The notes under the pieces: generated by a model | The model's input: only the letters and a program-made list of their open reading frames with translations | Told to the model about the DNA's origin: nothing | The model's database searches: none | Translations under genes and position numbers: made by a program | Assembly (NCBI GenBank): GCA_015522475.1 | Contig: WAMF01000001.1 | Span: 36,054 to 100,053 of the forward strand | Direction of reading: 5' to 3' | From: Candidatus Micrarchaeota archaeon | GTDB lineage: Archaea > Micrarchaeota > Micrarchaeia > Anstonellales > J096 | Length of the DNA stretch: 64,000 bases | Shown: positions 1 to 64,000 of the stretch, in pieces | Layout of the letters: every line of letters begins with the position of its first letter | Numbering within the stretch: position 1 is the stretch's first letter

Positions 1-129
1 GTGCTGAGCCGCTATTCTAGCAAACGTAGAGCCAGCAGGCCCAGCCCCTACGACGACAACATCCGTTTCTATATCAGCCATATTAACACCCAAACTTTCC
101 GTGCCTTCAGGCCAGCTCCTCAGGCCCGC

Positions 130-357
130 TTATACATTATACTTCTTCCTTACCTCTTCTGGGAGATCCTCGACGCGTTTTATGCCCTTGAACATCTCTA
201 TGACGTTGGCGGGGCATGCCTTGACACATAACCCACAATCGATGCATTTTTCAGGATACGTGGCTACGCGCGTCCCCCTCAACTCGATGGCAGAGGCGGG
301 GCACACAGAAGAGCAGCCTCCGCAGAATATGCACTCATCATGGTCTATAAGAATCAT
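130..357 (-). CDS. 2x[4Fe-4S] ferredoxin
   Basis: 75 aa with two CxxCxxCxxxCP motifs (CIFCGGCSSVCP, CIDCGLCVKACP). Confidence 0.8.
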   Translation of the reverse strand: MILIDHDECIFCGGCSSVCPASAIELRGTRVATYPEKCIDCGLCVKACPANVIEMFKGIKRVEDLPEEVRKKYNV

Positions 358-858
358 AAGCCGCCTTTTGTAGGCAAGTAGTTAAAAACATTTCCCGCAG
401 CTTTCGACAATTTAAAAATGAGCATCACGCGGATTTTTCCTTACTATATAACCTAGCTATTTGCATATATAGAGGGTACCTAATTTTCATATTCAAAGAT
501 AAAGATATGTTGTGTAAGTTATTAGCAGTTTCGTAGCGGTTAGAAGAGAGTGAAGATGAAAATCCTCGAATTAAGGGGTGCCTAGAAAGCACATAATTAA
601 TGTATTTGGAGTTCTGCCCCTCTCTCCCTTGTTGGACGCTTCGCCTTATTTTCTGACCTTGCTGGCTTCCGAACGTCATGTGAATCCCTCGTAGTCGTGG
701 TTAAGTGGTTAACACCTTCTTTAACATTATCTGCTTTGTCCGGGCTTTTACATTAAAACCCACACATATACACTATTATAAGTAGGAAATGTTTTTAAAG
801 CTGGCGCACGCTTTGTTTTAAAAATAGCACGGCATAATAGGGCTAAGGTGAGGGGTAG

Positions 859-1992
859 ATGAGAAAAATGGAAAAAGGAGGCATAATGAAGGGCTTTCGA
901 TTTTCTGGATCCATAGCTTTCCTCATGGTGGCTCTATTCATGGCCGGCTGCATGGGCGGGAATAAAAATGGCTCTGGCATATTCGGTGGTGGAAATAACG
1001 CCAACACATTAAACTTTACAGTCAAACTCACAGGAGAGAAAGCCCACATAGTCCCAAGAGAAATCGGCTCATCCAACAATGGTAATACGGGTAACATAGG
1101 GGGCAATGGGAGCTACAACCTTCCACCTGTATCTCACGCGGCTATAGCCAACTATTCATATGAGCCAAACGCCAACTTACGGATCCTCTTCTTTAATGTA
1201 AGTGAAGGGAAGACGTTTGGACAAGAACAAGGTAGGTTAGACCTTATATCAAAAGGCGACTTCGACGTAGCTGTAGTGAATGTGCCGGAGTCAAAGGAAG
1301 AAAAAACAGCTTATTACCTAACAAAGTACGCGGATGACATAGAGTATTTCATTGTGCCCTCGACATACAACATTGGTAGCGTGGAATACATACTAAAAAA
1401 TGTGCCCGTTGCAACCCTTGTCTTGCCTCAGTACAACGACGCTAGCATAGAAGAACTTGCAAACTATGCTAAGGCTCGCAATATAACAGTCATGTACGTT
1501 AAAGCAGGCAGCGAAATAGACGGGAACGGCATAAGCTTAAAGTTTACGTCGCCGTTCCCCGGCTTAGGCGAGGGGCCAGATGTGAATTCAGTTGCTTTTT
1601 ACCTGCTGGATAGAACTTTCACCATGTTCTTTGCCAACGATATAAACGACGCTGTAGCAAACAGAATGGTCACCTCCAATCTATACCAGAAGGTAGACAT
1701 AATGACAGTGCCTAAGTACGGCGTCGGCTCATTAAAGGCGGGCACAGTCTCTGCCATGACAGTCCTCATGAGTAAACTCCAGCCATCGGAGGCTATATTC
1801 GAAGGAAGTCCCATAAATTTCCAAACAGTGAGAGTTGAGGCGGATCCTCACAGCTACTACGTTAAGTACTTTGATTCTGTTGGGACAAAGGAGTACTCTG
1901 TTGGCAATGCAGGCATTCTCTCCATATATTACACGGGAACGAACTACACAATTAGCACTGCAGGTTCTTCCTCCTCAGCCTCCTCAGAATAG
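859..1992 (+). CDS. secreted/lipoprotein-like protein of unknown function (possible degenerate MBL-fold domain)
   Basis: N-terminal hydrophobic signal with lipobox-like AGC; Gly/Asn-rich linker; Ser-rich C-terminus; weak resemblance to the C-terminal half of ComEC-type MBL domains but without His motifs. True start may be an internal Met. Confidence 0.4.
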   Translation: MRKMEKGGIMKGFRFSGSIAFLMVALFMAGCMGGNKNGSGIFGGGNNANTLNFTVKLTGEKAHIVPREIGSSNNGNTGNIGGNGSYNLPPVSHAAIANYSYEPNANLRILFFNVSEGKTFGQEQGRLDLISKGDFDVAVVNVPESKEEKTAYYLTKYADDIEYFIVPSTYNIGSVEYILKNVPVATLVLPQYNDASIEELANYAKARNITVMYVKAGSEIDGNGISLKFTSPFPGLGEGPDVNSVAFYLLDRTFTMFFANDINDAVANRMVTSNLYQKVDIMTVPKYGVGSLKAGTVSAMTVLMSKLQPSEAIFEGSPINFQTVRVEADPHSYYVKYFDSVGTKEYSVGNAGILSIYYTGTNYTISTAGSSSSASSE

Positions 1993-2031
1993 AAATTCAG
2001 AATAGGAATAAACTATAAGTAATAAACCATA

Positions 2032-2763
2032 ATGAAGGTAATAAAGAGGTATAAACACCTTAGGCATCTTAAAAGTGTTATGATGACATCAAAAACAACG
2101 GTTGTGGTTTCGCTCGGCGGTAGCGTCATAAACCCCCAAGAGCCCGACGTAAAGACGATAAGGACTCTAGCCAAGGTTTTCAACAGCTTTAAGGGACGCT
2201 TGGGCATTGTAACAGGTGGCGGCAGCTATGCGCGTGTCTATGCCAATGCTGTAAGAGAGCTCTCTAGAAATGAGTTTTTGGCAGACGAAGTAGCCATTCT
2301 AGAGACGCGCCAAAATGCTCAGCTCATTATCTCTGCTCTAAAAGATGTGTGTCCCTATGCGCCAGAGGACTTCAAAAAAGCCACGTCCTTACTGAATACA
2401 TATAAAACGGTGGTTATGGGCGGAACCATACCGGGTATAACGAGCGACGCCGACGCTGTAATGCTAGCGGAGGTTGTTAAAGCAAAGCGTATAGTGAACA
2501 TAAGCAACATCGACGCTGTTTATGATAGAGACCCAAGGCAAAAAGGGGCAAGAAAGCTGCCTAAAATGACACATGCCGAACTTGTTAAGATGGCAGAGCG
2601 CTTTGATAAAAGAAAAGCAGGAACACACTTTATATTTGACGTGCTAGCGGCAAAGCTCGCAGCTAGATCAGGCATAGAAGTGCACTTCGTCAACAAAGAA
2701 GCAAAAAACGTTAAGGCGGCCTTAGAAGGGAAGAGGCACAAAGGAACGATTGTAAGAGGCTAG
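2032..2763 (+). CDS. pyrH: amino-acid-kinase family protein, probably archaeal uridylate kinase
   Basis: VVSLGGSV...GIVTGGGSYAR motifs typical of the aspartokinase/UMP kinase fold; size matches archaeal PyrH. Isopentenyl phosphate kinase is the alternative. Confidence 0.5.
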   Translation: MKVIKRYKHLRHLKSVMMTSKTTVVVSLGGSVINPQEPDVKTIRTLAKVFNSFKGRLGIVTGGGSYARVYANAVRELSRNEFLADEVAILETRQNAQLIISALKDVCPYAPEDFKKATSLLNTYKTVVMGGTIPGITSDADAVMLAEVVKAKRIVNISNIDAVYDRDPRQKGARKLPKMTHAELVKMAERFDKRKAGTHFIFDVLAAKLAARSGIEVHFVNKEAKNVKAALEGKRHKGTIVRG

Positions 2764-2845
2764 CACCCAAATTTAGAGAAGAAGAGTATTTTTAGCGGAA
2801 GGGTATTAAGAGATTCAAAGGAACGCCAGAAGCCACGAGATCTTC

Positions 2846-3799
2846 TTATTCTTGATCTATATATACCTTTTTCTCCCTTGCAAAGTATATATGCTCAAGT
2901 TTGAATACTTCTTTTATGTAATCAAAGCCCCTCTTTACTTCTTTGTAAAGTTCCTTCGCTCTTTCTGTAGAAAATTTGACCCCAGTTTTTTCATCCCATA
3001 CCTTGTCAAACCGTCTGGCGAACACCAAAAGCGCGTCAAGAGTTGTCTGTTGCATGCGAACATACCACAAGGGGATAAAATGCAAGAGGGGATAAAAAGC
3101 CACAGGTATGACTCTTTTCTCGTAAACCATGTCCGCGTGCGTTTCCCTTTCCTTATCCTCCTTATAAGTGTTGTCTAGGACCAACAGCTCATCTCTCTTA
3201 CCAAGAAGCTCTACAAAAGCTCGGGGCAGCTTATAAGGAAGCTTCATTATCTCAAAATCCAGCTTAAAAAGATGCTCTAAGTTGAAGGCCTCAAAAAACG
3301 CCTTGTGAATGATTGAGACCTTTCCAAGTAAAAATGTGCCTTCTAAATTATCCTTAACAAAAAGAGCTACCACAGACTCATTGAACAAAAAGGGCACAAT
3401 CCCTGTAAGATAAAAGTGCTTTCTAGCAAGAAGAGGTAAAACAGAAACAACATGAGAAAGCTCTTCTTTGTTTGAAGGTAAAGGAAGAAAGAGTGCCACT
3501 TTGGTCCAACGCGGCCAATGGTTGGCCTGCCTTTGTTTAAGAAACTCGCGAATGGTCTTATTCAAAACTATCTTATATGTTTTGTAGTCAACATGAGACG
3601 GGCTCGACGGTGGAAAGATTACAGCTATAGAATAACCTTTAAAGATGCTAATTTGAAAACGAAGTTTATGTGTTTCTCCGTCGAGCTCTTGCCATATGGC
3701 AGTGCTTACTCTTTCTTCAGAGAGGTATATATCAAATATGGCCGGGCGTGCTAATATGTTCGTTTTGGCCAAGCGATGTCCATGCTTAAATACACACAT
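2846..3799 (-). CDS. hypothetical protein
   Basis: 317-aa ORF with no recognised motifs. Confidence 0.4.
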   Translation of the reverse strand: MCVFKHGHRLAKTNILARPAIFDIYLSEERVSTAIWQELDGETHKLRFQISIFKGYSIAVIFPPSSPSHVDYKTYKIVLNKTIREFLKQRQANHWPRWTKVALFLPLPSNKEELSHVVSVLPLLARKHFYLTGIVPFLFNESVVALFVKDNLEGTFLLGKVSIIHKAFFEAFNLEHLFKLDFEIMKLPYKLPRAFVELLGKRDELLVLDNTYKEDKERETHADMVYEKRVIPVAFYPLLHFIPLWYVRMQQTTLDALLVFARRFDKVWDEKTGVKFSTERAKELYKEVKRGFDYIKEVFKLEHIYFAREKKVYIDQE

Positions 3800-3832
3800 G
3801 CTTCCATAAATTATTACTTGTATTTTTAAGCT

Positions 3833-4351
3833 TTAGCCTTTGAGCCGTCTGCTCTTAGCTATTTGGTTTATCAGCTTCCCTTCCTTTAACAGACTACAGC
3901 CTAACACTCGTCCTCGAGCATCAGCTACAATAACATAACCTCTCATCCCCTCTACAGGCTGATAGAAACTGTTTTTATCTAAATCTCTGCCTAGGGCAAA
4001 AGCTTTGGCATCTTCTGAGCTTTTAATGAATACAACATTCCTAATAGCGAGCTCGCCTATAAGCTGAAGAAGGTTTGAGCTTGGCTTCACGTTTGCTGAA
4101 TTGCTGCCTACAGTGCCAGCTGGCAAGCCCACGCGCTCCAGGGCAACATTGCGCGTACTTGGCAACTTGAGTAAAGGCTTTGAAAGGGCGAACCAGCGCT
4201 TCCCTTTCCTTAAGAACTCCAACCATGATGGCGAAGAAATACCAAAACGTTCCTTTAGATAGTCTGCAAAAAATGTGTGGGAGGAGTAAAAAGACGAAGA
4301 GCTCTGCTCTTGTCCATCATCTGCAAGCTCACTGCTGGTATTATTGCTCAA
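3833..4351 (-). CDS. hypothetical protein, possible PUA/Nip7-like C-terminal domain
   Basis: C-terminal GYVIVADARGRVLGCSLLKEGKL resembles PUA-domain cores. Overlaps the ferredoxin gene by 11 nt. Confidence 0.3.
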   Translation of the reverse strand: MSNNTSSELADDGQEQSSSSFYSSHTFFADYLKERFGISSPSWLEFLRKGKRWFALSKPLLKLPSTRNVALERVGLPAGTVGSNSANVKPSSNLLQLIGELAIRNVVFIKSSEDAKAFALGRDLDKNSFYQPVEGMRGYVIVADARGRVLGCSLLKEGKLINQIAKSRRLKG

Positions 4352-4613
4352 CCTTAACCTCCCCGCCTTTTATGACTGTTTGACAGAGAAGCCTTTGATT
4401 GGGCTTAGCCCCAAACATCTCAAGCGTTTGCTTTTCTTTCTCAGACGGAGGCTCCAAATTCTCTGCACCTTCTATGATTGTCGAGAGACAACTTCCACAA
4501 ACACCTTCTTCACAGGCAAAAAGAATAGAGCACTTCCCATTGAGTGCACTAAGTTTGCTGCCATCGGGAACGTCAACCCACTTGTCATCATTCTTTACGT
4601 ATACGCGTGCCAT
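4341..4613 (-). CDS. 2Fe-2S ferredoxin-like protein
   Basis: CEEGVCGSC...LLCQ cysteine pattern of plant-type 2Fe-2S ferredoxins; 90 aa. Confidence 0.65.
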   Translation of the reverse strand: MARVYVKNDDKWVDVPDGSKLSALNGKCSILFACEEGVCGSCLSTIIEGAENLEPPSEKEKQTLEMFGAKPNQRLLCQTVIKGGEVKVEQ

Positions 4614-4622
4614 GGCAAGGGC

Positions 4623-5090
4623 TTACTTAGAACGTTTTAAAAATCTAGCTATGGGCTTTATGGCAATCCCAAAATAGACTAGCTTGTGATGCCGTCCATC
4701 CTTTGTTTCTAAGATTGCATATATAAGGCTATGATCCTCAACCTCATCGTAGTTGTAGAATGCGAGAGCTTTTCTCTCACCAAGCCCATGTGTGTATACA
4801 ATTTTTGAAGAGACTATTGATAGGATTTTACCGTTGAAATGACTGTAAACAGTTACAGGAGCTATAGAAAGGCCTGAGCTCCTTCCTACGATCTTATTCA
4901 TAAGACCAGCAACCATGAGTCCATCGAAGTCTTCGACGAGATTAAAAAGTGAGGCATAGACAGCTCCCTTACTTCCATCTTTAACGGCATTTAGTGCAAA
5001 GCTGTATGCACTGCCTTCAAACTTAACAAACATGTTGGAAACGCCGGCTATTGCCAAGCCAGAAAACGCCTTCCCACTCGTCAGAAACAA
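4623..5090 (-). CDS. hypothetical protein
   Basis: 155-aa ORF, apparently co-oriented in an operon with flanking genes. Confidence 0.4.
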   Translation of the reverse strand: MFLTSGKAFSGLAIAGVSNMFVKFEGSAYSFALNAVKDGSKGAVYASLFNLVEDFDGLMVAGLMNKIVGRSSGLSIAPVTVYSHFNGKILSIVSSKIVYTHGLGERKALAFYNYDEVEDHSLIYAILETKDGRHHKLVYFGIAIKPIARFLKRSK

Positions 5091-5401
5091 CGAAAAGGCG
5101 TTCCCTTCTCCTTTGCCAAATACCGACGTCCAAGAGGCAAGAGCTCCCTAAAAGTTTCCACTTCATTCACTGCGGCTAGAGAAAGACCGTCTAGCTCTTC
5201 GACGACGTTTTTAAACTTAAGCTTAAACCCCTTAAACCCTTTAAAACGTGCAAAAAGAGATTGGGAGAACCTTGCCTTCCGAATCCTTGAGTTTTGCAAG
5301 AGTTCCAAAAAGCGCGATTTTATTTGTTGGTTTTTCTCTTCATAAATCCGTCTAACTTCCCCCTTAAAGACGGATTTGTATTGGCGGGCGAGGCTGGACA
5401 T
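5081..5401 (-). CDS. hypothetical basic protein
   Basis: 106 aa, Lys/Arg-rich; 10-nt overlap with the downstream gene. Confidence 0.35.
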   Translation of the reverse strand: MSSLARQYKSVFKGEVRRIYEEKNQQIKSRFLELLQNSRIRKARFSQSLFARFKGFKGFKLKFKNVVEELDGLSLAAVNEVETFRELLPLGRRYLAKEKGTPFRCF

Positions 5402-5426
5402 GTAGACTTTTAGAATTAGGTGGTTT

Positions 5427-5969
5427 TTAAGCTTTTCGCCTCCTTGGGCCTTTTCGCCCTCTAAATAAATCCGGCCGCTTTTTCTTTATGGCCGAGAGGA
5501 AGTTATCTGCATTTTGATATAGAAAATAAGGGAGACGAAGTTTGTCACCGTCAGCAAGCGAAATTATTACCATCCGAGGCTCATGAGAGTGAATGCTTAT
5601 GTGCATGATGTCTTCCCAATTTACCCATCGCCATTCTGAGAAAATTTGATACCATATGCCTTTGGGATAAAGCTCCACACTGAAGACAGATGTCAAGAAA
5701 AAGTGTATAATAACAAGAGGCACACCTACAACAACGACTATGACAACGACAAAGACAAAGATACTGATTAAAAGACTAGCAACACTGAAGATATCTGTAT
5801 TCAGCAGTATAGTGAACCCCGTAAATCCAAACAAGACCAAAACAGGAAGTGAGAGGAGAATTGTGAGAAGCATGGCTAGGAATATTAAGATATGTACATG
5901 TGGCTTAGCCTTAACAACAAGTTCTGCATTACTTCTCCCAGATACAGTCTTGCCCCTTAGAGCTGTCAT
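5427..5969 (-). CDS. membrane-anchored bPH (DUF304/YdbT-like) domain protein
   Basis: Two N-terminal TM helices followed by a ~90-aa soluble domain; paralog of 6282..6824 and 54777..55355 (shared W..VNWE.I motif). Confidence 0.5.
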   Translation of the reverse strand: MTALRGKTVSGRSNAELVVKAKPHVHILIFLAMLLTILLSLPVLVLFGFTGFTILLNTDIFSVASLLISIFVFVVVIVVVVGVPLVIIHFFLTSVFSVELYPKGIWYQIFSEWRWVNWEDIMHISIHSHEPRMVIISLADGDKLRLPYFLYQNADNFLSAIKKKRPDLFRGRKGPRRRKA

Positions 5970-6096
5970 AGATCGATCAAAATGATGAGGAGGGAAACAT
6001 TTAAAGGGAGAGGGGAGGATTTATATAAGCCTCTTGGAAACTTTATGGAAATCAATTGAAGTCAATTAAAGCACACGCTATTTAAAGCTTCTCTCG

Positions 6097-6110
6097 CTAA
6101 AAATAAATAC
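6097..6110 (+). promoter_or_regulatory. TATA-box candidate for tRNA-Ser
   Basis: gctaaaaataaatac about 25-30 nt upstream of the tRNA 5' end; archaeal TATA consensus-like. Confidence 0.4.
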
Positions 6111-6132
6111 AAAGATGTAAGCACAGGAAAAT

Positions 6133-6215
6133 GCCGGGGTGGCGGAGTGGTTATCGCGCCGGACTCGAGATCCGGTGCCCGCAAGGGCACAAGGGTTCGA
6201 ATCCCTTCCCCGGCG
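6133..6215 (+). tRNA. tRNA-Ser (anticodon CGA)
   Basis: Cloverleaf: acceptor GCCGGGG/CCCCGGC, anticodon stem CCGGA/TCCGG with loop CTCGAGA, long variable arm typical of Ser, T-arm AAGGG-TTCGAAT-CCCTT, G73. No encoded CCA. Confidence 0.85.
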
Positions 6216-6281
6216 CTCTCTGCCTAACGAACACTAATAGATATATGGTCAACTTGCCCAATACTTCATATGGCCAAAAAG

Positions 6282-6824
6282 CTAGCGACATGCATTTGGT
6301 ACTTTCTCGAGAAGAGTTTGAATGAGCTCATTGGCGTTCTTGTAATCCACGGTGTTCAATATAATTTCCTTTCCATTGTAAAGCCTAAGAGATAGAGTGC
6401 CAAAGCCCGACGGGGGCAACTTTGCCTCTTCTATCTGCCGCCAATTTACAGTATGCCATCCGAAGAGATCTCTATATTCTATACCTTCAGGATAAACGCG
6501 TATCTTAAGCAGGACCTTTTCCAGCATAAAGATCAAGGAACAAACAACAAAGGAAAAGTAAAGAATAATTTCAAAAAGCTGTTGCCAAGAGAGTTTTGCA
6601 TTAAGAAAGCCTGTAGGCGAAGACCATGTAAAAGATGGTTGGGCACGGTAAAGCCAAATACTTAGAAGATAGAAGAGAATGGCATCCACGATTAAAAGAA
6701 GTATGATCCCAATATATCCTCCAAGCCACATAGTGGGTTTAAGTTCAACTACAAAGGAACCTGTGGGTTGCTTTTTCTCATAGCCCTCCATAAGAGGGTA
6801 TTCAACCGAAGAATTTAAAGGCAC
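6282..6824 (-). CDS. membrane-anchored bPH (DUF304-like) domain protein
   Basis: 180 aa, same length and architecture as 5427..5969. Confidence 0.5.
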   Translation of the reverse strand: MPLNSSVEYPLMEGYEKKQPTGSFVVELKPTMWLGGYIGIILLLIVDAILFYLLSIWLYRAQPSFTWSSPTGFLNAKLSWQQLFEIILYFSFVVCSLIFMLEKVLLKIRVYPEGIEYRDLFGWHTVNWRQIEEAKLPPSGFGTLSLRLYNGKEIILNTVDYKNANELIQTLLEKVPNACR

Positions 6825-6830
6825 TGCCTA

Positions 6831-6841
6831 CATTTTTAAAC
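6831..6841 (+). promoter_or_regulatory. TATA-box candidate for tRNA-Tyr
   Basis: catttttaaac about 30 nt upstream of the tRNA 5' end. Confidence 0.35.
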
Positions 6842-6867
6842 ATTCTCTTGCATAAAAGGGAAGTAAT

Positions 6868-6965
6868 CCCGCCGTAGCTCAACGGTAGAGCGCCCGGCTG
6901 TAGTTTGTCGCCGCGAAGGCTAAGTGGTTACCGGGAGGTTGGCGGTTCAAATCCGCCCGGCGGGA
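6868..6965 (+). tRNA. tRNA-Tyr (anticodon GUA) with ~26-nt intron in the anticodon loop
   Basis: Acceptor CCCGCCG/CGGCGGG has the C1:G72 pair diagnostic of archaeal/eukaryal tRNA-Tyr, with A73. D-arm GCTC-AACGGTA-GAGC; anticodon stem CCCGG/CCGGG with loop CTGTAG^(intron TTTGTCGCCGCGAAGGCTAAGTGGTT)A; T-arm GGCGG-TTCAAAT-CCGCC. Confidence 0.75.
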
Positions 6966-7046
6966 CTCATATTTTTAGATGCTCATTATACCTTGTTTCC
7001 CTTCGCTGTTATGTCACTCTGTTACTTTTCCACTTTCATTGCTTCG

Positions 7047-7583
7047 TTACTTTGGCGGCTCTGGTTTCCTCTGCCCCACATAGCGCCCATATTCGTCGTA
7101 GGCTTTTTCCACGGGCGAAGAGAGTTTAAAGAAGGCGAGCTGAGCTATCCTCATACCTGGAAAAATTTTCACAGGGTTAGGATTCACAGAATACATTTCC
7201 AATGTGATGATTGAAGGCTGCTTCTCTCCAAAACCCGCATGTATAAGACCAGCCGTTACATGAACCATAAGGCCTAATCTACCCACGGAGCTCCGCCCCT
7301 CAATCTGAGCAGCTACGCTTTTTCCTAGTCTTACTTTTTCAAGTGTCGAGCCGAGAATTAACGTGCCAGATGTAAGCTCAAAGCCTCCTTCTATAGAAAC
7401 CTCTTTCCAAAAATTCGCTGGCTTAAGGGCATATATGGCCTTGCCTATATTCTCTGCCACCAAAATTGAAGAGCCCAAACGAACGTCTAGGGAGTTTCCC
7501 CCTAACAAAGATTTATCAAAAGGCTCTATGCTTATCTCTCCAGCCTCGATTAAATAGAGTATATCCTGCCTGCTTAATAGCAT
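7047..7583 (-). CDS. dcd: dCTP deaminase
   Basis: 178 aa; N-terminal MLLSRQDILYLIEAGEISIEP and a dUTPase-like beta-barrel core typical of the Dcd family. Confidence 0.7.
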   Translation of the reverse strand: MLLSRQDILYLIEAGEISIEPFDKSLLGGNSLDVRLGSSILVAENIGKAIYALKPANFWKEVSIEGGFELTSGTLILGSTLEKVRLGKSVAAQIEGRSSVGRLGLMVHVTAGLIHAGFGEKQPSIITLEMYSVNPNPVKIFPGMRIAQLAFFKLSSPVEKAYDEYGRYVGQRKPEPPK

Positions 7584-7747
7584 GGCATCTCTTTGAAAAG
7601 AAGGGTTTAAAGCAGTGAGCCCAAAAGCTCAGTTTAAACTCACAAAAGCAAAAAAGAAAAACGAAAAGTGAACATACCCTGCACTGCACCCAAACCAACC
7701 TTTGGGTTATTCTATAGCTTAGCATCCAGAGAAGTTATCCAGGAGAA

Positions 7748-10700
7748 TTAAAACGTTGGCGGATTTTCATTCCCAGGCTCTTCTGCTTCGCCAGCAACCC
7801 TTGTAACTCCTGCTTGTTCATTTCCCTCTTCTTCATTAACTCCCTTTTTCTCACTTTGCCTCCTACCTCTGCGCTTCACAACATACCGAATAACCACTAT
7901 AAGGGCTAGAACAACCAAAATAGCTCCGCCTATAACGTAGTTAGAAACGGCCTTCTCTAAACCCAAGTTAGCCACTTCTATGCCTACATTGTCTATGGAT
8001 TTATGTGAGACCACGACGACATGGTATTTGCCCTTAGGTAAGTTCCTTAACTCAAGTGTCTCGTTGCCACTGCCTTCCTTCTCCATAATGAGCTTATTGC
8101 CCAAGTAAACTTTGGCTGTATATGAGCCCTTGACTTTGGGCTTTACGTATATGATAGCTTGACTTTGGACATTGAAGTCCACTGTTTTTGTATGTACGGT
8201 TGGTTTTTCTTCTGGCCTTACTTTTACAAGCGTGGTTGTGGTTTGTTTGATGGGCATATTGCTTGTGTACATGTAGCTGCCAGCTGACGGAGGTATAAAT
8301 GTAGCTTCGCCATCTTCATTTGTTTTCAGAGACCACGTGCCTTTGTCAGATACGGCTTTTATGTTAATATTAGAGGCAGGTGAGCCATCCTGGTATGTTA
8401 TGTGTATAATTATTTTGTCGCCAACGTACGCTTGGGAAGGTGCGCTTATTACAAGGGACTTTTCCGTTGTGTTGACTGAGAGGCCACCACTGGATGAGCT
8501 GCCGCCTTGAGGTTGTGTTGTTGGAAGGATGATTTCAGCCATCTTTTGTGCGCTTATATTCTTGTAAGTGGCTTTTATAGTGTAGTTGCCGCTTTGGTTT
8601 ATGCTGAGTGTTATTGTGCCTTTGGAATCTGGGTGTCCTGAGTAACTTATATTTTCTCCGCTTATCCTCACAGTAACATCTGTTGGATTTATACTCTCAT
8701 TGTCTTTATAGAGTGTTGTGTATATAGATAGCAAGGCTTTCTCTGTGTTGTAATTCCAAGCTAGCTTTAAGTTGTACGTCGGCTGTGCTTTTTTGGGCTT
8801 TTCTGGAGCCGTGTATGTAAAGGTTGTTTCTGCTCTTTTGTATCCACTCTTTGTAGCCGATATTTTGTACTTAGCTGGGTAAGGCAAGGTGAATGTAACC
8901 TCTCCTTTGTCATCTGTTGTTGAGCTTTTTATGTAAAAAGGCGTGTCTGGAGGTGTATCCACTTGCCTAAGAACGACATGCGCATCCCATACATCTCTGC
9001 CATCAGAAGTTACATAGACTATTAACGATGAGTTTTTGAGTGTGTAATTGATGGACAAGGGTTTTTTGTGTTTTTTGGGTTTGGGTGGGGTTGGTGGTGA
9101 AGGTGGTTGGTTGAGAAGAGAACAGTTAAGCATCTCTATCGTGTTGTTTGTGCCAAGGTCTGTCATGTTGCCGTAGTTGTGCTCGCCTGTGTTGTTAGTT
9201 GTATTCTCATCCAAATAAAGACCAACAGTTGGAGCTCCACAAAGATTATTGTAGGAAATGTTGTTAAAGGTTGAATTGTGTATTGTGCCACCACTATTAC
9301 TTGTTCCCAGATATATAGAATCTCCTTTGGAGATAATAGTATTGTTTAGGATATTATAAAAAGAAATCCCTGTAAGATAAACTCCATGGCTAGCATTAGA
9401 TAGTGTATTTCCTTGAATTGTTCCACCACTACCCACATCAAAATAGATAGTAAAGGGGCCATCCCCTACAGATATGTTGTTACTTATCAGAGATGTATTA
9501 ACCGCATTGTATAGGTAAAGCGTGCTTAGGTCTGTATGGTTAGCTGTAATTGTGTTATTAAATATTGTACTGTTCTGAGAGAAAAGAAGAAACTCGGCAA
9601 AGCTTGGCCAACCCGTTACAAAACTGGGTGTTAAAATAGTTGAAGCTGTAATGTTATTGTTGGAAATATTTACATTATTGCCTCCAACCAAAATGCCAGA
9701 ACCGTTTACATAGGATATTATGTTAGAAGTTATTGAATAGTTATTACCTGGTTGGAAATTGGATATGTCATGCTCAAGAAGTAGAGCAAGACCATATGTA
9801 TAATTCAATGTGTTGTTAAATATGTTGACATTATCTACTGAAATATTCATACCGACGCCATAAGTGTATGTTAAAGTGTTTCCAAAAATGGATGCATTAG
9901 TAGACACAGAACCAAAAGAGATGCCTGTCCCATTGACGTAATTTAGGCGATTGTTAAAAATGTAAGTATTATTGCTCTCTAATGCAAGAATGGAATTAAC
10001 ACGGGTTAAAGATGTAGAATTAAGTGTATTATTAGCAATCACCGAATGATTGGAACTAACATAAATACCTCCATAATATAAGTTTCCAAAAAGGATAGTA
10101 TTGTTTGTTATAGTTAGGTTTGCAAATTCAAGAAGAATCCCCGCAACGCCAGAATAAGAAGACATGAGATTGTTTGAAATGGTGGGAGTATATATAAGGT
10201 TGTTCTTGACGCATGCAGAATTGTTTGCTCCAGCACCATAGCTATAAGTATAGACTCCATATAATAAATTAGTGGAGTTGATAACACATTCTTCCATTTG
10301 GAAAGAATGCCCTCCATAATATCCTTCTACACCTGTCCTAGTATTATTAAATGTGACATTGTTTACGATAATATTATTGACATAAGTCATGAAAATTCCG
10401 TCTGAAGATGTTTCATTTGATCCCTGAATGGTCACATTCTCAACAGATATATTATCATTTCCACAGAAAATAAGCTCTGCATATGTGCCATTTGTTAGGT
10501 GTACTTGTGAATCAGACGAGTAAAAAATGGGATTGCTATTATACCCTGTATTATTGTATATATTTACATCATAGCATCCATTCTTATCGGACGTTGAGGG
10601 AAGGCCAAACAAGATGTCAATTACATTATTATAAAAGCGATTTGATGATATGGTAAGGTTGGAAGTTTCAAGATGAAAGGAAATACCTTCAACATTACTA

Positions 10701-11137
10701 TGAAAAGTTGAATTGGCAATTGTAACATTATCTGAGTTAGAAGATGTCATTATACCTGTGCTATAACCAGAAATCCTACAATTTCTAATAGTAAGATTAC
10801 TATGATGTCCTAATGAGATAGCGGTTCCTGCATTTGGATCTCCATTTCCTAATAAAGTATTGATACTTAAATTAACTCCTTTACCAATAATGTGAGATTC
10901 GTTACAATCAAAAACAAGAGTGTCATTATCAATTTCAATTGCATCGTCACAACAATCTACTGGAATAGAATAATTGTCCTCGCACAACGTCACACTCTCG
11001 TGGATGTAATAAGTATTGCCTGTTTTTGTCACGGCCGTGCCCCACGTTGAGTTGTCGCTTAAATTGACGCAGGCCGAAAAAGCCATAGATAAGAATGCTA
11101 ATAACAGAAAGAAAGCAGCAAAGTACCTGGCTCGCAT
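7748..11137 (-). CDS. large cell-surface protein with right-handed parallel beta-helix repeats, Pro/Thr/Lys linker, Ig-like C-terminal region and C-terminal TM anchor
   Basis: 1129 aa with N-terminal signal peptide. Dozens of N-x-S/T sequons embedded in ~22-aa NxxI/V-containing repeats (NosD/pectin-lyase-like), then PPSPPTPPKPKKHKKP linker, beta-rich domains, a hydrophobic helix and a basic tail (KRRGRRQSEKK). Confidence 0.7.
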   Translation of the reverse strand: MRARYFAAFFLLLAFLSMAFSACVNLSDNSTWGTAVTKTGNTYYIHESVTLCEDNYSIPVDCCDDAIEIDNDTLVFDCNESHIIGKGVNLSINTLLGNGDPNAGTAISLGHHSNLTIRNCRISGYSTGIMTSSNSDNVTIANSTFHSNVEGISFHLETSNLTISSNRFYNNVIDILFGLPSTSDKNGCYDVNIYNNTGYNSNPIFYSSDSQVHLTNGTYAELIFCGNDNISVENVTIQGSNETSSDGIFMTYVNNIIVNNVTFNNTRTGVEGYYGGHSFQMEECVINSTNLLYGVYTYSYGAGANNSACVKNNLIYTPTISNNLMSSYSGVAGILLEFANLTITNNTILFGNLYYGGIYVSSNHSVIANNTLNSTSLTRVNSILALESNNTYIFNNRLNYVNGTGISFGSVSTNASIFGNTLTYTYGVGMNISVDNVNIFNNTLNYTYGLALLLEHDISNFQPGNNYSITSNIISYVNGSGILVGGNNVNISNNNITASTILTPSFVTGWPSFAEFLLFSQNSTIFNNTITANHTDLSTLYLYNAVNTSLISNNISVGDGPFTIYFDVGSGGTIQGNTLSNASHGVYLTGISFYNILNNTIISKGDSIYLGTSNSGGTIHNSTFNNISYNNLCGAPTVGLYLDENTTNNTGEHNYGNMTDLGTNNTIEMLNCSLLNQPPSPPTPPKPKKHKKPLSINYTLKNSSLIVYVTSDGRDVWDAHVVLRQVDTPPDTPFYIKSSTTDDKGEVTFTLPYPAKYKISATKSGYKRAETTFTYTAPEKPKKAQPTYNLKLAWNYNTEKALLSIYTTLYKDNESINPTDVTVRISGENISYSGHPDSKGTITLSINQSGNYTIKATYKNISAQKMAEIILPTTQPQGGSSSSGGLSVNTTEKSLVISAPSQAYVGDKIIIHITYQDGSPASNINIKAVSDKGTWSLKTNEDGEATFIPPSAGSYMYTSNMPIKQTTTTLVKVRPEEKPTVHTKTVDFNVQSQAIIYVKPKVKGSYTAKVYLGNKLIMEKEGSGNETLELRNLPKGKYHVVVVSHKSIDNVGIEVANLGLEKAVSNYVIGGAILVVLALIVVIRYVVKRRGRRQSEKKGVNEEEGNEQAGVTRVAGEAEEPGNENPPTF

Positions 11138-11218
11138 GTAAGGCTATGAAAGGATATCTATAAAAAGCTATTTGCACGTAGTGTGGATAAAATTTAAAGT
11201 CTTCGCGCCAAAAGGCCC

Positions 11219-11806
11219 ATGATGAAGATCCACTTCGTCACAACAAACAGAGGGAAATTCCTCACAGCCAAAGCCGCGCTGGGAAAGTACGACATAGAAG
11301 TTATTCACGAACCTGTAGAAATCCCTGAAATAAGGGCAGAGACGGTGGAGGAAGTAGCGATAGATAAGGTGATATGGGCGTGGCAGAAACTCTCCAAGCC
11401 GTTATTCGTCATAGACGCTGGACTGCACATCCCTTCCCTCAACGGCTTTCCCGGGCCGTTCTCAAAATTCGTGCTGGAAAAGATTGGCGTCGAGGGCATG
11501 CTGAGGCTGACGGAAAGAAAGGAAACGCCTGCCTACTTCATAGACGCGCTTGCCTATATGGACGAGAGACTGAGCAAGCCCAAGCTCTTCACAGCCAAAA
11601 TCCACGGTGTCCTAATTAGCGAGCCAAGAGGCGAAGCTAGAGAATATGCATGGTCTGATTATTTTTACATATTCAAACCCCAAGGCGAAGAGAAAACACT
11701 GGCTGAGATGAACAAGGATGAATACGCGAAATGGAGAGAAAACCTACAGACAGTAACAGAGACCTTTGGAGAACGGCCAGCAGAGAAAGCGAGTGGGCAA
11801 AGCTAA
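11219..11806 (+). CDS. non-canonical purine NTP pyrophosphatase (Ham1/ITPase family)
   Basis: N-terminal IHFVTTNRGK...E.PE lysine/acid motif pattern of RdgB/Ham1; 195 aa. Confidence 0.7.
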   Translation: MMKIHFVTTNRGKFLTAKAALGKYDIEVIHEPVEIPEIRAETVEEVAIDKVIWAWQKLSKPLFVIDAGLHIPSLNGFPGPFSKFVLEKIGVEGMLRLTERKETPAYFIDALAYMDERLSKPKLFTAKIHGVLISEPRGEAREYAWSDYFYIFKPQGEEKTLAEMNKDEYAKWRENLQTVTETFGERPAEKASGQS

Positions 11807-11842
11807 GCAAACCCTTTTAACTTTATTACCCATAGAAAGGGC

Positions 11843-13411
11843 ATGGCAGATAAAGAGTACGTTCTCGACACCTCCGTAGTAGTTGACGGAAGGATACTGG
11901 AGTTAATAGAAGAAGGAGAGGTAAAAGGCACGCTCATATTGCCAAGGGCTGTCATAGCCGAGATGGAACATCAAGCAAATATGAATAAAGAACTGGGTTT
12001 CACAGGTTTTACAGTCATAGAAAAGCTAAGAGCACTAGAGAAAGCCAAAAAAATCCGCTTAGAGATAGATGGAGAGCGCCCGACGGAGCGGGAAATAGAG
12101 CTAGCTAAAAAAGCGGGCACTATCGACGCCAAGATAAGGGAGCTAGCCAGAATAAGAAATGCCATTTTAATAACAGGCGACAAAGTTCAGCACCTAGCAG
12201 CAGAAGCAGAAGGCATAGAAACGCTTTATTTACACGCAAAAGAAGAGGTTCACGGTCTAGGCTTCGAAAAGTACTTCGACGGATTAACAATGTCTGTTCA
12301 TATAAAGGAAAACCTACCCGTCGTCGTGAAGAGGGGTAAGCCAGGCAATTGGAAGATGATAACGCTAGATGAAGTTATAGACACAGACAAATTAAGGGCT
12401 CTATCAGAAGAGATAATAGAAGCAACACGCCGGAATGCCCAGTATTATGTAGAGTTAGACCAGCCCGGAGCAACAGTTATACAGATGGGTGATTACCGCA
12501 TCGTCATAACAAAGCCCCCCTTTTCAGACAACTTCGAGATAACAATCGTGAAACCCATAGTTAAGCTCAGCTTAAAAGACTACAAGTTGGATAAAAAGCT
12601 TCTGAAACGCCTAAATGAAGAGGCAGAGGGTATACTTATATGTGGCCCGCCTGGCAGCGGCAAGACAACATTCGCGACAGCTCTAGCAGAGTACTATTAC
12701 AAAAAAGGCTTCATAGTGAAAACGCTAGAAGACCCACGCGACATGCAAGTAGTAGACGCCATAACACAATACACGCGCCTCAATGGAAGCTACGAGAAGG
12801 CAAAGGACATTCTTCTCTTAGTGAGGCCCGACTACGTCTTCTTCGACGAAGTTAGAAAGACAGAAGAGTTCATCATATACAGTGACCTCCGCATGACTGG
12901 TATAGGTATGGTCGGCGTAGTCCACGCAAAGAAAGCCATCGACGCCATTCAGCGCTTCATAAACAAAATAGAGCTGGGCGTTATACCTCAAGTTATTGAC
13001 ACAGTTATCCTTATAGACAAGGGCAATGTTGGAAAAGTTTACAGTCTCGAACACACAATAAAGGTGCCGACGGGCATGACTGAAAAAGATTTGGCTAGGC
13101 CAGTCATAGAAGTAAGAGATTTCTTCAAAAACGAGCTGGAATTCGAGATTTACAAGTTCGGCGAAGAAACCGTCGTTCTACCCATAAAGGAAATCCAAAA
13201 TAAAGCTCAAGCCCAACGCAGCCTCAGAAATATTCAACACGTAATGAACAACCTTTTTGAGGAGGGCGAAGTAAGAGTAGAAAGCGAAGACGGAAGAATC
13301 ATAATATACGCGACGAAGCGAGCCATCCATGCCCTTAACCACAAGTACAGAAAACGCCTTGACAGGCTCGTGAAGCGCTACGGTGAGATAGAGGTGAGGC
13401 CCCTTGATTAA
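11843..13411 (+). CDS. PIN domain - PhoH-like P-loop ATPase - KH domain protein
   Basis: N-terminal PIN (LDTSVVVDGRI); Walker A ICGPPGSGKTTFA in the central domain; C-terminal KH-like region. Conserved archaeal architecture. Confidence 0.7.
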   Translation: MADKEYVLDTSVVVDGRILELIEEGEVKGTLILPRAVIAEMEHQANMNKELGFTGFTVIEKLRALEKAKKIRLEIDGERPTEREIELAKKAGTIDAKIRELARIRNAILITGDKVQHLAAEAEGIETLYLHAKEEVHGLGFEKYFDGLTMSVHIKENLPVVVKRGKPGNWKMITLDEVIDTDKLRALSEEIIEATRRNAQYYVELDQPGATVIQMGDYRIVITKPPFSDNFEITIVKPIVKLSLKDYKLDKKLLKRLNEEAEGILICGPPGSGKTTFATALAEYYYKKGFIVKTLEDPRDMQVVDAITQYTRLNGSYEKAKDILLLVRPDYVFFDEVRKTEEFIIYSDLRMTGIGMVGVVHAKKAIDAIQRFINKIELGVIPQVIDTVILIDKGNVGKVYSLEHTIKVPTGMTEKDLARPVIEVRDFFKNELEFEIYKFGEETVVLPIKEIQNKAQAQRSLRNIQHVMNNLFEEGEVRVESEDGRIIIYATKRAIHALNHKYRKRLDRLVKRYGEIEVRPLD

Positions 13412-14012
13412 AGTCTCGCTTAGAGAAGACTATGATAGGGCTTTTGAGGAAGCGCTTAAAGCACTGAAAGCTGGCCGGCCCATAATTTACCCAACAGACA
13501 CAGTGTATGGAATAGGTGCTGTAGCAATAGATAAGCAAGCAGTTGAAAAAGTGTATAGAGCGAAAAGGCGCAAGAGAAGTAAGGCAGTGTCTGTCCTCGT
13601 CGGCAATTTAGCCCAAGTGTTGCGCTTTTTTAAGCCAAGCTCAGAAGAGGTTCGCTACATCTATCAATACATGCCGGGGCCTTACACATTTATAATAGAC
13701 GCTAAAGATGAGCTAAAGACGGGCCTGGGCTTCGAACGCGTCGGCCTTCGTGTGCCAGACAACTACTTCATCAGAAAGCTCGCCATAGAAGTCGGTGCTC
13801 CCATTATTACAACTTCTGCCAATATAAGCGGAAACGACGCGCACGCCACAGCAGAAGAGATCGAAAAGGAAGAAGCAGAGCTATTGAAAGAGGTTTCTTT
13901 AATAATCGACGCAGGCCCATTAAAGCACGGCGAGCCTTCGACTGTTGTAGACATAAAAGAAAAGAAAATTCTAAGGCAAGGCGCTGGAAACTTCAGATGG
14001 CTCAATGAATGA
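13404..14012 (+). CDS. tsaC: L-threonylcarbamoyladenylate synthase (Sua5/YrdC/TsaC family)
   Basis: YPTDTVYGIG motif and overall YrdC fold signature; 202 aa. 8-nt overlap with the upstream gene. Confidence 0.8.
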   Translation: MIKVSLREDYDRAFEEALKALKAGRPIIYPTDTVYGIGAVAIDKQAVEKVYRAKRRKRSKAVSVLVGNLAQVLRFFKPSSEEVRYIYQYMPGPYTFIIDAKDELKTGLGFERVGLRVPDNYFIRKLAIEVGAPIITTSANISGNDAHATAEEIEKEEAELLKEVSLIIDAGPLKHGEPSTVVDIKEKKILRQGAGNFRWLNE

Positions 14013-14085
14013 AAAAATGAAGAAAGGCCAATTGAGTGCTTTCACTTCTTGCTCCTCGCTACCTTCGGGCTGCCAAAGGAATACC

Positions 14086-15423
14086 TTAAAGTTTAAGCTC
14101 CGAATGCTCTAAGGAAGGCTTTAACTTCCATACAACGAACGCTGTAGAAATCATATTGAGCTGCGTCAAGTTAAAGAATATACGCAAATTTATAGGCAGG
14201 GATTTAGCCTTATAAGGAGAAAGAGTTGTTATGGGCTGCCTCTCTTTTATAGAGCGGATAATTTCTTGGATTGTAGGCCTTCGCCTTTCATAAACAACGC
14301 CATTCCAACCCTGCCCTAATAGAGAAGTGTGGGCTGAGGATGGCCAAGGATTGATGTGGCTATCGGGTTCAAAGAACACAACCTTTCCCCATGCTCTCCA
14401 TTCATCAGCAGCAAATATCTCAAGCTCTCCTTCGCGAGAAGGGCTCATAAGATTAACATCTTCGGCATTTAAGTTACCCTCTAGGGTTGACCCTTTCTTT
14501 GGAATAATTTTTTTCTTTGCTCTCTCTAGAAGGTGTTTTACAAAAGCCTCCATCCATAGGTTTGAAAAAGTAACTTTGGACTTAGCAGCGTCGGCATTAA
14601 ATATTGAAATAGCATCTGCCCTTTCAACAAGAGCTTCTATGAGGGCTCGGGCTCTAGGCATGTAGTGAAAAATGCCTGTTGCGTGAAACTTGCCAAATAT
14701 TCTCGTGCCATAAAAAGGATGTGGAATACCCACAGCTACATCTTTGTGATCTAGAAGCCAAAGAAGCATATCCTCTCCTCTTGTCCTGGGAGGTAGAGGA
14801 GGATACAACTTGTTAAATGGTGTTAGCTTAACCACGTCTGAACAAAATGTTTTTGCAAGCTCGGCATTAGGGAACCAATGAAGCACATGAAAGCCGTCAA
14901 TAACACTGCCTATGTTGTACGTGAATTCAGCCGCATAGCCCTTATCTATGTTAAAAGCTCTTAGGAATTTCCTCATAGCTTCTATTCTGACTATTTCCAT
15001 GTTGTTGTGAAAGCCGGAGAGATCAAAATCTATGTGGTGAAACGCTAGGTCTAAAACTACAAGTTCATAGGGGGATAAGCCATCGTCCACAAGGCGCTTT
15101 CCGGCAAAGGAACGCGTATGACCGTGAAGATGGACAAGGTAAAGAGAGCTCGGTTTAGTTAAAGCTGTTAATTCTACCTCGTCAAGTATATCACTAAGGC
15201 TATACTTAGGAAAGGCAAGATAAGTTGCAGGGCCATAGCCCACTGGGCTCATCTCGAGAAATAAAAAATTTGCTGCCCTTTCTTTAATTTTGGCCAGCAC
15301 AAAAAAATTAGACTGCCTAGCATTTCCTCTGTTGAATAGATAAAGATGGCCCTTCATTCGAATAGGCACTCTGTGAAAGCCCCGTTCCTTCATTCCTGCT
15401 ATGATCTCTTCCTTCAGAGACAT
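14086..15423 (-). CDS. hypothetical protein, possible metal-dependent hydrolase
   Basis: 445 aa with His-rich motifs (VHLHGHT...DDG; AFHHIDFD). Family not recognised. Confidence 0.35.
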   Translation of the reverse strand: MSLKEEIIAGMKERGFHRVPIRMKGHLYLFNRGNARQSNFFVLAKIKERAANFLFLEMSPVGYGPATYLAFPKYSLSDILDEVELTALTKPSSLYLVHLHGHTRSFAGKRLVDDGLSPYELVVLDLAFHHIDFDLSGFHNNMEIVRIEAMRKFLRAFNIDKGYAAEFTYNIGSVIDGFHVLHWFPNAELAKTFCSDVVKLTPFNKLYPPLPPRTRGEDMLLWLLDHKDVAVGIPHPFYGTRIFGKFHATGIFHYMPRARALIEALVERADAISIFNADAAKSKVTFSNLWMEAFVKHLLERAKKKIIPKKGSTLEGNLNAEDVNLMSPSREGELEIFAADEWRAWGKVVFFEPDSHINPWPSSAHTSLLGQGWNGVVYERRRPTIQEIIRSIKERQPITTLSPYKAKSLPINLRIFFNLTQLNMISTAFVVWKLKPSLEHSELKL

Positions 15424-15570
15424 GCTTTCTCACTTCTTCTTTCACCCAAGCCACAGTGTATCCATAACATGCCCTTAGTTTAATTATATTGTTGTATTTT
15501 TATTTCTTTACCACGCCTTTCGCTATTTAAGCCCAAAGGCAAGGAAAGTTAAGTCTTAATTTACAGCCCC

Positions 15571-16734
15571 TTATTTTTTAGCGGCGCTTACAAGCTCTAC
15601 GGCGTCGAGGTGTTTAAGCACATGGTCTTTGGCTAAACGCATTTTCGTCCTCACATCAATCCCATAGAGGAGATGCTTAGCTATGTCGCTGTGAATCTTC
15701 ATGGCAAAATCGTAGACGGTTGCATCCTTGGGCAGAAGGAAACAATCGGGCAATACCCTCCCCTTACTATCGACGAGTTTACTGCCAGCAGGATAAACGG
15801 CCTTATAACCAAGAACGCCGAAGACCGCATGCTCAATGACTTGTTGGACACCTGTACTGCCAAAGGGTTTGAGGACATTCTCGCGTATAGCGTTAAGAGC
15901 AGCTTCCTGCTCCGCTGAGAGTTTGCCCTTTACTTCGAAATCCGACTCGCCGGGCACGTAGTCTATGAGGCCGGCCTTAGCAGCCCTCTTCAACGCCAGC
16001 TCGGCAACTGCTGAAACCGGAATCATATCGTACTTATCTTTTAACCGCTCATAGTTGGCTTTACCCTCCTTTGTGTCCACTTTATTGGCGGCGGTAACTA
16101 TAGCTTTTGTTTTCTGCCTCAAAAACCTCGCTACTTCGAGAAGGTCTTGCCAAGAGGCTATTGGGCCAAAGCGCTCTACGGTTTCCTCCGCTATACCTTC
16201 ATCGACGCGGAAGCTACTCAGAATCTCGACGAGTACATCTGCATCCTTCATGCCCGAGCGTTTAAGCCTCTCCATCCTATCGCGGTTCCTCTCTATAACG
16301 CCCTTATACCAGTAGTCAAGCTCGTCTTCGAGGAAGGCTATGTCCTTCTCAGGGTCGTGGCTGCCAGGCTCGACGGCATTACCCTCTTCATCCGTCGAAC
16401 CGCTCATATCTACAACGTGGATGAGTGCTTCCGCTTGGTTTAAATTGTTGAGGAATTGATTGCCTAAGCCTCTGCCTTCGTGGGCTCCGGGAATTAGGCC
16501 AGCGACGTCTATGATTTTAACGGGAACGAAGCGCCATGGGCCCGCTATATAACCCGTGCGCGGCGTCGCCTTAACGCCGAATTCGGGGCCTATTTCCTTA
16601 ACGCGGACATAAGCAGTGCCGACGTTGGGTTCAATAGTTGTGAAAGGTCGGCTGTTTATCTCGACAGTGGCCATAGTAACCGCTGCAAAGAACGTGCTTT
16701 TGCCAGATGATGGTTTCCCAACGAGGCCGAGCAT
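15571..16734 (-). CDS. Obg-like/YchF-family P-loop GTPase with TGS-like C-terminus
   Basis: GKPSSGKST P-loop, FTTIEPNVG switch motif, DVAGLIPGA (G3), NK.D (G4). Confidence 0.65.
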   Translation of the reverse strand: MLGLVGKPSSGKSTFFAAVTMATVEINSRPFTTIEPNVGTAYVRVKEIGPEFGVKATPRTGYIAGPWRFVPVKIIDVAGLIPGAHEGRGLGNQFLNNLNQAEALIHVVDMSGSTDEEGNAVEPGSHDPEKDIAFLEDELDYWYKGVIERNRDRMERLKRSGMKDADVLVEILSSFRVDEGIAEETVERFGPIASWQDLLEVARFLRQKTKAIVTAANKVDTKEGKANYERLKDKYDMIPVSAVAELALKRAAKAGLIDYVPGESDFEVKGKLSAEQEAALNAIRENVLKPFGSTGVQQVIEHAVFGVLGYKAVYPAGSKLVDSKGRVLPDCFLLPKDATVYDFAMKIHSDIAKHLLYGIDVRTKMRLAKDHVLKHLDAVELVSAAKK

Positions 16735-16828
16735 ACCTCAGACTTCCCTAGAAGGTTTTTTAAGCTAAGATGGCTCTAGTCTGGGAACTGCAACAGGTTT
16801 AAAAATTAGCTTTCTTATAAACGCTACA

Positions 16829-17752
16829 ATGCAACTCTACGACAAGCTTAACCAAGCGTGGAAGCAAACAGCTAAGATAGTGCTGGGCGACGAAGTAGGT
16901 GAGTTGAAGGATTATGAAGGGCTACTTAAGCAACACATGGAAGGTGAGCTTATAGAGAAGCGCTCAGCCATAAGTGAAGAAGCTGTAAGCGTGCCAGCTG
17001 AATACAAAGCCCTGCCCGTCGCTTCTATGAGTGAGTTAGATAAACTGAGAAGGGTTAAGCTGGACATCAACGACATAAAGGACATAGATACGATTGTGGA
17101 GAGGCTAAAGGAAGAGTTTGTTTATGTCGGTAATGTGGCCTTGGGAAAGAGCAACTTTGTTGAAAAGAGCAGTAAAGTTGTCGACAGTCAATATATATAC
17201 AACAGCTATGATGTGTTCAACTCTAGGTTCGTTATGTATGGAAGCCATATTCGTAATGAGAAGTATGTCTTCGGTGTAAGAGATGGAGGAAATGTTGAGT
17301 TCGCCATTCTATGTAGAGGGTATGGGGGCACTAAAGAAGCGGCATCCATACGAGTATTTGAAAGCGTAGTCATAGGCTTTTCTAAAAACACATACTACGG
17401 CGCTGTTTGCACATATTGCAATGAGGTCTTCTTCTCCTTCTTCCAGTACGGCGCCCGCTACACCATAGGCAACCTCCAGCATACCCCCGACAAGTATAAG
17501 CAGATAAAGGCGGCTTTGCTCGAAGAGATTAGAGATAATCTTAAGGCTAAGAAACATGTAAGCATCTTTGACTTATTCATGGAAGGCACAGAAGAGCAAG
17601 AAGAGACAAAGCGCATTGTACAGGAGAGATTAGCGGGCCAATCCTATGAAATTCCCTTTGATAAAAAGCCCATAGAGGAGGCATTTACTGCCACAAGTAA
17701 GCTGTTGTTGGGTAAGCCTCTAGAGGACGGCATAGATGCATACGAGAAGTGA
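16829..17752 (+). CDS. N-terminal half-homolog of the repeat-module protein (split paralog of 20002..21609)
   Basis: Colinear with residues 1-300 of ORF 20002..21609 (MxLYxKLNQAWKQTxKIVLGDEVGEL...IGNLQ..DKY.Q.KAALLE.IR..LKAKK); ~85% DNA identity over the first ~60 nt. Confidence 0.5.
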   Translation: MQLYDKLNQAWKQTAKIVLGDEVGELKDYEGLLKQHMEGELIEKRSAISEEAVSVPAEYKALPVASMSELDKLRRVKLDINDIKDIDTIVERLKEEFVYVGNVALGKSNFVEKSSKVVDSQYIYNSYDVFNSRFVMYGSHIRNEKYVFGVRDGGNVEFAILCRGYGGTKEAASIRVFESVVIGFSKNTYYGAVCTYCNEVFFSFFQYGARYTIGNLQHTPDKYKQIKAALLEEIRDNLKAKKHVSIFDLFMEGTEEQEETKRIVQERLAGQSYEIPFDKKPIEEAFTATSKLLLGKPLEDGIDAYEK

Positions 17753-18447
17753 CTTACAAAGAAAACGCCTACTACGATTATGAGCCCGTGAAGAGCGCGT
17801 TTATGGGCTGGGTAGGGCACATGAATTATAAGCTTGACAATCTTCCAAGAAAGGTTGTGGAAAGGACTTTTATAACTGAAAGAGAAGGGAAGGTCTTAGG
17901 TAGTAGCGTGCACATAAAAGAAGAAGAGGTGGATGAACTTTCTTTTAAAGACATAGAAAACTTGAAGAGGATAATCTCCAGAGTTTACACTATAACATAC
18001 CATTCAAAGGATGACCTCTCTTCAAACTTTGACGATGCCGCCTCTGTGTATGGGTCGAGGGATGTCTACAGGAGTCCAATAACGATGTTCAGCAAAAAAT
18101 GCGCTTACTCCATTTTTCCTAGGAATAGCAGTTACCAATTCGGCTCATCCCTCGTATTGCAAAGCGAGTTCGGCATAAACGTGTACATGAGCGATAACAT
18201 CAAACGCGGCTTTGAAGTGGATAACTCCGCTCACAGCAGCGACATCTACTTCAGCCATAACTGCGAAGGCAGCTCCGATGTGATGTTCTGCTTTAACGGG
18301 AAAGGGCAGCGTAATAGCATAGGACATAATCAGCTGGAGAGGAGCAAGTACTTGGAAATAAAGGCCGCCCTGCTCGAGCAGATATGGAGCGAGCTCAATG
18401 CAAAGAAGGATTTCCGCTACGGCATTTATTCGCTGGTGAGGGAGTAA
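17749..18447 (+). CDS. C-terminal half-homolog of the repeat-module protein (split paralog)
   Basis: GTG start overlapping the upstream stop (GTGA); aligns to the C-terminal module of 20002..21609 (SSDIYFSH..SS.VMF....G.R..IG...L...KYL.IKAALLEQI). Confidence 0.5.
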   Translation: MTYKENAYYDYEPVKSAFMGWVGHMNYKLDNLPRKVVERTFITEREGKVLGSSVHIKEEEVDELSFKDIENLKRIISRVYTITYHSKDDLSSNFDDAASVYGSRDVYRSPITMFSKKCAYSIFPRNSSYQFGSSLVLQSEFGINVYMSDNIKRGFEVDNSAHSSDIYFSHNCEGSSDVMFCFNGKGQRNSIGHNQLERSKYLEIKAALLEQIWSELNAKKDFRYGIYSLVRE

Positions 18448-18471
18448 AGGAGCAAAATAGGAAAAGCATTT

Positions 18472-18783
18472 TCATTCATCCAGATTCTTAACCCTTAACC
18501 AGTTCTTAACAGATAGAAGAACGGCTTTCCTCAACCTCTCTTTTACAGGGCCGAAACTGCTTGAATCGCCCATCCATTTTACAGAGCCCTGTTCGACGCT
18601 GATGATGCCAGCACCTAAAAAGTCGAGTTCATCTAACGGCCTATGGACTTTTTCAGCATATTTACCCGCTAATACGCCATGATTCGGCGCTTCCTTAAAA
18701 GGAAGAAGAAATATTAAAAGGTGGTTTTGAGTTCTCAGTAAGAGAAAAAGGTGTTTACCATTCTTTTCCACCTTACCTTTCAC
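18472..18783 (-). CDS. hypothetical protein
   Basis: 103-aa ORF; no motifs recognised. Confidence 0.3.
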   Translation of the reverse strand: MKGKVEKNGKHLFLLLRTQNHLLIFLLPFKEAPNHGVLAGKYAEKVHRPLDELDFLGAGIISVEQGSVKWMGDSSSFGPVKERLRKAVLLSVKNWLRVKNLDE

Positions 18784-18986
18784 ATCTAGTGGTTGGAACT
18801 TCTCTTGGTCGATTGGGCTAGATGAAGAATCAAACAGCGGGGTTGATAGATCGTGGTTGTTAAAGGACTGTGTAGACCGGGAAAGAGCAGCTAATTTATG
18901 TGAGGGGGGACGGCGATATGTATGTATATATAATCCGCGGGAACCGAAAGCTTTATAAATCTGCTCTAGAGGCTATTGACAGCTGT

Positions 18987-19607
18987 CTAATGGTTTTTCT
19001 GCTTTTCTGCGTCGGCCTTGGCTAAAAGCTCCCTGGCAAAAGAAAAGCGTTGAATCAAACCAATCAAGGCAATCGCTGCAAGAACATATAAGCCAACGAC
19101 GTTGAGGTCAAAACCACAGCAGGACGGCCAAAAAGGCCTAAAGAGGAGCGTAAAAAAGACAATTAATAAGCGCTCAGCCCTCTCGCCAATAGCAGGCCAA
19201 TCGGGATTGCCAAGGGGTACAACCATCTCTGCCCGCGCTTTAGCGAAAGCGACGAGAAGGGAAAGCACAGCCGCAAAAAATGCTGCTGTGGGATAACCAG
19301 CTAAAGCAAAACCTGCAAGTATAGTAACTTCCTGCACTTTATCAGTGAACGCATCCCAGTAGGAGCCAAACAGCGTCTTTTTGTTGTTGGCCTTTGCAAT
19401 TGCACCGTCAATATTGTCAACAACGGACGAGAGAATAACAAATAAAGCAGCCCATAGCCACGCATGCACAAAGATGAAGTATGCTGCTATAAAAGCTAGA
19501 GGGTATGCCCAAGCAGTAACGTGGTTGGGGTCAAAACACGAGAGGCGCTTACCCAAAGGAAAGAAAACGTGCTTATTCAGCCAGTCACGCATGAGAGAGC
19601 CAAGCAT
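18987..19607 (-). CDS. CDP-alcohol phosphatidyltransferase family protein
   Basis: Multi-TM; D..DG.AK....T.FGSYWDAFTDKV matches the CDP-OH_P_transf motif D(x2)DG(x2)AR(x8)G(x3)D(x3)D. Confidence 0.7.
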   Translation of the reverse strand: MLGSLMRDWLNKHVFFPLGKRLSCFDPNHVTAWAYPLAFIAAYFIFVHAWLWAALFVILSSVVDNIDGAIAKANNKKTLFGSYWDAFTDKVQEVTILAGFALAGYPTAAFFAAVLSLLVAFAKARAEMVVPLGNPDWPAIGERAERLLIVFFTLLFRPFWPSCCGFDLNVVGLYVLAAIALIGLIQRFSFARELLAKADAEKQKNH

Positions 19608-19737
19608 AGTCTGCTTAGAACAGAAAGATTAAAAAACAAAGAGCGAATCATGCAGCGAAGAATGTCACAAGTGTGTGTCACAACGTGGTAGTTAAAGGGA
19701 AGCGAAAGGATTAAAAAGAATTTTGCTCCTATATTTC

Positions 19738-19906
19738 ATGGGGCTAAACCAGGGGGTTGCCCGTAATGGGCTAAGAAGCGCCTCTAGGCGCTCACTCTGC
19801 TTCGCGGAGTTCGCGGGCCAGACTTGGCCTGCTTACGGCGCTTCGCGCGTCGTGCCAAGTGTCCTCCCTTCGGGTTGAGGACCACCTCCTGGGGCCTAAC
19901 CTTCTT
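19738..19906. ncRNA. candidate structured non-coding RNA (GC-rich island)
   Basis: ~170-nt, ~65% GC block in otherwise AT-rich intergenic space with no ORF; several perfect hairpins and termini that can pair. Identity unknown. Confidence 0.3.
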
Positions 19907-20001
19907 TTAAGCTTTCTTTCCAGTCGACTAAATATGACTAAACTTTCATTGATCCTTCGCCGCTGGCATAAGTTATTAAAGTTTAATCGCCAAAAACCAG
20001 C

Positions 20002-21609
20002 GTGACCGAGCTCTACGAAAAGCTAAACCAAGCGTGGAAACAAACGTGTAAGATAGTGCTAGGCGATGAGGTAGGCGAGCTGAGCGAGTATAAGCCATGG
20101 TTGGAAGAAGTCTTCAAGGAGTATAGCTCTCCAGAGTACGGCCCTTGGAAAAAGGAAGTGAGCTCAGCCTTGACGGAGAAAGCCGTTTACGTTTTTGCCC
20201 CTTTCTATGAGAAGGGAGCTAAGTTCGCTGAGTATGATCTATTAAAGGAGAAAAAGATAGAGCCTTTATCGTTAGATGAGATAAAGGACATAGACTCTAT
20301 TTTAGAGGCATGGAAAGAGCGCTGGTGTTATAAGGCCAGTGTCGTCCTAGGCAAAAGCTATCATGTAGAAGAAAGCGATTCCGTGTTTAATTCAAGCTTT
20401 GTGTTGGGCTCCTATGCTGTAGCAGAGTCTAGCTACGTGGCTTATTCCATATGGGTAAGGAATGGTGGAAGATATATATTCGGTAGTGGAGGCGGGCCGG
20501 GTTTTAAGTTTGCCATACGTTCAGGATACGGCGCTGGCTTCAATCGCGGCATGGGCACATACTTTTTCGCTAACGTAAGCGACGTTTACTTTAGCCACTA
20601 CATCTTTGACAGCAGCGAGGTCATGTTCTCCTTTAATCAGATAGGTAAGCACTACATCATAGGCAATCTTCAGCTAACAAAGGATAAATACATGCAAACA
20701 AAAGCGGCTTTACTTGAGCAGATAAGGGCTGAGTTAAAAGCAAAGAAACGTTTTCCTTCTCTCATGGAGTTAGTGGCTGAAAATAAAGCTAAGCTTCTCC
20801 CTATCCCAGAAGAAGAGCTGAAGAAGATAAGTGTAGAGGAAGAGAAGTGCGATATGAAGCCCATAGAGGCGGGATTTGAGCGCACAACAAAGCTTTTGCT
20901 AGGAGAGAGCTTTACTTTAGATGAGCTGAAGGGCTATCTCATGGGGAAGCGAGCCGTTCCTCCTCAGCTCATAGAAACGCCCAGCGGAGCTAAGGCTGTG
21001 TACTACTCCGTTCTTTATCACACATCTTGGCCTAGTGACATAAACCTCAGGATCATTATTGACAAGGAAGCTAATGCGGCAGCAACTGTAACACTGGAAG
21101 AAAGCTCTATAAAAGAGCTCAGGAGTATTCGTCAAAGTATCGGGAGGATCGCCTACATATCCCAAAGCCTTTCATATAAGAGTATGAATATCTGCAGCGT
21201 TCCCATATCTTTCAACTCAAGGGATGTCGCATATATCTTTGACACTACAGAGAATAAAGTGGCAGCCTATAATTACGTGGGCAGCCCCTCTTCCAGCTAC
21301 ATCTTCGGTAGCTTTTTCACCACCAACTCTTCCTTTGTCATAAACAGCGACGTAAATGAGAACCTGCAGCGCGCTATAGAAGCAGACCGCTGCTCAAACA
21401 GTAGCGACATTTATTTCAGCCACGATATAGACGGCTCAACAGAAGTTATGTTCTCCCAGCACTTGAAAGGCGCGCGCTACACCATTGGCAACTTAGCCCT
21501 TGATAAGGAAAAATACCTCTCCATAAAAGCCTCCCTACTCAGCCAAGTCGTGAATGAATTAAAAAGCAAAGGCAAGCTGCACTTCGGCGTGAGGGAGCTA
21601 GGTGTATAG
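20002..21609 (+). CDS. repeat-module protein of unrecognised family (fused paralog)
   Basis: 535 aa; two tandem modules each consisting of S/V-rich beta-strand-like repeats capped by the helix KY..IKAALLEQI..ELKAKK; no match to families I recognise. Confidence 0.55.
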   Translation: MTELYEKLNQAWKQTCKIVLGDEVGELSEYKPWLEEVFKEYSSPEYGPWKKEVSSALTEKAVYVFAPFYEKGAKFAEYDLLKEKKIEPLSLDEIKDIDSILEAWKERWCYKASVVLGKSYHVEESDSVFNSSFVLGSYAVAESSYVAYSIWVRNGGRYIFGSGGGPGFKFAIRSGYGAGFNRGMGTYFFANVSDVYFSHYIFDSSEVMFSFNQIGKHYIIGNLQLTKDKYMQTKAALLEQIRAELKAKKRFPSLMELVAENKAKLLPIPEEELKKISVEEEKCDMKPIEAGFERTTKLLLGESFTLDELKGYLMGKRAVPPQLIETPSGAKAVYYSVLYHTSWPSDINLRIIIDKEANAAATVTLEESSIKELRSIRQSIGRIAYISQSLSYKSMNICSVPISFNSRDVAYIFDTTENKVAAYNYVGSPSSSYIFGSFFTTNSSFVINSDVNENLQRAIEADRCSNSSDIYFSHDIDGSTEVMFSQHLKGARYTIGNLALDKEKYLSIKASLLSQVVNELKSKGKLHFGVRELGV

Positions 21610-21732
21610 GAACCTTGAGTTATTAGAGATAAGCATAGGATAAGGAAGAAATAGAAAGTATCTAAAGTAACTCCTATTTAATTCTTACAAAAAGCGGGGG
21701 CCCTTTAAAACACTTCCAACCAAAACACAAAG

Positions 21733-24339
21733 GTGGGATCGGTAAAGTACCTTAAAAAAGCATATAAAGACGAAGAGATATTCAAGCTCCTGGATGAGCA
21801 CGTAGCCCTATGGTTCAGGCGCAAGTATAAGAGCTTCACACCTCCTCAAAAATACGCCGTTAAGGAGATCCATGAGAAGAAAAACGTGCTCATAAGCTCG
21901 CCTACGGGCAGCGGCAAGACACTCTCAGCCTTCTTAGCTGTGCTCAACGAACTGCTTAAAAAGCACAAGGAAGGACAGCTCGATAACAAAATTTACTGTA
22001 TATATATCTCACCCCTACGAGCGCTCAACAACGACATAAAACGCAACCTCCTAGATCCTATAAAAGGCATAGGCAAAGTGATGAAAGAAAAGCTGCCCAT
22101 ACGCGTCGGCGTAAGAACGAGCGACACAACGGCTAAGGAAAAGGCAGAGATGTTGAGAAAGCCACCACATATTCTTATAACAACGCCCGAAAGCTTAGCC
22201 ATCTTGTTAAACAGCCCAAAATTTTCCCTTCATTTTAAAGAGGTCCAGTGGGTTATAGTGGATGAAATCCACAGCCTCGTTGAAAACAAAAGAGGCAGCC
22301 ATCTCAGTCTCAGCCTAGAGAGGCTCGCCCATAGAAACCAAGAATTTGTCAGGATAGGCTTATCAGCTACAATCTCTCCTCTGGAAGAAGTAGCCAAGTT
22401 TCTTGCGGGTGAGGGTAGAGACTGTGCCATAGTAGACGTAAACTACGTAAAGCAGACGGAGATAGAAGTATTAACGCCCGTAAGAGACCTCATATACACG
22501 CCGACACCAGTCTTAGATAGAAAGCTCTATCAACTCCTGGACGAGCTCATAGAAGAGCACGATACAACGCTCATATTTACAAACACACGCAGCGGTACAG
22601 AGAGGGTTGTAGCCAACTTAAAGGCTATGTTCGGCAAAAAGTATATAGAGAATCTAGCAGCTCATCACTCCAGCCTCAGCAGGCGTATCCGTCTAGACAC
22701 GGAAGAAAAGTTGAAGAGAGGTGAGTTCAAAGCCGTAGTCTCATCCACAAGCTTAGAGCTAGGTATAGACATAGGAAGTATAGACCTCGTCGTGCTCCTC
22801 GGCTCGCCCAAATCGGCTGTGAGGGCATTGCAGCGCATAGGGCGGAGCGGTCACAGACTGCACGAAACAAGTAAGAGCTGTATGATAGGCTTAGACAGAG
22901 ACGACGTAGTTGAGTGCAGCGTTATAGCCAGAAACGCGCTCGAAAGAAGGTTTGGCAAAGTACGCATACCTAAAGCGCCCCTCGACGTGCTCAGTCAGCA
23001 TATAGTAGGTATGGCCATAGAACAGGTGTGGGATGTATTCGACGCATACGAGCTTGTGAAGCGCGCATATCCCTACAGAGAGCTCAGCTTTGAATCGTTC
23101 AAACGCGTCATAGAATACCTAAGCGGCGCTTACGAAGAGTTGGAAGTGAGAAATATATATGCAAAGATATGGTACGAAGACGGCAAGTTTGGTAGAAGAG
23201 GCAAGATGATACGCGCCATTTACTACATGAACGTCGGCACAATTCCCGAAGAGGCCTACATAAAAGTCTTCACGCGCAACAAGGAGTTTATAGGTGAAAT
23301 CGAAGAAGCGTTTGCAGAACGCCTTATAAAAGGGGACATTTTTGCCCTCGGCGGAAAAACATATGAGTTTTTGTATTCGAGAGGCAACAGCATAGTGGTG
23401 GAGCCCGCATATGAGAGAAAGCCAACGATTCCTGCTTGGTATTCAGAGATGCTCCCTCTAGATTACAACTTAGCTTTGGACATAGAGGCATTTAGAGAGG
23501 ACATAGCGAAAAAGCTGAGGCAGGCAGAGATGAAGGAAGTGGACGAGGAAGTAGTGGAAAAGGAGCTTATGGAAACATATAAGCTAGATGAAAAGGGCAG
23601 CTCTGCAGTAATCTCTTACATAAAAGAGCAGGACGCATACAGCATAGTTCCGGGAAAGGAACACTTCCTTGTCGAAGAATATCTCGACATAGAAGAAAGC
23701 CTAAAGCATTACATCTTCCACACACTGGCTGGAAGAAAGGCCAACGAAGTCCTAGCTAGAATCTTCGCGTACGTCGTAGGCAAAGACAAAGGTATAAACG
23801 TGAGAGTAAGTGTCAGTGACTACGGCTTCGTGTTAAGCATGCCTAGATGGCGCACGCTCAAAGAAGAGGACATAAAAAAGATTTTCGAATACAGTGAAGA
23901 TGAGCTGGCATCTGCTCTTCGGAAAAGCATAGAAGGCTCCGAAATATTAAGGCGGCGCTTCAGGCACGTTGCAGCCAGAGGCTTCCTTATACTAAAACGC
24001 TATGGCAAAAAGACGATGAGCGCCAATAGGCAGCAAATCTCCGCCGATTCCCTCTTAAAATTCCTGCTCATGTATATGAGAAACTTTCCCCTTATAGAAG
24101 AAACATATCGAGAAGTGTTATATGACGCGATGCACATAGACGAGGCCTTTGACTACTTAAAAAAACTAGGCACGCGCGTCTTTGTCATGAAAAAGGGTTT
24201 AGCCGTGCTATCACCTTTTGCATTTAACTTATTAGCTAGCGGAGCTACCGACGTCGTCATGCTTCAAGACAGGCGGACATTCGTAAAGGAGCTCCACAGG
24301 AAGCTCATGGAGGAGATGCGTGACAAGGGGAAAAGATAA
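21733..24339 (+). CDS. lhr: Lhr-like (large helicase-related) SF2 DEAD/DEAH helicase
   Basis: SSPTGSGKT Walker A, VIVDEIHS (DEIH), SAT, and long C-terminal Lhr-core-like domain; 868 aa. Confidence 0.8.
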   Translation: MGSVKYLKKAYKDEEIFKLLDEHVALWFRRKYKSFTPPQKYAVKEIHEKKNVLISSPTGSGKTLSAFLAVLNELLKKHKEGQLDNKIYCIYISPLRALNNDIKRNLLDPIKGIGKVMKEKLPIRVGVRTSDTTAKEKAEMLRKPPHILITTPESLAILLNSPKFSLHFKEVQWVIVDEIHSLVENKRGSHLSLSLERLAHRNQEFVRIGLSATISPLEEVAKFLAGEGRDCAIVDVNYVKQTEIEVLTPVRDLIYTPTPVLDRKLYQLLDELIEEHDTTLIFTNTRSGTERVVANLKAMFGKKYIENLAAHHSSLSRRIRLDTEEKLKRGEFKAVVSSTSLELGIDIGSIDLVVLLGSPKSAVRALQRIGRSGHRLHETSKSCMIGLDRDDVVECSVIARNALERRFGKVRIPKAPLDVLSQHIVGMAIEQVWDVFDAYELVKRAYPYRELSFESFKRVIEYLSGAYEELEVRNIYAKIWYEDGKFGRRGKMIRAIYYMNVGTIPEEAYIKVFTRNKEFIGEIEEAFAERLIKGDIFALGGKTYEFLYSRGNSIVVEPAYERKPTIPAWYSEMLPLDYNLALDIEAFREDIAKKLRQAEMKEVDEEVVEKELMETYKLDEKGSSAVISYIKEQDAYSIVPGKEHFLVEEYLDIEESLKHYIFHTLAGRKANEVLARIFAYVVGKDKGINVRVSVSDYGFVLSMPRWRTLKEEDIKKIFEYSEDELASALRKSIEGSEILRRRFRHVAARGFLILKRYGKKTMSANRQQISADSLLKFLLMYMRNFPLIEETYREVLYDAMHIDEAFDYLKKLGTRVFVMKKGLAVLSPFAFNLLASGATDVVMLQDRRTFVKELHRKLMEEMRDKGKR

Positions 24340-24372
24340 AAAGGCGCGAGTTGAAGGATATGAGAGGATAAA

Positions 24373-25311
24373 ATGAAGAGCCGAATTTATATTGTAGGCA
24401 AGTCTCGCCTGGGAAGAGCCATAAAAGCGGAGCTACCAGAGGCCAAGCTCATATCTCGGAGCGACGGCATAGCCTATACAGAAAAGACTTTGACGCCGAT
24501 CCTTAAAGACGCTAATGTCGTCATTCTAGCTGCCGGGAAGACGCGCGGAAGTGAAGCGGAGCTAATGAGAGAGCATGTAAAAACAGCCGAAGCTGTGGCA
24601 AGAGCCGTGCCAAAAAATGCTACATTGCTCTATGCCTCGAGCATCTCCGTCTATGGAAAAAAACGAGGGCCAATAAAAGGTGGCGAATCCTTGCCTTTAA
24701 AGCCAGACACTGCTTATGCAAAGGCGAAGGCCGAAGCTGAAAAAGCGCTTAGAACAGCTAGAAGAGTTAGAGCACGCGACAAGACCATCATTTTCAGAAT
24801 AGGTACAATGTACGGCATAGAATACGAAAGTTATGTGAAGATGTTCAAAGCCATAGAGAAAGGGCTCGTCCCTGTTATAGGAGCTGGTAAAAACAACGTG
24901 CCTTTCACATACATAAGAGATGTGGCAAAAGCCTTTGCAGCAGCCACCAAGCAGCTCATAAAAGGAAGGGGCCTCGCCTACGACGTGTATAACCTAGCAG
25001 GAAGCGGTTGTCAACAAGAAGCAGCCATAGATTTAGCAGCACAGTATTTGGGCGCGAAGCCGAGAAAGATTCATGTACCGCTCTTTTTAGCCAAAGGTAT
25101 GGGGAAGCTGTGCAACGCGATTAACGACGTTGGAAAGAGCGGCTGCCCTTGGGATGAAGAGGCTGTATTGAGCTTATCCTCTGATAGGCACATATCAAGC
25201 GAGCGCGCAAAAAAAGCAGCTCTATTTAAAGAAACGCCCATACAAAAAGGTATTGAAGCAGTTGTAAAAGCATACAAAGCCCAAACTATAGGCAAAAAGC
25301 CTAAGCAGTGA
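24373..25311 (+). CDS. NAD(P)-binding SDR-family epimerase/dehydratase-like protein
   Basis: N-terminal Rossmann IYIVGKSRLGRAI; YAKAK (YxxxK) catalytic motif; 312 aa. Confidence 0.5.
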   Translation: MKSRIYIVGKSRLGRAIKAELPEAKLISRSDGIAYTEKTLTPILKDANVVILAAGKTRGSEAELMREHVKTAEAVARAVPKNATLLYASSISVYGKKRGPIKGGESLPLKPDTAYAKAKAEAEKALRTARRVRARDKTIIFRIGTMYGIEYESYVKMFKAIEKGLVPVIGAGKNNVPFTYIRDVAKAFAAATKQLIKGRGLAYDVYNLAGSGCQQEAAIDLAAQYLGAKPRKIHVPLFLAKGMGKLCNAINDVGKSGCPWDEEAVLSLSSDRHISSERAKKAALFKETPIQKGIEAVVKAYKAQTIGKKPKQ

Positions 25312-25339
25312 AGGGCTGTTAGCTGAGCACTGAAGATAA

Positions 25340-26047
25340 ATGGAGAAACGAAGGGGAAGCATGCTTAAGCAAATGATGTGGGCTCTTGAAGCTGGCAGGG
25401 TTTACAGAGAGCTCACAAAAGAATGGAAAGAGCCCGGCCCATTAAAGGACAGGATACGCTATACATTGTATTTGGCTGGTACTGCCACTGTTCTAAAGGC
25501 GAGACGCGAAGACTACACACGCATAGGCCGCATATTCGCCTTCGCAGATATATTCGACGACCTCTTAGATAACGGCAAGTGGGAGAAAGCAAAAGCCTTT
25601 ATATCCGCCGTAAAAATGGAAGAGGAAGGATTGGCGAAGCGTTTCGAGCGACTCCTAAGATGGAAGCAAGTCCTTAAGTTCAAAACACCGAAGGCATTCA
25701 TGCTTTGGGATTTAATGGAAACGTACGGCGCATTCCTCGAAGTCGTGAAAAAAATGGATGTAAGTAATGCATTGAAGCAAGACCTGAAGCTCCTCACAAT
25801 TCACATGAACATACTCGACGATATAGAAGATTACAAAGAAGATATAAAAAACGGCGAACCTAACTTCTTGGAGCTCTGTATAGGCAAAATGGAGATAAAA
25901 GGCAACGTCGGCAGATTTCTAAGAAAACAACAGCCGGAGAAGCATAAAGAGATAAACGAGTATCTGAAAGGCCTAGAACGTCGAATGAAGTTGAAGCCCG
26001 TGAAGCTTTTGGCTAAGGCGAAGCGCATGAAAGTGCTGCTTGTATAG
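25340..26047 (+). CDS. hypothetical helical protein
   Basis: 235 aa; Asp-rich patches (FADIFDDLLDN, LDDIEDYKED) but no confident family assignment. Confidence 0.35.
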   Translation: MEKRRGSMLKQMMWALEAGRVYRELTKEWKEPGPLKDRIRYTLYLAGTATVLKARREDYTRIGRIFAFADIFDDLLDNGKWEKAKAFISAVKMEEEGLAKRFERLLRWKQVLKFKTPKAFMLWDLMETYGAFLEVVKKMDVSNALKQDLKLLTIHMNILDDIEDYKEDIKNGEPNFLELCIGKMEIKGNVGRFLRKQQPEKHKEINEYLKGLERRMKLKPVKLLAKAKRMKVLLV

Positions 26048-26061
26048 AGAAAAGGGATAAG

Positions 26062-26958
26062 ATGAAGAAGGGAGAAGGAAAAGGAAATGAAGAGAGGAAA
26101 AGGAAAAAGAGTAGACAAGAAGAAATGCAGGAGAGGAAGCAAAAAAAAGAGCAGAAAAGAGGGCACGAGGCGGAGCATAACGAACACAAACAAGCAGAAC
26201 AAAGTGTGGAAGAGCTCGAGCTCTTCTACAATCGCTCAGCTATAGAAAATGCCAATTATTACTTCACTCTAGCCAAAAAGATGAAGAAAAAAGCAGAAGG
26301 AGCCGAGAAAGCCATTAAAGAGCTAGAAAAAAAGCTGAGCAAAGAAGAGAAAAAGAAGGCGAAAGAAAGGGCCAAGAGACAAAGCGGCGAGTTCAGTGTA
26401 GCTGAAGCCAAAGATGTTATAACAACTACGACAAGCGCGGGTTTAACTGTCCATATAGGTAAAGAAGCGGGTGCTAATGAAAAGCTGTATAGGGCTATGA
26501 CAATGGATGACTTGTTTTTCCATGCAGACATACACGGAGCTGCAACAGTTATTTTGAAAAAGGGTGCAAACGCGCCATTGAGAGATAAGCTGGAGGCAGC
26601 CACACTAGCAGCAAGCTACAGTAAAGCCTGGAAGCTAGACTACAACGCAGTCACAGTTTATGCTGTTATGAAGGACCAAATAAAGCCTTTGGCAAAAGCA
26701 GGACAATATGACTTTGAAGGCAAGAGAGAATGGTTTAAGAACGCGGCACTCCGTCTTATTATAGGCATACATAGAAATAAGCTCAATATCTTCGCTGTTA
26801 ACACAAAGTTAAATATTAAAAAAGCGGTGAGCATAAGCCCTGGCGGCAAGCTGAAGAAAGATGCTGCTGCTAAATGGCTGGCTGAATTCTACGGTGTGGA
26901 TGAGGCTAAGATAAAAGCGCTGTTGCCTTCGGGCAAGTTCTATCTGAAAAGAATTTAA
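26062..26958 (+). CDS. coiled-coil protein with C-terminal NFACT-R/DUF814 domain
   Basis: Lys/Glu-rich N-terminal half; C-terminal DDLFFHADIHGAATVIL matches the DUF814 (FbpA/Tae2/RqcH C-terminal) signature. Confidence 0.55.
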   Translation: MKKGEGKGNEERKRKKSRQEEMQERKQKKEQKRGHEAEHNEHKQAEQSVEELELFYNRSAIENANYYFTLAKKMKKKAEGAEKAIKELEKKLSKEEKKKAKERAKRQSGEFSVAEAKDVITTTTSAGLTVHIGKEAGANEKLYRAMTMDDLFFHADIHGAATVILKKGANAPLRDKLEAATLAASYSKAWKLDYNAVTVYAVMKDQIKPLAKAGQYDFEGKREWFKNAALRLIIGIHRNKLNIFAVNTKLNIKKAVSISPGGKLKKDAAAKWLAEFYGVDEAKIKALLPSGKFYLKRI

Positions 26959-26971
26959 TGGAAAGCTAAAG

Positions 26972-27745
26972 CTAGAGGTTCAATAGGAAGTCCAGATACT
27001 CACCTAAGTTGTTAAAGATGCGCTTAGCGCCTTTTTGATAGAGCCATTCTCGTCGGCCCATGCCAGAGTAAATGGCATAGGTTTCAAAACCCGCTTTTTT
27101 TGCTCCTTCGACATCATGAGGCCCATCACATACATACAGAACATTGCTGGCTTGGATGTGGCCTTTCTCCGCTTGGTTAGTTGTGTCAGCGGTGTTAGCC
27201 AGCTGAATTGCTCTACTGTAGATGGTGGGATGCGGCTTTTTGACACCCACATCATAAGCGCTCACGACAAATGCAAAATGATTTATGAACGGAATGTGCT
27301 TTTTAACAAAGTAAGGGTCGTCGTTGGTTACAATGCCCAACAAGTATTTCTCTTTCAGAGCATCAAACTTGGGCACATGCTTCTCGTTAAAAAGGGGTTT
27401 GCTCCCTATAGCTTTCGTGTGCCTCTTCAGCATGCTCCTAAGCTCATAGGCGCGCTGCTTATATAAAGAGGGCTCAAGCCCTGCCAAAAGCCCCCTTGCT
27501 ATTTCCTCGGCTTTGTCGACATGCTCTACGTTGAGCTTAGAAACTAACTCCTTTCTATCGTAAGCAGCCATTAAAGGAAGTAAATTGGCATTGCCCAATA
27601 AAGGAGGCACACCTCTAAGAAAGATGTAATCTTTGAAGGTGTAATCTTTGGATAAAGCTGCGTTAAACTCCTCCAAAAAGGAGGAAATAGCTTCTTCATA
27701 GGTTAAGAGCACACCGTTAACATCAAAAAACGCCGCCGAATACAT
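26972..27745 (-). CDS. HAD-superfamily hydrolase
   Basis: N-terminal AFFDVNGVLL (motif I variant), VSAYDVGVKKP (motif III region), VLYVCDGPHDVEGA (motif IV). Confidence 0.55.
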   Translation of the reverse strand: MYSAAFFDVNGVLLTYEEAISSFLEEFNAALSKDYTFKDYIFLRGVPPLLGNANLLPLMAAYDRKELVSKLNVEHVDKAEEIARGLLAGLEPSLYKQRAYELRSMLKRHTKAIGSKPLFNEKHVPKFDALKEKYLLGIVTNDDPYFVKKHIPFINHFAFVVSAYDVGVKKPHPTIYSRAIQLANTADTTNQAEKGHIQASNVLYVCDGPHDVEGAKKAGFETYAIYSGMGRREWLYQKGAKRIFNNLGEYLDFLLNL

Positions 27746-27831
27746 AGACCAAAATAAGAAGCCAAGTGTTTATTAAATTGACTAAATGACTAAGCTTTAA
27801 TTTGGTACCTTATAGCTCAATACGGAAGATC

Positions 27832-28464
27832 CTACAAGGACTTCCACATTATATAATTAGCCGATTTCACGCCGGGCAACTTAGCCACGCGCCCGCGCAG
27901 CTTAGGAGAATAGCCCGCCGCCCTGAAATAAAGCTTCCTACCATCTCGACGTTCCAAAGGAAGTGGAACCATGCTGGGATTAAACATCGCTCCATCATCT
28001 ATTTGAACAAGAAGGTGCTTTGGCTCGTAGCCATTCTTCATATAAAACCGCTCTACCCATTCTATATCAGCTGCCCCTACTGTAAGTTCTTCTTGGCCTG
28101 TAGCTTTAACGGCTCGCTCAAAACAGCTCAGCAAAGAAGAGCCTATGCCCCGCCGCCAAAACGCTTTCTTCACTGCCAAACTACCTATCACTATTTCGCC
28201 GTTCACAACATCCGGAAAGCAAATGCCTACAAGCTCATTGTTGAGATAATATGCTAGATGTAGTGAAGGATATTTTGTATAAAAAGCTTTGAACGCCTCG
28301 AAACTCATATCCAGCTCTGTGTAATCTTTGGCTAGCTGCCACCCCTCTTTGAGATCCTTTTCCAGCAGAAGCCTGCATAAGCCCAAAGCTGAGCGAGGGC
28401 TTTTTTGCGATTCTGTCATAAGCGCCTTTAGGCCAAGGTATTTAAAGATATTTTTCCAAGGCAC
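27832..28464 (-). CDS. GNAT family N-acetyltransferase
   Basis: VAVKKAFWRRGIGSSLL acetyl-CoA-binding motif (R/Q-x-x-G-x-G/A). Confidence 0.65.
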   Translation of the reverse strand: MPWKNIFKYLGLKALMTESQKSPRSALGLCRLLLEKDLKEGWQLAKDYTELDMSFEAFKAFYTKYPSLHLAYYLNNELVGICFPDVVNGEIVIGSLAVKKAFWRRGIGSSLLSCFERAVKATGQEELTVGAADIEWVERFYMKNGYEPKHLLVQIDDGAMFNPSMVPLPLERRDGRKLYFRAAGYSPKLRGRVAKLPGVKSANYIMWKSL

Positions 28465-28467
28465 CTC

Positions 28468-28890
28468 ATGACAAACTTATTTGAATGGTCTGGCATAGTC
28501 GGGGGCGTGATAATTGCCGGCTCCTATCTGCCACAGATATACAAGTTGCTGAAGACTAAGACGGCTAGAGGCATCTCGACAATCTTCGTTACGGCGCTGC
28601 TTGTGGGAAGCTTGCTTCTCCTCATTTACTCTCTGTATGTAGGAGATACGCTCTTCATAGCCCTTAATGGCTGCGCCAGTGTCTTTGCAGGCACGGTCCT
28701 AGCTTTAGCCGTTTACTACAAATACCATGAGAACGAAGGTTCTGGCAAAGTGCTAAGACAGTTCTTTCCGAAGAAAGGGGAAAGGACAAATGCCAAAAGG
28801 TCAAGAGTCAAGCCAAAGAAGGCGAAGTCCACAAAAACTACGAGAAAATCCACGAAGAGGAAAACCAAGAGGAAAGTCCAGCATAAATAG
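28468..28890 (+). CDS. PQ-loop (SemiSWEET/MtN3-like) small membrane protein with Lys-rich C-terminal tail
   Basis: YLPQIYKLLKTK PQ-loop motif in TM1; three predicted TM helices; ~45-aa K/R/T-rich tail. Confidence 0.5.
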   Translation: MTNLFEWSGIVGGVIIAGSYLPQIYKLLKTKTARGISTIFVTALLVGSLLLLIYSLYVGDTLFIALNGCASVFAGTVLALAVYYKYHENEGSGKVLRQFFPKKGERTNAKRSRVKPKKAKSTKTTRKSTKRKTKRKVQHK

Positions 28891-28927
28891 GCGTAGGCTT
28901 TTAAGCCCTCTTTCCTTTTTATAGAGC

Positions 28928-29860
28928 ATGCTTGAATTATTCTTTCAAACACGGGCAGAGAATCCCAATGTCGTATGGCTGAGTGGCGCCGATATAGAGG
29001 GGATCGTACTCGTCAAAGAAGGAAAGCACTTCTACTTCTTAGCTGACAGGCTTACAGCCGGCTTCCTAGAAAGCAGAGGGCTCAAAGTAGAAGAGTTAAG
29101 CTTAAAGAGATTGGAAAGGTTCGTGAAGAGGGAGGATGTGGGCTTAGATATAGAACACGCATCCACAAAGGCTGCTGAATTTGTAAAAAAGCACGCAAAG
29201 CATGTCGTGAGCATAAGCGAGGTCTATGCCAAAAGGCGCGCCAAAAAACGACGCGAAGAGGTTAAGCGCATACAGAGGGCTGTTAGAATAGCTGAAGAGG
29301 CCTTGATAGAGGCTAAGGGCGAGACAGAAGAGGATTTTGCATTTTCTCTTCTCGAGGGGTTCGCTAAGAGAAAAGCTAGAGAGTCCTTCAAGCCCATAGT
29401 AGCAAGCAAAAAGAACAGCCGCTTTCCCCATTCAAGCCCGACAAGCGAGGAAATAGATGGTTTGTTACTCGTTGACAGAGGAGCAAGGTTTGAGCATTAC
29501 TGCTCTGATTTGACAGATGTGCTCTTCCTAAAAAAGAACAAACACGCAGAAGAGCTCTATGAAAAGCTGCAAGAAGCATTCTATGCCATCGTGGATGAGC
29601 TGCCAAGCTTGGAAACGGGCGAAGATGTGCATAAACACTATTTGCGTGTGTTTAAGCGGCTGAAGCTCAGGCCCATGCCCCATCTTATAGGCCATGGCGT
29701 AGGCATAGAAGTGCACGAGTTGCCAAGGTTAGCCCCTAAAAGCATGGACAAAATAGAAGGCACAACACTGGCCATAGAACCCGCTTATTATGGAAGGAGC
29801 TTTGGCCTGCGCTTTGAAAGAAATGTGTATGTAGGCGAGAGAAGAGCGCGCATTTTATAA
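28928..29860 (+). CDS. M24-family metallopeptidase (Xaa-Pro aminopeptidase-like)
   Basis: Pita-bread catalytic region HLIGHGVGIEVHELP and upstream D..D metal ligands (DRGARFEHYCSDLTD). Confidence 0.7.
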   Translation: MLELFFQTRAENPNVVWLSGADIEGIVLVKEGKHFYFLADRLTAGFLESRGLKVEELSLKRLERFVKREDVGLDIEHASTKAAEFVKKHAKHVVSISEVYAKRRAKKRREEVKRIQRAVRIAEEALIEAKGETEEDFAFSLLEGFAKRKARESFKPIVASKKNSRFPHSSPTSEEIDGLLLVDRGARFEHYCSDLTDVLFLKKNKHAEELYEKLQEAFYAIVDELPSLETGEDVHKHYLRVFKRLKLRPMPHLIGHGVGIEVHELPRLAPKSMDKIEGTTLAIEPAYYGRSFGLRFERNVYVGERRARIL

Positions 29861-30152
29861 CTTGGAAGTAATTTGTTGAAAGTAATTTGAACTCTGTTAG
29901 ATTTCGAGCTCTAATGACTTTTTAACCAATTTATTTATTGTCGGCTAAAAAGCATTAAAAAGACTTTTAGCCAAGAGTTTGTTGTGATGAGACACAGGTT
30001 TGCTGACGCCTCGCATATGCACGGGCAATGATGAATATCTGGAGCTCTGAAAGCTCAGATTTGATTCTGTTGAAGATGGATTAAATATTGAGGATGGTGA
30101 AGATGGACTTGAAGTAATTTACTCGAAGTAACTTGAAAGGCATGGTGAAAAG

Positions 30153-30695
30153 ATGAAGAAGATCACACTTTTAACAGGCCGGCGAGGTTCGGGAAAAACC
30201 ATATTTTTAGACATTGCCAAAAACCTAGGGTTTGGAACGTTAGAGCTGTCAACAGTCGTGTTCGAGCTCATGAAAAAAGCAAACATAGAAGCAACAAGCG
30301 AAAATACAGGTAAGTTTGCTGAGGAGCTGCGTAAAAAAGAAGGGCGCGACGCCGTGGCAAAAAGGGTCCTTCCATACATGGAAGGTCTTGGCAAAGACAT
30401 TGTTGTTTGTTCTGGCGTGAGAAGCCCAGAGGAGCTCATATTCTTTAGAAGCAAATACCCGACCATATTGATAGAAATAAGAAGTGACGAGAGGATCCGC
30501 TTTGAAAGAATTTTAAAACGCTCTCGTCCCTCTGACCCCAAAACATGGGAGGCCTTTTTAGCAAGAGAAGCGTCTGAAAAAAGGCTGGGTGTAGAAGACG
30601 TAATAAAAATGGCAGACATTGTAATAGAAAATAACGAAACCATAGAGGCCTTTGAAGAGAAAGTTGAGCGCTTCTTAAGGTTTATAAGGACATAA
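30153..30695 (+). CDS. P-loop nucleotide kinase (archaeal UPF0200/dephospho-CoA-kinase-like)
   Basis: LTGRRGSGKT Walker A; ~180 aa; general kinase-like layout. Confidence 0.5.
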   Translation: MKKITLLTGRRGSGKTIFLDIAKNLGFGTLELSTVVFELMKKANIEATSENTGKFAEELRKKEGRDAVAKRVLPYMEGLGKDIVVCSGVRSPEELIFFRSKYPTILIEIRSDERIRFERILKRSRPSDPKTWEAFLAREASEKRLGVEDVIKMADIVIENNETIEAFEEKVERFLRFIRT

Positions 30696-30742
30696 AAAGA
30701 GTATAAAAGCCCTTCAGCGGTGTCTTTAATTTAACCCTGTAG

Positions 30743-31843
30743 TTATCTATAGTTATTTTTGGCATGTTTTCGCGAGACAAGCAAAAATAGGAGAACAGAA
30801 CTCAGGCCTATGGATGCAATGGGTATATAAAAGGCTGCGTTGCCAAACATCTGAATGGCCCAGCCTAGAACTACATTGCCCGTTAAAGCGCCCAAACCCA
30901 TAGCTCCTTCCAACCAACCAAAAGCCCTCGCAGACGTGCCTACTATATCGCCGACAAGAGCCTTAAGGTTTGACTTGAATGACGCGTAGCCCAAAGCTAG
31001 AAAGACGAAGGCGTAGAGCAAAGCGGCATGCATAAAAAGCAGGGAAGCAAAAGCAAAGAAAAGCAAGGCCAGAGCCAAAACCTTCTCTTTTCCTATCTTA
31101 TCTGCTAGAATACCTGCTGGATAAACGGTCAAAACATATATGACGTTGTAAGCCACAAAAAGGAGCGCTCCCTCGACGGCAGTTTTAGCCAAGGAAATTG
31201 CAATTATAACGCCAAAGGCGCTGAAGTACATGAAGAACATAAAGGCCGTGGTAAGCCATTCCACGTCGACTGCTATGCACTTTGCCCTCTTCTCTGCAGA
31301 TGGGATAAGGTATATGGGAAGAGCTGCAGTAAGGCCCAAAAGACCCGCAAGTAGAGCTATAGTATTGAGAGGAAGATGTATAGCTAAGAGGTAAGCAGCT
31401 AACGCAGAACCTAAAAGAGCCCCGCCGGAATCCAAAACCTGTCTAATGGCAAAGCCCTCTCCTTTCCTCTTGGGCATCAAACCCGCAATCCACGTATCTC
31501 TCGAAGGGCCTCGGATACCCTTACCTATTCTATCAATGCTGACAGCTGTGAAAAGCCATGCTAGCGAAGAAGAAAAAGCGACACTCAGCTTGCCCAAACC
31601 CGAAAGCACATAGCTAAGGAGCGTCGTCCGTTTAGAACCAAGGCGCTCGCCCACATATCCACCAAAAAAGTTAACAAGAGGTGGAAGCGCTTCTTTTATA
31701 GCACTGATGACACCAACGAGAAATTCGCCCCCACCCAACATAAACACAAAGGCTGGAAGTAAGGGTGTCAACAGCTCTGTTCCAGCATCGTTGAAGAAGC
31801 TAGCAAGGCCCATCAGAGCGACATGCTTTTTTGCCTTCTCCAT
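30743..31843 (-). CDS. MFS transporter
   Basis: ~12 predicted TM helices; GxxxDRxGKR-like loop (IDRIGKGIRGPSRD) between TM2 and TM3. Confidence 0.7.
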   Translation of the reverse strand: MEKAKKHVALMGLASFFNDAGTELLTPLLPAFVFMLGGGEFLVGVISAIKEALPPLVNFFGGYVGERLGSKRTTLLSYVLSGLGKLSVAFSSSLAWLFTAVSIDRIGKGIRGPSRDTWIAGLMPKRKGEGFAIRQVLDSGGALLGSALAAYLLAIHLPLNTIALLAGLLGLTAALPIYLIPSAEKRAKCIAVDVEWLTTAFMFFMYFSAFGVIIAISLAKTAVEGALLFVAYNVIYVLTVYPAGILADKIGKEKVLALALLFFAFASLLFMHAALLYAFVFLALGYASFKSNLKALVGDIVGTSARAFGWLEGAMGLGALTGNVVLGWAIQMFGNAAFYIPIASIGLSSVLLFLLVSRKHAKNNYR

Positions 31844-31964
31844 ATTATCACAACCAACCTCTACTCATCTTGTGATTGTGCTTGATCGTATGTTGTGCTT
31901 GTAATTGCAATTTAACGATTAACAGATGAATCCTTTGAATTCTTAAAGTGTCCCTTAAAACTCT

Positions 31965-33227
31965 TTATAATGGTAACCATTCTATCTCATAGTAAAGCGT
32001 CGAGCTACTTTCTAAGATGATTCTACGAGCTATGTAGAAAGTTATGGCCGTTTCTCTATCTACAATAGCTAGCATGACATTCAATCCCTTGGCTAAAGCC
32101 CACTTAAACAAGCCATGAAGAAGCCTACCCGTTATTCCGTCTGACTGCCTAAGCACTTTAACAGCAAAACGCTCAATTTTGGGGTTGTGTTGTTGAACAA
32201 GCTGCTTGCTGAGCTTATCTTTGCTCTCTTGGCTGTTGCCTTTCCCTTTGCCCGCAATGCTTACAACAAAATCTGGTTTGACAGCTCTAGCCTCAAAGAG
32301 AGGAAGTGCTAATATGTATGTTTTTCTAACACTGTGACAAACCCGTATAGAACGACTCCAATCCTCTACGCGCGTCCGGAATGAGGCAGGAAAGACATGA
32401 AGTATGTGCTTCGAATGGATACGCTGGCCGGGCTTTGTTGATGCAGGATAGATTCTAAAATCACCACCAAACTTAAACCCGCTTTTGAGAACGAAGCCCG
32501 CATCCCGCCATTCTTTGTATACAGAGTAAAGTGCTTTCTCGTATGCAGAAAGTGCAAGTGCTGCTTCTTTTTTCTTCTTGCCTTTGTTCTTACCATGCTT
32601 GCCATCAAAGGATAAAATGCCTTTCTCAGCAAGGTACTGTGCCTCATACTTGTCAATAAAAAACATCCGACCCTTGTTCTGTTTATATATGCCTTTTTGG
32701 CCGAACCAATACTCTGTGTAAAGAGATGATGAACCATCTATCTGATAGAGAAAACCGTCAAAGCCTTGAATGTGTGCCTTCTCCTCTTTTAGTCCTCTCA
32801 CGTTCCATCGCGCTTTCTTGTATTCCTTCACGGGCTTAGCTTTTCCCTCAGCTTCATCCACGCTGCCAACAAACGTAAAGCCCCTTTCATGCAAGTAGCG
32901 CCATGTGATGTATTTAGCGTAGTCCACATGCGACGAGAGAAAAAGTTTTGACGCACTTTCATTTGCGAGCTCAACGCCAAGTATATCATAGAGATAAATA
33001 GCTGCATAAGGAGAAAGTTTTGCTCGCTGAGCTTTTCTCTTGGCTTTCTCTACAGACTCGTTGTTTCTGTCCTTGAGTTTAAGAGAGCTGGCAAGACCGC
33101 GTGCTATAAGCCTCGATACCTCCGCTTCCTCTCCTTCATAGAACCACTCCACTTTCTCCCTAGCTTTCGCGTTCTTTGCTGTTGCAGCTTTGCTCAGCTC
33201 ACCAACAATTTTACCCTTTAACCTCAT
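31965..33227 (-). CDS. endA: tRNA-splicing endonuclease, three-unit (epsilon-like) form
   Basis: Central unit matches the EndA catalytic domain (AGFVLKSGFKFGGDFRIYP...HSKHILHVFP...IRVCHSVRKTYILAL; compare M. jannaschii RGYIVKTGLKYGADFRLYE...HSVYLVKVFP...VRVAHSVRKKLLIAI). A second degenerate EndA-like unit lies at the C-terminus (NVMLAIVDRETAITFYIARRI), plus an N-terminal extra unit. 420 aa. Confidence 0.75.
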   Translation of the reverse strand: MRLKGKIVGELSKAATAKNAKAREKVEWFYEGEEAEVSRLIARGLASSLKLKDRNNESVEKAKRKAQRAKLSPYAAIYLYDILGVELANESASKLFLSSHVDYAKYITWRYLHERGFTFVGSVDEAEGKAKPVKEYKKARWNVRGLKEEKAHIQGFDGFLYQIDGSSSLYTEYWFGQKGIYKQNKGRMFFIDKYEAQYLAEKGILSFDGKHGKNKGKKKKEAALALSAYEKALYSVYKEWRDAGFVLKSGFKFGGDFRIYPASTKPGQRIHSKHILHVFPASFRTRVEDWSRSIRVCHSVRKTYILALPLFEARAVKPDFVVSIAGKGKGNSQESKDKLSKQLVQQHNPKIERFAVKVLRQSDGITGRLLHGLFKWALAKGLNVMLAIVDRETAITFYIARRIILESSSTLYYEIEWLPL

Positions 33228-33856
33228 GCAAGACCCTCTTTTCCTTCCTTCTGGCCATTGCCCATTTGGGCGCTCTTCTGGCCGAATACAAGATAGGCTG
33301 TATGGAAAAGCTGCATGTTCTTGGGGCGTGTGGCTCCCTCTTTAATCCTGTATTCTATGAGAGGCAAGGAAATGACAAACACGTGGTTAAAGAGAATGGT
33401 CATAGCCTCATAGAGGCGCTTAACCTGCTCTATGTTTGGTAAATAGGCTACGAAATAGCCCCCTGAGTTCAACCGCTCATAGGCGCGTTCGACGAGTTCC
33501 TCGGGCGCTGGAATATCCACGACGATTGCATCCAAGGAGTCTTCGTCGAAGTCCCGACCATCCCCATTCTTTATAACGACGTTGTCTAGTTTTGCCTTCT
33601 TTATGTTTGCCGAGAGAATTTTATAGGCATCTGCCCTAATTTCGTACGCATAAACCTCCTTAGCAACTCTTGCCAAATGATAAGTAAGAAAGCCGTTGCC
33701 TGCGCCTATTTCGACCACGCGCGACGTCTTGCCGATGTTTGCATAGGCAATGATAGCGCCTGCATCCTTTGGTAGAACAACAGCCATGCGTCGTTTGAAT
33801 GAGGCCAATGGCTTAGGCATGTGAAACACTTCTACAGCTTTCTTCTCACCTTTCAT
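33224..33856 (-). CDS. SAM-dependent methyltransferase, TrmI (tRNA m1A58)-like
   Basis: VVEIGAGNGFLTYHLA motif I, acidic motif II (YAYEIR), NVVIKNGD and VVDIP motifs; 210 aa. Confidence 0.5.
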   Translation of the reverse strand: MKGEKKAVEVFHMPKPLASFKRRMAVVLPKDAGAIIAYANIGKTSRVVEIGAGNGFLTYHLARVAKEVYAYEIRADAYKILSANIKKAKLDNVVIKNGDGRDFDEDSLDAIVVDIPAPEELVERAYERLNSGGYFVAYLPNIEQVKRLYEAMTILFNHVFVISLPLIEYRIKEGATRPKNMQLFHTAYLVFGQKSAQMGNGQKEGKEGLA

Positions 33857-33967
33857 AAAACCACTCCGTCTTTTCCTTTTAGCCCCTCTCCACTCTTTCC
33901 TCTACTCTTTCCTCCACTTTTTCAAACCATCCCTACATCCATTGCTTTGCTGCCCTCTCCTTACCTG

Positions 33968-36640
33968 CTATTTCCTCTCGCCGTACTCTTGCATAAAGCG
34001 GTGGTAAACCTCTAAAAGATCGGGCGTTATAGATGAGCGCCTCCCCGCTAGTATCTCGTCGATCTCTGCTTGGTTGAGCTTAACAGGCTTGCCCTCCATA
34101 GCCTTGTTCATAAGCTTGAGCTTCAGCTCTTCGCATATGCCCGTTATATCTGCCCCGCTGAATCCATCTGTCTTCTCAGCCAAATAGTCTAAATCAAAGA
34201 GAGAAGCGAACTTGCCCAAGTGTATTTTGAATATGGCTTTCCTAACATCTTCGTCGGGCGGTGGCACATATATGATTTTATCAAAACGGCCCGGCCTGAG
34301 TAAAGCGGGGTCTAAAAGTTGTGGTAAGTTCGTAGCGCCTATAACGACGACGTCTTTAAGGCTTTTAACGCCGTCCATTTCCTGCAGGAGCTGTCCCATA
34401 AGAGGATTGCTTGTGCCTTCTCTAGCGGGCGCTACTGTCTCGATCTCGTCTATAAATATGATGGCTGGTGAATTGTCCTTAGCTCTATTAAACGCTTTTT
34501 TCAATATCTCGGGAGCCCTTACGTAGCCCTCCTTCAAAAGGTCAGCGCCGCTCAAGAAGATCATGGGAATACCAAACTCGCCGGCTGCAGCTTTAGCCAC
34601 GTAAGTCTTACCCGTGCCCGGCGGCCCAAACAGCAAGACGCCGTTCGGCGGCTTTATATGGAACTTCTTCAAGAGCTCTTTATGCTTCATGGGCAGCTCT
34701 ATAGCCTCTTTCAGCGCTTTCTTCACGTCTTCCAAATCGGCTACATCTTTGAACGTAATGACTTGTTCCTCCTCTGGCTTTCTCTCCACCTTTATGGAGC
34801 GGCGCTCGAATTCCATTTTGAATTTCTCATAATCCTCAAGTTGTGACTCCGACGTCGAGGGCTTTGTATTCTTTATAACTTCTACAACATCCTCCATAGT
34901 CACAGGTTCGATCGTCCCTTTAAGCAGAGCATTTTCGGCGGCCTTTCTTTTGGCTTCTGTCACGACGTTGGCTATATCTGCTGGTGAGAAGCGCTCCGTC
35001 ATTTCAGCCAGCTTTTTATAGTCGATGTCTTTGGCTGTAGGCAGCTTTTTCAAGTAGTAGCGGAAGATAAGTTCTCTGCCTTTCTCGTCCGGTAGGCCCA
35101 TGTATATGATTTTATCAATACGGCCCGGCCTAAGAAGCGCCTTGTCTATGAGCTCAGGCACGTTTGTGGCAGCTACGAATATGATAGGCTTTTTACTCAC
35201 AACACCGTCAAGTTCTTGTAGAAGCGTATTCAAAACACGAGGCGTAATCTCATCTAAGCCCCCGCTTTGTCTTGTCTTGGCTATGGCATCAATCTCGTCG
35301 AAAAAGAGGATAATGGGGGCCTTTTTGCGGGCTAAATCAAAAATCTTTGACACGTTCTTTTCGCTTTCGCCGTAGTAGGGGCTCAAAAGGTCTGAGGTGC
35401 GTATATAGAGAAAGGGATAGCGGAGCTCCTTGGCTAAAGCCCTCATAAGATACGTCTTACCCGTGCCCGGCGGCCCGAAGAGGAGAATGCCTTTTGGCGG
35501 CTTAAGACCGTATTCGTAGGCTATCTCCGGCTTCTCTATGGGCGTCTTAATGGCCATGATAAGCTCCTTTTTTACGTCTTCATAGTCAGCAACATCTTCT
35601 AAGCCGCGCACATTGCTCTCGACAGATAAATCTTCAGCGCCAAAGATACCAAAGTCCTTAAGCTCGCGCTTGTGCCTCTCTTCCATCTCCCTACTGAAGC
35701 GAACGCCCTGCCGGTTCATAAGATAAAAAATGCCTATATCAACGAGTGTATAAACGGCCATCCCTATAGGAAAGGGCAGACCCATCATAGCATACATGCC
35801 ATAGTAAAAGAGCGGCACAGTAAGAAGGGCCAAAGATGCCTCAAGCTCGCCCCTAGCTCCTTTAACCATGCCTGTATAAAAAGCAGCGAAGTAGAGGAGA
35901 GCGGTCCAAAAGATAGCTTGTATAAGACCGCCGTCTTCGAGCAGATTGACAACTATGTTATTAACAACCATGCCAGCAACAGACGAGAATTCCATAAGGT
36001 TGTTTACGTCGAACATATTGTTCAAAGCTTGCGGGATAGCCCTGTTGAAAAAGCCAGCTAATGAAGGAACATCTGGTCTAAGGAGAGACTCATGAAACGT
36101 ATAAAGATCAAGGCGCAGAGGAAAATAAGCTGAATTGGGGACCTGCCACATCGTTGACAGTAAGAGCACAATAAGAACAGAAGGCACAGCTAGAGAAGCA
36201 CTTTTAAACGAGCCCAAATAAAGGGCTGAAATGAACATGACAAGATAGACTAAGCCTCCCAAATAATAAAAGACGGAGACGCCAAAAGGTAAAAATATAA
36301 TGATGTGAAGAAGGGCAATCTCGAGCCAATTATCCCAGACCTTAAACATGATTATAGAGAGTGCTAGCAAGTAAATGTAACCAAATACTGTGCTCTGATA
36401 CATAGCAGGCAATAAATTCATCCAAGCCAGAAGGAGAACACCAAATTCTGGCTTTTTTGCATAGGCAAGCCAAGCGGGCAAGAGAGCGGCGAAAGGCACG
36501 ACGACGAGAGGAAAAAAAGGCATAGCTGCAAAGGAGGCAAGCGCAGCTAGGTAAACGAAGAGTGCATGCATGAACTTCTCGTTAGAAGTGAGCACATAAG
36601 CATAGGCTTTAAGCTTAACAGAGTCAATATGCATACCCAT
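33968..36640 (-). CDS. polytopic membrane-anchored tandem AAA+ ATPase (CDC48-like D1-D2)
   Basis: N-terminal ~320 aa with ~8-9 hydrophobic helices; two complete AAA modules (LLFGPPGTGKTYL...FFDEID; VLLFGPPGTGKTYV...IFIDEIE) with second-region-of-homology arginines; no protease domain. Confidence 0.75.
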   Translation of the reverse strand: MGMHIDSVKLKAYAYVLTSNEKFMHALFVYLAALASFAAMPFFPLVVVPFAALLPAWLAYAKKPEFGVLLLAWMNLLPAMYQSTVFGYIYLLALSIIMFKVWDNWLEIALLHIIIFLPFGVSVFYYLGGLVYLVMFISALYLGSFKSASLAVPSVLIVLLLSTMWQVPNSAYFPLRLDLYTFHESLLRPDVPSLAGFFNRAIPQALNNMFDVNNLMEFSSVAGMVVNNIVVNLLEDGGLIQAIFWTALLYFAAFYTGMVKGARGELEASLALLTVPLFYYGMYAMMGLPFPIGMAVYTLVDIGIFYLMNRQGVRFSREMEERHKRELKDFGIFGAEDLSVESNVRGLEDVADYEDVKKELIMAIKTPIEKPEIAYEYGLKPPKGILLFGPPGTGKTYLMRALAKELRYPFLYIRTSDLLSPYYGESEKNVSKIFDLARKKAPIILFFDEIDAIAKTRQSGGLDEITPRVLNTLLQELDGVVSKKPIIFVAATNVPELIDKALLRPGRIDKIIYMGLPDEKGRELIFRYYLKKLPTAKDIDYKKLAEMTERFSPADIANVVTEAKRKAAENALLKGTIEPVTMEDVVEVIKNTKPSTSESQLEDYEKFKMEFERRSIKVERKPEEEQVITFKDVADLEDVKKALKEAIELPMKHKELLKKFHIKPPNGVLLFGPPGTGKTYVAKAAAGEFGIPMIFLSGADLLKEGYVRAPEILKKAFNRAKDNSPAIIFIDEIETVAPAREGTSNPLMGQLLQEMDGVKSLKDVVVIGATNLPQLLDPALLRPGRFDKIIYVPPPDEDVRKAIFKIHLGKFASLFDLDYLAEKTDGFSGADITGICEELKLKLMNKAMEGKPVKLNQAEIDEILAGRRSSITPDLLEVYHRFMQEYGERK

Positions 36641-36697
36641 TGCCCATGTGTTAACGGGAAAGCTTTAAAACTCTATAGCTGTAAAAGGCCTAAGCTT

Positions 36698-37999
36698 ATG
36701 AAGAGGCTACTTTTAAATTTGGACAAGATTGAAAAGGAGAGCAAAGCTAAGGCCGAACCGCCTTGGCTCATGAAAAAACGCCTGGAAGCAGCTGAGCGCT
36801 TCAACGAGGCAGAGCTAGACAATAAATTTTTTGCCCTTGGCATACATAAAGCGAGGCTGCAGGAAAAGGAAAAAAAGGCTGTAACTCCAGAAAAGCTGCC
36901 CAAAGATGTGGAAGAAACACTTAAAGCCTTAAACATAGGTGAGGAGGAGTGGAAAGTTTTAGCAGGCCTTAATACACAAGTAGACAACACTTCCATATAC
37001 AATCAGTTGAAGGCGGTCATAGAAGAGAAAGGTGTCATATTCACAAGCATGGAAGAAGCTGTAAGAAAGCACGAACACTTGATTAGGCCATATCTTTACC
37101 GTCTGACATTTGCTGAGACACCTTACGCAGCCCTAAACAGCGCGTTGTGGAAGGGGGGCATCTTTGTATACATACCAAAGGATCTGAAATTGCCGTACAC
37201 TCTTCAAGCCTTCTTCGTCATAAGCAGCGCTTACACTAGTCAAACAGAGCGCACGCTCATCATAGTTGACGAGGACGCGGCTGCCACATACATAGAGGGA
37301 TGTGCCGCCCCTGTATACAGAAACTTTGCCTTCCATCTACCAGCAAGCGAAGTGTTCATCAACAAAGGAGCAGAGCTCACATACATAACGCTGCAAAATT
37401 GGAGTAAAAACATACGCAACGTCGTCACAGGCAAAGCCCTAGTTAAAGACAATGCCACCATACATTGGATGGACGCCAACGTAGGTAGCGAGATAACAAA
37501 AAAAGCTCCTCTAACTATATTGAAAGGCGACGGGGCTAAGATGACCAGCTACTCCCTGGCCTTTGCGTCCAAAGAGCAGCGCATAAGCCTAGGCACACGC
37601 GTAGTGGTTAAAGGCAAAGAGGCGAGCGCCCACATAAAAAGTAAATCTATTTTAGACGGCGGCGTAGCCAATTTCGACACAGACATAACAGTAGAAAAAA
37701 ACGCCGCTCTCTCAACTGTGTTTAGCGAGTGTGACACGCACATATTAAGCGACGGCAGCTCAGAGAGCACGCCCAATATAGAAAACCTCTGCTCTTCTGC
37801 CCGTGTAAGCCACGAGGCAAGTGTAGGTCGATTCGACGAGGAAAAAGTTGCATATCTCCGCATGCGCGGTTTTGAAGAGGAAAGGGCAAAAGAACTCATG
37901 GTTATAGGCAGTGTCCAAGACTTCCTCAAAAAAATTCCCTTTGAGTATGCTGTGGAATTTAGGAAAATGTTGGAGTTAAAAGTGAAAGGCATAGGGTAG
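36698..37999 (+). CDS. sufB: Fe-S cluster assembly protein SufB/SufD family
   Basis: C-terminal beta-helix SufBD signature (ILKGDGAKMTSYSLAF...HEASVGRFDEEKVAYLRMRGFEEERAKELMV). Start moved to Met at 36698 to avoid overlap with the divergent AAA gene. Confidence 0.75.
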   Translation: MKRLLLNLDKIEKESKAKAEPPWLMKKRLEAAERFNEAELDNKFFALGIHKARLQEKEKKAVTPEKLPKDVEETLKALNIGEEEWKVLAGLNTQVDNTSIYNQLKAVIEEKGVIFTSMEEAVRKHEHLIRPYLYRLTFAETPYAALNSALWKGGIFVYIPKDLKLPYTLQAFFVISSAYTSQTERTLIIVDEDAAATYIEGCAAPVYRNFAFHLPASEVFINKGAELTYITLQNWSKNIRNVVTGKALVKDNATIHWMDANVGSEITKKAPLTILKGDGAKMTSYSLAFASKEQRISLGTRVVVKGKEASAHIKSKSILDGGVANFDTDITVEKNAALSTVFSECDTHILSDGSSESTPNIENLCSSARVSHEASVGRFDEEKVAYLRMRGFEEERAKELMVIGSVQDFLKKIPFEYAVEFRKMLELKVKGIG

Positions 38000-38228
38000 T
38001 GAAAAGACAAAGAGAAGGAGGAATTCTATTAAGCTCTATTAGGCCCATCTAAGCACGTTGACATCTAGCTCTAGCTTAACCTCAGATGCTAAAATAATGA
38101 GGCCGACCAGAAATTACTCAAAAAAGATAACAAATGAAAAAATATGAGGCTAACAGTAGGTCTAGGTCTTAATCACGCAAGCCCCTTTTTATCCCCTTTT
38201 TTCTTTTCATTCCCTTTATTCGGCCCAT

Positions 38229-38807
38229 CTAATGCTTCTTGGCAAAGGGCTTTAGGACTTTGGCCGTTTTCTCTATAGCTCTCTCGATGTCCTTCCTAGC
38301 TTTAGCACCAGCTATGATGAGCTTGCCGTTCTTAAAGATGAGTATGGAGACTTTGGGTTCTCTCAACTTGAGTATAGCGCCGGGAAACTGCTCGGGCTCG
38401 TATTCGATGTTTTCATTAACCTGCAGCACAACCTTGAACAAATCCATCTCTATGTTTAAGTCAGCTGAGGCAACGATGTTTGTCACCTCATAATCAAGTT
38501 TTTTAGGGTTCATTTTTTTCAAGATCTTGGATGCAACGGGGCTGAGGAGCTCATAGGCTTTAATAATGGCTGTTTCAATGGTCTTCCTGTCTTTGCAGCC
38601 AACTATGACAATTTTGCCATTTTTGAATACAAGAAGCGTAGCTTTTGGCTGATTAAATTTGAGTATAGCGCCGGGAAACTGCTCGGGTTCGTATTCGATG
38701 TTTGTGAATTTAAGAGGTAACTTATAGAGGTCAAGCTCCAAACCCAGATTGCCGGCTGCTACGACGTTGGTTATCTTGTATTTAAAGTTCGCCATACATA
38801 CCACCAT
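38229..38807 (-). CDS. tbp: TATA-box-binding protein
   Basis: Two direct repeats (NVVAAGNLG..., NIVASADLN...) each with IEYEPEQFPGAILK; 192 aa. Confidence 0.9.
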   Translation of the reverse strand: MVVCMANFKYKITNVVAAGNLGLELDLYKLPLKFTNIEYEPEQFPGAILKFNQPKATLLVFKNGKIVIVGCKDRKTIETAIIKAYELLSPVASKILKKMNPKKLDYEVTNIVASADLNIEMDLFKVVLQVNENIEYEPEQFPGAILKLREPKVSILIFKNGKLIIAGAKARKDIERAIEKTAKVLKPFAKKH

Positions 38808-38927
38808 TTTTAAACTTTTCTACTTTATAGGGGAGGCATAAGCTTTAAAAAGGCCACTCTGTCCAGTTCCCGCGCCTCAAGTGCCATTTTTAAACATGTT
38901 GGCCAAAAAGATGGGAGAGGTGAAATT

Positions 38928-39251
38928 ATGGTTAAAAGACCACGTGGATATTTAAGCAAAGCAACTCGCAGCTTAAAGACAAAACGCAAGCTTACGCCAA
39001 AGGACTTCGCAAGGCAGTATGAAGTCGGCGAGAAGGTGCTCATAAAAATTCAACCTTACTACAAAGGAGCGATGCCCCATCCACGTTACAGGGGCCGTGT
39101 AGGCAGAATCGTTGAAAAAAGAGGGTCAGCTTACGTGGTTGAAATCAAAGATGGGGGAAAAGCAAAGAAAATCATAAGCCATCCTGTCCACCTAAGGCGT
39201 GTAGAGTCTGCTAGTTCTGAAAAAGCGCAAGCTAAGAAAGGCAAGAAGTGA
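38928..39251 (+). CDS. rpl21e: 50S ribosomal protein L21e
   Basis: MVKRPRGYLSKATR...HPRYRGRVGRIV conserved L21e N-terminus. Confidence 0.85.
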   Translation: MVKRPRGYLSKATRSLKTKRKLTPKDFARQYEVGEKVLIKIQPYYKGAMPHPRYRGRVGRIVEKRGSAYVVEIKDGGKAKKIISHPVHLRRVESASSEKAQAKKGKK

Positions 39252-39267
39252 ATAAAAAGGCGGAAGC

Positions 39268-39729
39268 ATGGTTGAGGGAAAGTTGGAGGAGAAACCCATA
39301 CCTGAGATAGAGCTTAAACGCTACTTGAAAAAAGAGATTGCTCAATACGAAAAGGAGGAAATAGCTAGAGCTAAAAAGAAAGCAGCGGAGAAGGCTGCTA
39401 AAGAAGAGAATAAAAAAGGTGAAGGAGAGGAAGTAAGTGCAGAAAAGCCGGCCGCTAGTAAAAGAGCAGAGAAGATGGACTTCAACAAGCAGCTAGCTGT
39501 TGAACATCTTAAAGTCATAGAAGAGCTAGGAGACAGCTCCGCTATATATGAAGAGCTTAAAAAGATGGGACTTGCAGAAGAGCTTTGTGTTAAAATAGCA
39601 GACACCCTGCCAACAGATAAAGAAGTCATCAAGATGATATTCTACGAATTCACGCTTTCGCCCGAAGAGGAACAGCTAAGCCAGATTATGGAAATCGTAG
39701 ACAAGCACAGAAAGAAAAAGAGGAAGTAA
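39268..39729 (+). CDS. hypothetical acidic/basic helical protein, possibly RNA polymerase subunit Rpo4/F
   Basis: Position immediately after rpl21e and before a DUF655 gene matches the conserved archaeal L21e-rpoF-DUF655 arrangement; sequence itself is low-complexity. Confidence 0.3.
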   Translation: MVEGKLEEKPIPEIELKRYLKKEIAQYEKEEIARAKKKAAEKAAKEENKKGEGEEVSAEKPAASKRAEKMDFNKQLAVEHLKVIEELGDSSAIYEELKKMGLAEELCVKIADTLPTDKEVIKMIFYEFTLSPEEEQLSQIMEIVDKHRKKKRK

Positions 39730-39997
39730 TGGCTTGCTCATTGCTCATTTTAATTTAAGCGAAAGCTAAAATCTGTCTAAATCCTTCAGAAAAGGCCTGT
39801 CAGATAGGGGCACGAATTTTAGTCCTCAGCTGGAGATTTGCAGACATCCGAGGAACAGCAGCACATCGCATACTACAACCTACAATTATTTTGCAGAGGG
39901 CAAGAATAAAAGCCAAGTCTTATAAAGGCCTCATCCCAATGTATTAAAGCATGAAGGCAATAGAAGTAAGGCAAAAACCAAAACAAGAGGTGGAAAG

Positions 39998-40540
39998 ATG
40001 GAAGATTACATCTACATATTGGATTTCATCCCCTATAGCTCAAAGTACAGGGGGCAAGCATATGCACAAGGCATAGGCGGCAAGTTCTTCACGCTTTTAG
40101 AGGTTTCCATAAAGACAGACAAAAGCGCACCGGTGGGTGCAAAAATCTACGTAGGCAAGGATTTCGAAAAGAGGGATGTCATAGATAAGATAAAGAGAAG
40201 GATAAGCTACGACGAACTTACAACAGCAGCCAAAGAAAACCTGCCTGACATCATAAAAAAGATTGTCATGGACAACGAAGAGCGTTTTGTCCGCTTCATC
40301 AATACGGCTTCGCCCTTCTCTGTGAGAGTTCACCAGCTCGAGTTGCTGCCAGGGGTTGGCAAAAAGAACATAGAGCAGATTCTTGAAGAAAGGGACGAAA
40401 AACCATTCGAAAGCTTCGACGACATTAAGAAGCGCGTATCCTCATGGCAAGACCCTATAGGCAGCTTTGTATATAGAATCCTCGAAGAGATACAAGGGAA
40501 AGAAAGGCATTACTTCTTCGTCCTGCCTCAAAGAACCTGA
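39998..40540 (+). CDS. DUF655-family protein (predicted nucleic-acid-binding, HhH)
   Basis: N-terminal MEDYIYILDFIPY and LLPGVGKK helix-hairpin-helix motif typical of archaeal DUF655 proteins. Confidence 0.55.
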   Translation: MEDYIYILDFIPYSSKYRGQAYAQGIGGKFFTLLEVSIKTDKSAPVGAKIYVGKDFEKRDVIDKIKRRISYDELTTAAKENLPDIIKKIVMDNEERFVRFINTASPFSVRVHQLELLPGVGKKNIEQILEERDEKPFESFDDIKKRVSSWQDPIGSFVYRILEEIQGKERHYFFVLPQRT

Positions 40541-40605
40541 GCAAGAAGGGACCATAGAGAAAAAGACAAGAGGCAAGGGTATAAAGGGAGTTATTTAGTT
40601 TCTAT

Positions 40606-41931
40606 GTGCTCCCAATCCTTCGCATATGGCTACACGGCCAAGGCAGAATTATAAACCCTTGCCTTCACTTATGCATGGTTGGGGGTGTAGGCTTGGTAAA
40701 GGATGGTAAGAAAGAATTAGATAAATTAGTCTCTCTCACATTTGACAGCGACCCAGAAGTAAGAAAAAAGGCTGCTATGGAGCTAGCACAAAGTGACGAG
40801 CCTGGGGCACTCCTTGCCATCATAGAGCTCTCCTATGATAAAAATGAAGATGTGGCAGAAACAGCAAAAAAGATTTTAGCAGAGAGAAAGAAAAAGACAC
40901 CCCTTATGAAGCCGTTTCATGAATTGTTTAAGGGGGGTGTGGATTTTTCAGGCAGCAAGAAAAAAGAAATCCCACCATCTAGAGCTAAAATACTTGAGCC
41001 CATAGAGCGCATTTTCCGAGAGAAGCTCAAAGACGAAAAGAAGGTTGAAGCTGCCATGAAAGAGTTTATGCGTAGGGTCAAAGTTATGGAAAAAGGAAGA
41101 GAAGAGAAGCCTATTACACAAGAAGCTATTAAGACAGCTTATCTCGAGACAATGGATGCCATAAATGTTGAAAAACCAGGCGAGGAAGCTGCAGAAGAGA
41201 AAGGTAAAAAGAAGGTGAGCAAAGAATCAAAGGAAAAGGCCGAAGAAGAGAAGGTAAGTGCAGCAACCCTGACTCCAGCTGCGCCGGGAGTAACAATTGA
41301 AGAAGTGGAAAAAAGTGAAGAGAAAGAAGGTGTGGAGCTCGCCCTCATAGGTAGCTCAGAAATAAACGAAGAGAAAGTTGCAAGAGAGAGCGGACTTATT
41401 GAGAAAGATGAGCTCTTCACATTAGAAGAGAAGAAGCTGTTGGAGCCAGCAGAGTCTGAAGGAAAGGAAGGCAAGCTTCCAAACATATTGCGTTATGTAT
41501 ACAACCACTTGCTCTCCTTTAAAGGCGATGAGAAATTGGCAAAACAGGAAGCAAAGCTTCTCCAGGACTTCTTCAAAAAGCAAGTAGACTTAGCATATAA
41601 GTTGGCTAAGAAGAAATTCAAAGAAATCAAAATCACAGATATAAGCGACGTGAAAAGTGGGATGCGCAACATAACGACGGATATGTTGGAAGTTGTAGAA
41701 GTGAAACATCTAAAGTATAGAAAAAAGAGGAAGGAAGAACTCTTTACACGCGTCATTGTAAGAGACAAGCAGGGTAAAGAAGGTGTTATCTATCTGTTTG
41801 AAGATAGAGGTAGGTTTTTACAGGAAGGTATGAAGATAAGGCTTGAAAAAGCCAAGGCAAAAACCTTTGATTTCTCGAATGAGACTGCTTTAACAGTAGA
41901 CAAAAGAGGGCACGTCATAGTGGAAATGTAA
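40606..41931 (+). CDS. Lys/Glu-rich hypothetical protein with N-terminal HEAT/PBS-like repeat
   Basis: DPEVRKKAAMELAQSDEPGALLAIIELSYDKNEDV resembles a HEAT/PBS-lyase repeat; the rest is charged low-complexity. True start is probably an internal Met near 40675. Confidence 0.4.
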   Translation: MLPILRIWLHGQGRIINPCLHLCMVGGVGLVKDGKKELDKLVSLTFDSDPEVRKKAAMELAQSDEPGALLAIIELSYDKNEDVAETAKKILAERKKKTPLMKPFHELFKGGVDFSGSKKKEIPPSRAKILEPIERIFREKLKDEKKVEAAMKEFMRRVKVMEKGREEKPITQEAIKTAYLETMDAINVEKPGEEAAEEKGKKKVSKESKEKAEEEKVSAATLTPAAPGVTIEEVEKSEEKEGVELALIGSSEINEEKVARESGLIEKDELFTLEEKKLLEPAESEGKEGKLPNILRYVYNHLLSFKGDEKLAKQEAKLLQDFFKKQVDLAYKLAKKKFKEIKITDISDVKSGMRNITTDMLEVVEVKHLKYRKKRKEELFTRVIVRDKQGKEGVIYLFEDRGRFLQEGMKIRLEKAKAKTFDFSNETALTVDKRGHVIVEM

Positions 41932-42048
41932 GGGAGAAGACCAAGCGCTATCCCAAATTAGTGCCCTTCTGACCTTCTGGTTAACCACCAACTCTTTAAC
42001 TCCTTGTAACTTTCTTAATTTCTTTTTTCTATCCTCCATACCATTTAA

Positions 42049-42915
42049 TCACTTAAACACCTCTTCTGCTTTGTTTTTTAAGGTAGTCCAATCCAACGTG
42101 GCAGGAGGGATAAAGCCTGACAAGTTTATGCTAAGTAATATGGGCGAAGGCACTTCTTCAAAGGATGCCTTGCCTCTATACTCAGATAGACAACCAAATG
42201 TCCAACCATTGTTCTTTAGATTAACCTGTATGAGAGCAAAGCTATTGCTTAGACTTGGGTCGCCTTGTCCATCTAGAAAATTCTCGTTAAGCACCGTTAT
42301 CTCCATTTTGTCTAAGCACATACGCGAGAAGGGGTAGGAATTCGGCGTGACTAAGTTATTAGTTTTGGCACTCTCCTTAACCATCGTCTTGAGAAGAAGA
42401 GGGTCGTCAGGAGCACACATACACGTTGTTGGTCTGCCCGGGCTTCCATGAGCAAAGTTGTCGGTAGCTACAGTCAAATATATGCCTTCTTTTATAATGC
42501 TTTTCAAATTGGGCCATCCTTGTGTCTGATCCTCTGTTATGGTTTTAGCGACATCGACGACATCTCCCGCTAATGCATCAGCTATCAAACCAGTAACATA
42601 AGCAGCAACACCAAGCGTCGCGCCCTCTCTTATAGAATTCTCCATTTCGATAGCTCGTTCTGCGCTATCGTATACAACATAGTTTGTTTCTATGGCCGAC
42701 TCTTTTGGTTGAGGTGTGTAGAACTGCTTTGCTAGAAACATCTCCAAAAGGATGATGCCAAAAAAGAGAGGGAGATAGGCAATGGCCTTTCTAGAATTAT
42801 TAGCGCCGCTTCTAACCCTTTTGACTTTACTTCTGCCCTTTTCTACTTCACCGCCACTTTTTCCTACTTCAATATTCCCATCAATAGCTTGCCTAAATCT
42901 AACTAAAAGCCTCAC
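42049..42915 (-). CDS. signal-anchored extracytoplasmic protein of unknown function
   Basis: Single N-terminal TM (AIAYLPLFFGIILLEMFL) followed by a ~230-aa soluble domain. Confidence 0.4.
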   Translation of the reverse strand: MRLLVRFRQAIDGNIEVGKSGGEVEKGRSKVKRVRSGANNSRKAIAYLPLFFGIILLEMFLAKQFYTPQPKESAIETNYVVYDSAERAIEMENSIREGATLGVAAYVTGLIADALAGDVVDVAKTITEDQTQGWPNLKSIIKEGIYLTVATDNFAHGSPGRPTTCMCAPDDPLLLKTMVKESAKTNNLVTPNSYPFSRMCLDKMEITVLNENFLDGQGDPSLSNSFALIQVNLKNNGWTFGCLSEYRGKASFEEVPSPILLSINLSGFIPPATLDWTTLKNKAEEVFK

Positions 42916-42925
42916 TACACCACCT

Positions 42926-43303
42926 TTACACGACCTTTAATTGAGGGATAGCGCCATATATATCTCTCTGCTCAGTGAGAAGAAGTGCATCGTTTGCTAA
43001 GCACGTAGCCGCTAGCCTTATTTCATGGATACTTGCTCTAACACCCCTCTCTTCAAACACATCGTAAACATCCCTGCTTATCTTAGCCGCTACATCGTCA
43101 AAGGGGAGAACTGTCAAGTGTTCAACAAGCTCTTCCACGAGGAGTGGATCCTTCAATGCTATGTAAAGGTCTGAGAGAATTAAAGCAGAAATGCACAGCT
43201 CCACATCTCGTCTATTCAAGTATATGTCTATCTTTTCAACAGCTTTGCTTTGCCCCCTTAAATAATTTAAAATTATGGGCAAATCAAGGCATACTTTTAC
43301 CAT
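42926..43303 (-). CDS. vapC: PIN-domain protein (VapC-like toxin)
   Basis: 125 aa; acidic residues spaced as in PIN domains (D7, E..., D at C-terminal quarter); sits directly downstream of a small RHH-like gene. Confidence 0.55.
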   Translation of the reverse strand: MVKVCLDLPIILNYLRGQSKAVEKIDIYLNRRDVELCISALILSDLYIALKDPLLVEELVEHLTVLPFDDVAAKISRDVYDVFEERGVRASIHEIRLAATCLANDALLLTEQRDIYGAIPQLKVV

Positions 43304-43449
43304 ACTATCAACCTACTGTCATACTATCGTCGCGAACCCGCTTGTTTAGGCAACCACACGTACTCTCAAATCTTACTTCCGAATTTTCTTCCAAATTCTT
43401 CTTTCGCCGACCATCTATCATCAATCGGCTAACCCCCTTAACTCACAAC

Positions 43450-43662
43450 TTAACTCTTCTTATATATGCGCCTCAAACGCGTCATGAGCACCGCTTTTTC
43501 TCTAAGAGAGCCCGCAAAGCTCCTCATACCTGTGCTTTCCTTCCTGCTTTCATAAAAGTTTAACAAGAAAGTTATAGCGTCAGAAAAGCTCATGTTATGC
43601 CGTCTTTTCAGCTTGCTGAGACGCTTGTAGACACTTTCCTTTATAGTTATCACTTTGGGCAT
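43450..43662 (-). CDS. small antitoxin-like protein (VapB/CopG-like)
   Basis: 70 aa, beta-strand then helices (KVITIKESVYKRLSKLK), typical ribbon-helix-helix layout; upstream of PIN gene. Confidence 0.4.
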   Translation of the reverse strand: MPKVITIKESVYKRLSKLKRRHNMSFSDAITFLLNFYESRKESTGMRSFAGSLREKAVLMTRLRRIYKKS

Positions 43663-44915
43663 TAGAATCGCCTCCCACTTCTTCTCTGTCCACTTGATAG
43701 TGCAGCCTCTGCCTTAATTAAGCTTTCTATAAACTCAAGCTCATCATCCCCTAGTCTATAAAACGCCTTTGCTTTTTCCTTGTCTGAAAGAACGACTCTA
43801 CCATATATAGGAAAATCATCCCAAACTTCTCCGGGCGAGAGATGAAGACGTCTGCCTATCTTCGCGCACACCTCTTTTATTTTTCTTCTGAGCATCACAG
43901 TCTTAAACATCTCTTTTATGTATTGAGGATACGTGTATTTTGTATACTTGTGATAGGGCTCTTTTTTGGCTACACTCACAGCAGCTACAAGCAGAGCGAC
44001 GTATCTAAGAAAGCCCCAATACTGCCTAGAGTGTATACGGCCTTCAAACACATCTGCTCTAGATAAGTAATCAAATGCCTTAGCCACTTCACCCCCTTTT
44101 TCATACTCCTTCGCAATATTCTCGTCAAGCCACATTTTTATTGTGTCGAGATCTGTGTCGCTGCTTCTTATTTTAGCAACGCTGCTCTTTAATGAGGTGG
44201 TCTTAAAGATTGTTCTTAACGTAGCGAAGATGTCGTTTTGCCTTTCTCTGTAGCCGACGCTTTCTACTTGAAGGTCGTTTATGGCTGCGCGCGCATCGCC
44301 ATCGCTGGCCTCTGCTATTTGCTTTAGAGCTTCGTCGCTGATCTTTATATGCTCGCTTGCAGCTATCCGCTTTATGATGGCTAACACTTGCCTAGACGAA
44401 AGCTTCCTCATCTGAACGAGCTCAACCTTTTCTCTCAAGTCCCTCAACTTTGGATCCCAAGGATCTTCTGCAGTTAGCAAGATGGGAATCTGGCTTTCCT
44501 TTATGAGTTGAATCACAGCTGGAATGGCACCCCTATCTTGTTGACCGGATAAAGCCTGTATATCGTCGAATATAATGATGGGCAGCTGCCCCCACAAGTT
44601 CCGACGCATGTGGACCTTTGGCATAAGATTCTTTATGTGAGAAGCGTCGCATGCTTGACTGGGCGAGACTACAATAGCGTCTAGTTTGTATTCGTTGGCT
44701 AATGCATAGGCTAAGCTGCTTTTTCCTATGCCAATCTTGCCATAGAGAAGTATGGGCTTCTGTTTCTTGCCCTTTAGCCATGCCTCTATCCAACGTCGTA
44801 GCCTTTGCTTAACACTGTCGTGACCTTGCACATCTTCAAGCCGTTTAGGCCTATATTTTTCAGCTAGAAGCACAACAAGTATTGAAAGACAAGCTTTTAA
44901 TGCCTTTCTCAACAT
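43662..44915 (-). CDS. rfcL: replication factor C large subunit
   Basis: LAEKYRPKRLEDVQGHD N-terminal RFC box II, P-loop GKIGIGKSS, IIFDDIQ (DEAD-like). Start placed at Met 44915. Confidence 0.6.
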   Translation of the reverse strand: MLRKALKACLSILVVLLAEKYRPKRLEDVQGHDSVKQRLRRWIEAWLKGKKQKPILLYGKIGIGKSSLAYALANEYKLDAIVVSPSQACDASHIKNLMPKVHMRRNLWGQLPIIIFDDIQALSGQQDRGAIPAVIQLIKESQIPILLTAEDPWDPKLRDLREKVELVQMRKLSSRQVLAIIKRIAASEHIKISDEALKQIAEASDGDARAAINDLQVESVGYRERQNDIFATLRTIFKTTSLKSSVAKIRSSDTDLDTIKMWLDENIAKEYEKGGEVAKAFDYLSRADVFEGRIHSRQYWGFLRYVALLVAAVSVAKKEPYHKYTKYTYPQYIKEMFKTVMLRRKIKEVCAKIGRRLHLSPGEVWDDFPIYGRVVLSDKEKAKAFYRLGDDELEFIESLIKAEAALSSGQRRSGRRF

Positions 44916-45010
44916 ATATAGCTGTCCGTGCTTAGATAGGCAAAAGCATGGTGCACGGATCTGTGCACTAATCGAATGAATGCATAGCAGCACGCTTTGT
45001 AGGTGTTTGT

Positions 45011-46432
45011 ATGGAAAGCTTAGAAGAGCCATCAAAAGATGCGACAATGGAAGGCGTGAAGATAGGTTTAGAGATCCACGTCCAGCTCAACACAAAAGCA
45101 AAGTTATTCTGCAACTGCCCAAATCCAGCAGCAGACGCTGAGCCCAACACAGTTATATGTGAGGTATGCACTGCTCAGCCCGGCACAAAACCCCTCCCTC
45201 CTAACGAAGAAGCATTCAGATTGGCCCTGCTAGCAGCTCACATGCTCTCTTGCAAACTTCAGCCTTCAACGTTCTTCATGCGCAAGCATTACTTCTATCC
45301 AGACTTGCCATCTGGTTATCAAAGGACAAGCAAACCAATAGGAAAGGACGGCAAGCTAGCAGATGTCGGCATATGGGAGATTCATGTAGAGGAAGACCCT
45401 GGAAGGTATGAACTCAAAAAAGGATTGCTCGATTATAACAGGAGTGGCGTTCCTCTTATAGAGGTTGTTACTGCTCCAGAATTCAAGAGCCTCGAACAGG
45501 TGAAGCACTTCCTCCTTCTATTCGAAAAAGGCCTCACATACTACGGCATAAAAAAGGAAGACGGTGTCATAAAGGCAGATGTGAACGTGAGCGTAGCTGG
45601 TGGACAACGTGTCGAGGTCAAAAACGTAAACTCATACGAGAATATATTGGCGGCTATAGCTTACGAAATAAAAAGGCAAAAAAGGCTCATAGAAGAGGGT
45701 AAAACTGTAGAGATGGAAACACGGCACTTCGACGAAGCAAAAGGTACAACAAAGCGCTTGAGGACAAAGGAGAGCGAAGCAGACTATAGATACATGCCAG
45801 ACCCTGACTTACTCGAAGTACCATTAGAAGAGTTAGCAAAGGCCACGCTCAAGGATGAATTGATAGAGAGACCATGGGAAAGGGCAGAGCGCTTCATAGA
45901 AGAGTATGGCATTCCAAAGGAAGCTGCAGAAGAGCTCACATGGGAAAAGGCCTCCGCAGACCTCTTCGAATACATGATAAGCGACAGAGATGGAAGCAAA
46001 AAAATTGAGCCGAGAAAAGCCGCCAACTGGATGCGCACAACGCTGAAGAAGCAACTCAATTACAGAAGCATAAGCTTCTCTCACATACCTATCTCGTTCA
46101 AAGACGTAAAAGAAATTGCTACAATGTTCTTCTCAAACGAGATCAGTGATGATGGCGCTGAGACGCTCCTCATAAAAATGCTGGACGAGCGCTTAAAAGA
46201 TGCTAGAGCTCTAGCCAAGAAGCTCAACCTCTTCCTTATGAAAGAAGATGAATTAAGCAACACCGTTGATAAAGTTATAGATGAGCAAAGAAAAGCCGTA
46301 GGGGATTACAGACAAGGAGAGAAAAGAGCTCTGGCTTTCCTCATCGGCCAAATAATGCAAATGACAAAAGGGAGAGCAGACCCCAAGAGAGCAAAAGAGC
46401 TCCTGGAAAAACGCATAAGTGGTGAAGATTGA
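45011..46432 (+). CDS. gatB: aspartyl/glutamyl-tRNA(Asn/Gln) amidotransferase subunit B
   Basis: GLEIHVQLNTKAKLFCNCPN...FFMRKHYFYPDLPSGYQ hallmark of GatB/GatE; 473 aa fits GatB. Start may be the Met at 45047. Confidence 0.75.
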   Translation: MESLEEPSKDATMEGVKIGLEIHVQLNTKAKLFCNCPNPAADAEPNTVICEVCTAQPGTKPLPPNEEAFRLALLAAHMLSCKLQPSTFFMRKHYFYPDLPSGYQRTSKPIGKDGKLADVGIWEIHVEEDPGRYELKKGLLDYNRSGVPLIEVVTAPEFKSLEQVKHFLLLFEKGLTYYGIKKEDGVIKADVNVSVAGGQRVEVKNVNSYENILAAIAYEIKRQKRLIEEGKTVEMETRHFDEAKGTTKRLRTKESEADYRYMPDPDLLEVPLEELAKATLKDELIERPWERAERFIEEYGIPKEAAEELTWEKASADLFEYMISDRDGSKKIEPRKAANWMRTTLKKQLNYRSISFSHIPISFKDVKEIATMFFSNEISDDGAETLLIKMLDERLKDARALAKKLNLFLMKEDELSNTVDKVIDEQRKAVGDYRQGEKRALAFLIGQIMQMTKGRADPKRAKELLEKRISGED

Positions 46433-46623
46433 TAGCATAAATGGATAGCGTAACTGAAATATAATAAAACACACAAGAGAGACGAGTAAAAACGCACAGA
46501 AGAGAAAAGAAAAATAAAAAGCGAGATCTGTAAACAATAGTTTTATGTACTAATTATTTTTTATTTTTGATGGGGCGCCGGTCTGCTTGTTCTATTGTCG
46601 GCGATTAGATAAACCTGTAGCTT

Positions 46624-47622
46624 TCAGCTTTTATTTGCTTTTTCCTCTTTATACTTTTTCTCCTCGACGTATTGGGCAGCAAAATGGCCTGCAGTAGCGC
46701 CCTCGCCAACGGCTGTAGCAACTTGTTTAAGAGGGCTGGATCTGCAATCGCCACAAGCGAAAACACCTTCAATGTTTGTCTTCATAAATGCATCCGTCCT
46801 TATGTGTTTCCTCTCGTCAAGCTCCACTTTACCTTCGACAAGGGCAGTGTTAGGTATCATACCAATAAATATGAAAACTGCACTTATGGGTTTAGTATAC
46901 GTTTTATCTTCTGCCTTGTTGTAGAGCACAACTTCATTGACTTCGTCTTTACCCTTTATCTCCTTCACGACAGTGTTCCACAAAATTTCGATTTTTGGGT
47001 TGGCAAAAACACGTTCCTGCAATACTTTATCTGCCCTGAATGCATCCCTTCTATGCACAATGTAAACCTTGCTTGCAAACTTGCTTATGTATAGAGATTC
47101 ATCTAAGGCGGAGTTTCCTCCACCTACAACAATTACTTCCTTATCTTTGTAAAAAGGCGCATCGCATACGCCGCAGTAACTCACGCCTTTGCCAACAAAC
47201 TCGCGTTCTCCTGGCACGTCTAGCTCCCTATAGTGCGCGCCGAACGCCAGCACGACAGCTCTAGCCTTGTATTCAGAAGTTGTCGTTTTAACCGTCTTTA
47301 CATCACCTTCTAAATTTAGCTCTCGTACTTCTTCGTTATAGGCAATTTCTGCGCCGAACGAAGCAGCGTGCTTTGCAAACGCCTCTGCTAATTTAGACGC
47401 GGATATGCGCTCAAAACCCGGATAATCTTCTATGTCAGACGTTAAAGCAATCTGTCCTCCGGGAAGTGCCTCCTTCTCGAGAACGAGGGTCTTAAGTTTA
47501 GCTCTCGCAGCATAAAGCGCAGCCGAAAGGCCAGCAGGGCCTGCCCCTATAACGATAACATCCCACTCTTCATCTTTCTTAGAGCTAGCAGGTTTTGCCA
47601 AGGAAAAAGATAAAGTTCCCAT
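46624..47622 (-). CDS. trxB: thioredoxin-disulfide reductase
   Basis: VIVIGAGPAGLSAALYAAR FAD site, redox CGVCD, VVGGGNSALDE NADPH site, ACGDC near C-terminus. Confidence 0.8.
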   Translation of the reverse strand: MGTLSFSLAKPASSKKDEEWDVIVIGAGPAGLSAALYAARAKLKTLVLEKEALPGGQIALTSDIEDYPGFERISASKLAEAFAKHAASFGAEIAYNEEVRELNLEGDVKTVKTTTSEYKARAVVLAFGAHYRELDVPGEREFVGKGVSYCGVCDAPFYKDKEVIVVGGGNSALDESLYISKFASKVYIVHRRDAFRADKVLQERVFANPKIEILWNTVVKEIKGKDEVNEVVLYNKAEDKTYTKPISAVFIFIGMIPNTALVEGKVELDERKHIRTDAFMKTNIEGVFACGDCRSSPLKQVATAVGEGATAGHFAAQYVEEKKYKEEKANKS

Positions 47623-47757
47623 AAGCTAACTACGAAGAGAAGTATTTAAATTCTTTCCCAAACGATTTGCGGCATTTGCAACGCTCCTTCAACGTTCGCT
47701 TATCGCTTATGGTTCATGCATCCGTTCAAGCTGCGCTCTCTATTTATTATGTCCCTG

Positions 47758-48123
47758 TCACTTACCAACACCTACTTCTAAAGTATGGATGGCGTAGTGC
47801 CTTTCTATATATGCACCCTTCTTTATAGGGCACGTCTGAATAGTGTAGAGTTGCGTCTTAAACTCTATGCATAGATGAAGTTGCTGAGATAACTTAACCA
47901 GCTCATCTCTCATGCCTGCAGGAGGAGTAGCATCATATATGGAAAGGCCATAATGCCTATACATCTCCAAATAAATGTCGTTAGCAAGCACCCACTGCTG
48001 TTCATAAGAAATAGTTGAAGGTAAGGGGGGTTGAAGCATAGCCAACAAAGAAGCAGATGCCAGAAGTATAAAGGCTATCTCAAGTGTTCTCACCGCAGAC
48101 CCTCCTAACACCGTCGTAGACAC
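47758..48123 (-). CDS. small protein with N-terminal hydrophobic helix (pilin-like)
   Basis: RTLEIAFILLASASLL after a short charged N-terminus; in tandem with two similar genes. Confidence 0.35.
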   Translation of the reverse strand: MSTTVLGGSAVRTLEIAFILLASASLLAMLQPPLPSTISYEQQWVLANDIYLEMYRHYGLSIYDATPPAGMRDELVKLSQQLHLCIEFKTQLYTIQTCPIKKGAYIERHYAIHTLEVGVGK

Positions 48124-48388
48124 GCAATATGCAGACGTTCCCGCTATCCACTATAGCATCGTTGAGCAAAGCGTGCGTCGACGTTATAAGTAAAGAGCGA
48201 GCTGTGTTGTACATTTGCGCATCGTACACATAAGCCCTATAGATGAGCAATTCCTGCATAATAACAGAAAGGAGGAGAATGGCAAACATGAAGCTGAACA
48301 TAGCATCAATCAAGAAGAGTGCTTTTCTGGCAGACATGCGATCCCCTCTGAAATATGGGCTGCGAACAGTTAAAAGGTAAGCACACAA
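48080..48388 (-). CDS. small protein with N-terminal hydrophobic helix (pilin-like)
   Basis: MSARKALFLIDAMFSFMFAILLLSV; likely starts at the internal Met. Confidence 0.35.
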   Translation of the reverse strand: MCAYLLTVRSPYFRGDRMSARKALFLIDAMFSFMFAILLLSVIMQELLIYRAYVYDAQMYNTARSLLITSTHALLNDAIVDSGNVCILRVYDGVRRVCGENT

Positions 48389-48641
48389 ACTGCCGCTTAA
48401 ATGAAGCAGCTATGTAGGGTTGGCAGCTATTTCCTTGGAGAAAAACAACGCTTGGCTCATAAGAGGTAGCTGGCAAGTTTTGGGGTAAAGCACTAAGACT
48501 ATACATAAAGAAGCCGCTCAAAATAAAGAGAAGCAAGAATGAGAGAACAAATTCAATGGATGCCTGCCCTCTCGACGACAACTCAGCTAAGCCCAACACG
48601 GAGATTTTATGCCTCATTAACTTACCTCCCATACATATCAA
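48306..48641 (-). CDS. archaeal type IV pilin-like protein (class III signal peptide)
   Basis: RGQASIEFVLSFLLLFIL matches the [KR]G[QA]xS[IL]E prepilin-peptidase site followed by a hydrophobic helix. Confidence 0.5.
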   Translation of the reverse strand: MICMGGKLMRHKISVLGLAELSSRGQASIEFVLSFLLLFILSGFFMYSLSALPQNLPATSYEPSVVFLQGNSCQPYIAASFKRQFVCLPFNCSQPIFQRGSHVCQKSTLLD

Positions 48642-48803
48642 GCCCTCTTAACTTCTCCATTTGTGCCTCGCTGTATCCCTTGCTACCCATTTCACAAACA
48701 TTTCTTTGCCTGCTCCAAACCCATTTCCCTTCTCTAAACCGTTGCATTTATTAGTGACAATAGGTTACCATAACGACTTCCGTCTCTGCTCTTCGTTTCC
48801 CAC

Positions 48804-49529
48804 TTATAGATAACGCGCTATAATCCTCTCTGTAGATCTTAACTTATCCAATATGTATGCTACAGTAATCGGATATAGGACAAATACAGAGAGGAGGTCT
48901 ACAAGAGGTATAAGGAACGTCAAGCCCACAATGAGGTAAAGGAAGAAAGGCACAAGAAGAGAAATCTCCTTAACAGAAACGACAATGCTCGCCTTAATAC
49001 TAGAGATGGGTTTGGCTGTATCCACAAGAGCCAGAATGAAAGGGGAATAAAAGAGAAGATAATCAATTATAAGAAGGAAAAGCGTGGCTGAAACACCAAT
49101 GACAGTCCCGACAAGAAGAGAATTTGCCGCAAAACGAAGGTACAAAAAGGCCGAAACGCCAACGATTATACCATTTACTATGCCAATTATAAGGGAAACA
49201 ATGAAGTACCTTAAAGCAGAAGATAAACTGTACGTCACATATTCTTCGGTAGCGAAGCGGCCTCTAGTAAAGTGAGCTGTATATATTCCCTTCAAGAGCC
49301 CACCAAAAAAGCCACTCTCGAGATAGAAGTAAAGCAGGCCTACAAGCCCTAGCAAAATGTATTTCCATTGCGCTATACCAAACACGTCTAAGAATAAATA
49401 GAGACTTGTGTAAATGAACACCATAAGAAAGAATGCAAGCACAGACACAAAAAGAAACGCTAGCAAGGGAAATATGAATCTCAAGGGCTTATCTATAACG
49501 GCATTATAGGCTGCTTTTAAACTTGCCAT
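48804..49529 (-). CDS. polytopic membrane protein of unknown function
   Basis: ~6 TM helices; adjacent and co-oriented with the pilin-like genes. Confidence 0.45.
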   Translation of the reverse strand: MASLKAAYNAVIDKPLRFIFPLLAFLFVSVLAFFLMVFIYTSLYLFLDVFGIAQWKYILLGLVGLLYFYLESGFFGGLLKGIYTAHFTRGRFATEEYVTYSLSSALRYFIVSLIIGIVNGIIVGVSAFLYLRFAANSLLVGTVIGVSATLFLLIIDYLLFYSPFILALVDTAKPISSIKASIVVSVKEISLLVPFFLYLIVGLTFLIPLVDLLSVFVLYPITVAYILDKLRSTERIIARYL

Positions 49530-49632
49530 GGTATGACATCTCTTCCGTGGTATTTAAAAAGCTAATTGAAGCCCAAAATTAAAAAAGGAATTAAAAAAGA
49601 GGTTAAGGGTAAGGGGTAACTAAAACATAGAA

Positions 49633-50298
49633 TTACTCCTCTATCTCCAGCCTCTCAAAGTAAGAAATAGGCACTTTGAACTCGTCGTAGCCCTTTATGC
49701 CGCCGTGTTTTAGCATAAGCTCTCTAGCCAGAAGCCAAAAGAAAAGGGCTAAACTCTTCCTACCTTTGTTATTCATAGAAACGACGTGGTCTATGCCTTT
49801 TGTCATATTGTCTGTATCAACAAGACCAACAACAGGAATCTTGGTATAGTTGGCTTCTCTTATAGCTTCTTTCTCTGTCCTAGGGTCACATACAATAACA
49901 ACGCTAGGCTCTCTAAAGTGCTTACTTTCAGGATTTGTGAACGTGCCCGGAATAAACCTATCTGTAATTATATCTATGTCCTTGAAGAACTTCTTCAGTT
50001 TCTTCGCGGCATTTTGGGCGTAGGCCCTCGTCGCAACAATTGTTATGTCCTTGTTATCGAAGTTTTTTAGGAATTGGAGTGCTTCCCTCATATGCTCGTC
50101 TATAGCATGAATATCAAGTATGTATATGCCATCCTTCCTCTTTTTATAGATAAATTCTGCAGTGTCGCCATTCTTTAACTTCGTTCCAATATGTATGCCT
50201 GCTTCTAAATAACGCTCCACGGGCACAAGAAAACCTGCTGTTGCATTCTCTTCTGCGTTATTTTTAGTTTCCATTTCCTCTTTTGCCTCATCAACCAT
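49633..50298 (-). CDS. rps2: 30S ribosomal protein S2
   Basis: VERYLEAGIHIGTK...VVIVCDPRTEKEAIREANYTKIPVVGLVDTD uS2 core; start set to Met at 50298 because the upstream extension of the ORF runs through a tRNA-like element. Confidence 0.85.
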   Translation of the reverse strand: MVDEAKEEMETKNNAEENATAGFLVPVERYLEAGIHIGTKLKNGDTAEFIYKKRKDGIYILDIHAIDEHMREALQFLKNFDNKDITIVATRAYAQNAAKKLKKFFKDIDIITDRFIPGTFTNPESKHFREPSVVIVCDPRTEKEAIREANYTKIPVVGLVDTDNMTKGIDHVVSMNNKGRKSLALFFWLLARELMLKHGGIKGYDEFKVPISYFERLEIEE

Positions 50299-50337
50299 AT
50301 TCTCACCCAATTTTGATTCCTCGCCAGTGAAAAGTGA

Positions 50338-50440
50338 TGGGGCCGCCGAGAGTTTCAGGGCCAAGCACAAAGCAAAGCCCTTTTGAACTCGGGTTACGGG
50401 CACCCCAAGCCCGCAGGCTCCCAGGCTACCCCACGGCCCC
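50338..50440 (-). tRNA. candidate tRNA-Pro (anticodon GGG) with ~30-nt insertion in the T-loop (non-canonical intron)
   Basis: Minus strand: acceptor GGGGCCG/CGGCCCC+A73, D-arm GGGT-AGCCTGGGA-GCCT, anticodon stem CGGGC/GCCCG with loop TTGGGGT (U33, G37), T-stem CCGAG/CTCGG, T-loop TTCAAA followed by AGGGCTTTGCTTTGTGCTTGGCCCTGAAACT inserted before the 3' T-stem strand. Confidence 0.5.
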
Positions 50441-50460
50441 ATCGAGCGCGATTGCTAGCC

Positions 50461-50658
50461 TTAATCCCTTCTGTAGGGCAACACCTCTTTGTTAAGCTTT
50501 ACATAGCCCACGAACATACGCCTACAACAGTATCGTTTTATGCCCAGCTCTTCAAACGCCTCTTCGGGTGTCTTACCCTGCTCGAGGAGCTCCTTATAAG
50601 GTTTGAAGAGATGGCCTATAACCTTTCCACATGTAAGACAGCGCATAGGAACTTCCAT
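50461..50658 (-). CDS. rpoN: DNA-directed RNA polymerase subunit N (Rpo10)
   Basis: MEVPMRCLTCGKVIG...GIKRYCCRRMFVGYV matches the Rpo10 zinc-bundle; start at internal Met. Confidence 0.8.
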   Translation of the reverse strand: MEVPMRCLTCGKVIGHLFKPYKELLEQGKTPEEAFEELGIKRYCCRRMFVGYVKLNKEVLPYRRD

Positions 50659-50662
50659 TGTA

Positions 50663-51280
50663 TCACCTATAACTCTTCTGGAACCTAGCCCTAGCCTTTC
50701 TGCCCTTGTACTTCTTGGGCTCAACTCTTCTAGAATCTTCAACTACGAGGTATTTATCTGTCTCATAGAGGCGATCCCAAAGCTTTTCGTCTCTCAAATA
50801 TTCAACAAGACCTACACTTATAGCTCGTCTTATTGCCTGGATTTGGCCCATAACACCTCCACCACTCACCTTAATCTTTATATCGACATTGCTTGGATCG
50901 ACACCTATAATTTCAAGAGGCTCTAGAAGAAGTTGTCGCAAGTACTCATTCTGGAATGTGTCAACGCTCTTGCCGTTTATTATGAATCGGCCTTTGCTAT
51001 TTTTATTCTCTTTGATGCTTGCACGAGCTATAGCTTCCTTTCGTTTGCCTCTTGCAAGTACAACCCTGCTGCGCTTTGTATGCTTGGTCCTCTTGGTTTT
51101 ATGTGCAGTGGTCTTGGCCTTTGCTCTGGGAGAACTTCTAGCTTTGCTGGATGAACCTTTTGATGAAGACGTGGACCTTCGTGTTGTTTTAGGCTTCTTT
51201 GGCTTCTCTGTTTTAGCCTCTACTTTCTTACCAGTAGCTCTCTCTTCGCTACCGGCCTTTTCAGATTTCTCAACCATCAT
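50663..51280 (-). CDS. rps9: 30S ribosomal protein S9 with Lys/Ser-rich N-terminal extension
   Basis: GGGVMGQIQAIRRAISVGLV and C-terminal KKYKGRKARARFQKSYR uS9 signatures. Confidence 0.85.
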   Translation of the reverse strand: MMVEKSEKAGSEERATGKKVEAKTEKPKKPKTTRRSTSSSKGSSSKARSSPRAKAKTTAHKTKRTKHTKRSRVVLARGKRKEAIARASIKENKNSKGRFIINGKSVDTFQNEYLRQLLLEPLEIIGVDPSNVDIKIKVSGGGVMGQIQAIRRAISVGLVEYLRDEKLWDRLYETDKYLVVEDSRRVEPKKYKGRKARARFQKSYR

Positions 51281-51294
51281 ATCCCTCCTCTAAT

Positions 51295-51864
51295 TTATGA
51301 ACTAGGTTTTACGCCTGCAGCGCTTGTGGCCTTGTTTCCCTTCCAGCCCAAGTGCTTGCAGAGCTCACCCAACGTCATGAAACGTTCTATACTTTCAGAA
51401 GGCTTTGCTTCTTTAAGCGACTCACCAGGTTCTCTAAGTGGGTTGCCTACATACACCCTCAAGCGCTTAAAGGCAGCTCTCCCTACTGCTTTCTTTCTAG
51501 GAAGCATACCTCTTATTAAACGTCGTAAGAAGAGGTTGGGTACCTTTGGCCACTTAGGGCTTTTCTCAGGGTTCTGCTTACTCTTGAGATTGCGGCATTG
51601 TATGTACTTTTCTACGAGCCTTTTAGGGTTTCCAGAAAAGATAGCCTTCTCTGCATTAACGACGCGAACGCGCTTGCCATTGAGAAGTATCTTGGCAACT
51701 TTGGATGCCAGCCTTCCGGCAATGGCCTCGTTCGCATCAATAACGACTTCCTCTCCGGCCTTTTCAGCGGCAGCGCGCTTGCCTTTGGAATGAACATGAA
51801 CAGGTATAACCTTCTTGGTTTTCTCACTCTCCTTTTTCTCCATTTTACCTTTTCCAGTTGCCAT
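51295..51864 (-). CDS. rpl13: 50S ribosomal protein L13
   Basis: VVIDANEAIAGRLASKVAKILLNGKRVRVVNAEKAIFSG matches the uL13 N-terminal core. Confidence 0.8.
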   Translation of the reverse strand: MATGKGKMEKKESEKTKKVIPVHVHSKGKRAAAEKAGEEVVIDANEAIAGRLASKVAKILLNGKRVRVVNAEKAIFSGNPKRLVEKYIQCRNLKSKQNPEKSPKWPKVPNLFLRRLIRGMLPRKKAVGRAAFKRLRVYVGNPLREPGESLKEAKPSESIERFMTLGELCKHLGWKGNKATSAAGVKPSS

Positions 51865-51874
51865 ACTTTCACCT

Positions 51875-52225
51875 CTAGATGAGGAGAATAATATCCTTCA
51901 GATCCTTAAGCTCATTGTAGGCATCTTCAAGCCTAAGGGCTCTCCCACCTGTCTTCTTTATGTTGTCTTTGGCACTCTCGCTAAATGCAAACGCCGCTAC
52001 AATGACTGTTTTAGTAAGCTCGCCATTGCCTAGCACTTTACCAGGCACAATGACTGTGGCACCATCCTTAGCATACTTATCAATCTTTGACAGGTTGATT
52101 GCCACGCGTTGCCTTTTGGGCTTAGCCAACAGCTCAGCTACACGCCTCCAAAAAGCCCGCTTGTCTTTGGAGAGCTCATCCACTAACTGCACTAAACGCT
52201 TATTTTCTGGTCTAGCCTTCATCAT
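51875..52225 (-). CDS. rpl18e: 50S ribosomal protein L18e
   Basis: 116 aa; NKRLVQLVDELSK...PKRQRVAINLSKI...ATVIVPGKVLG pattern; position upstream of rpl13. Confidence 0.75.
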   Translation of the reverse strand: MMKARPENKRLVQLVDELSKDKRAFWRRVAELLAKPKRQRVAINLSKIDKYAKDGATVIVPGKVLGNGELTKTVIVAAFAFSESAKDNIKKTGGRALRLEDAYNELKDLKDIILLI

Positions 52226-52404
52226 ATCACCACACGCTTGCGCTTGCCCTGCTTAGCAGGACTCCTCTCCCTTGGGAACAGAAGGCCTTAAAAAGGTAGA
52301 GGTTGGCTAGCTTCCGAAATCAAACAGTAATTGTACCTTCCAAGCACAACCAAAAAGAAAGGAAATGAAAGATAAAAAACAAAACCAAGATAGAGCAGCC
52401 CAAT

Positions 52405-52713
52405 TTAGAACAAGCTCTTTATGATGGGCTTAGCTACGAGCCATATAATGGCACTGATTATAGCTCCTATCAACAGATTCTGAGCCCATACCTTTGCTCT
52501 AGCTCCTGTCTCAGCCCCGAGCATATTACCAGCTGCATAAGCTATAGCTGCTAGAGCAACGAGCACAACTGTAAGGCTGGCGAAGAGGCTGGTTACGAAG
52601 TCCACCAAGCTACTCATTGCTCCAACGATATTTTGTGTTGTTATCGCAGCCATAGCTAGAGGGCTCAGAAGAGCAAGGGTTAGCAAAACTACGCCGATTT
52701 TCTTAGTATCCAT
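52405..52713 (-). CDS. small secreted/membrane protein (signal peptide + two TM helices)
   Basis: 102 aa, Ala/Leu-rich; topology reminiscent of VirB2/TrbC-like or pilin-like subunits, but no sequence motif. Confidence 0.35.
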   Translation of the reverse strand: MDTKKIGVVLLTLALLSPLAMAAITTQNIVGAMSSLVDFVTSLFASLTVVLVALAAIAYAAGNMLGAETGARAKVWAQNLLIGAIISAIIWLVAKPIIKSLF

Positions 52714-52775
52714 GGATTCACCTCGAAGGAGATGGAAAGGAAAAGCTTAAAAATGGTTAACATGGTGTTTAAGGC

Positions 52776-54503
52776 ATGATGCTTATCAACAAAAATAACG
52801 AAAAACGCCTCCTCCTGCTCTCTGCTCTTCTTTTTGCAACAATCCGCCTGTTTTTTCCTCTCTATTTTGTTACGCCGGACACATACACATATATGTGTTC
52901 GTCTTTGCACCTCGGAGATGAACACATCTCTCTGAAACACCGCTTTAACTTATATGTGTGGCTTAATCATACATTAGTAACTTTATTTGGCACAGGTGCT
53001 GGTAGAGGTGCGATCGTTAAAAAAGTTGCGCTGGCTTTCAAAGGGCTACAAATAAGCGTGGCCATATTTCTCGGGCTCGCATTTGTGTTTATGTATTATA
53101 TCATTAGAGAGCTGAATGTCAAACCCGGAACAGCTCTTATGCTAAGCTTTGCACTTATGATATTACCGCCCATGAACCTTACAACAAACCTTATTGAAGA
53201 AGCAATGGCACTGCCTTTGGCTATATGGTTTTTGCTGGCATTTTTGCGAAGGGAAAAAGCTTTTGTATTCATGCTTGGCCTCCTGCTTGTCATGACAAAA
53301 TTAACGACGCTGGGTTTGGTCTTGTCTGCTTATGCTCTCCTTGCATTAGAGGTTGTAAAAGGCAAACGCAGTTTGTTAGGCAGATGGTTGAAAGGAAAAT
53401 TCTTCGGCAGGGCACACTCAACTCCTAGCCTTTCTTATTGGGTCTTAACTGCTAGTTTGTTCCTACTTGGCTGTCTCGCCGCTGTAGCGGCTGTAAACCC
53501 TTTAAGGTTATTCCCGCTCATAACAAGCTTTCCACTAAAAGCCTGGGCTCTCCAAATTGTAGGTTTCCTTTTATACATAACGCTTCTCACCTCGGGCTTT
53601 AACATCCCAAATGTACGAGAGGTATTCAATGAAAGGATGTCTGCTGCCCACTTCTCATTGACTACAACCAGCGTGCAAAGAGATCGTCTCCTTGTTTTGG
53701 GCATAGGAGCGCTAGCTTTCATGCTGCCAGTATACTTAGTCCGCATCCCTTACCCTGAATTCATCACAGTAGGCATATACAGTCGTTATTTAGACCTAGC
53801 AGCTTTGCCCCTCTATGTCTTAGGCTACTCACGATTGCCGTCTAAGAAGAGTTTTGTTTTGTTCCTTATAGCAGGTTTTTTAGCTGGCATGGGCCTTATG
53901 AATTTTGACCCCTCTGCAGCCCCAGTTATTTTAGAAGTACTGCCTTTTAGCTCCTTTCTCCCTGCGGTTGTAGCGCTCTGGCTCCTCCTCAGCACATACA
54001 AGTTAAAGAGCAACGCACTACTCCGACTGACACAGGCCGCTATAGTTGCAGCTCTGCTCATCCCATTCAACCCGCTCATCGAAGTGCATCACACAAGCAT
54101 AGGTGTAGCCTCGTCTAAAGACTTGGCTTACGCATGCCACCTGCTTGGTTATAATGTTTCTGCAGCTTCTCTGACTACAATCCACCCCTCCCTCAATACG
54201 CTCGCCCAAAGCAATACAGCACTAGGCAAAACGGGTATTATGGCCGCGGATAATCTGCGCGTTGTAGAAACAAAGCGTCTCGTGCCCATCAATGCGACAG
54301 TCGTGAACATCTGCTTGTTTAGAAAGCTATGGATAAAGGTCGATAACAAAAAGATATGGCTAGAGCCGCGTGAAAAGCTTCCTTTGAAGAATGTAAAGCC
54401 CATCAATGTTACGTTTGAGCTCATCCCACCAATAACGTGCAATCCTCTTGTGCCATATGTGGGGAGAGTGGGTGCGGCAGTCGTGGCAAATAACGGCAAC
54501 TAA
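52776..54503 (+). CDS. polytopic membrane protein, possibly GT-C-fold glycosyltransferase-like
   Basis: 575 aa with ~11-13 TM helices and a C-terminal soluble domain; family not assignable by eye. Confidence 0.35.
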   Translation: MMLINKNNEKRLLLLSALLFATIRLFFPLYFVTPDTYTYMCSSLHLGDEHISLKHRFNLYVWLNHTLVTLFGTGAGRGAIVKKVALAFKGLQISVAIFLGLAFVFMYYIIRELNVKPGTALMLSFALMILPPMNLTTNLIEEAMALPLAIWFLLAFLRREKAFVFMLGLLLVMTKLTTLGLVLSAYALLALEVVKGKRSLLGRWLKGKFFGRAHSTPSLSYWVLTASLFLLGCLAAVAAVNPLRLFPLITSFPLKAWALQIVGFLLYITLLTSGFNIPNVREVFNERMSAAHFSLTTTSVQRDRLLVLGIGALAFMLPVYLVRIPYPEFITVGIYSRYLDLAALPLYVLGYSRLPSKKSFVLFLIAGFLAGMGLMNFDPSAAPVILEVLPFSSFLPAVVALWLLLSTYKLKSNALLRLTQAAIVAALLIPFNPLIEVHHTSIGVASSKDLAYACHLLGYNVSAASLTTIHPSLNTLAQSNTALGKTGIMAADNLRVVETKRLVPINATVVNICLFRKLWIKVDNKKIWLEPREKLPLKNVKPINVTFELIPPITCNPLVPYVGRVGAAVVANNGN

Positions 54504-54540
54504 ACGAAAAGTAGGGTTCAGGAATAAAAAATAAAGAGAA

Positions 54541-54614
54541 CGCCCCCGCCGGGATTTGAACCCGGGCCATGGGATCCGCAGTCCCACATTCTATCCAAGC
54601 TGAACTACGGGGGC
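54541..54614 (-). tRNA. tRNA-Arg (anticodon GCG)
   Basis: Minus strand: acceptor GCCCCCG/CGGGGGC, anticodon stem TGGGA/TCCCA with loop CTGCGGA, T-arm CCGGG-TTCAAAT-CCCGG, G73. Confidence 0.8.
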
Positions 54615-54776
54615 AACATATAAGGGCGGAGAAACATTAATAAGACTAGAGGCCGCTAGATGAAAATTGCAGCCAGTTTGAGCTAAAGTTGGGTTTTAGG
54701 AGGAAGAAATAGAGTGGTGTAGAGAAGAGAGAAGTGAAAAAGGGATGATTAAACCAAAAAGATTAAATTATTACCC

Positions 54777-55355
54777 CTAGTTGTCCTTAGGGGGTTGAGA
54801 TTGAGAAGTGCCATTTCGGTTGTTGTTTTGGTTGTTGTCTTGGGCGTTCGGATTGTTAAACCTTCCTTCTTTTGCCAGCTCTCCTTTTAGCCTGCTGTAC
54901 TCGTTTAAAAACATCTCTGCCATATGAGCATCTACATCGTGAATTACTATTTCATAACCCATAGAACCGCCGGTGTTTATTTTAAGTGTCGTCGTGTTGA
55001 CAAGCCTATCTAATATGCTTTGCTCAGAGGCAGTATCCGTCACTTCAAAAACGCCCGCCCTTTTCTTTTGATGCCTAAGGACACCGCTCTCATATACAAT
55101 ATAGCCATCGGGCGTTAAATAAACCTTCGTCGTGAGATAGTGCAACTCAGAGTCTGCAAGCACATACAAGAATACAAGAATGCCCAAGCCCACAAGCGCG
55201 AGCGCATAGGACGCGACGCTACCGAGGAAGCTTGAAGGTACACCGGCAATAAAAAGATAAACACCTAAGACAAAGAAGAAGAGCGCTATTAATAGAGCTA
55301 TGCCATGTCGTCTTAAGATATAACCCCTATGCGAAGGGCGAATCATGCGTTCCAT
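54777..55355 (-). CDS. membrane-anchored bPH (DUF304-like) domain protein with Asn/Gln-rich tail
   Basis: Two TM helices then a PH-like domain (LHYLTTKVYLTPDGYIVYESG...); third paralog of this architecture in the window. Confidence 0.5.
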   Translation of the reverse strand: MERMIRPSHRGYILRRHGIALLIALFFFVLGVYLFIAGVPSSFLGSVASYALALVGLGILVFLYVLADSELHYLTTKVYLTPDGYIVYESGVLRHQKKRAGVFEVTDTASEQSILDRLVNTTTLKINTGGSMGYEIVIHDVDAHMAEMFLNEYSRLKGELAKEGRFNNPNAQDNNQNNNRNGTSQSQPPKDN

Positions 55356-55381
55356 GCTAAAAAAATAAAGGAAAAGGCTTA

Positions 55382-55678
55382 TTAAGCCTCCTTCTTTAAA
55401 ATGGTGATTTCGATGGCTGAAACCCTGCTTACCTTGCCATCCTCGCCAGTCAATTCCTCGGTGCCTATCTTAACATCCTTCACCACAGCCTCTGGCAAAT
55501 ACCTGTTCCTCAGCACTTCGGCCACTGTGATGGCTTTCGCTGTCAGTTTACCTCTTGCCTTTATAATAACTTCTTTGGCACCGTTGTTGTTGAACTGCGT
55601 CAATGCAGCCAACACGTAGCCCATGGCGGGCTTTTTCCCTATGTAGATTACGTTGTCTTCTTTTTTCTCTTCTGCCAT
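55382..55678 (-). CDS. albA: Alba (Sso10b) DNA/RNA-binding protein
   Basis: NVIYIGKKPAMGYVLAALTQF...EVIIKARGKLTAKAITVAEVLRNRYLP is near-consensus Alba. Confidence 0.85.
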   Translation of the reverse strand: MAEEKKEDNVIYIGKKPAMGYVLAALTQFNNNGAKEVIIKARGKLTAKAITVAEVLRNRYLPEAVVKDVKIGTEELTGEDGKVSRVSAIEITILKKEA

Positions 55679-55733
55679 AATTTCACCTCTTAGATGCTTT
55701 ACACTCTAGAACGCTTACCCTCTATAGCATGCC

Positions 55734-56834
55734 ATGGTTTTAAAAAGGTTTATGCTGCATAACGTCTTAATGTCCCCCCAGTTGAATGCCAAGAGGTTAG
55801 GTAGTGTAGCCGGTAAGCTACGTCGTAAAAAGGCTAGCCAAGGCGCTCAACCCATCTTGCTCGAAGAGAAATCTGCCAACCAAATCGTCAACATCATTCT
55901 CTTGGATACACCCATGACTGTCATGACGGCTTTAATGTCTGGACAGCGCGACTTGGATAAAGCGATTATACGAGAAAAAACGGTTAGAGATGTTGCCTTA
56001 ACATACTCGCTGAGCCCATACCAATTCGAGAGCGAACTGTTCAAAAAAATAGCCACGCTCCACTCCAAAGGGGATTCGTGGATTTCAAAAAAGTCCAGAG
56101 AGTTGAGGGCAGAGTTCAGAAAAAAGCACCCTATTTACATAGACAACCTTCAAAAGCTCGGCCCCTCAGACATTGAAGACAAATGGCTCAAAGACGGGAA
56201 AGAAAGCATACGTGCAATCTCAGAAGAATGGGATGGCCTCTACCTATACATAGCCAAAAAAAGCAAGAGTAAAGCTAGCGGAGCTGGCATAGCAGCCCTA
56301 TTCAGAAAGTTCAAAAGCAAGGGCACATGGCTTCTCATTCTAGTCAAGGAAAGCGAAGACAAAAAAAGCAAAATAGATGCAAACACTGTCTTAGAAAAAA
56401 TAAGCAGGCGCTTAAAGGACGCGGACAAGATAGATGAGCTTCATATACGCACTGCCATAAACAACGTTAGTAATGAGTTGGGCGAAGAAGGAAAGAAGGC
56501 AAGTGTAGCAGTCGTGTATAGAAAAGAAGGTGGCGCTTTGATAGTGGGAGCTGGCGAGTTTTATCTAGAGGATAAATTAAAAAGAAGGCCGATTCCTCTG
56601 GCTGGAGAGGAACTAGGTAGTAACTTCCAGAGGATAAGAGGTAAAAAAGGCGCGAAGCACATGAAGCTCGGCGCGCTTAAGGTAGACGTAAAAAAGCTAA
56701 GTGCCCCCTTCTTGCTTTCGACAATGGAAGTCAGCAATGCAAAAAAGCTGAACGTGGAAAAAAAGCTTACAAAGAGCGCCGTAGAAAAGCTGAGAAAAAA
56801 GACAAATTTGGCCTTAGCTAGCATTGACTTGTGA
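55734..56834 (+). CDS. Lys-rich hypothetical protein
   Basis: 366-aa ORF, highly basic, no motifs; true start uncertain. Confidence 0.35.
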   Translation: MVLKRFMLHNVLMSPQLNAKRLGSVAGKLRRKKASQGAQPILLEEKSANQIVNIILLDTPMTVMTALMSGQRDLDKAIIREKTVRDVALTYSLSPYQFESELFKKIATLHSKGDSWISKKSRELRAEFRKKHPIYIDNLQKLGPSDIEDKWLKDGKESIRAISEEWDGLYLYIAKKSKSKASGAGIAALFRKFKSKGTWLLILVKESEDKKSKIDANTVLEKISRRLKDADKIDELHIRTAINNVSNELGEEGKKASVAVVYRKEGGALIVGAGEFYLEDKLKRRPIPLAGEELGSNFQRIRGKKGAKHMKLGALKVDVKKLSAPFLLSTMEVSNAKKLNVEKKLTKSAVEKLRKKTNLALASIDL

Positions 56835-57082
56835 TACGCGTTTATGAATTATAGCTTATGAGCTATCACAATGTGCACCCAACCTCCTGCCTGCATTTTC
56901 TAACTTCCCGCTCTCGCGAAACAACGACAAGCACAAAGCAAAGCCCACAGACGCATTTTTAAGCCCTTCGAGGCACATAAACACTCATCGCTTAGCCGCT
57001 CATCCACAGAGGTGGGCATCGAGATAAAGAAGGGTAAGCAGTAACTTGACCTGATCAGAAAAAATTGGAAGAGAGATCTGTA

Positions 57083-57169
57083 AGCAGGGGTCGCCAAGCC
57101 TGGTCAACGGCGTCAGGTTCAGGGCCTGATCCCTTAGTGGGTTCGTGGGTTCGAATCCCACCCCCTGCA
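57083..57169 (+). tRNA. tRNA-Leu (anticodon CAG)
   Basis: Acceptor GCAGGGG/CCCCTGC+A73, anticodon stem TCAGG/CCTGA with loop TTCAGGG, long variable arm, T-arm GTGGG-TTCGAAT-CCCAC. Confidence 0.85.
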
Positions 57170-57181
57170 CTTCTCTTTTTT
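57170..57181 (+). terminator. oligo-T tract after tRNA-Leu
   Basis: cttctcttttttt directly 3' of the tRNA; archaeal terminators are T-rich. Confidence 0.4.
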
Positions 57182-57228
57182 ACATATTCGCTGTATTCCT
57201 ATCCTATTCAAAAGGCAAGAAGCGATTG

Positions 57229-58623
57229 TTAAAAAATGATTGTCTTTGTCTTAGTCATCTCAAGAAGGCTTCTCTTTACACCTTCTCGTCCCATACCACT
57301 CTTGCCATTGCCGCCGAAGGGGAAAAAGCCTATGCCGTGTGAAGGAGCAGCATTAAGCGTGACAGAACCGTCGGGCAATTGTCTTGCAAGCCTGAATGCA
57401 TAAGTAAAGTCCCTCGTAAAGATAGCGGAGTCGAGGCCATAACCTGAATCTCGTGCTATAGTTAAGATGTCCTTTTCTGTAAAGTACTCCTGGACAGTAA
57501 CAACGGGCCCGAAAATCTCCTCTTTAGCTATATCCATTCCTTCATTTATATCGACAAGAAGCGTCGGATAATATATGTTGCCGTCACGCTGCCCTCCCAT
57601 GAGAAGCTTAGCGCCTTTCTCAACGGCACCTAAAACGAGTTTGTGCACACGCTCAACAGCTTGCCCGTTTACAAGGGGGCCAATGTTAACCATGGGGTCT
57701 GAAGGATCACCAACTCTATAGCGAGCTATCTCCACTTTTAAAGCATTCACTAGCTCCTGCTTAATCTCCGGATGAACAACAACCTTTGTAATGGCGTCAC
57801 ATCTCTGCCCCGAGAAGGAAAGCGCTCCTTTGGCTATTTCCTTTGCAGCTAGCTGCACATCAGCATCGGGCAAAACAAAGGCAATACCCTTGCCACCCAA
57901 CTCCATTATAAACTTTTTCATGCCTGCCTTCTCGGCAACGAGCTCGCCCACATGCGTAGAACCTGTGAAGTTTATAAGGTCTATAGCGCTGTGAGTTATA
58001 AGCAAAGCCTTAGCATCACTGTCGACGGCGTTCACTGCAGAAACAGCTCCATCAAAGTGCTTAGCCACGAACTCCATAAGTTTCAACGTCGATAAAGCAG
58101 AGGATGAGCTTGCCTTAACAATAACTGCGTTGCCGGCTGCCAAAGCAGGAGCTACTTTTAAGGCAGTCGCAGCCATGGGATAGTTAAAGGGTACGATGGC
58201 AAGCACCTTACCAACGGGCTCTCTATACACAAAGGCTTGTTTCCCTTCCTTGTCAGGCGAGGCGCTGCCGTCGATGTATTGGCCTTCAAGTAAAAGGCGG
58301 GCCTCTGCAGCAGCGTACCTAAAGCGTGTAGCTGTAGCCCCTACCTCATGAAGGGCCGCCTTGTAAGGCTTGCCAATCTCTGAGACAAGGATTTGAGCCA
58401 AAGCCTCTTTGTTTTCCAAAACTTCATCGGCGATAGCCTCTAAAAGCTCTGCCCTTTTCCATACGGGAAAGGACGGCAACTTGAGCGAAGAGATCGCTGC
58501 ATTCACTTCCTGAGCGCTCGTCTTTGGGGCTTTGCCTATAACTTGCCCATCATAAGGGCTCTTCACTTCCATATAAGCAGAGGCCTCAACGCGCCTTCCA
58601 GCTATGATGTTATGAACGTTCAT
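57229..58623 (-). CDS. NAD(P)+-dependent aldehyde dehydrogenase
   Basis: ELGGKG, FSGQRCDA (catalytic Cys) and FTGSTHVG motifs; 464 aa. Confidence 0.8.
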   Translation of the reverse strand: MNVHNIIAGRRVEASAYMEVKSPYDGQVIGKAPKTSAQEVNAAISSLKLPSFPVWKRAELLEAIADEVLENKEALAQILVSEIGKPYKAALHEVGATATRFRYAAAEARLLLEGQYIDGSASPDKEGKQAFVYREPVGKVLAIVPFNYPMAATALKVAPALAAGNAVIVKASSSSALSTLKLMEFVAKHFDGAVSAVNAVDSDAKALLITHSAIDLINFTGSTHVGELVAEKAGMKKFIMELGGKGIAFVLPDADVQLAAKEIAKGALSFSGQRCDAITKVVVHPEIKQELVNALKVEIARYRVGDPSDPMVNIGPLVNGQAVERVHKLVLGAVEKGAKLLMGGQRDGNIYYPTLLVDINEGMDIAKEEIFGPVVTVQEYFTEKDILTIARDSGYGLDSAIFTRDFTYAFRLARQLPDGSVTLNAAPSHGIGFFPFGGNGKSGMGREGVKRSLLEMTKTKTIIF

Positions 58624-58674
58624 GAAATGGCAGTGGTGCGTTAGATTTATTAATGGTTAAGGTGTGGGTATATC

Positions 58675-59967
58675 ATGGATGACAAACCCTTTTATGGCAT
58701 GACCAATGACATGGTTAGCATTGTTCTCGGTTCATTGCTCGTCATAATTGTAATGTCCGCTTTTGGCGCGTTCAGTTGGGCAGCTCAGCCCAGCATGCCA
58801 TCCTATAGCTTGCCGTATACACTCGACGTGAATTACACAGGCGTGAGTTATCACATAGACTATGCCAACCCTCAAGCAATCTGCCTCCTAAACGGTGTTC
58901 TTTACGTGAGCACAGAAGGAAGCATATATGTGAGGGCTGCCACCAACTATAGGTTAGACGTCGATGGATTCAACCAGTTCGCCCTATGCAACGGCGATAA
59001 GGGGTTAGCCGTATTCTACGTTGCAAGAGAGGGTCTGTTTAAACTTCCTTCAAGAGGCTCATTTGACATATACGGAGCTGAAAGCATTGGCTGTGTGAAT
59101 GACTTAGCAGTCGTAGGCGACAAATACGGCGGCATAACAGAGCTGAATTTAAGCAGAATGCAGGGCATACGCATAGGCGGCGGTTACACAACATTCAAGA
59201 GCATAACTGCAATAGCACCTCTCACGCTCAATGGTACATTTATCGGAGCTGTTTTATACGACGGGAAGCTCGCCATAGTGAACAACGTATTAAAGTTGGT
59301 CGGAAGATGCAACGCCTATAAAGGCAAAGTTTTGTCCATGTATACCGTCGGCACACGCCTTTACACGCTCGAAGAAAATGCTAGCGCAAATAGCACTAAC
59401 ACGGGCAAATCCACATACATCGTGACATATCAGACAAGCAACTTATACGGCACATGCACACCTATAGTGGCGAGAGCAGTCAACGCAACGCAGATGCAGC
59501 GCTGCGGTAACCACACATATTTGTTAGAAGGCAACGAATTCAAAGAAGTGAAGTTTCAGCTTTCGCCTTATGTGGAAGAGAACAAAGAAGAGGCGAGTAG
59601 CGAAGGAAACAGCGGAAATGAAAGCAGTGAGCACGAACAGCTAGCAAATGAGTCAATGAATGGCTCAGTTAACGGCAACGGCTCGCTTAACAACTCTACC
59701 AACAACGCAGTGCAGAACCAGACAAGTCAGAATAACATGAACGGCGAAAGTGCTGAACAGGAAAATGCCTTCAAGAGGAAAGAAGGAAAAAACGGAAAGC
59801 TTATCTTAATAGCAAGCATTATTGCCATTTTGGCCGTCATTATCGTAGCTGTAGTCGCTTGGCTCCTAGGCAAAGAAGAGAAAAGAGAATTAAGGCCTGC
59901 TAGGCGCTATGCCAAGAGAAAGCCAGAAAAGAGAGGGCATCATAAGAAGTATTCTTTCAAAAAATGA
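58675..59967 (+). CDS. cell-surface protein with N-terminal signal anchor, Asn/Ser-rich stalk and C-terminal TM anchor
   Basis: N-terminal TM; many N-x-S/T sequons; NGSVNGNGSLNNSTNN stalk; C-terminal hydrophobic helix plus KRKPEKRGHHKK tail, the same C-terminal anchoring style as the 1129-aa protein. Confidence 0.5.
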   Translation: MDDKPFYGMTNDMVSIVLGSLLVIIVMSAFGAFSWAAQPSMPSYSLPYTLDVNYTGVSYHIDYANPQAICLLNGVLYVSTEGSIYVRAATNYRLDVDGFNQFALCNGDKGLAVFYVAREGLFKLPSRGSFDIYGAESIGCVNDLAVVGDKYGGITELNLSRMQGIRIGGGYTTFKSITAIAPLTLNGTFIGAVLYDGKLAIVNNVLKLVGRCNAYKGKVLSMYTVGTRLYTLEENASANSTNTGKSTYIVTYQTSNLYGTCTPIVARAVNATQMQRCGNHTYLLEGNEFKEVKFQLSPYVEENKEEASSEGNSGNESSEHEQLANESMNGSVNGNGSLNNSTNNAVQNQTSQNNMNGESAEQENAFKRKEGKNGKLILIASIIAILAVIIVAVVAWLLGKEEKRELRPARRYAKRKPEKRGHHKKYSFKK

Positions 59968-60050
59968 CACAAAACAGGAGCATAGAGGGACATAGAAACA
60001 ACAAAATAATGACATGGAAGTGCATGGGCTAGCATAGCGTAATAGGAAAG

Positions 60051-60803
60051 GTGCAAATCATGGCAAGAACGCTTGACAAGGCGCACGAAGGCAAATCTAA
60101 AGGTGAGATGAAAAGCAGTGTTGCCGTCGTATTTTCGGGGGGCAAAGATTCGACACTAGCAGCTTTTCTTCTAGGGCAAAGTGGCTTCTCGCCTGTGCTT
60201 GTGACGTTTCTGCCGAGAGAGAAGCACTCTTACATGCTACATGCAGAAAACCTCCATATAACAAAGTACATCGCTGAGGCTATGGGCTATCCCCACTACA
60301 CTTTTGAGGTTTCTGGAGAAAAGGAAAAAGAAGTCGAAGAGATGGAAGTGGCATTAAGCAAACTTTGCACTCAAGGTTCGTTGAAAAAGACGTGCGTAGG
60401 TATAGGAAGCGGCGCCATAGAAAGCGAATACCAACGGTGGCGCCTAGCAGCCATAGCCGATGAGCTTGGCTTAGCAAGCTACAATCCCTTGTGGAAGCGC
60501 TCATATGAAGCAGAGCTCGCCTATAGAGAGATGGATGTGCGCTTTGCCAAAGTAGCGGCTGAAGGGCTGGGTAAAGAGCTCTTGGGCGAGCCCATAACAA
60601 AGCTACCAAAAGACTTCGTCGGACATAGGCTCTTTGAAGGGGGAGAAGCGGAGACTGTTGTGCTAGACGCGCCCTTCTTCAAGAAACGCATCGATGTCGT
60701 AGAAGCAGAAAAAGTCTGGCACGGCAGTTGGGGCGAGTGGATCATAAAAAAGCTTGAGCTTAAAGAGAAGGATAAAGAGAAAGAATATGGCAAAGAGGTA
60801 TAA
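60051..60803 (+). CDS. PP-loop ATPase, diphthine-ammonia ligase (Dph6)-like
   Basis: VAVVFSGGKDST PP-loop at N-terminus; ~250 aa, as in archaeal MJ0570-type proteins. Confidence 0.6.
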   Translation: MQIMARTLDKAHEGKSKGEMKSSVAVVFSGGKDSTLAAFLLGQSGFSPVLVTFLPREKHSYMLHAENLHITKYIAEAMGYPHYTFEVSGEKEKEVEEMEVALSKLCTQGSLKKTCVGIGSGAIESEYQRWRLAAIADELGLASYNPLWKRSYEAELAYREMDVRFAKVAAEGLGKELLGEPITKLPKDFVGHRLFEGGEAETVVLDAPFFKKRIDVVEAEKVWHGSWGEWIIKKLELKEKDKEKEYGKEV

Positions 60804-60805
60804 AA

Positions 60806-61318
60806 ATGGATGAGCAGGAAGGGCAGCATTACTTCCATTATCCGCAAGAAGAGATGAGAAGGCTCTACGAGAAGGGAGAATGGGTCAAACTAGAAAAACG
60901 GTTGTCGGAGGCGCTTGGCGAGGGAAACGTGGAAGCTATGATGCTCCTCCTTTTCTTATACAGTGAACAAAGAGATGTGGAAAAAATAAGAGCTCTTGCC
61001 TTGAAAGCAAAGCAACTCGGCTTCAAAAAGTGGAGTGAGGATATAGAACATATGTTAAAGCCACATGATTTGATTGTAGTAGATATATTAAGACCAAGAT
61101 GTAATAGCAACAAGGTGGCTGAAAAAGGATGTGAAGAAAAAATTGTTGCAACTACAAAACAAAGAGGCACCCTATTCGACTACAAACTCTGTATAAGCAA
61201 GCAAAAATGGAAAGTCTCAGTGCCCTCAAACAAGCGACTTAGAAAGCTCGCACTTATTCAGCTCTCGCCACTTGTCAACGAAACACTTTTAAACTTGTTG
61301 AGAGACGTAGATGGTTGA
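60806..61318 (+). CDS. hypothetical protein
   Basis: 170-aa ORF overlapping the flanking genes by 4 nt on each side, suggesting an operon. Confidence 0.35.
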   Translation: MDEQEGQHYFHYPQEEMRRLYEKGEWVKLEKRLSEALGEGNVEAMMLLLFLYSEQRDVEKIRALALKAKQLGFKKWSEDIEHMLKPHDLIVVDILRPRCNSNKVAEKGCEEKIVATTKQRGTLFDYKLCISKQKWKVSVPSNKRLRKLALIQLSPLVNETLLNLLRDVDG

Positions 61319-62910
61319 GGGATAAAATGGTTGATGGACATTATGACAACATAGACATAAGCATAAAGTCCGAAAAGGAAGCAGAGCTTATGGGAAAAGA
61401 AAACGTGGCTTTAGCAAAAAACATGGGTGTGGAAACAGGCCATTATGTAGCAGTAGTAAACAAGAAGGACCTAAAAACCCTCGACGTGTTTATAGGGGAT
61501 AGAGTTAAAATCACAGCTGGTAAGAAATCCATAGTCTGTGTCGTAGATGCAACCGAATGGATGGTCAAGGAAGGCGAAGTAGGCCTTTCAAAGGAAGCAG
61601 CAGATAAATTAGGCATAAAGAAGGATCACCCCATAAAAGTAAAGGTCATGCCAGCCCCCATTCCCGAGAGCGTCGAAGCAATCGTAAAAAAGATTAATGG
61701 CCAAAGTTTAACGAGAAAGGAGATTGGCTCTATAATCAGAGACCTGATGAGTAATGCCTTAACTGAAGCAGAAATTTCAGCATTCCTCGTCGCAGTGGAG
61801 ATAAACAAGCTCAACATGGACGAGACAGTTGCTTTAACAAACGCCATGGTCAACTCAGGAGCAACACTTGACCTCAATCAAAAGTACATTTTAGATAAGC
61901 ACTGTATAGGGGGTGTAGCAGGTAACAGAACAACAATGGTGCTCGTGCCCATTATTGCAGCTGCTGGCGCTTATATACCCAAAACATCATCTAGAGCTAT
62001 AACATCGCCAGCAGGCACTGCAGATACTATGGAAGTACTTGCCAACGTAGAGTTTAGCATGGAAGAGCTCAGAAAAATCGTGACAAAAACACACGGTGCC
62101 GTTGTATGGGGTGGAGGTGTTAACATAGCACCTGCAGACGACAAAATGATACGCATAAGGCGGCCCCTTCATTTAGATCCTCTCGGTGTCATGCTTGCAA
62201 GCATATTGGGCAAGAAAAAGGCCGTGGGAGCGAAATACCTCATAATTGACATACCTATGGGTAGGGGTGCTAAAGTAGAAGACCAAAACGAAGCTAACAG
62301 GCTGGCAAAGGCATTCAAAGAGACCGGAACAAAGTTGGGCATGAATACGCACGTCCTTATAACAGACGGTTCAGAGCCCATAGGCAACGGCATTGGCCCT
62401 GTCTTGGAGGCTAGAGATGTTCTAAGCGTGCTTTCGGGCAAGGGGCCCATAGACTTGAGAGAAAAATCCTTGCTGCTCGCTGGCAAGCTTCTGGAAACAG
62501 CAGGATTGGCAAAAGAAGGTAAGGGTTATGGTGTGGCAAAAAGAATTCTCGACAGTGGCAAAGCCCTCAAAAAGATGCGCGAAATCATAGAAGCACAGGG
62601 TGGCAATCCGAACATCAGAATCAAAGACCTTCAACCTGGCAAGTTCACAGCCGACATAAAAGCAGAGAAGAAAGGTCGCATAGAGCATATAGATAATAAA
62701 AATATTTCACGTATTGCCAGAGCTGCCGGAGCCCCATCTGACAAAGGAGCAGGAATATACCTCTATAGAGTAAGGGGTGATTTAGTTAGGGAAGGAGATA
62801 AAGTTCTAACCATCTATGCAGAAAGTGAAGAAAAGCTCAGCCAAGCACTAAAGGTGGCCAAAGAGTTCCCGCCCTTCCTAATGGAAAAGCTATTTATAGG
62901 CGAGCTTTAA
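61315..62910 (+). CDS. deoA: AMP phosphorylase / thymidine phosphorylase family protein
   Basis: HCIGGVAGNRTTM, TSSRAITSPAGTADTME and PMGRGAKV motifs of pyrimidine-nucleoside phosphorylase family; ~530 aa with N-terminal extension, as in archaeal AMPpase. Confidence 0.75.
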   Translation: MRDKMVDGHYDNIDISIKSEKEAELMGKENVALAKNMGVETGHYVAVVNKKDLKTLDVFIGDRVKITAGKKSIVCVVDATEWMVKEGEVGLSKEAADKLGIKKDHPIKVKVMPAPIPESVEAIVKKINGQSLTRKEIGSIIRDLMSNALTEAEISAFLVAVEINKLNMDETVALTNAMVNSGATLDLNQKYILDKHCIGGVAGNRTTMVLVPIIAAAGAYIPKTSSRAITSPAGTADTMEVLANVEFSMEELRKIVTKTHGAVVWGGGVNIAPADDKMIRIRRPLHLDPLGVMLASILGKKKAVGAKYLIIDIPMGRGAKVEDQNEANRLAKAFKETGTKLGMNTHVLITDGSEPIGNGIGPVLEARDVLSVLSGKGPIDLREKSLLLAGKLLETAGLAKEGKGYGVAKRILDSGKALKKMREIIEAQGGNPNIRIKDLQPGKFTADIKAEKKGRIEHIDNKNISRIARAAGAPSDKGAGIYLYRVRGDLVREGDKVLTIYAESEEKLSQALKVAKEFPPFLMEKLFIGEL

Positions 62911-62972
62911 ACTTCGCTCCTCTAAAGCCAAAAGCAGCAATCGATGCAGAAATAAGGAGAGTAAGAGAGTAG

Positions 62973-63045
62973 TGCTCCGGCCGGGATTCGAACCCGGGTC
63001 GCTGGCTCGAAAGGCCAGCATCCTTGACCACTAGACGACCGGAGC
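62973..63045 (-). tRNA. tRNA-Glu (anticodon UUC)
   Basis: Minus strand: acceptor GCTCCGG/CCGGAGC+A73, anticodon stem CTGGC/GCCAG with loop CTTTCGA, T-arm CCGGG-TTCGAAT-CCCGG. Confidence 0.8.
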
Positions 63046-63271
63046 TAAGTGGAGCTCAGAGAGCTTAGCCTTTTTTTAGAGAAGAAAACATTTTAAAGGG
63101 CGCTCTTACACCCCTTTACCCTCTATGCAGCTTTGTCTCATGTGGAATTTCTCTATAAGGTACAAACAGTAAGGAGATACAAGGAAAGAAAAGCACAATA
63201 GAAGGGCACGCACCTATGTTTAAAAGCCTTTCCCATAGAGAATATAACGCCTCTTTAAGCGTGGTGATGTT

Positions 63272-63886
63272 ATGTACAAAATAGTAAAGGCAAGAGAAAA
63301 ATTGCGCGTACCACCAGCCTTCTTTAGGCGAGAGAAAGAAGAAGCCATAAAAGAGGTTGTTGAAAAAGAGTATAGGCAAAAAATTGACAAGAACTATGGG
63401 TATGTACTAAACGTCGTGGATGCAGAGCCCATTGGTAAAGGCATAGTAGCACCCGGCGATCCAAATGTGTACTATGAGACAGAGTACACACTCCTAACGT
63501 TCACAGTAGAACCTAATGAAATTGTTGTCGGCATAGTATGCGACGTTATAGAGTTCGGCGCCTTCGTAAATATCGGTCCATTCGAAGCCCTTCTTCATAT
63601 ATCTCAGATAGGAAGAGAGAAATTTATATTGGATAAAAAAAGCAAAGCCCTCGTCAACAAAGACAGAACGAAGGCACTCAAAAAAGGCGATGTTATATTG
63701 GCTAAGGTCTCATCTGTAAGTTTCAAAGGGACGGTAGCTGACGTAAAGATAGGCCTTACGATGAGAGGACCAGGGCTTGGCAAGTTGGATTGGTTATTAG
63801 GAAAGAGTGAAAAGAAAGCTAAGGCAACAAAGTCGACGGCAAAAGCCAGCTCGAGCAAAGGCAAGAAAGGAGGCAAGAGAAGGTGA
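63272..63886 (+). CDS. rpoE: DNA-directed RNA polymerase subunit E' (Rpo7)
   Basis: N-terminal Rpo7 fold (LRVPPAFF...) and S1 domain (EIVVGIVCDVIEFGAFVNIGPFEALLHISQI). Confidence 0.85.
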   Translation: MYKIVKAREKLRVPPAFFRREKEEAIKEVVEKEYRQKIDKNYGYVLNVVDAEPIGKGIVAPGDPNVYYETEYTLLTFTVEPNEIVVGIVCDVIEFGAFVNIGPFEALLHISQIGREKFILDKKSKALVNKDRTKALKKGDVILAKVSSVSFKGTVADVKIGLTMRGPGLGKLDWLLGKSEKKAKATKSTAKASSSKGKKGGKRR

Positions 63887-64000
63887 AGGCTTGTAGACAA
63901 TGTAAGGCCATTGTGAAAAATGCCACAAAATGCCCTATATGTGGAAGCGAGGACCTAACAGAGAAGTGGTACGGCCTCGTAATTGTGCTCAATCCAGAGA
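63883..64000 (+). CDS. spt4: Spt4 / RNA polymerase subunit E'' (partial, runs off window)
   Basis: GTG start overlapping the rpo7 stop; CRQC...CPICGS...W.GLVIVLNPE zinc-ribbon pattern. Confidence 0.5.
   Translation, partial: MKACRQCKAIVKNATKCPICGSEDLTEKWYGLVIVLNPE

Follow-up and report, generated by a model that had tools for sequence, protein, structure and literature searches.

A predicted bulge-helix-bulge intron in the T-loop of a tRNA-Pro(GGG) gene between rpoN and rps2 of a Micrarchaeota archaeon

A tRNA gene between rpoN and rps2

The window analyzed here, a 64-kb stretch of DNA, belongs to a MAG of the Micrarchaeota (DPANN), an ultrasmall archaeon. On its minus strand lies a run of genes in the order rpl18e-rpl13-rps9-rpoN-tRNA-rps2, in which the tRNA begins 20 nt past the stop of rpoN, its upstream neighbor, and is followed 39 nt downstream by an ATG of rps2 with GGUGA in front.

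50461..50658, minus strand: rpoN, RNA polymerase subunit N (65 aa; Pfam PF01194, E 6.3e-24)
50338..50440, minus strand: pre-tRNA-Pro(GGG) gene, 103 nt (exon 1, intron, and exon 2), read from the sequence; its spliced form is called by ARAGORN
49633..50298, minus strand: rps2, ribosomal protein S2, from its likely true start at ATG 50298 (GGUGA upstream; close homologues of 207-209 aa)

Read on the minus strand from 50440, the 5′ part of the tRNA is GGGGCCG UG GGGU AGCCUGGGA GCCU G CGGGC UUGGGGU GCCCG UAAC CCGAG UUCAAA, after which the insert AGGGCUUUGCUUUGUGCUUGGCCCUGAAAC and then U CUCGG CGGCCCC A extend to 50338. The acceptor stem (7 bp; GGGGCCG/CGGCCCC), the D-arm (GGGU-AGCCUGGGA-GCCU), the anticodon arm (CGGGC-UUGGGGU-GCCCG), and the T-stem (CCGAG/CUCGG) are all unbroken, the variable loop (UAAC) has 4 nt, and every conserved base is found, namely U8, A14, G15 with C48, G18G19, U33, and G37, together with G53:C61, U54 U55 C56 A57 A58, and the discriminator A73. 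Cloverleaf, invariant bases, anticodon GGG, G37, and A73 mark the gene as a tRNA-Pro(GGG) on the evidence of the sequence, the ARAGORN call, and a consensus fold with orthologues. The sequence-only reading had placed such a cloverleaf with intact arms on the minus strand between rpoN and rps2, and both the fold and the placement hold. The gene divides into the parts below; the extra D-loop position 17a shifts the anticodon to raw nt 35-37, and CCA is not encoded.

50382..50440, minus strand: exon 1, tRNA nt 1-59 (acceptor 5′ strand, D-arm, anticodon arm, UAAC, CCGAG, UUCAAA)
50404..50406, minus strand: anticodon GGG, Sprinzl 34-36
50352..50381, minus strand: 30-nt BHB intron AGGGCUUUGCUUUGUGCUUGGCCCUGAAAC, predicted between tRNA positions 59 and 60; same site and motif in L083, L084, L088, L001, and other orthologous loci
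50338..50351, minus strand: exon 2, tRNA nt 60-73 (U60, CUCGG, CGGCCCC, discriminator A)

The ORF for S2 had been noted to run straight through the tRNA, and indeed the longest such ORF (49633..50442, 269 aa) spans it uninterrupted. The rps2 product is 100% identical to a database entry from contig JALTHZ010000012.1 of MAG GCA_027075965.1, where the public gene call (P0001) has the same 269-aa form and rpoN is uncalled. Relatives of this product bear the labels Micrarchaeota, Micrarchaeia, or Anstonellales. Because it was read through the tRNA, the public rps2 call is 48 codons too long; by all sequence indications the ORF from 50442 is an over-extension, and the artifact recurs in P0031 (261 aa, from another relative), which starts MGPWGSLGAC like P0001, a peptide that is the tRNA 5′ end translated. 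No convincing archaeal TATA-like box was seen in the 20 nt between rpoN and the tRNA, suggesting that the tRNA is expressed either by read-through from rpoN or from a promoter within rpoN.

Splice motif and candidate endonuclease

As had been anticipated for gene-finders, the unspliced locus escapes detection. ARAGORN makes no call on it by default or with -i, which admits anticodon-loop introns only, and the Rfam tRNA covariance model fails to match it both at gathering score and with the cutoff relaxed to E<=10. With that cutoff, Rfam hits in the 301-nt region were limited to FMR1-AS1 and mir-320, both chance matches, with zero tRNAs. The Rfam tRNA model misses the locus because the 30-nt T-loop insertion defeats it and, more generally, an intron in the T-loop is missed by programs that allow introns at 37/38 only (ARAGORN -i, the Rfam tRNA model). 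The archaeal mode of tRNAscan-SE 2.0 has a non-canonical intron search on by default (PMC8450103). Deletion of the intron (50381..50352) in silico gives a full-length, 73-nt tRNA-Pro(ggg) in ARAGORN with the T-loop UUCAAAU, and the spliced T-arm is identical to the T-arm of intronless orthologues.

As a chance control, every 3-4-3 BHB that could be drawn on either strand of the window (n=3292) was excised, and the products were put through ARAGORN. New junction-spanning tRNAs arose at 2 loci only, the tRNA-Pro described here and a tRNA-Tyr(GTA) with a canonical intron (6868..6966), so the original observation of the tRNA-Pro and its coordinates are confirmed. No second tRNA-Pro was found within the 64-kb window by ARAGORN, Rfam, or the excision screen. 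The tRNA-Tyr(GTA), on the plus strand, has a 26-nt intron at 37/38 and was found by Rfam and by ARAGORN with -i and missed by default ARAGORN; a tRNA-Leu(CAG) (57084..57170, plus strand) was called by ARAGORN and was absent from the output of the Rfam tRNA model at gathering score.

In archaeal BHB motifs the cut falls behind the second of the three nucleotides of either bulge, and the rule that defines the motif is well established (Marck and Grosjean 2003). Under this rule, bulge 1 consists of the last two bases of the 5′ exon and the first intron base, the four bases 5′ of bulge 1 pair with the four intron bases 5′ of bulge 2, and bulge 2 consists of the final two bases of the intron plus the base that opens the 3′ exon (PMC3239211, PMC4090602). 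The insert, initially described as a hairpin-forming intron of about 30 nt at 59/60, is exactly 30 nt long with the helix h′ GGGCU/GGCCC, and the elements of the motif fall in place as follows.

50384..50387, minus strand: central helix H, 5′ strand UUCA (tRNA 54-57), pairing with UGAA at 50354..50357
50381..50383, minus strand: bulge 1, AAA (A58, A59, and the first intron nt), with the predicted 5′ cut after A59 (50382)
50376..50380, minus strand: intron helix h′, 5′ strand GGGCU, pairing with GGCCC at 50358..50362
50358..50362, minus strand: intron helix h′, 3′ strand GGCCC
50354..50357, minus strand: central helix H, 3′ strand UGAA (intron)
50351..50353, minus strand: bulge 2, ACU (the last two intron nt and U60), with the predicted 3′ cut after C 50352

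Helix H (UUCA/UGAA) has 4/4 Watson-Crick pairs and lies between two 3-nt bulges on opposite strands. The flanking helices, for which at least 2 bp each are required, are the T-stem as h, with 5 bp, and h′, with 5 bp including one G-U. A search for a BHB or a relaxed form had been suggested as a check of the junctions, and the motif found is a strict hBHBh′ (3-4-3), not relaxed. A strict motif at 59/60 should be cut by any archaeal splicing endonuclease. We evaluated the BHB as a constrained or suboptimal structure, since the MFE fold alone does not draw two bulges; it replaces bulges and helix H with a single 6x6 internal loop and so gives no positive support for the BHB. The BHB fold of the T-arm and intron has -18.9 kcal/mol against an MFE of -21.2, a gap of 2.3 kcal/mol that ranks it third among the suboptimal structures. 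An MFE that prefers the internal loop is common for BHB motifs, which the enzyme stabilizes. The whole 103-nt fold has z = -4.1 against shuffles.

A gene for a candidate splicing enzyme lies in the same window.

31965..33227, minus strand: endA, tRNA-splicing endonuclease (EndA), ARMAN-2 ε-type-like, 420 aa (Pfam PF01974, tRNA_int_endo, E 1e-20)

The window ORFs numbered 66, and EndA was reached through a six-frame motif search that located GFKFGGDFRIY...IHSKH at ~32474 on the minus strand. Its best solved relative is 4FZ2 (E 4.6e-44; query 165-418 versus chain 144-385), the ε2 three-unit endonuclease of ARMAN-2 (PMC3488258), and its length, next to the 395 aa of the ARMAN-2 enzyme, is compatible with an N-terminal pseudo-catalytic αp unit; residues 1-164 have no significant alignment to 4FZ2 or Pfam. 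In the alignment to 4FZ2, a Tyr/His/Lys triad in the α unit is followed by a fused C-terminal β unit, with Y260, H271, and K302 opposite ARMAN-2 Y236, H251, and K282 (residue names from PMC3488258). The lysine of the ARMAN-2-specific loop (ASL) is also kept (G179-I-Y-K182-Q-N-K versus G158-T-Y-K161-V-S-E-H in ARMAN-2; PMC3488258). A three-unit architecture is likely, and EndA is the enzyme expected to excise the tRNA-Pro(GGG) intron.

Next to endA is a gene for a GCD14/TrmI-family methyltransferase of the tRNA m1A58 type (33224..33856, minus strand; Pfam E 4.6e-14). The stop of this gene and the start of endA share 4 nt, so that the two genes, both for tRNA maturation, appear to belong to one operon. 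The position of m1A58 methylation, A58, sits inside a BHB bulge of the tRNA-Pro precursor. No RtcB-like ligase was seen among the long window ORFs when these were read by eye. Elsewhere in the window, the neighboring plus-strand ORFs 16829..17752, 17749..18447, and 20002..21609 look like a local paralogous family; the first and third open with nearly the same N-terminal segment (LY.KLNQAWKQT.KIVLGDEVGEL), and similar C-terminal motifs (KAALLEQI...AKK) occur in all three.

The orthologous slot across Micrarchaeota

Scanning GTDB species representatives with an S2 alignment gave 80 loci, and in 48 of the 80, essentially all from Micrarchaeota, rps2 is immediately preceded on its own strand by a full-length sequence resembling tRNA-Pro(GGG). 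Of these ~48 orthologous loci, 11 are intronless, ~15 have a 59/60 intron, and the remainder have 53/54 or multiple introns. An automatic solver for strict BHBs left ~24 related loci unsolved, comprising 11-13-nt introns without h′, relaxed motifs, and 2-3 nested introns.

Intronless, called by ARAGORN: 11 loci
Single strict-BHB intron at 59/60, 17-49 nt: L001, L008, L014, L045, L051, L052
Short 59/60 introns, 11-13 nt (H keeps 4 bp, h′ weak or absent): L026, L032, L069, L079
23-nt 59/60 intron (H keeps 4 bp, h′ weak or absent): L017
Intron at 53/54: ~8 loci
Apparently two or three introns, longest precursor 270 nt: remainder of the ~48 loci

Two-intron 53/54 and 59/60 versions like that of ARMAN-2 occur, for example, in L011, L034, L038, L039, L042, and L044, a D-loop intron occurs in L010 and L065, and the 270-nt precursor is that of L025. 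In L051, L052, L069, L070, and L079 the anticodon loop reads CUUAGGGA/G, and after intron removal L051 and L052 are called tRNA-Pro(AGG) by ARAGORN. A34 is unusual in archaeal tRNAs. For ARMAN, a tRNA-Leu(AAG) with A34 has been mentioned (PMC3239211).

The four closest relatives (S2 70-74% identical; found by exact-protein look-ups) all have the 59/60 intron (4/4). The window gene and three relatives compare as follows.

Window: intron of 30 nt, h′ GGGCU/GGCCC
L083: intron of 30 nt, h′ GGGC/GUCC
L084: intron of 29 nt, h′ GCAUGC/GCAUGC
L088: intron of 18 nt, h′ GAGC/GCUC

In all four, H is UUCA/UGAA with two 3-nt bulges and the h′ sequences are unrelated, and in our reading of these sequences such constancy of bulges and H around unrelated h′ sequences in close relatives is covariation. 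H covaries to UUCG/CGAA in L026, L032, and L045. L087 (an NCBI MAG) and L088 (a Logan assembly) have the same S2 protein, and their tRNAs differ at T-loop position 54, which is C in L087, breaking the first H pair, and U in L088; either an error of assembly or variation within the population could account for the difference.

Covariation was scored on the motif in 11 orthologues, aligned and trimmed; these had been chosen partly for a paired H, a preselection that leaves h′ and the T-stem as the unbiased evidence. In this alignment 97.2% of cells are paired and 6 pairs have both partners changed, among them every one of the 4 scored h′ pairs and the H pair A57:U, which becomes G57:C in L045. 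The covariation score was reached by 0/500 shuffles, and sliding the partners by one column halved the pairing. Spliced and intronless orthologues also share one common cloverleaf with 8 compensatory pairs, and the spliced window tRNA has 80-92% identity to the intronless tRNA-Pro(GGG) in the same slot of relatives.

These comparisons bear on the reading that the 30-nt insertion inactivated the T-loop and that the locus is a disrupted tRNA pseudogene, now out of use. Rejection of the unspliced sequence by standard tRNA finders would fit such a history, and another tRNA-Pro(GGG) could exist beyond the 64-kb window. However, the insert is placed exactly where a strict 3-4-3 BHB forms, all conserved tRNA bases and stems are unbroken, the introns of orthologues share this site and show compensatory changes in h′, exon evolution is constrained by the cloverleaf, a matching endonuclease gene lies nearby, and the syntenic slot of relatives holds tRNA-Pro(GGG) with or without an intron. 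The common cloverleaf and the identity to intronless tRNAs argue strongly against a pseudogene, and we reject this reading as very unlikely.

A second alternative keeps a real, expressed tRNA and has the insert cut at other junctions or retained as an expanded T-loop. The A-run at the 5′ junction (UUCAAAA) does let alternative cut sites be drawn, yet only the 59/60 cut obeys the BHB rule and gives the universal 7-nt loop UUCAAAU found in intronless orthologues, and a retained insert would leave a 37-nt T-loop that destroys the tertiary contacts between D-loop and T-loop; the chance that this alternative is right is very slim. That the N-terminal extension of S2 is real and the tRNA-like fold incidental is practically negligible and was likewise rejected, for although the ORF is open throughout from 50442 to 49633 and P0001 uses the 269-aa form, the closest homologues have 207-209 aa and start near ATG 50298 with GGUGA upstream, the only other carrier, P0031, begins with the translated tRNA 5′ end, and the same DNA in relatives is an ARAGORN-called tRNA outside the S2 gene. 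We consider it highly probable that the locus is a functional, spliced tRNA-Pro(GGG) with one 30-nt BHB intron at 59/60 in the T-loop.

Processing, precedents, and meaning

A functional, spliced tRNA-Pro(GGG) would mature along the following lines. Lying on the same strand, 20 nt past the rpoN stop, the tRNA is probably cotranscribed with the ribosomal-protein/RNA-polymerase operon, and the ends of its precursor would be trimmed by RNase P and RNase Z. In the precursor, U54-A57 (UUCA) would pair with UGAA of the intron to form a 4-bp helix between the bulges AAA and ACU, and helix and bulges would stack between the T-stem and the intron hairpin GGGCU/GGCCC, mimicking a canonical intron of the anticodon arm. 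Following the BHB rule, the ε-type endonuclease encoded 17 kb away would cut after A59 and before U60, and an RtcB-type ligase would join the exons to yield a tRNA of 73 nt whose T-loop, UUCAAAU, is standard. Since the gene does not encode CCA, this would be added after splicing.

The likeness to a canonical 37/38 intron, such as that of the tRNA-Tyr(GTA) in the window, extends to the 5-bp stem, the 4-bp helix, the two 3-nt bulges, and the intron hairpin. In the canonical case, the 4-bp helix is formed by the first four loop bases and the 3′ end of the intron, and here the T-arm takes the place of the anticodon arm; the two differ in that the canonical intron lies in the anticodon loop and the intron described here in the T-loop. 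Positions 59/60 and 53/54 are among the recurrent sites of non-canonical introns (PMC4090602). Introns of Thermoproteales, other Crenarchaeota, Nanoarchaeota, and Thaumarchaeota resemble the one in the window in being spliced by protein enzymes that depend on the BHB (Marck and Grosjean 2003; Sugahara/Fujishima; review PMC4090602). Those lineages have (αβ)2 endonucleases, and both the organisms and their intron sequences differ from those seen here.

The closest precedent is the pre-tRNA-Pro(GGG) of Candidatus Micrarchaeum acidiphilum ARMAN-2, in which two introns, one at 53/54 and one at 59/60, form strict BHBs (Fujishima et al. 2011, NAR 39:9695, PMC3239211, Fig. 1C). It matches the window gene in phylum, isoacceptor, anticodon, the 59/60 T-loop intron, and the strict hBHBh′, and its endonuclease is likewise of ε-like lineage, whereas it has two adjacent introns (53/54, 59/60) in place of 59/60 alone and intron sequences unrelated to that of the window. 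ARMAN-2 ε2 EndA cleaves a 59/60 intron in vitro (PMC3239211; PMC3488258, Fig. 7), which is direct biochemical proof that enzymes of this class remove T-loop introns and agrees with the window in both intron position and enzyme family. The substrate in that work was a relaxed hBH (BHL) whose cleavage needs the ASL loop, unlike the strict BHB of the window intron, which therefore should not need a broad-specificity enzyme. The sequence-only reading had described such introns as known from ultrasmall archaea and rare elsewhere. The host is itself one of these organisms, and since a 59/60 intron is already on record for the same tRNA of ARMAN-2 (PMC3239211, Fig. 1C), an intron in the T-loop is typical of this lineage rather than rare. 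The T-loop-split tRNA-Pro(GGG) is thus a correct observation but not new in kind, given that the same phylum, tRNA, and position were published in 2011; relative to ARMAN-2, the novelty is only a single intron with an unrelated sequence. It adds one case to the 59/60 BHB introns described in Micrarchaeota and would not surprise a specialist.

The practical value of the locus lies in annotation, as the tRNA is missed, rps2 is over-called, rpoN is uncalled, and P0031 has the same error. A MAG in which this tRNA is missed appears to be without tRNA-Pro(GGG), and such omissions distort both the tRNA complement of DPANN archaea and estimates of completeness. The ~48 orthologous loci with 0-3 introns are a usable set for studies of intron gain and loss, as a by-product rather than a surprise. 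The states of the slot in related genomes range from no intron through 59/60 introns of 11-49 nt with unrelated sequences to 53/54 introns and up to three introns. It is conceivable, though we think it unlikely, that the rpoN-tRNAPro(GGG)-rps2 slot is a hot spot of continuing intron turnover or of selected intron retention across Micrarchaeota. If the T-loop intron were actively retained, for example because it prevents folding of the T-loop as long as the tRNA is still part of the polycistronic ribosomal-protein transcript, or because it shields a target of integration into tRNA genes, the series would amount to a natural experiment on the reasons for which archaeal tRNA introns are kept and change position, and the window gene would be one informative state within it.
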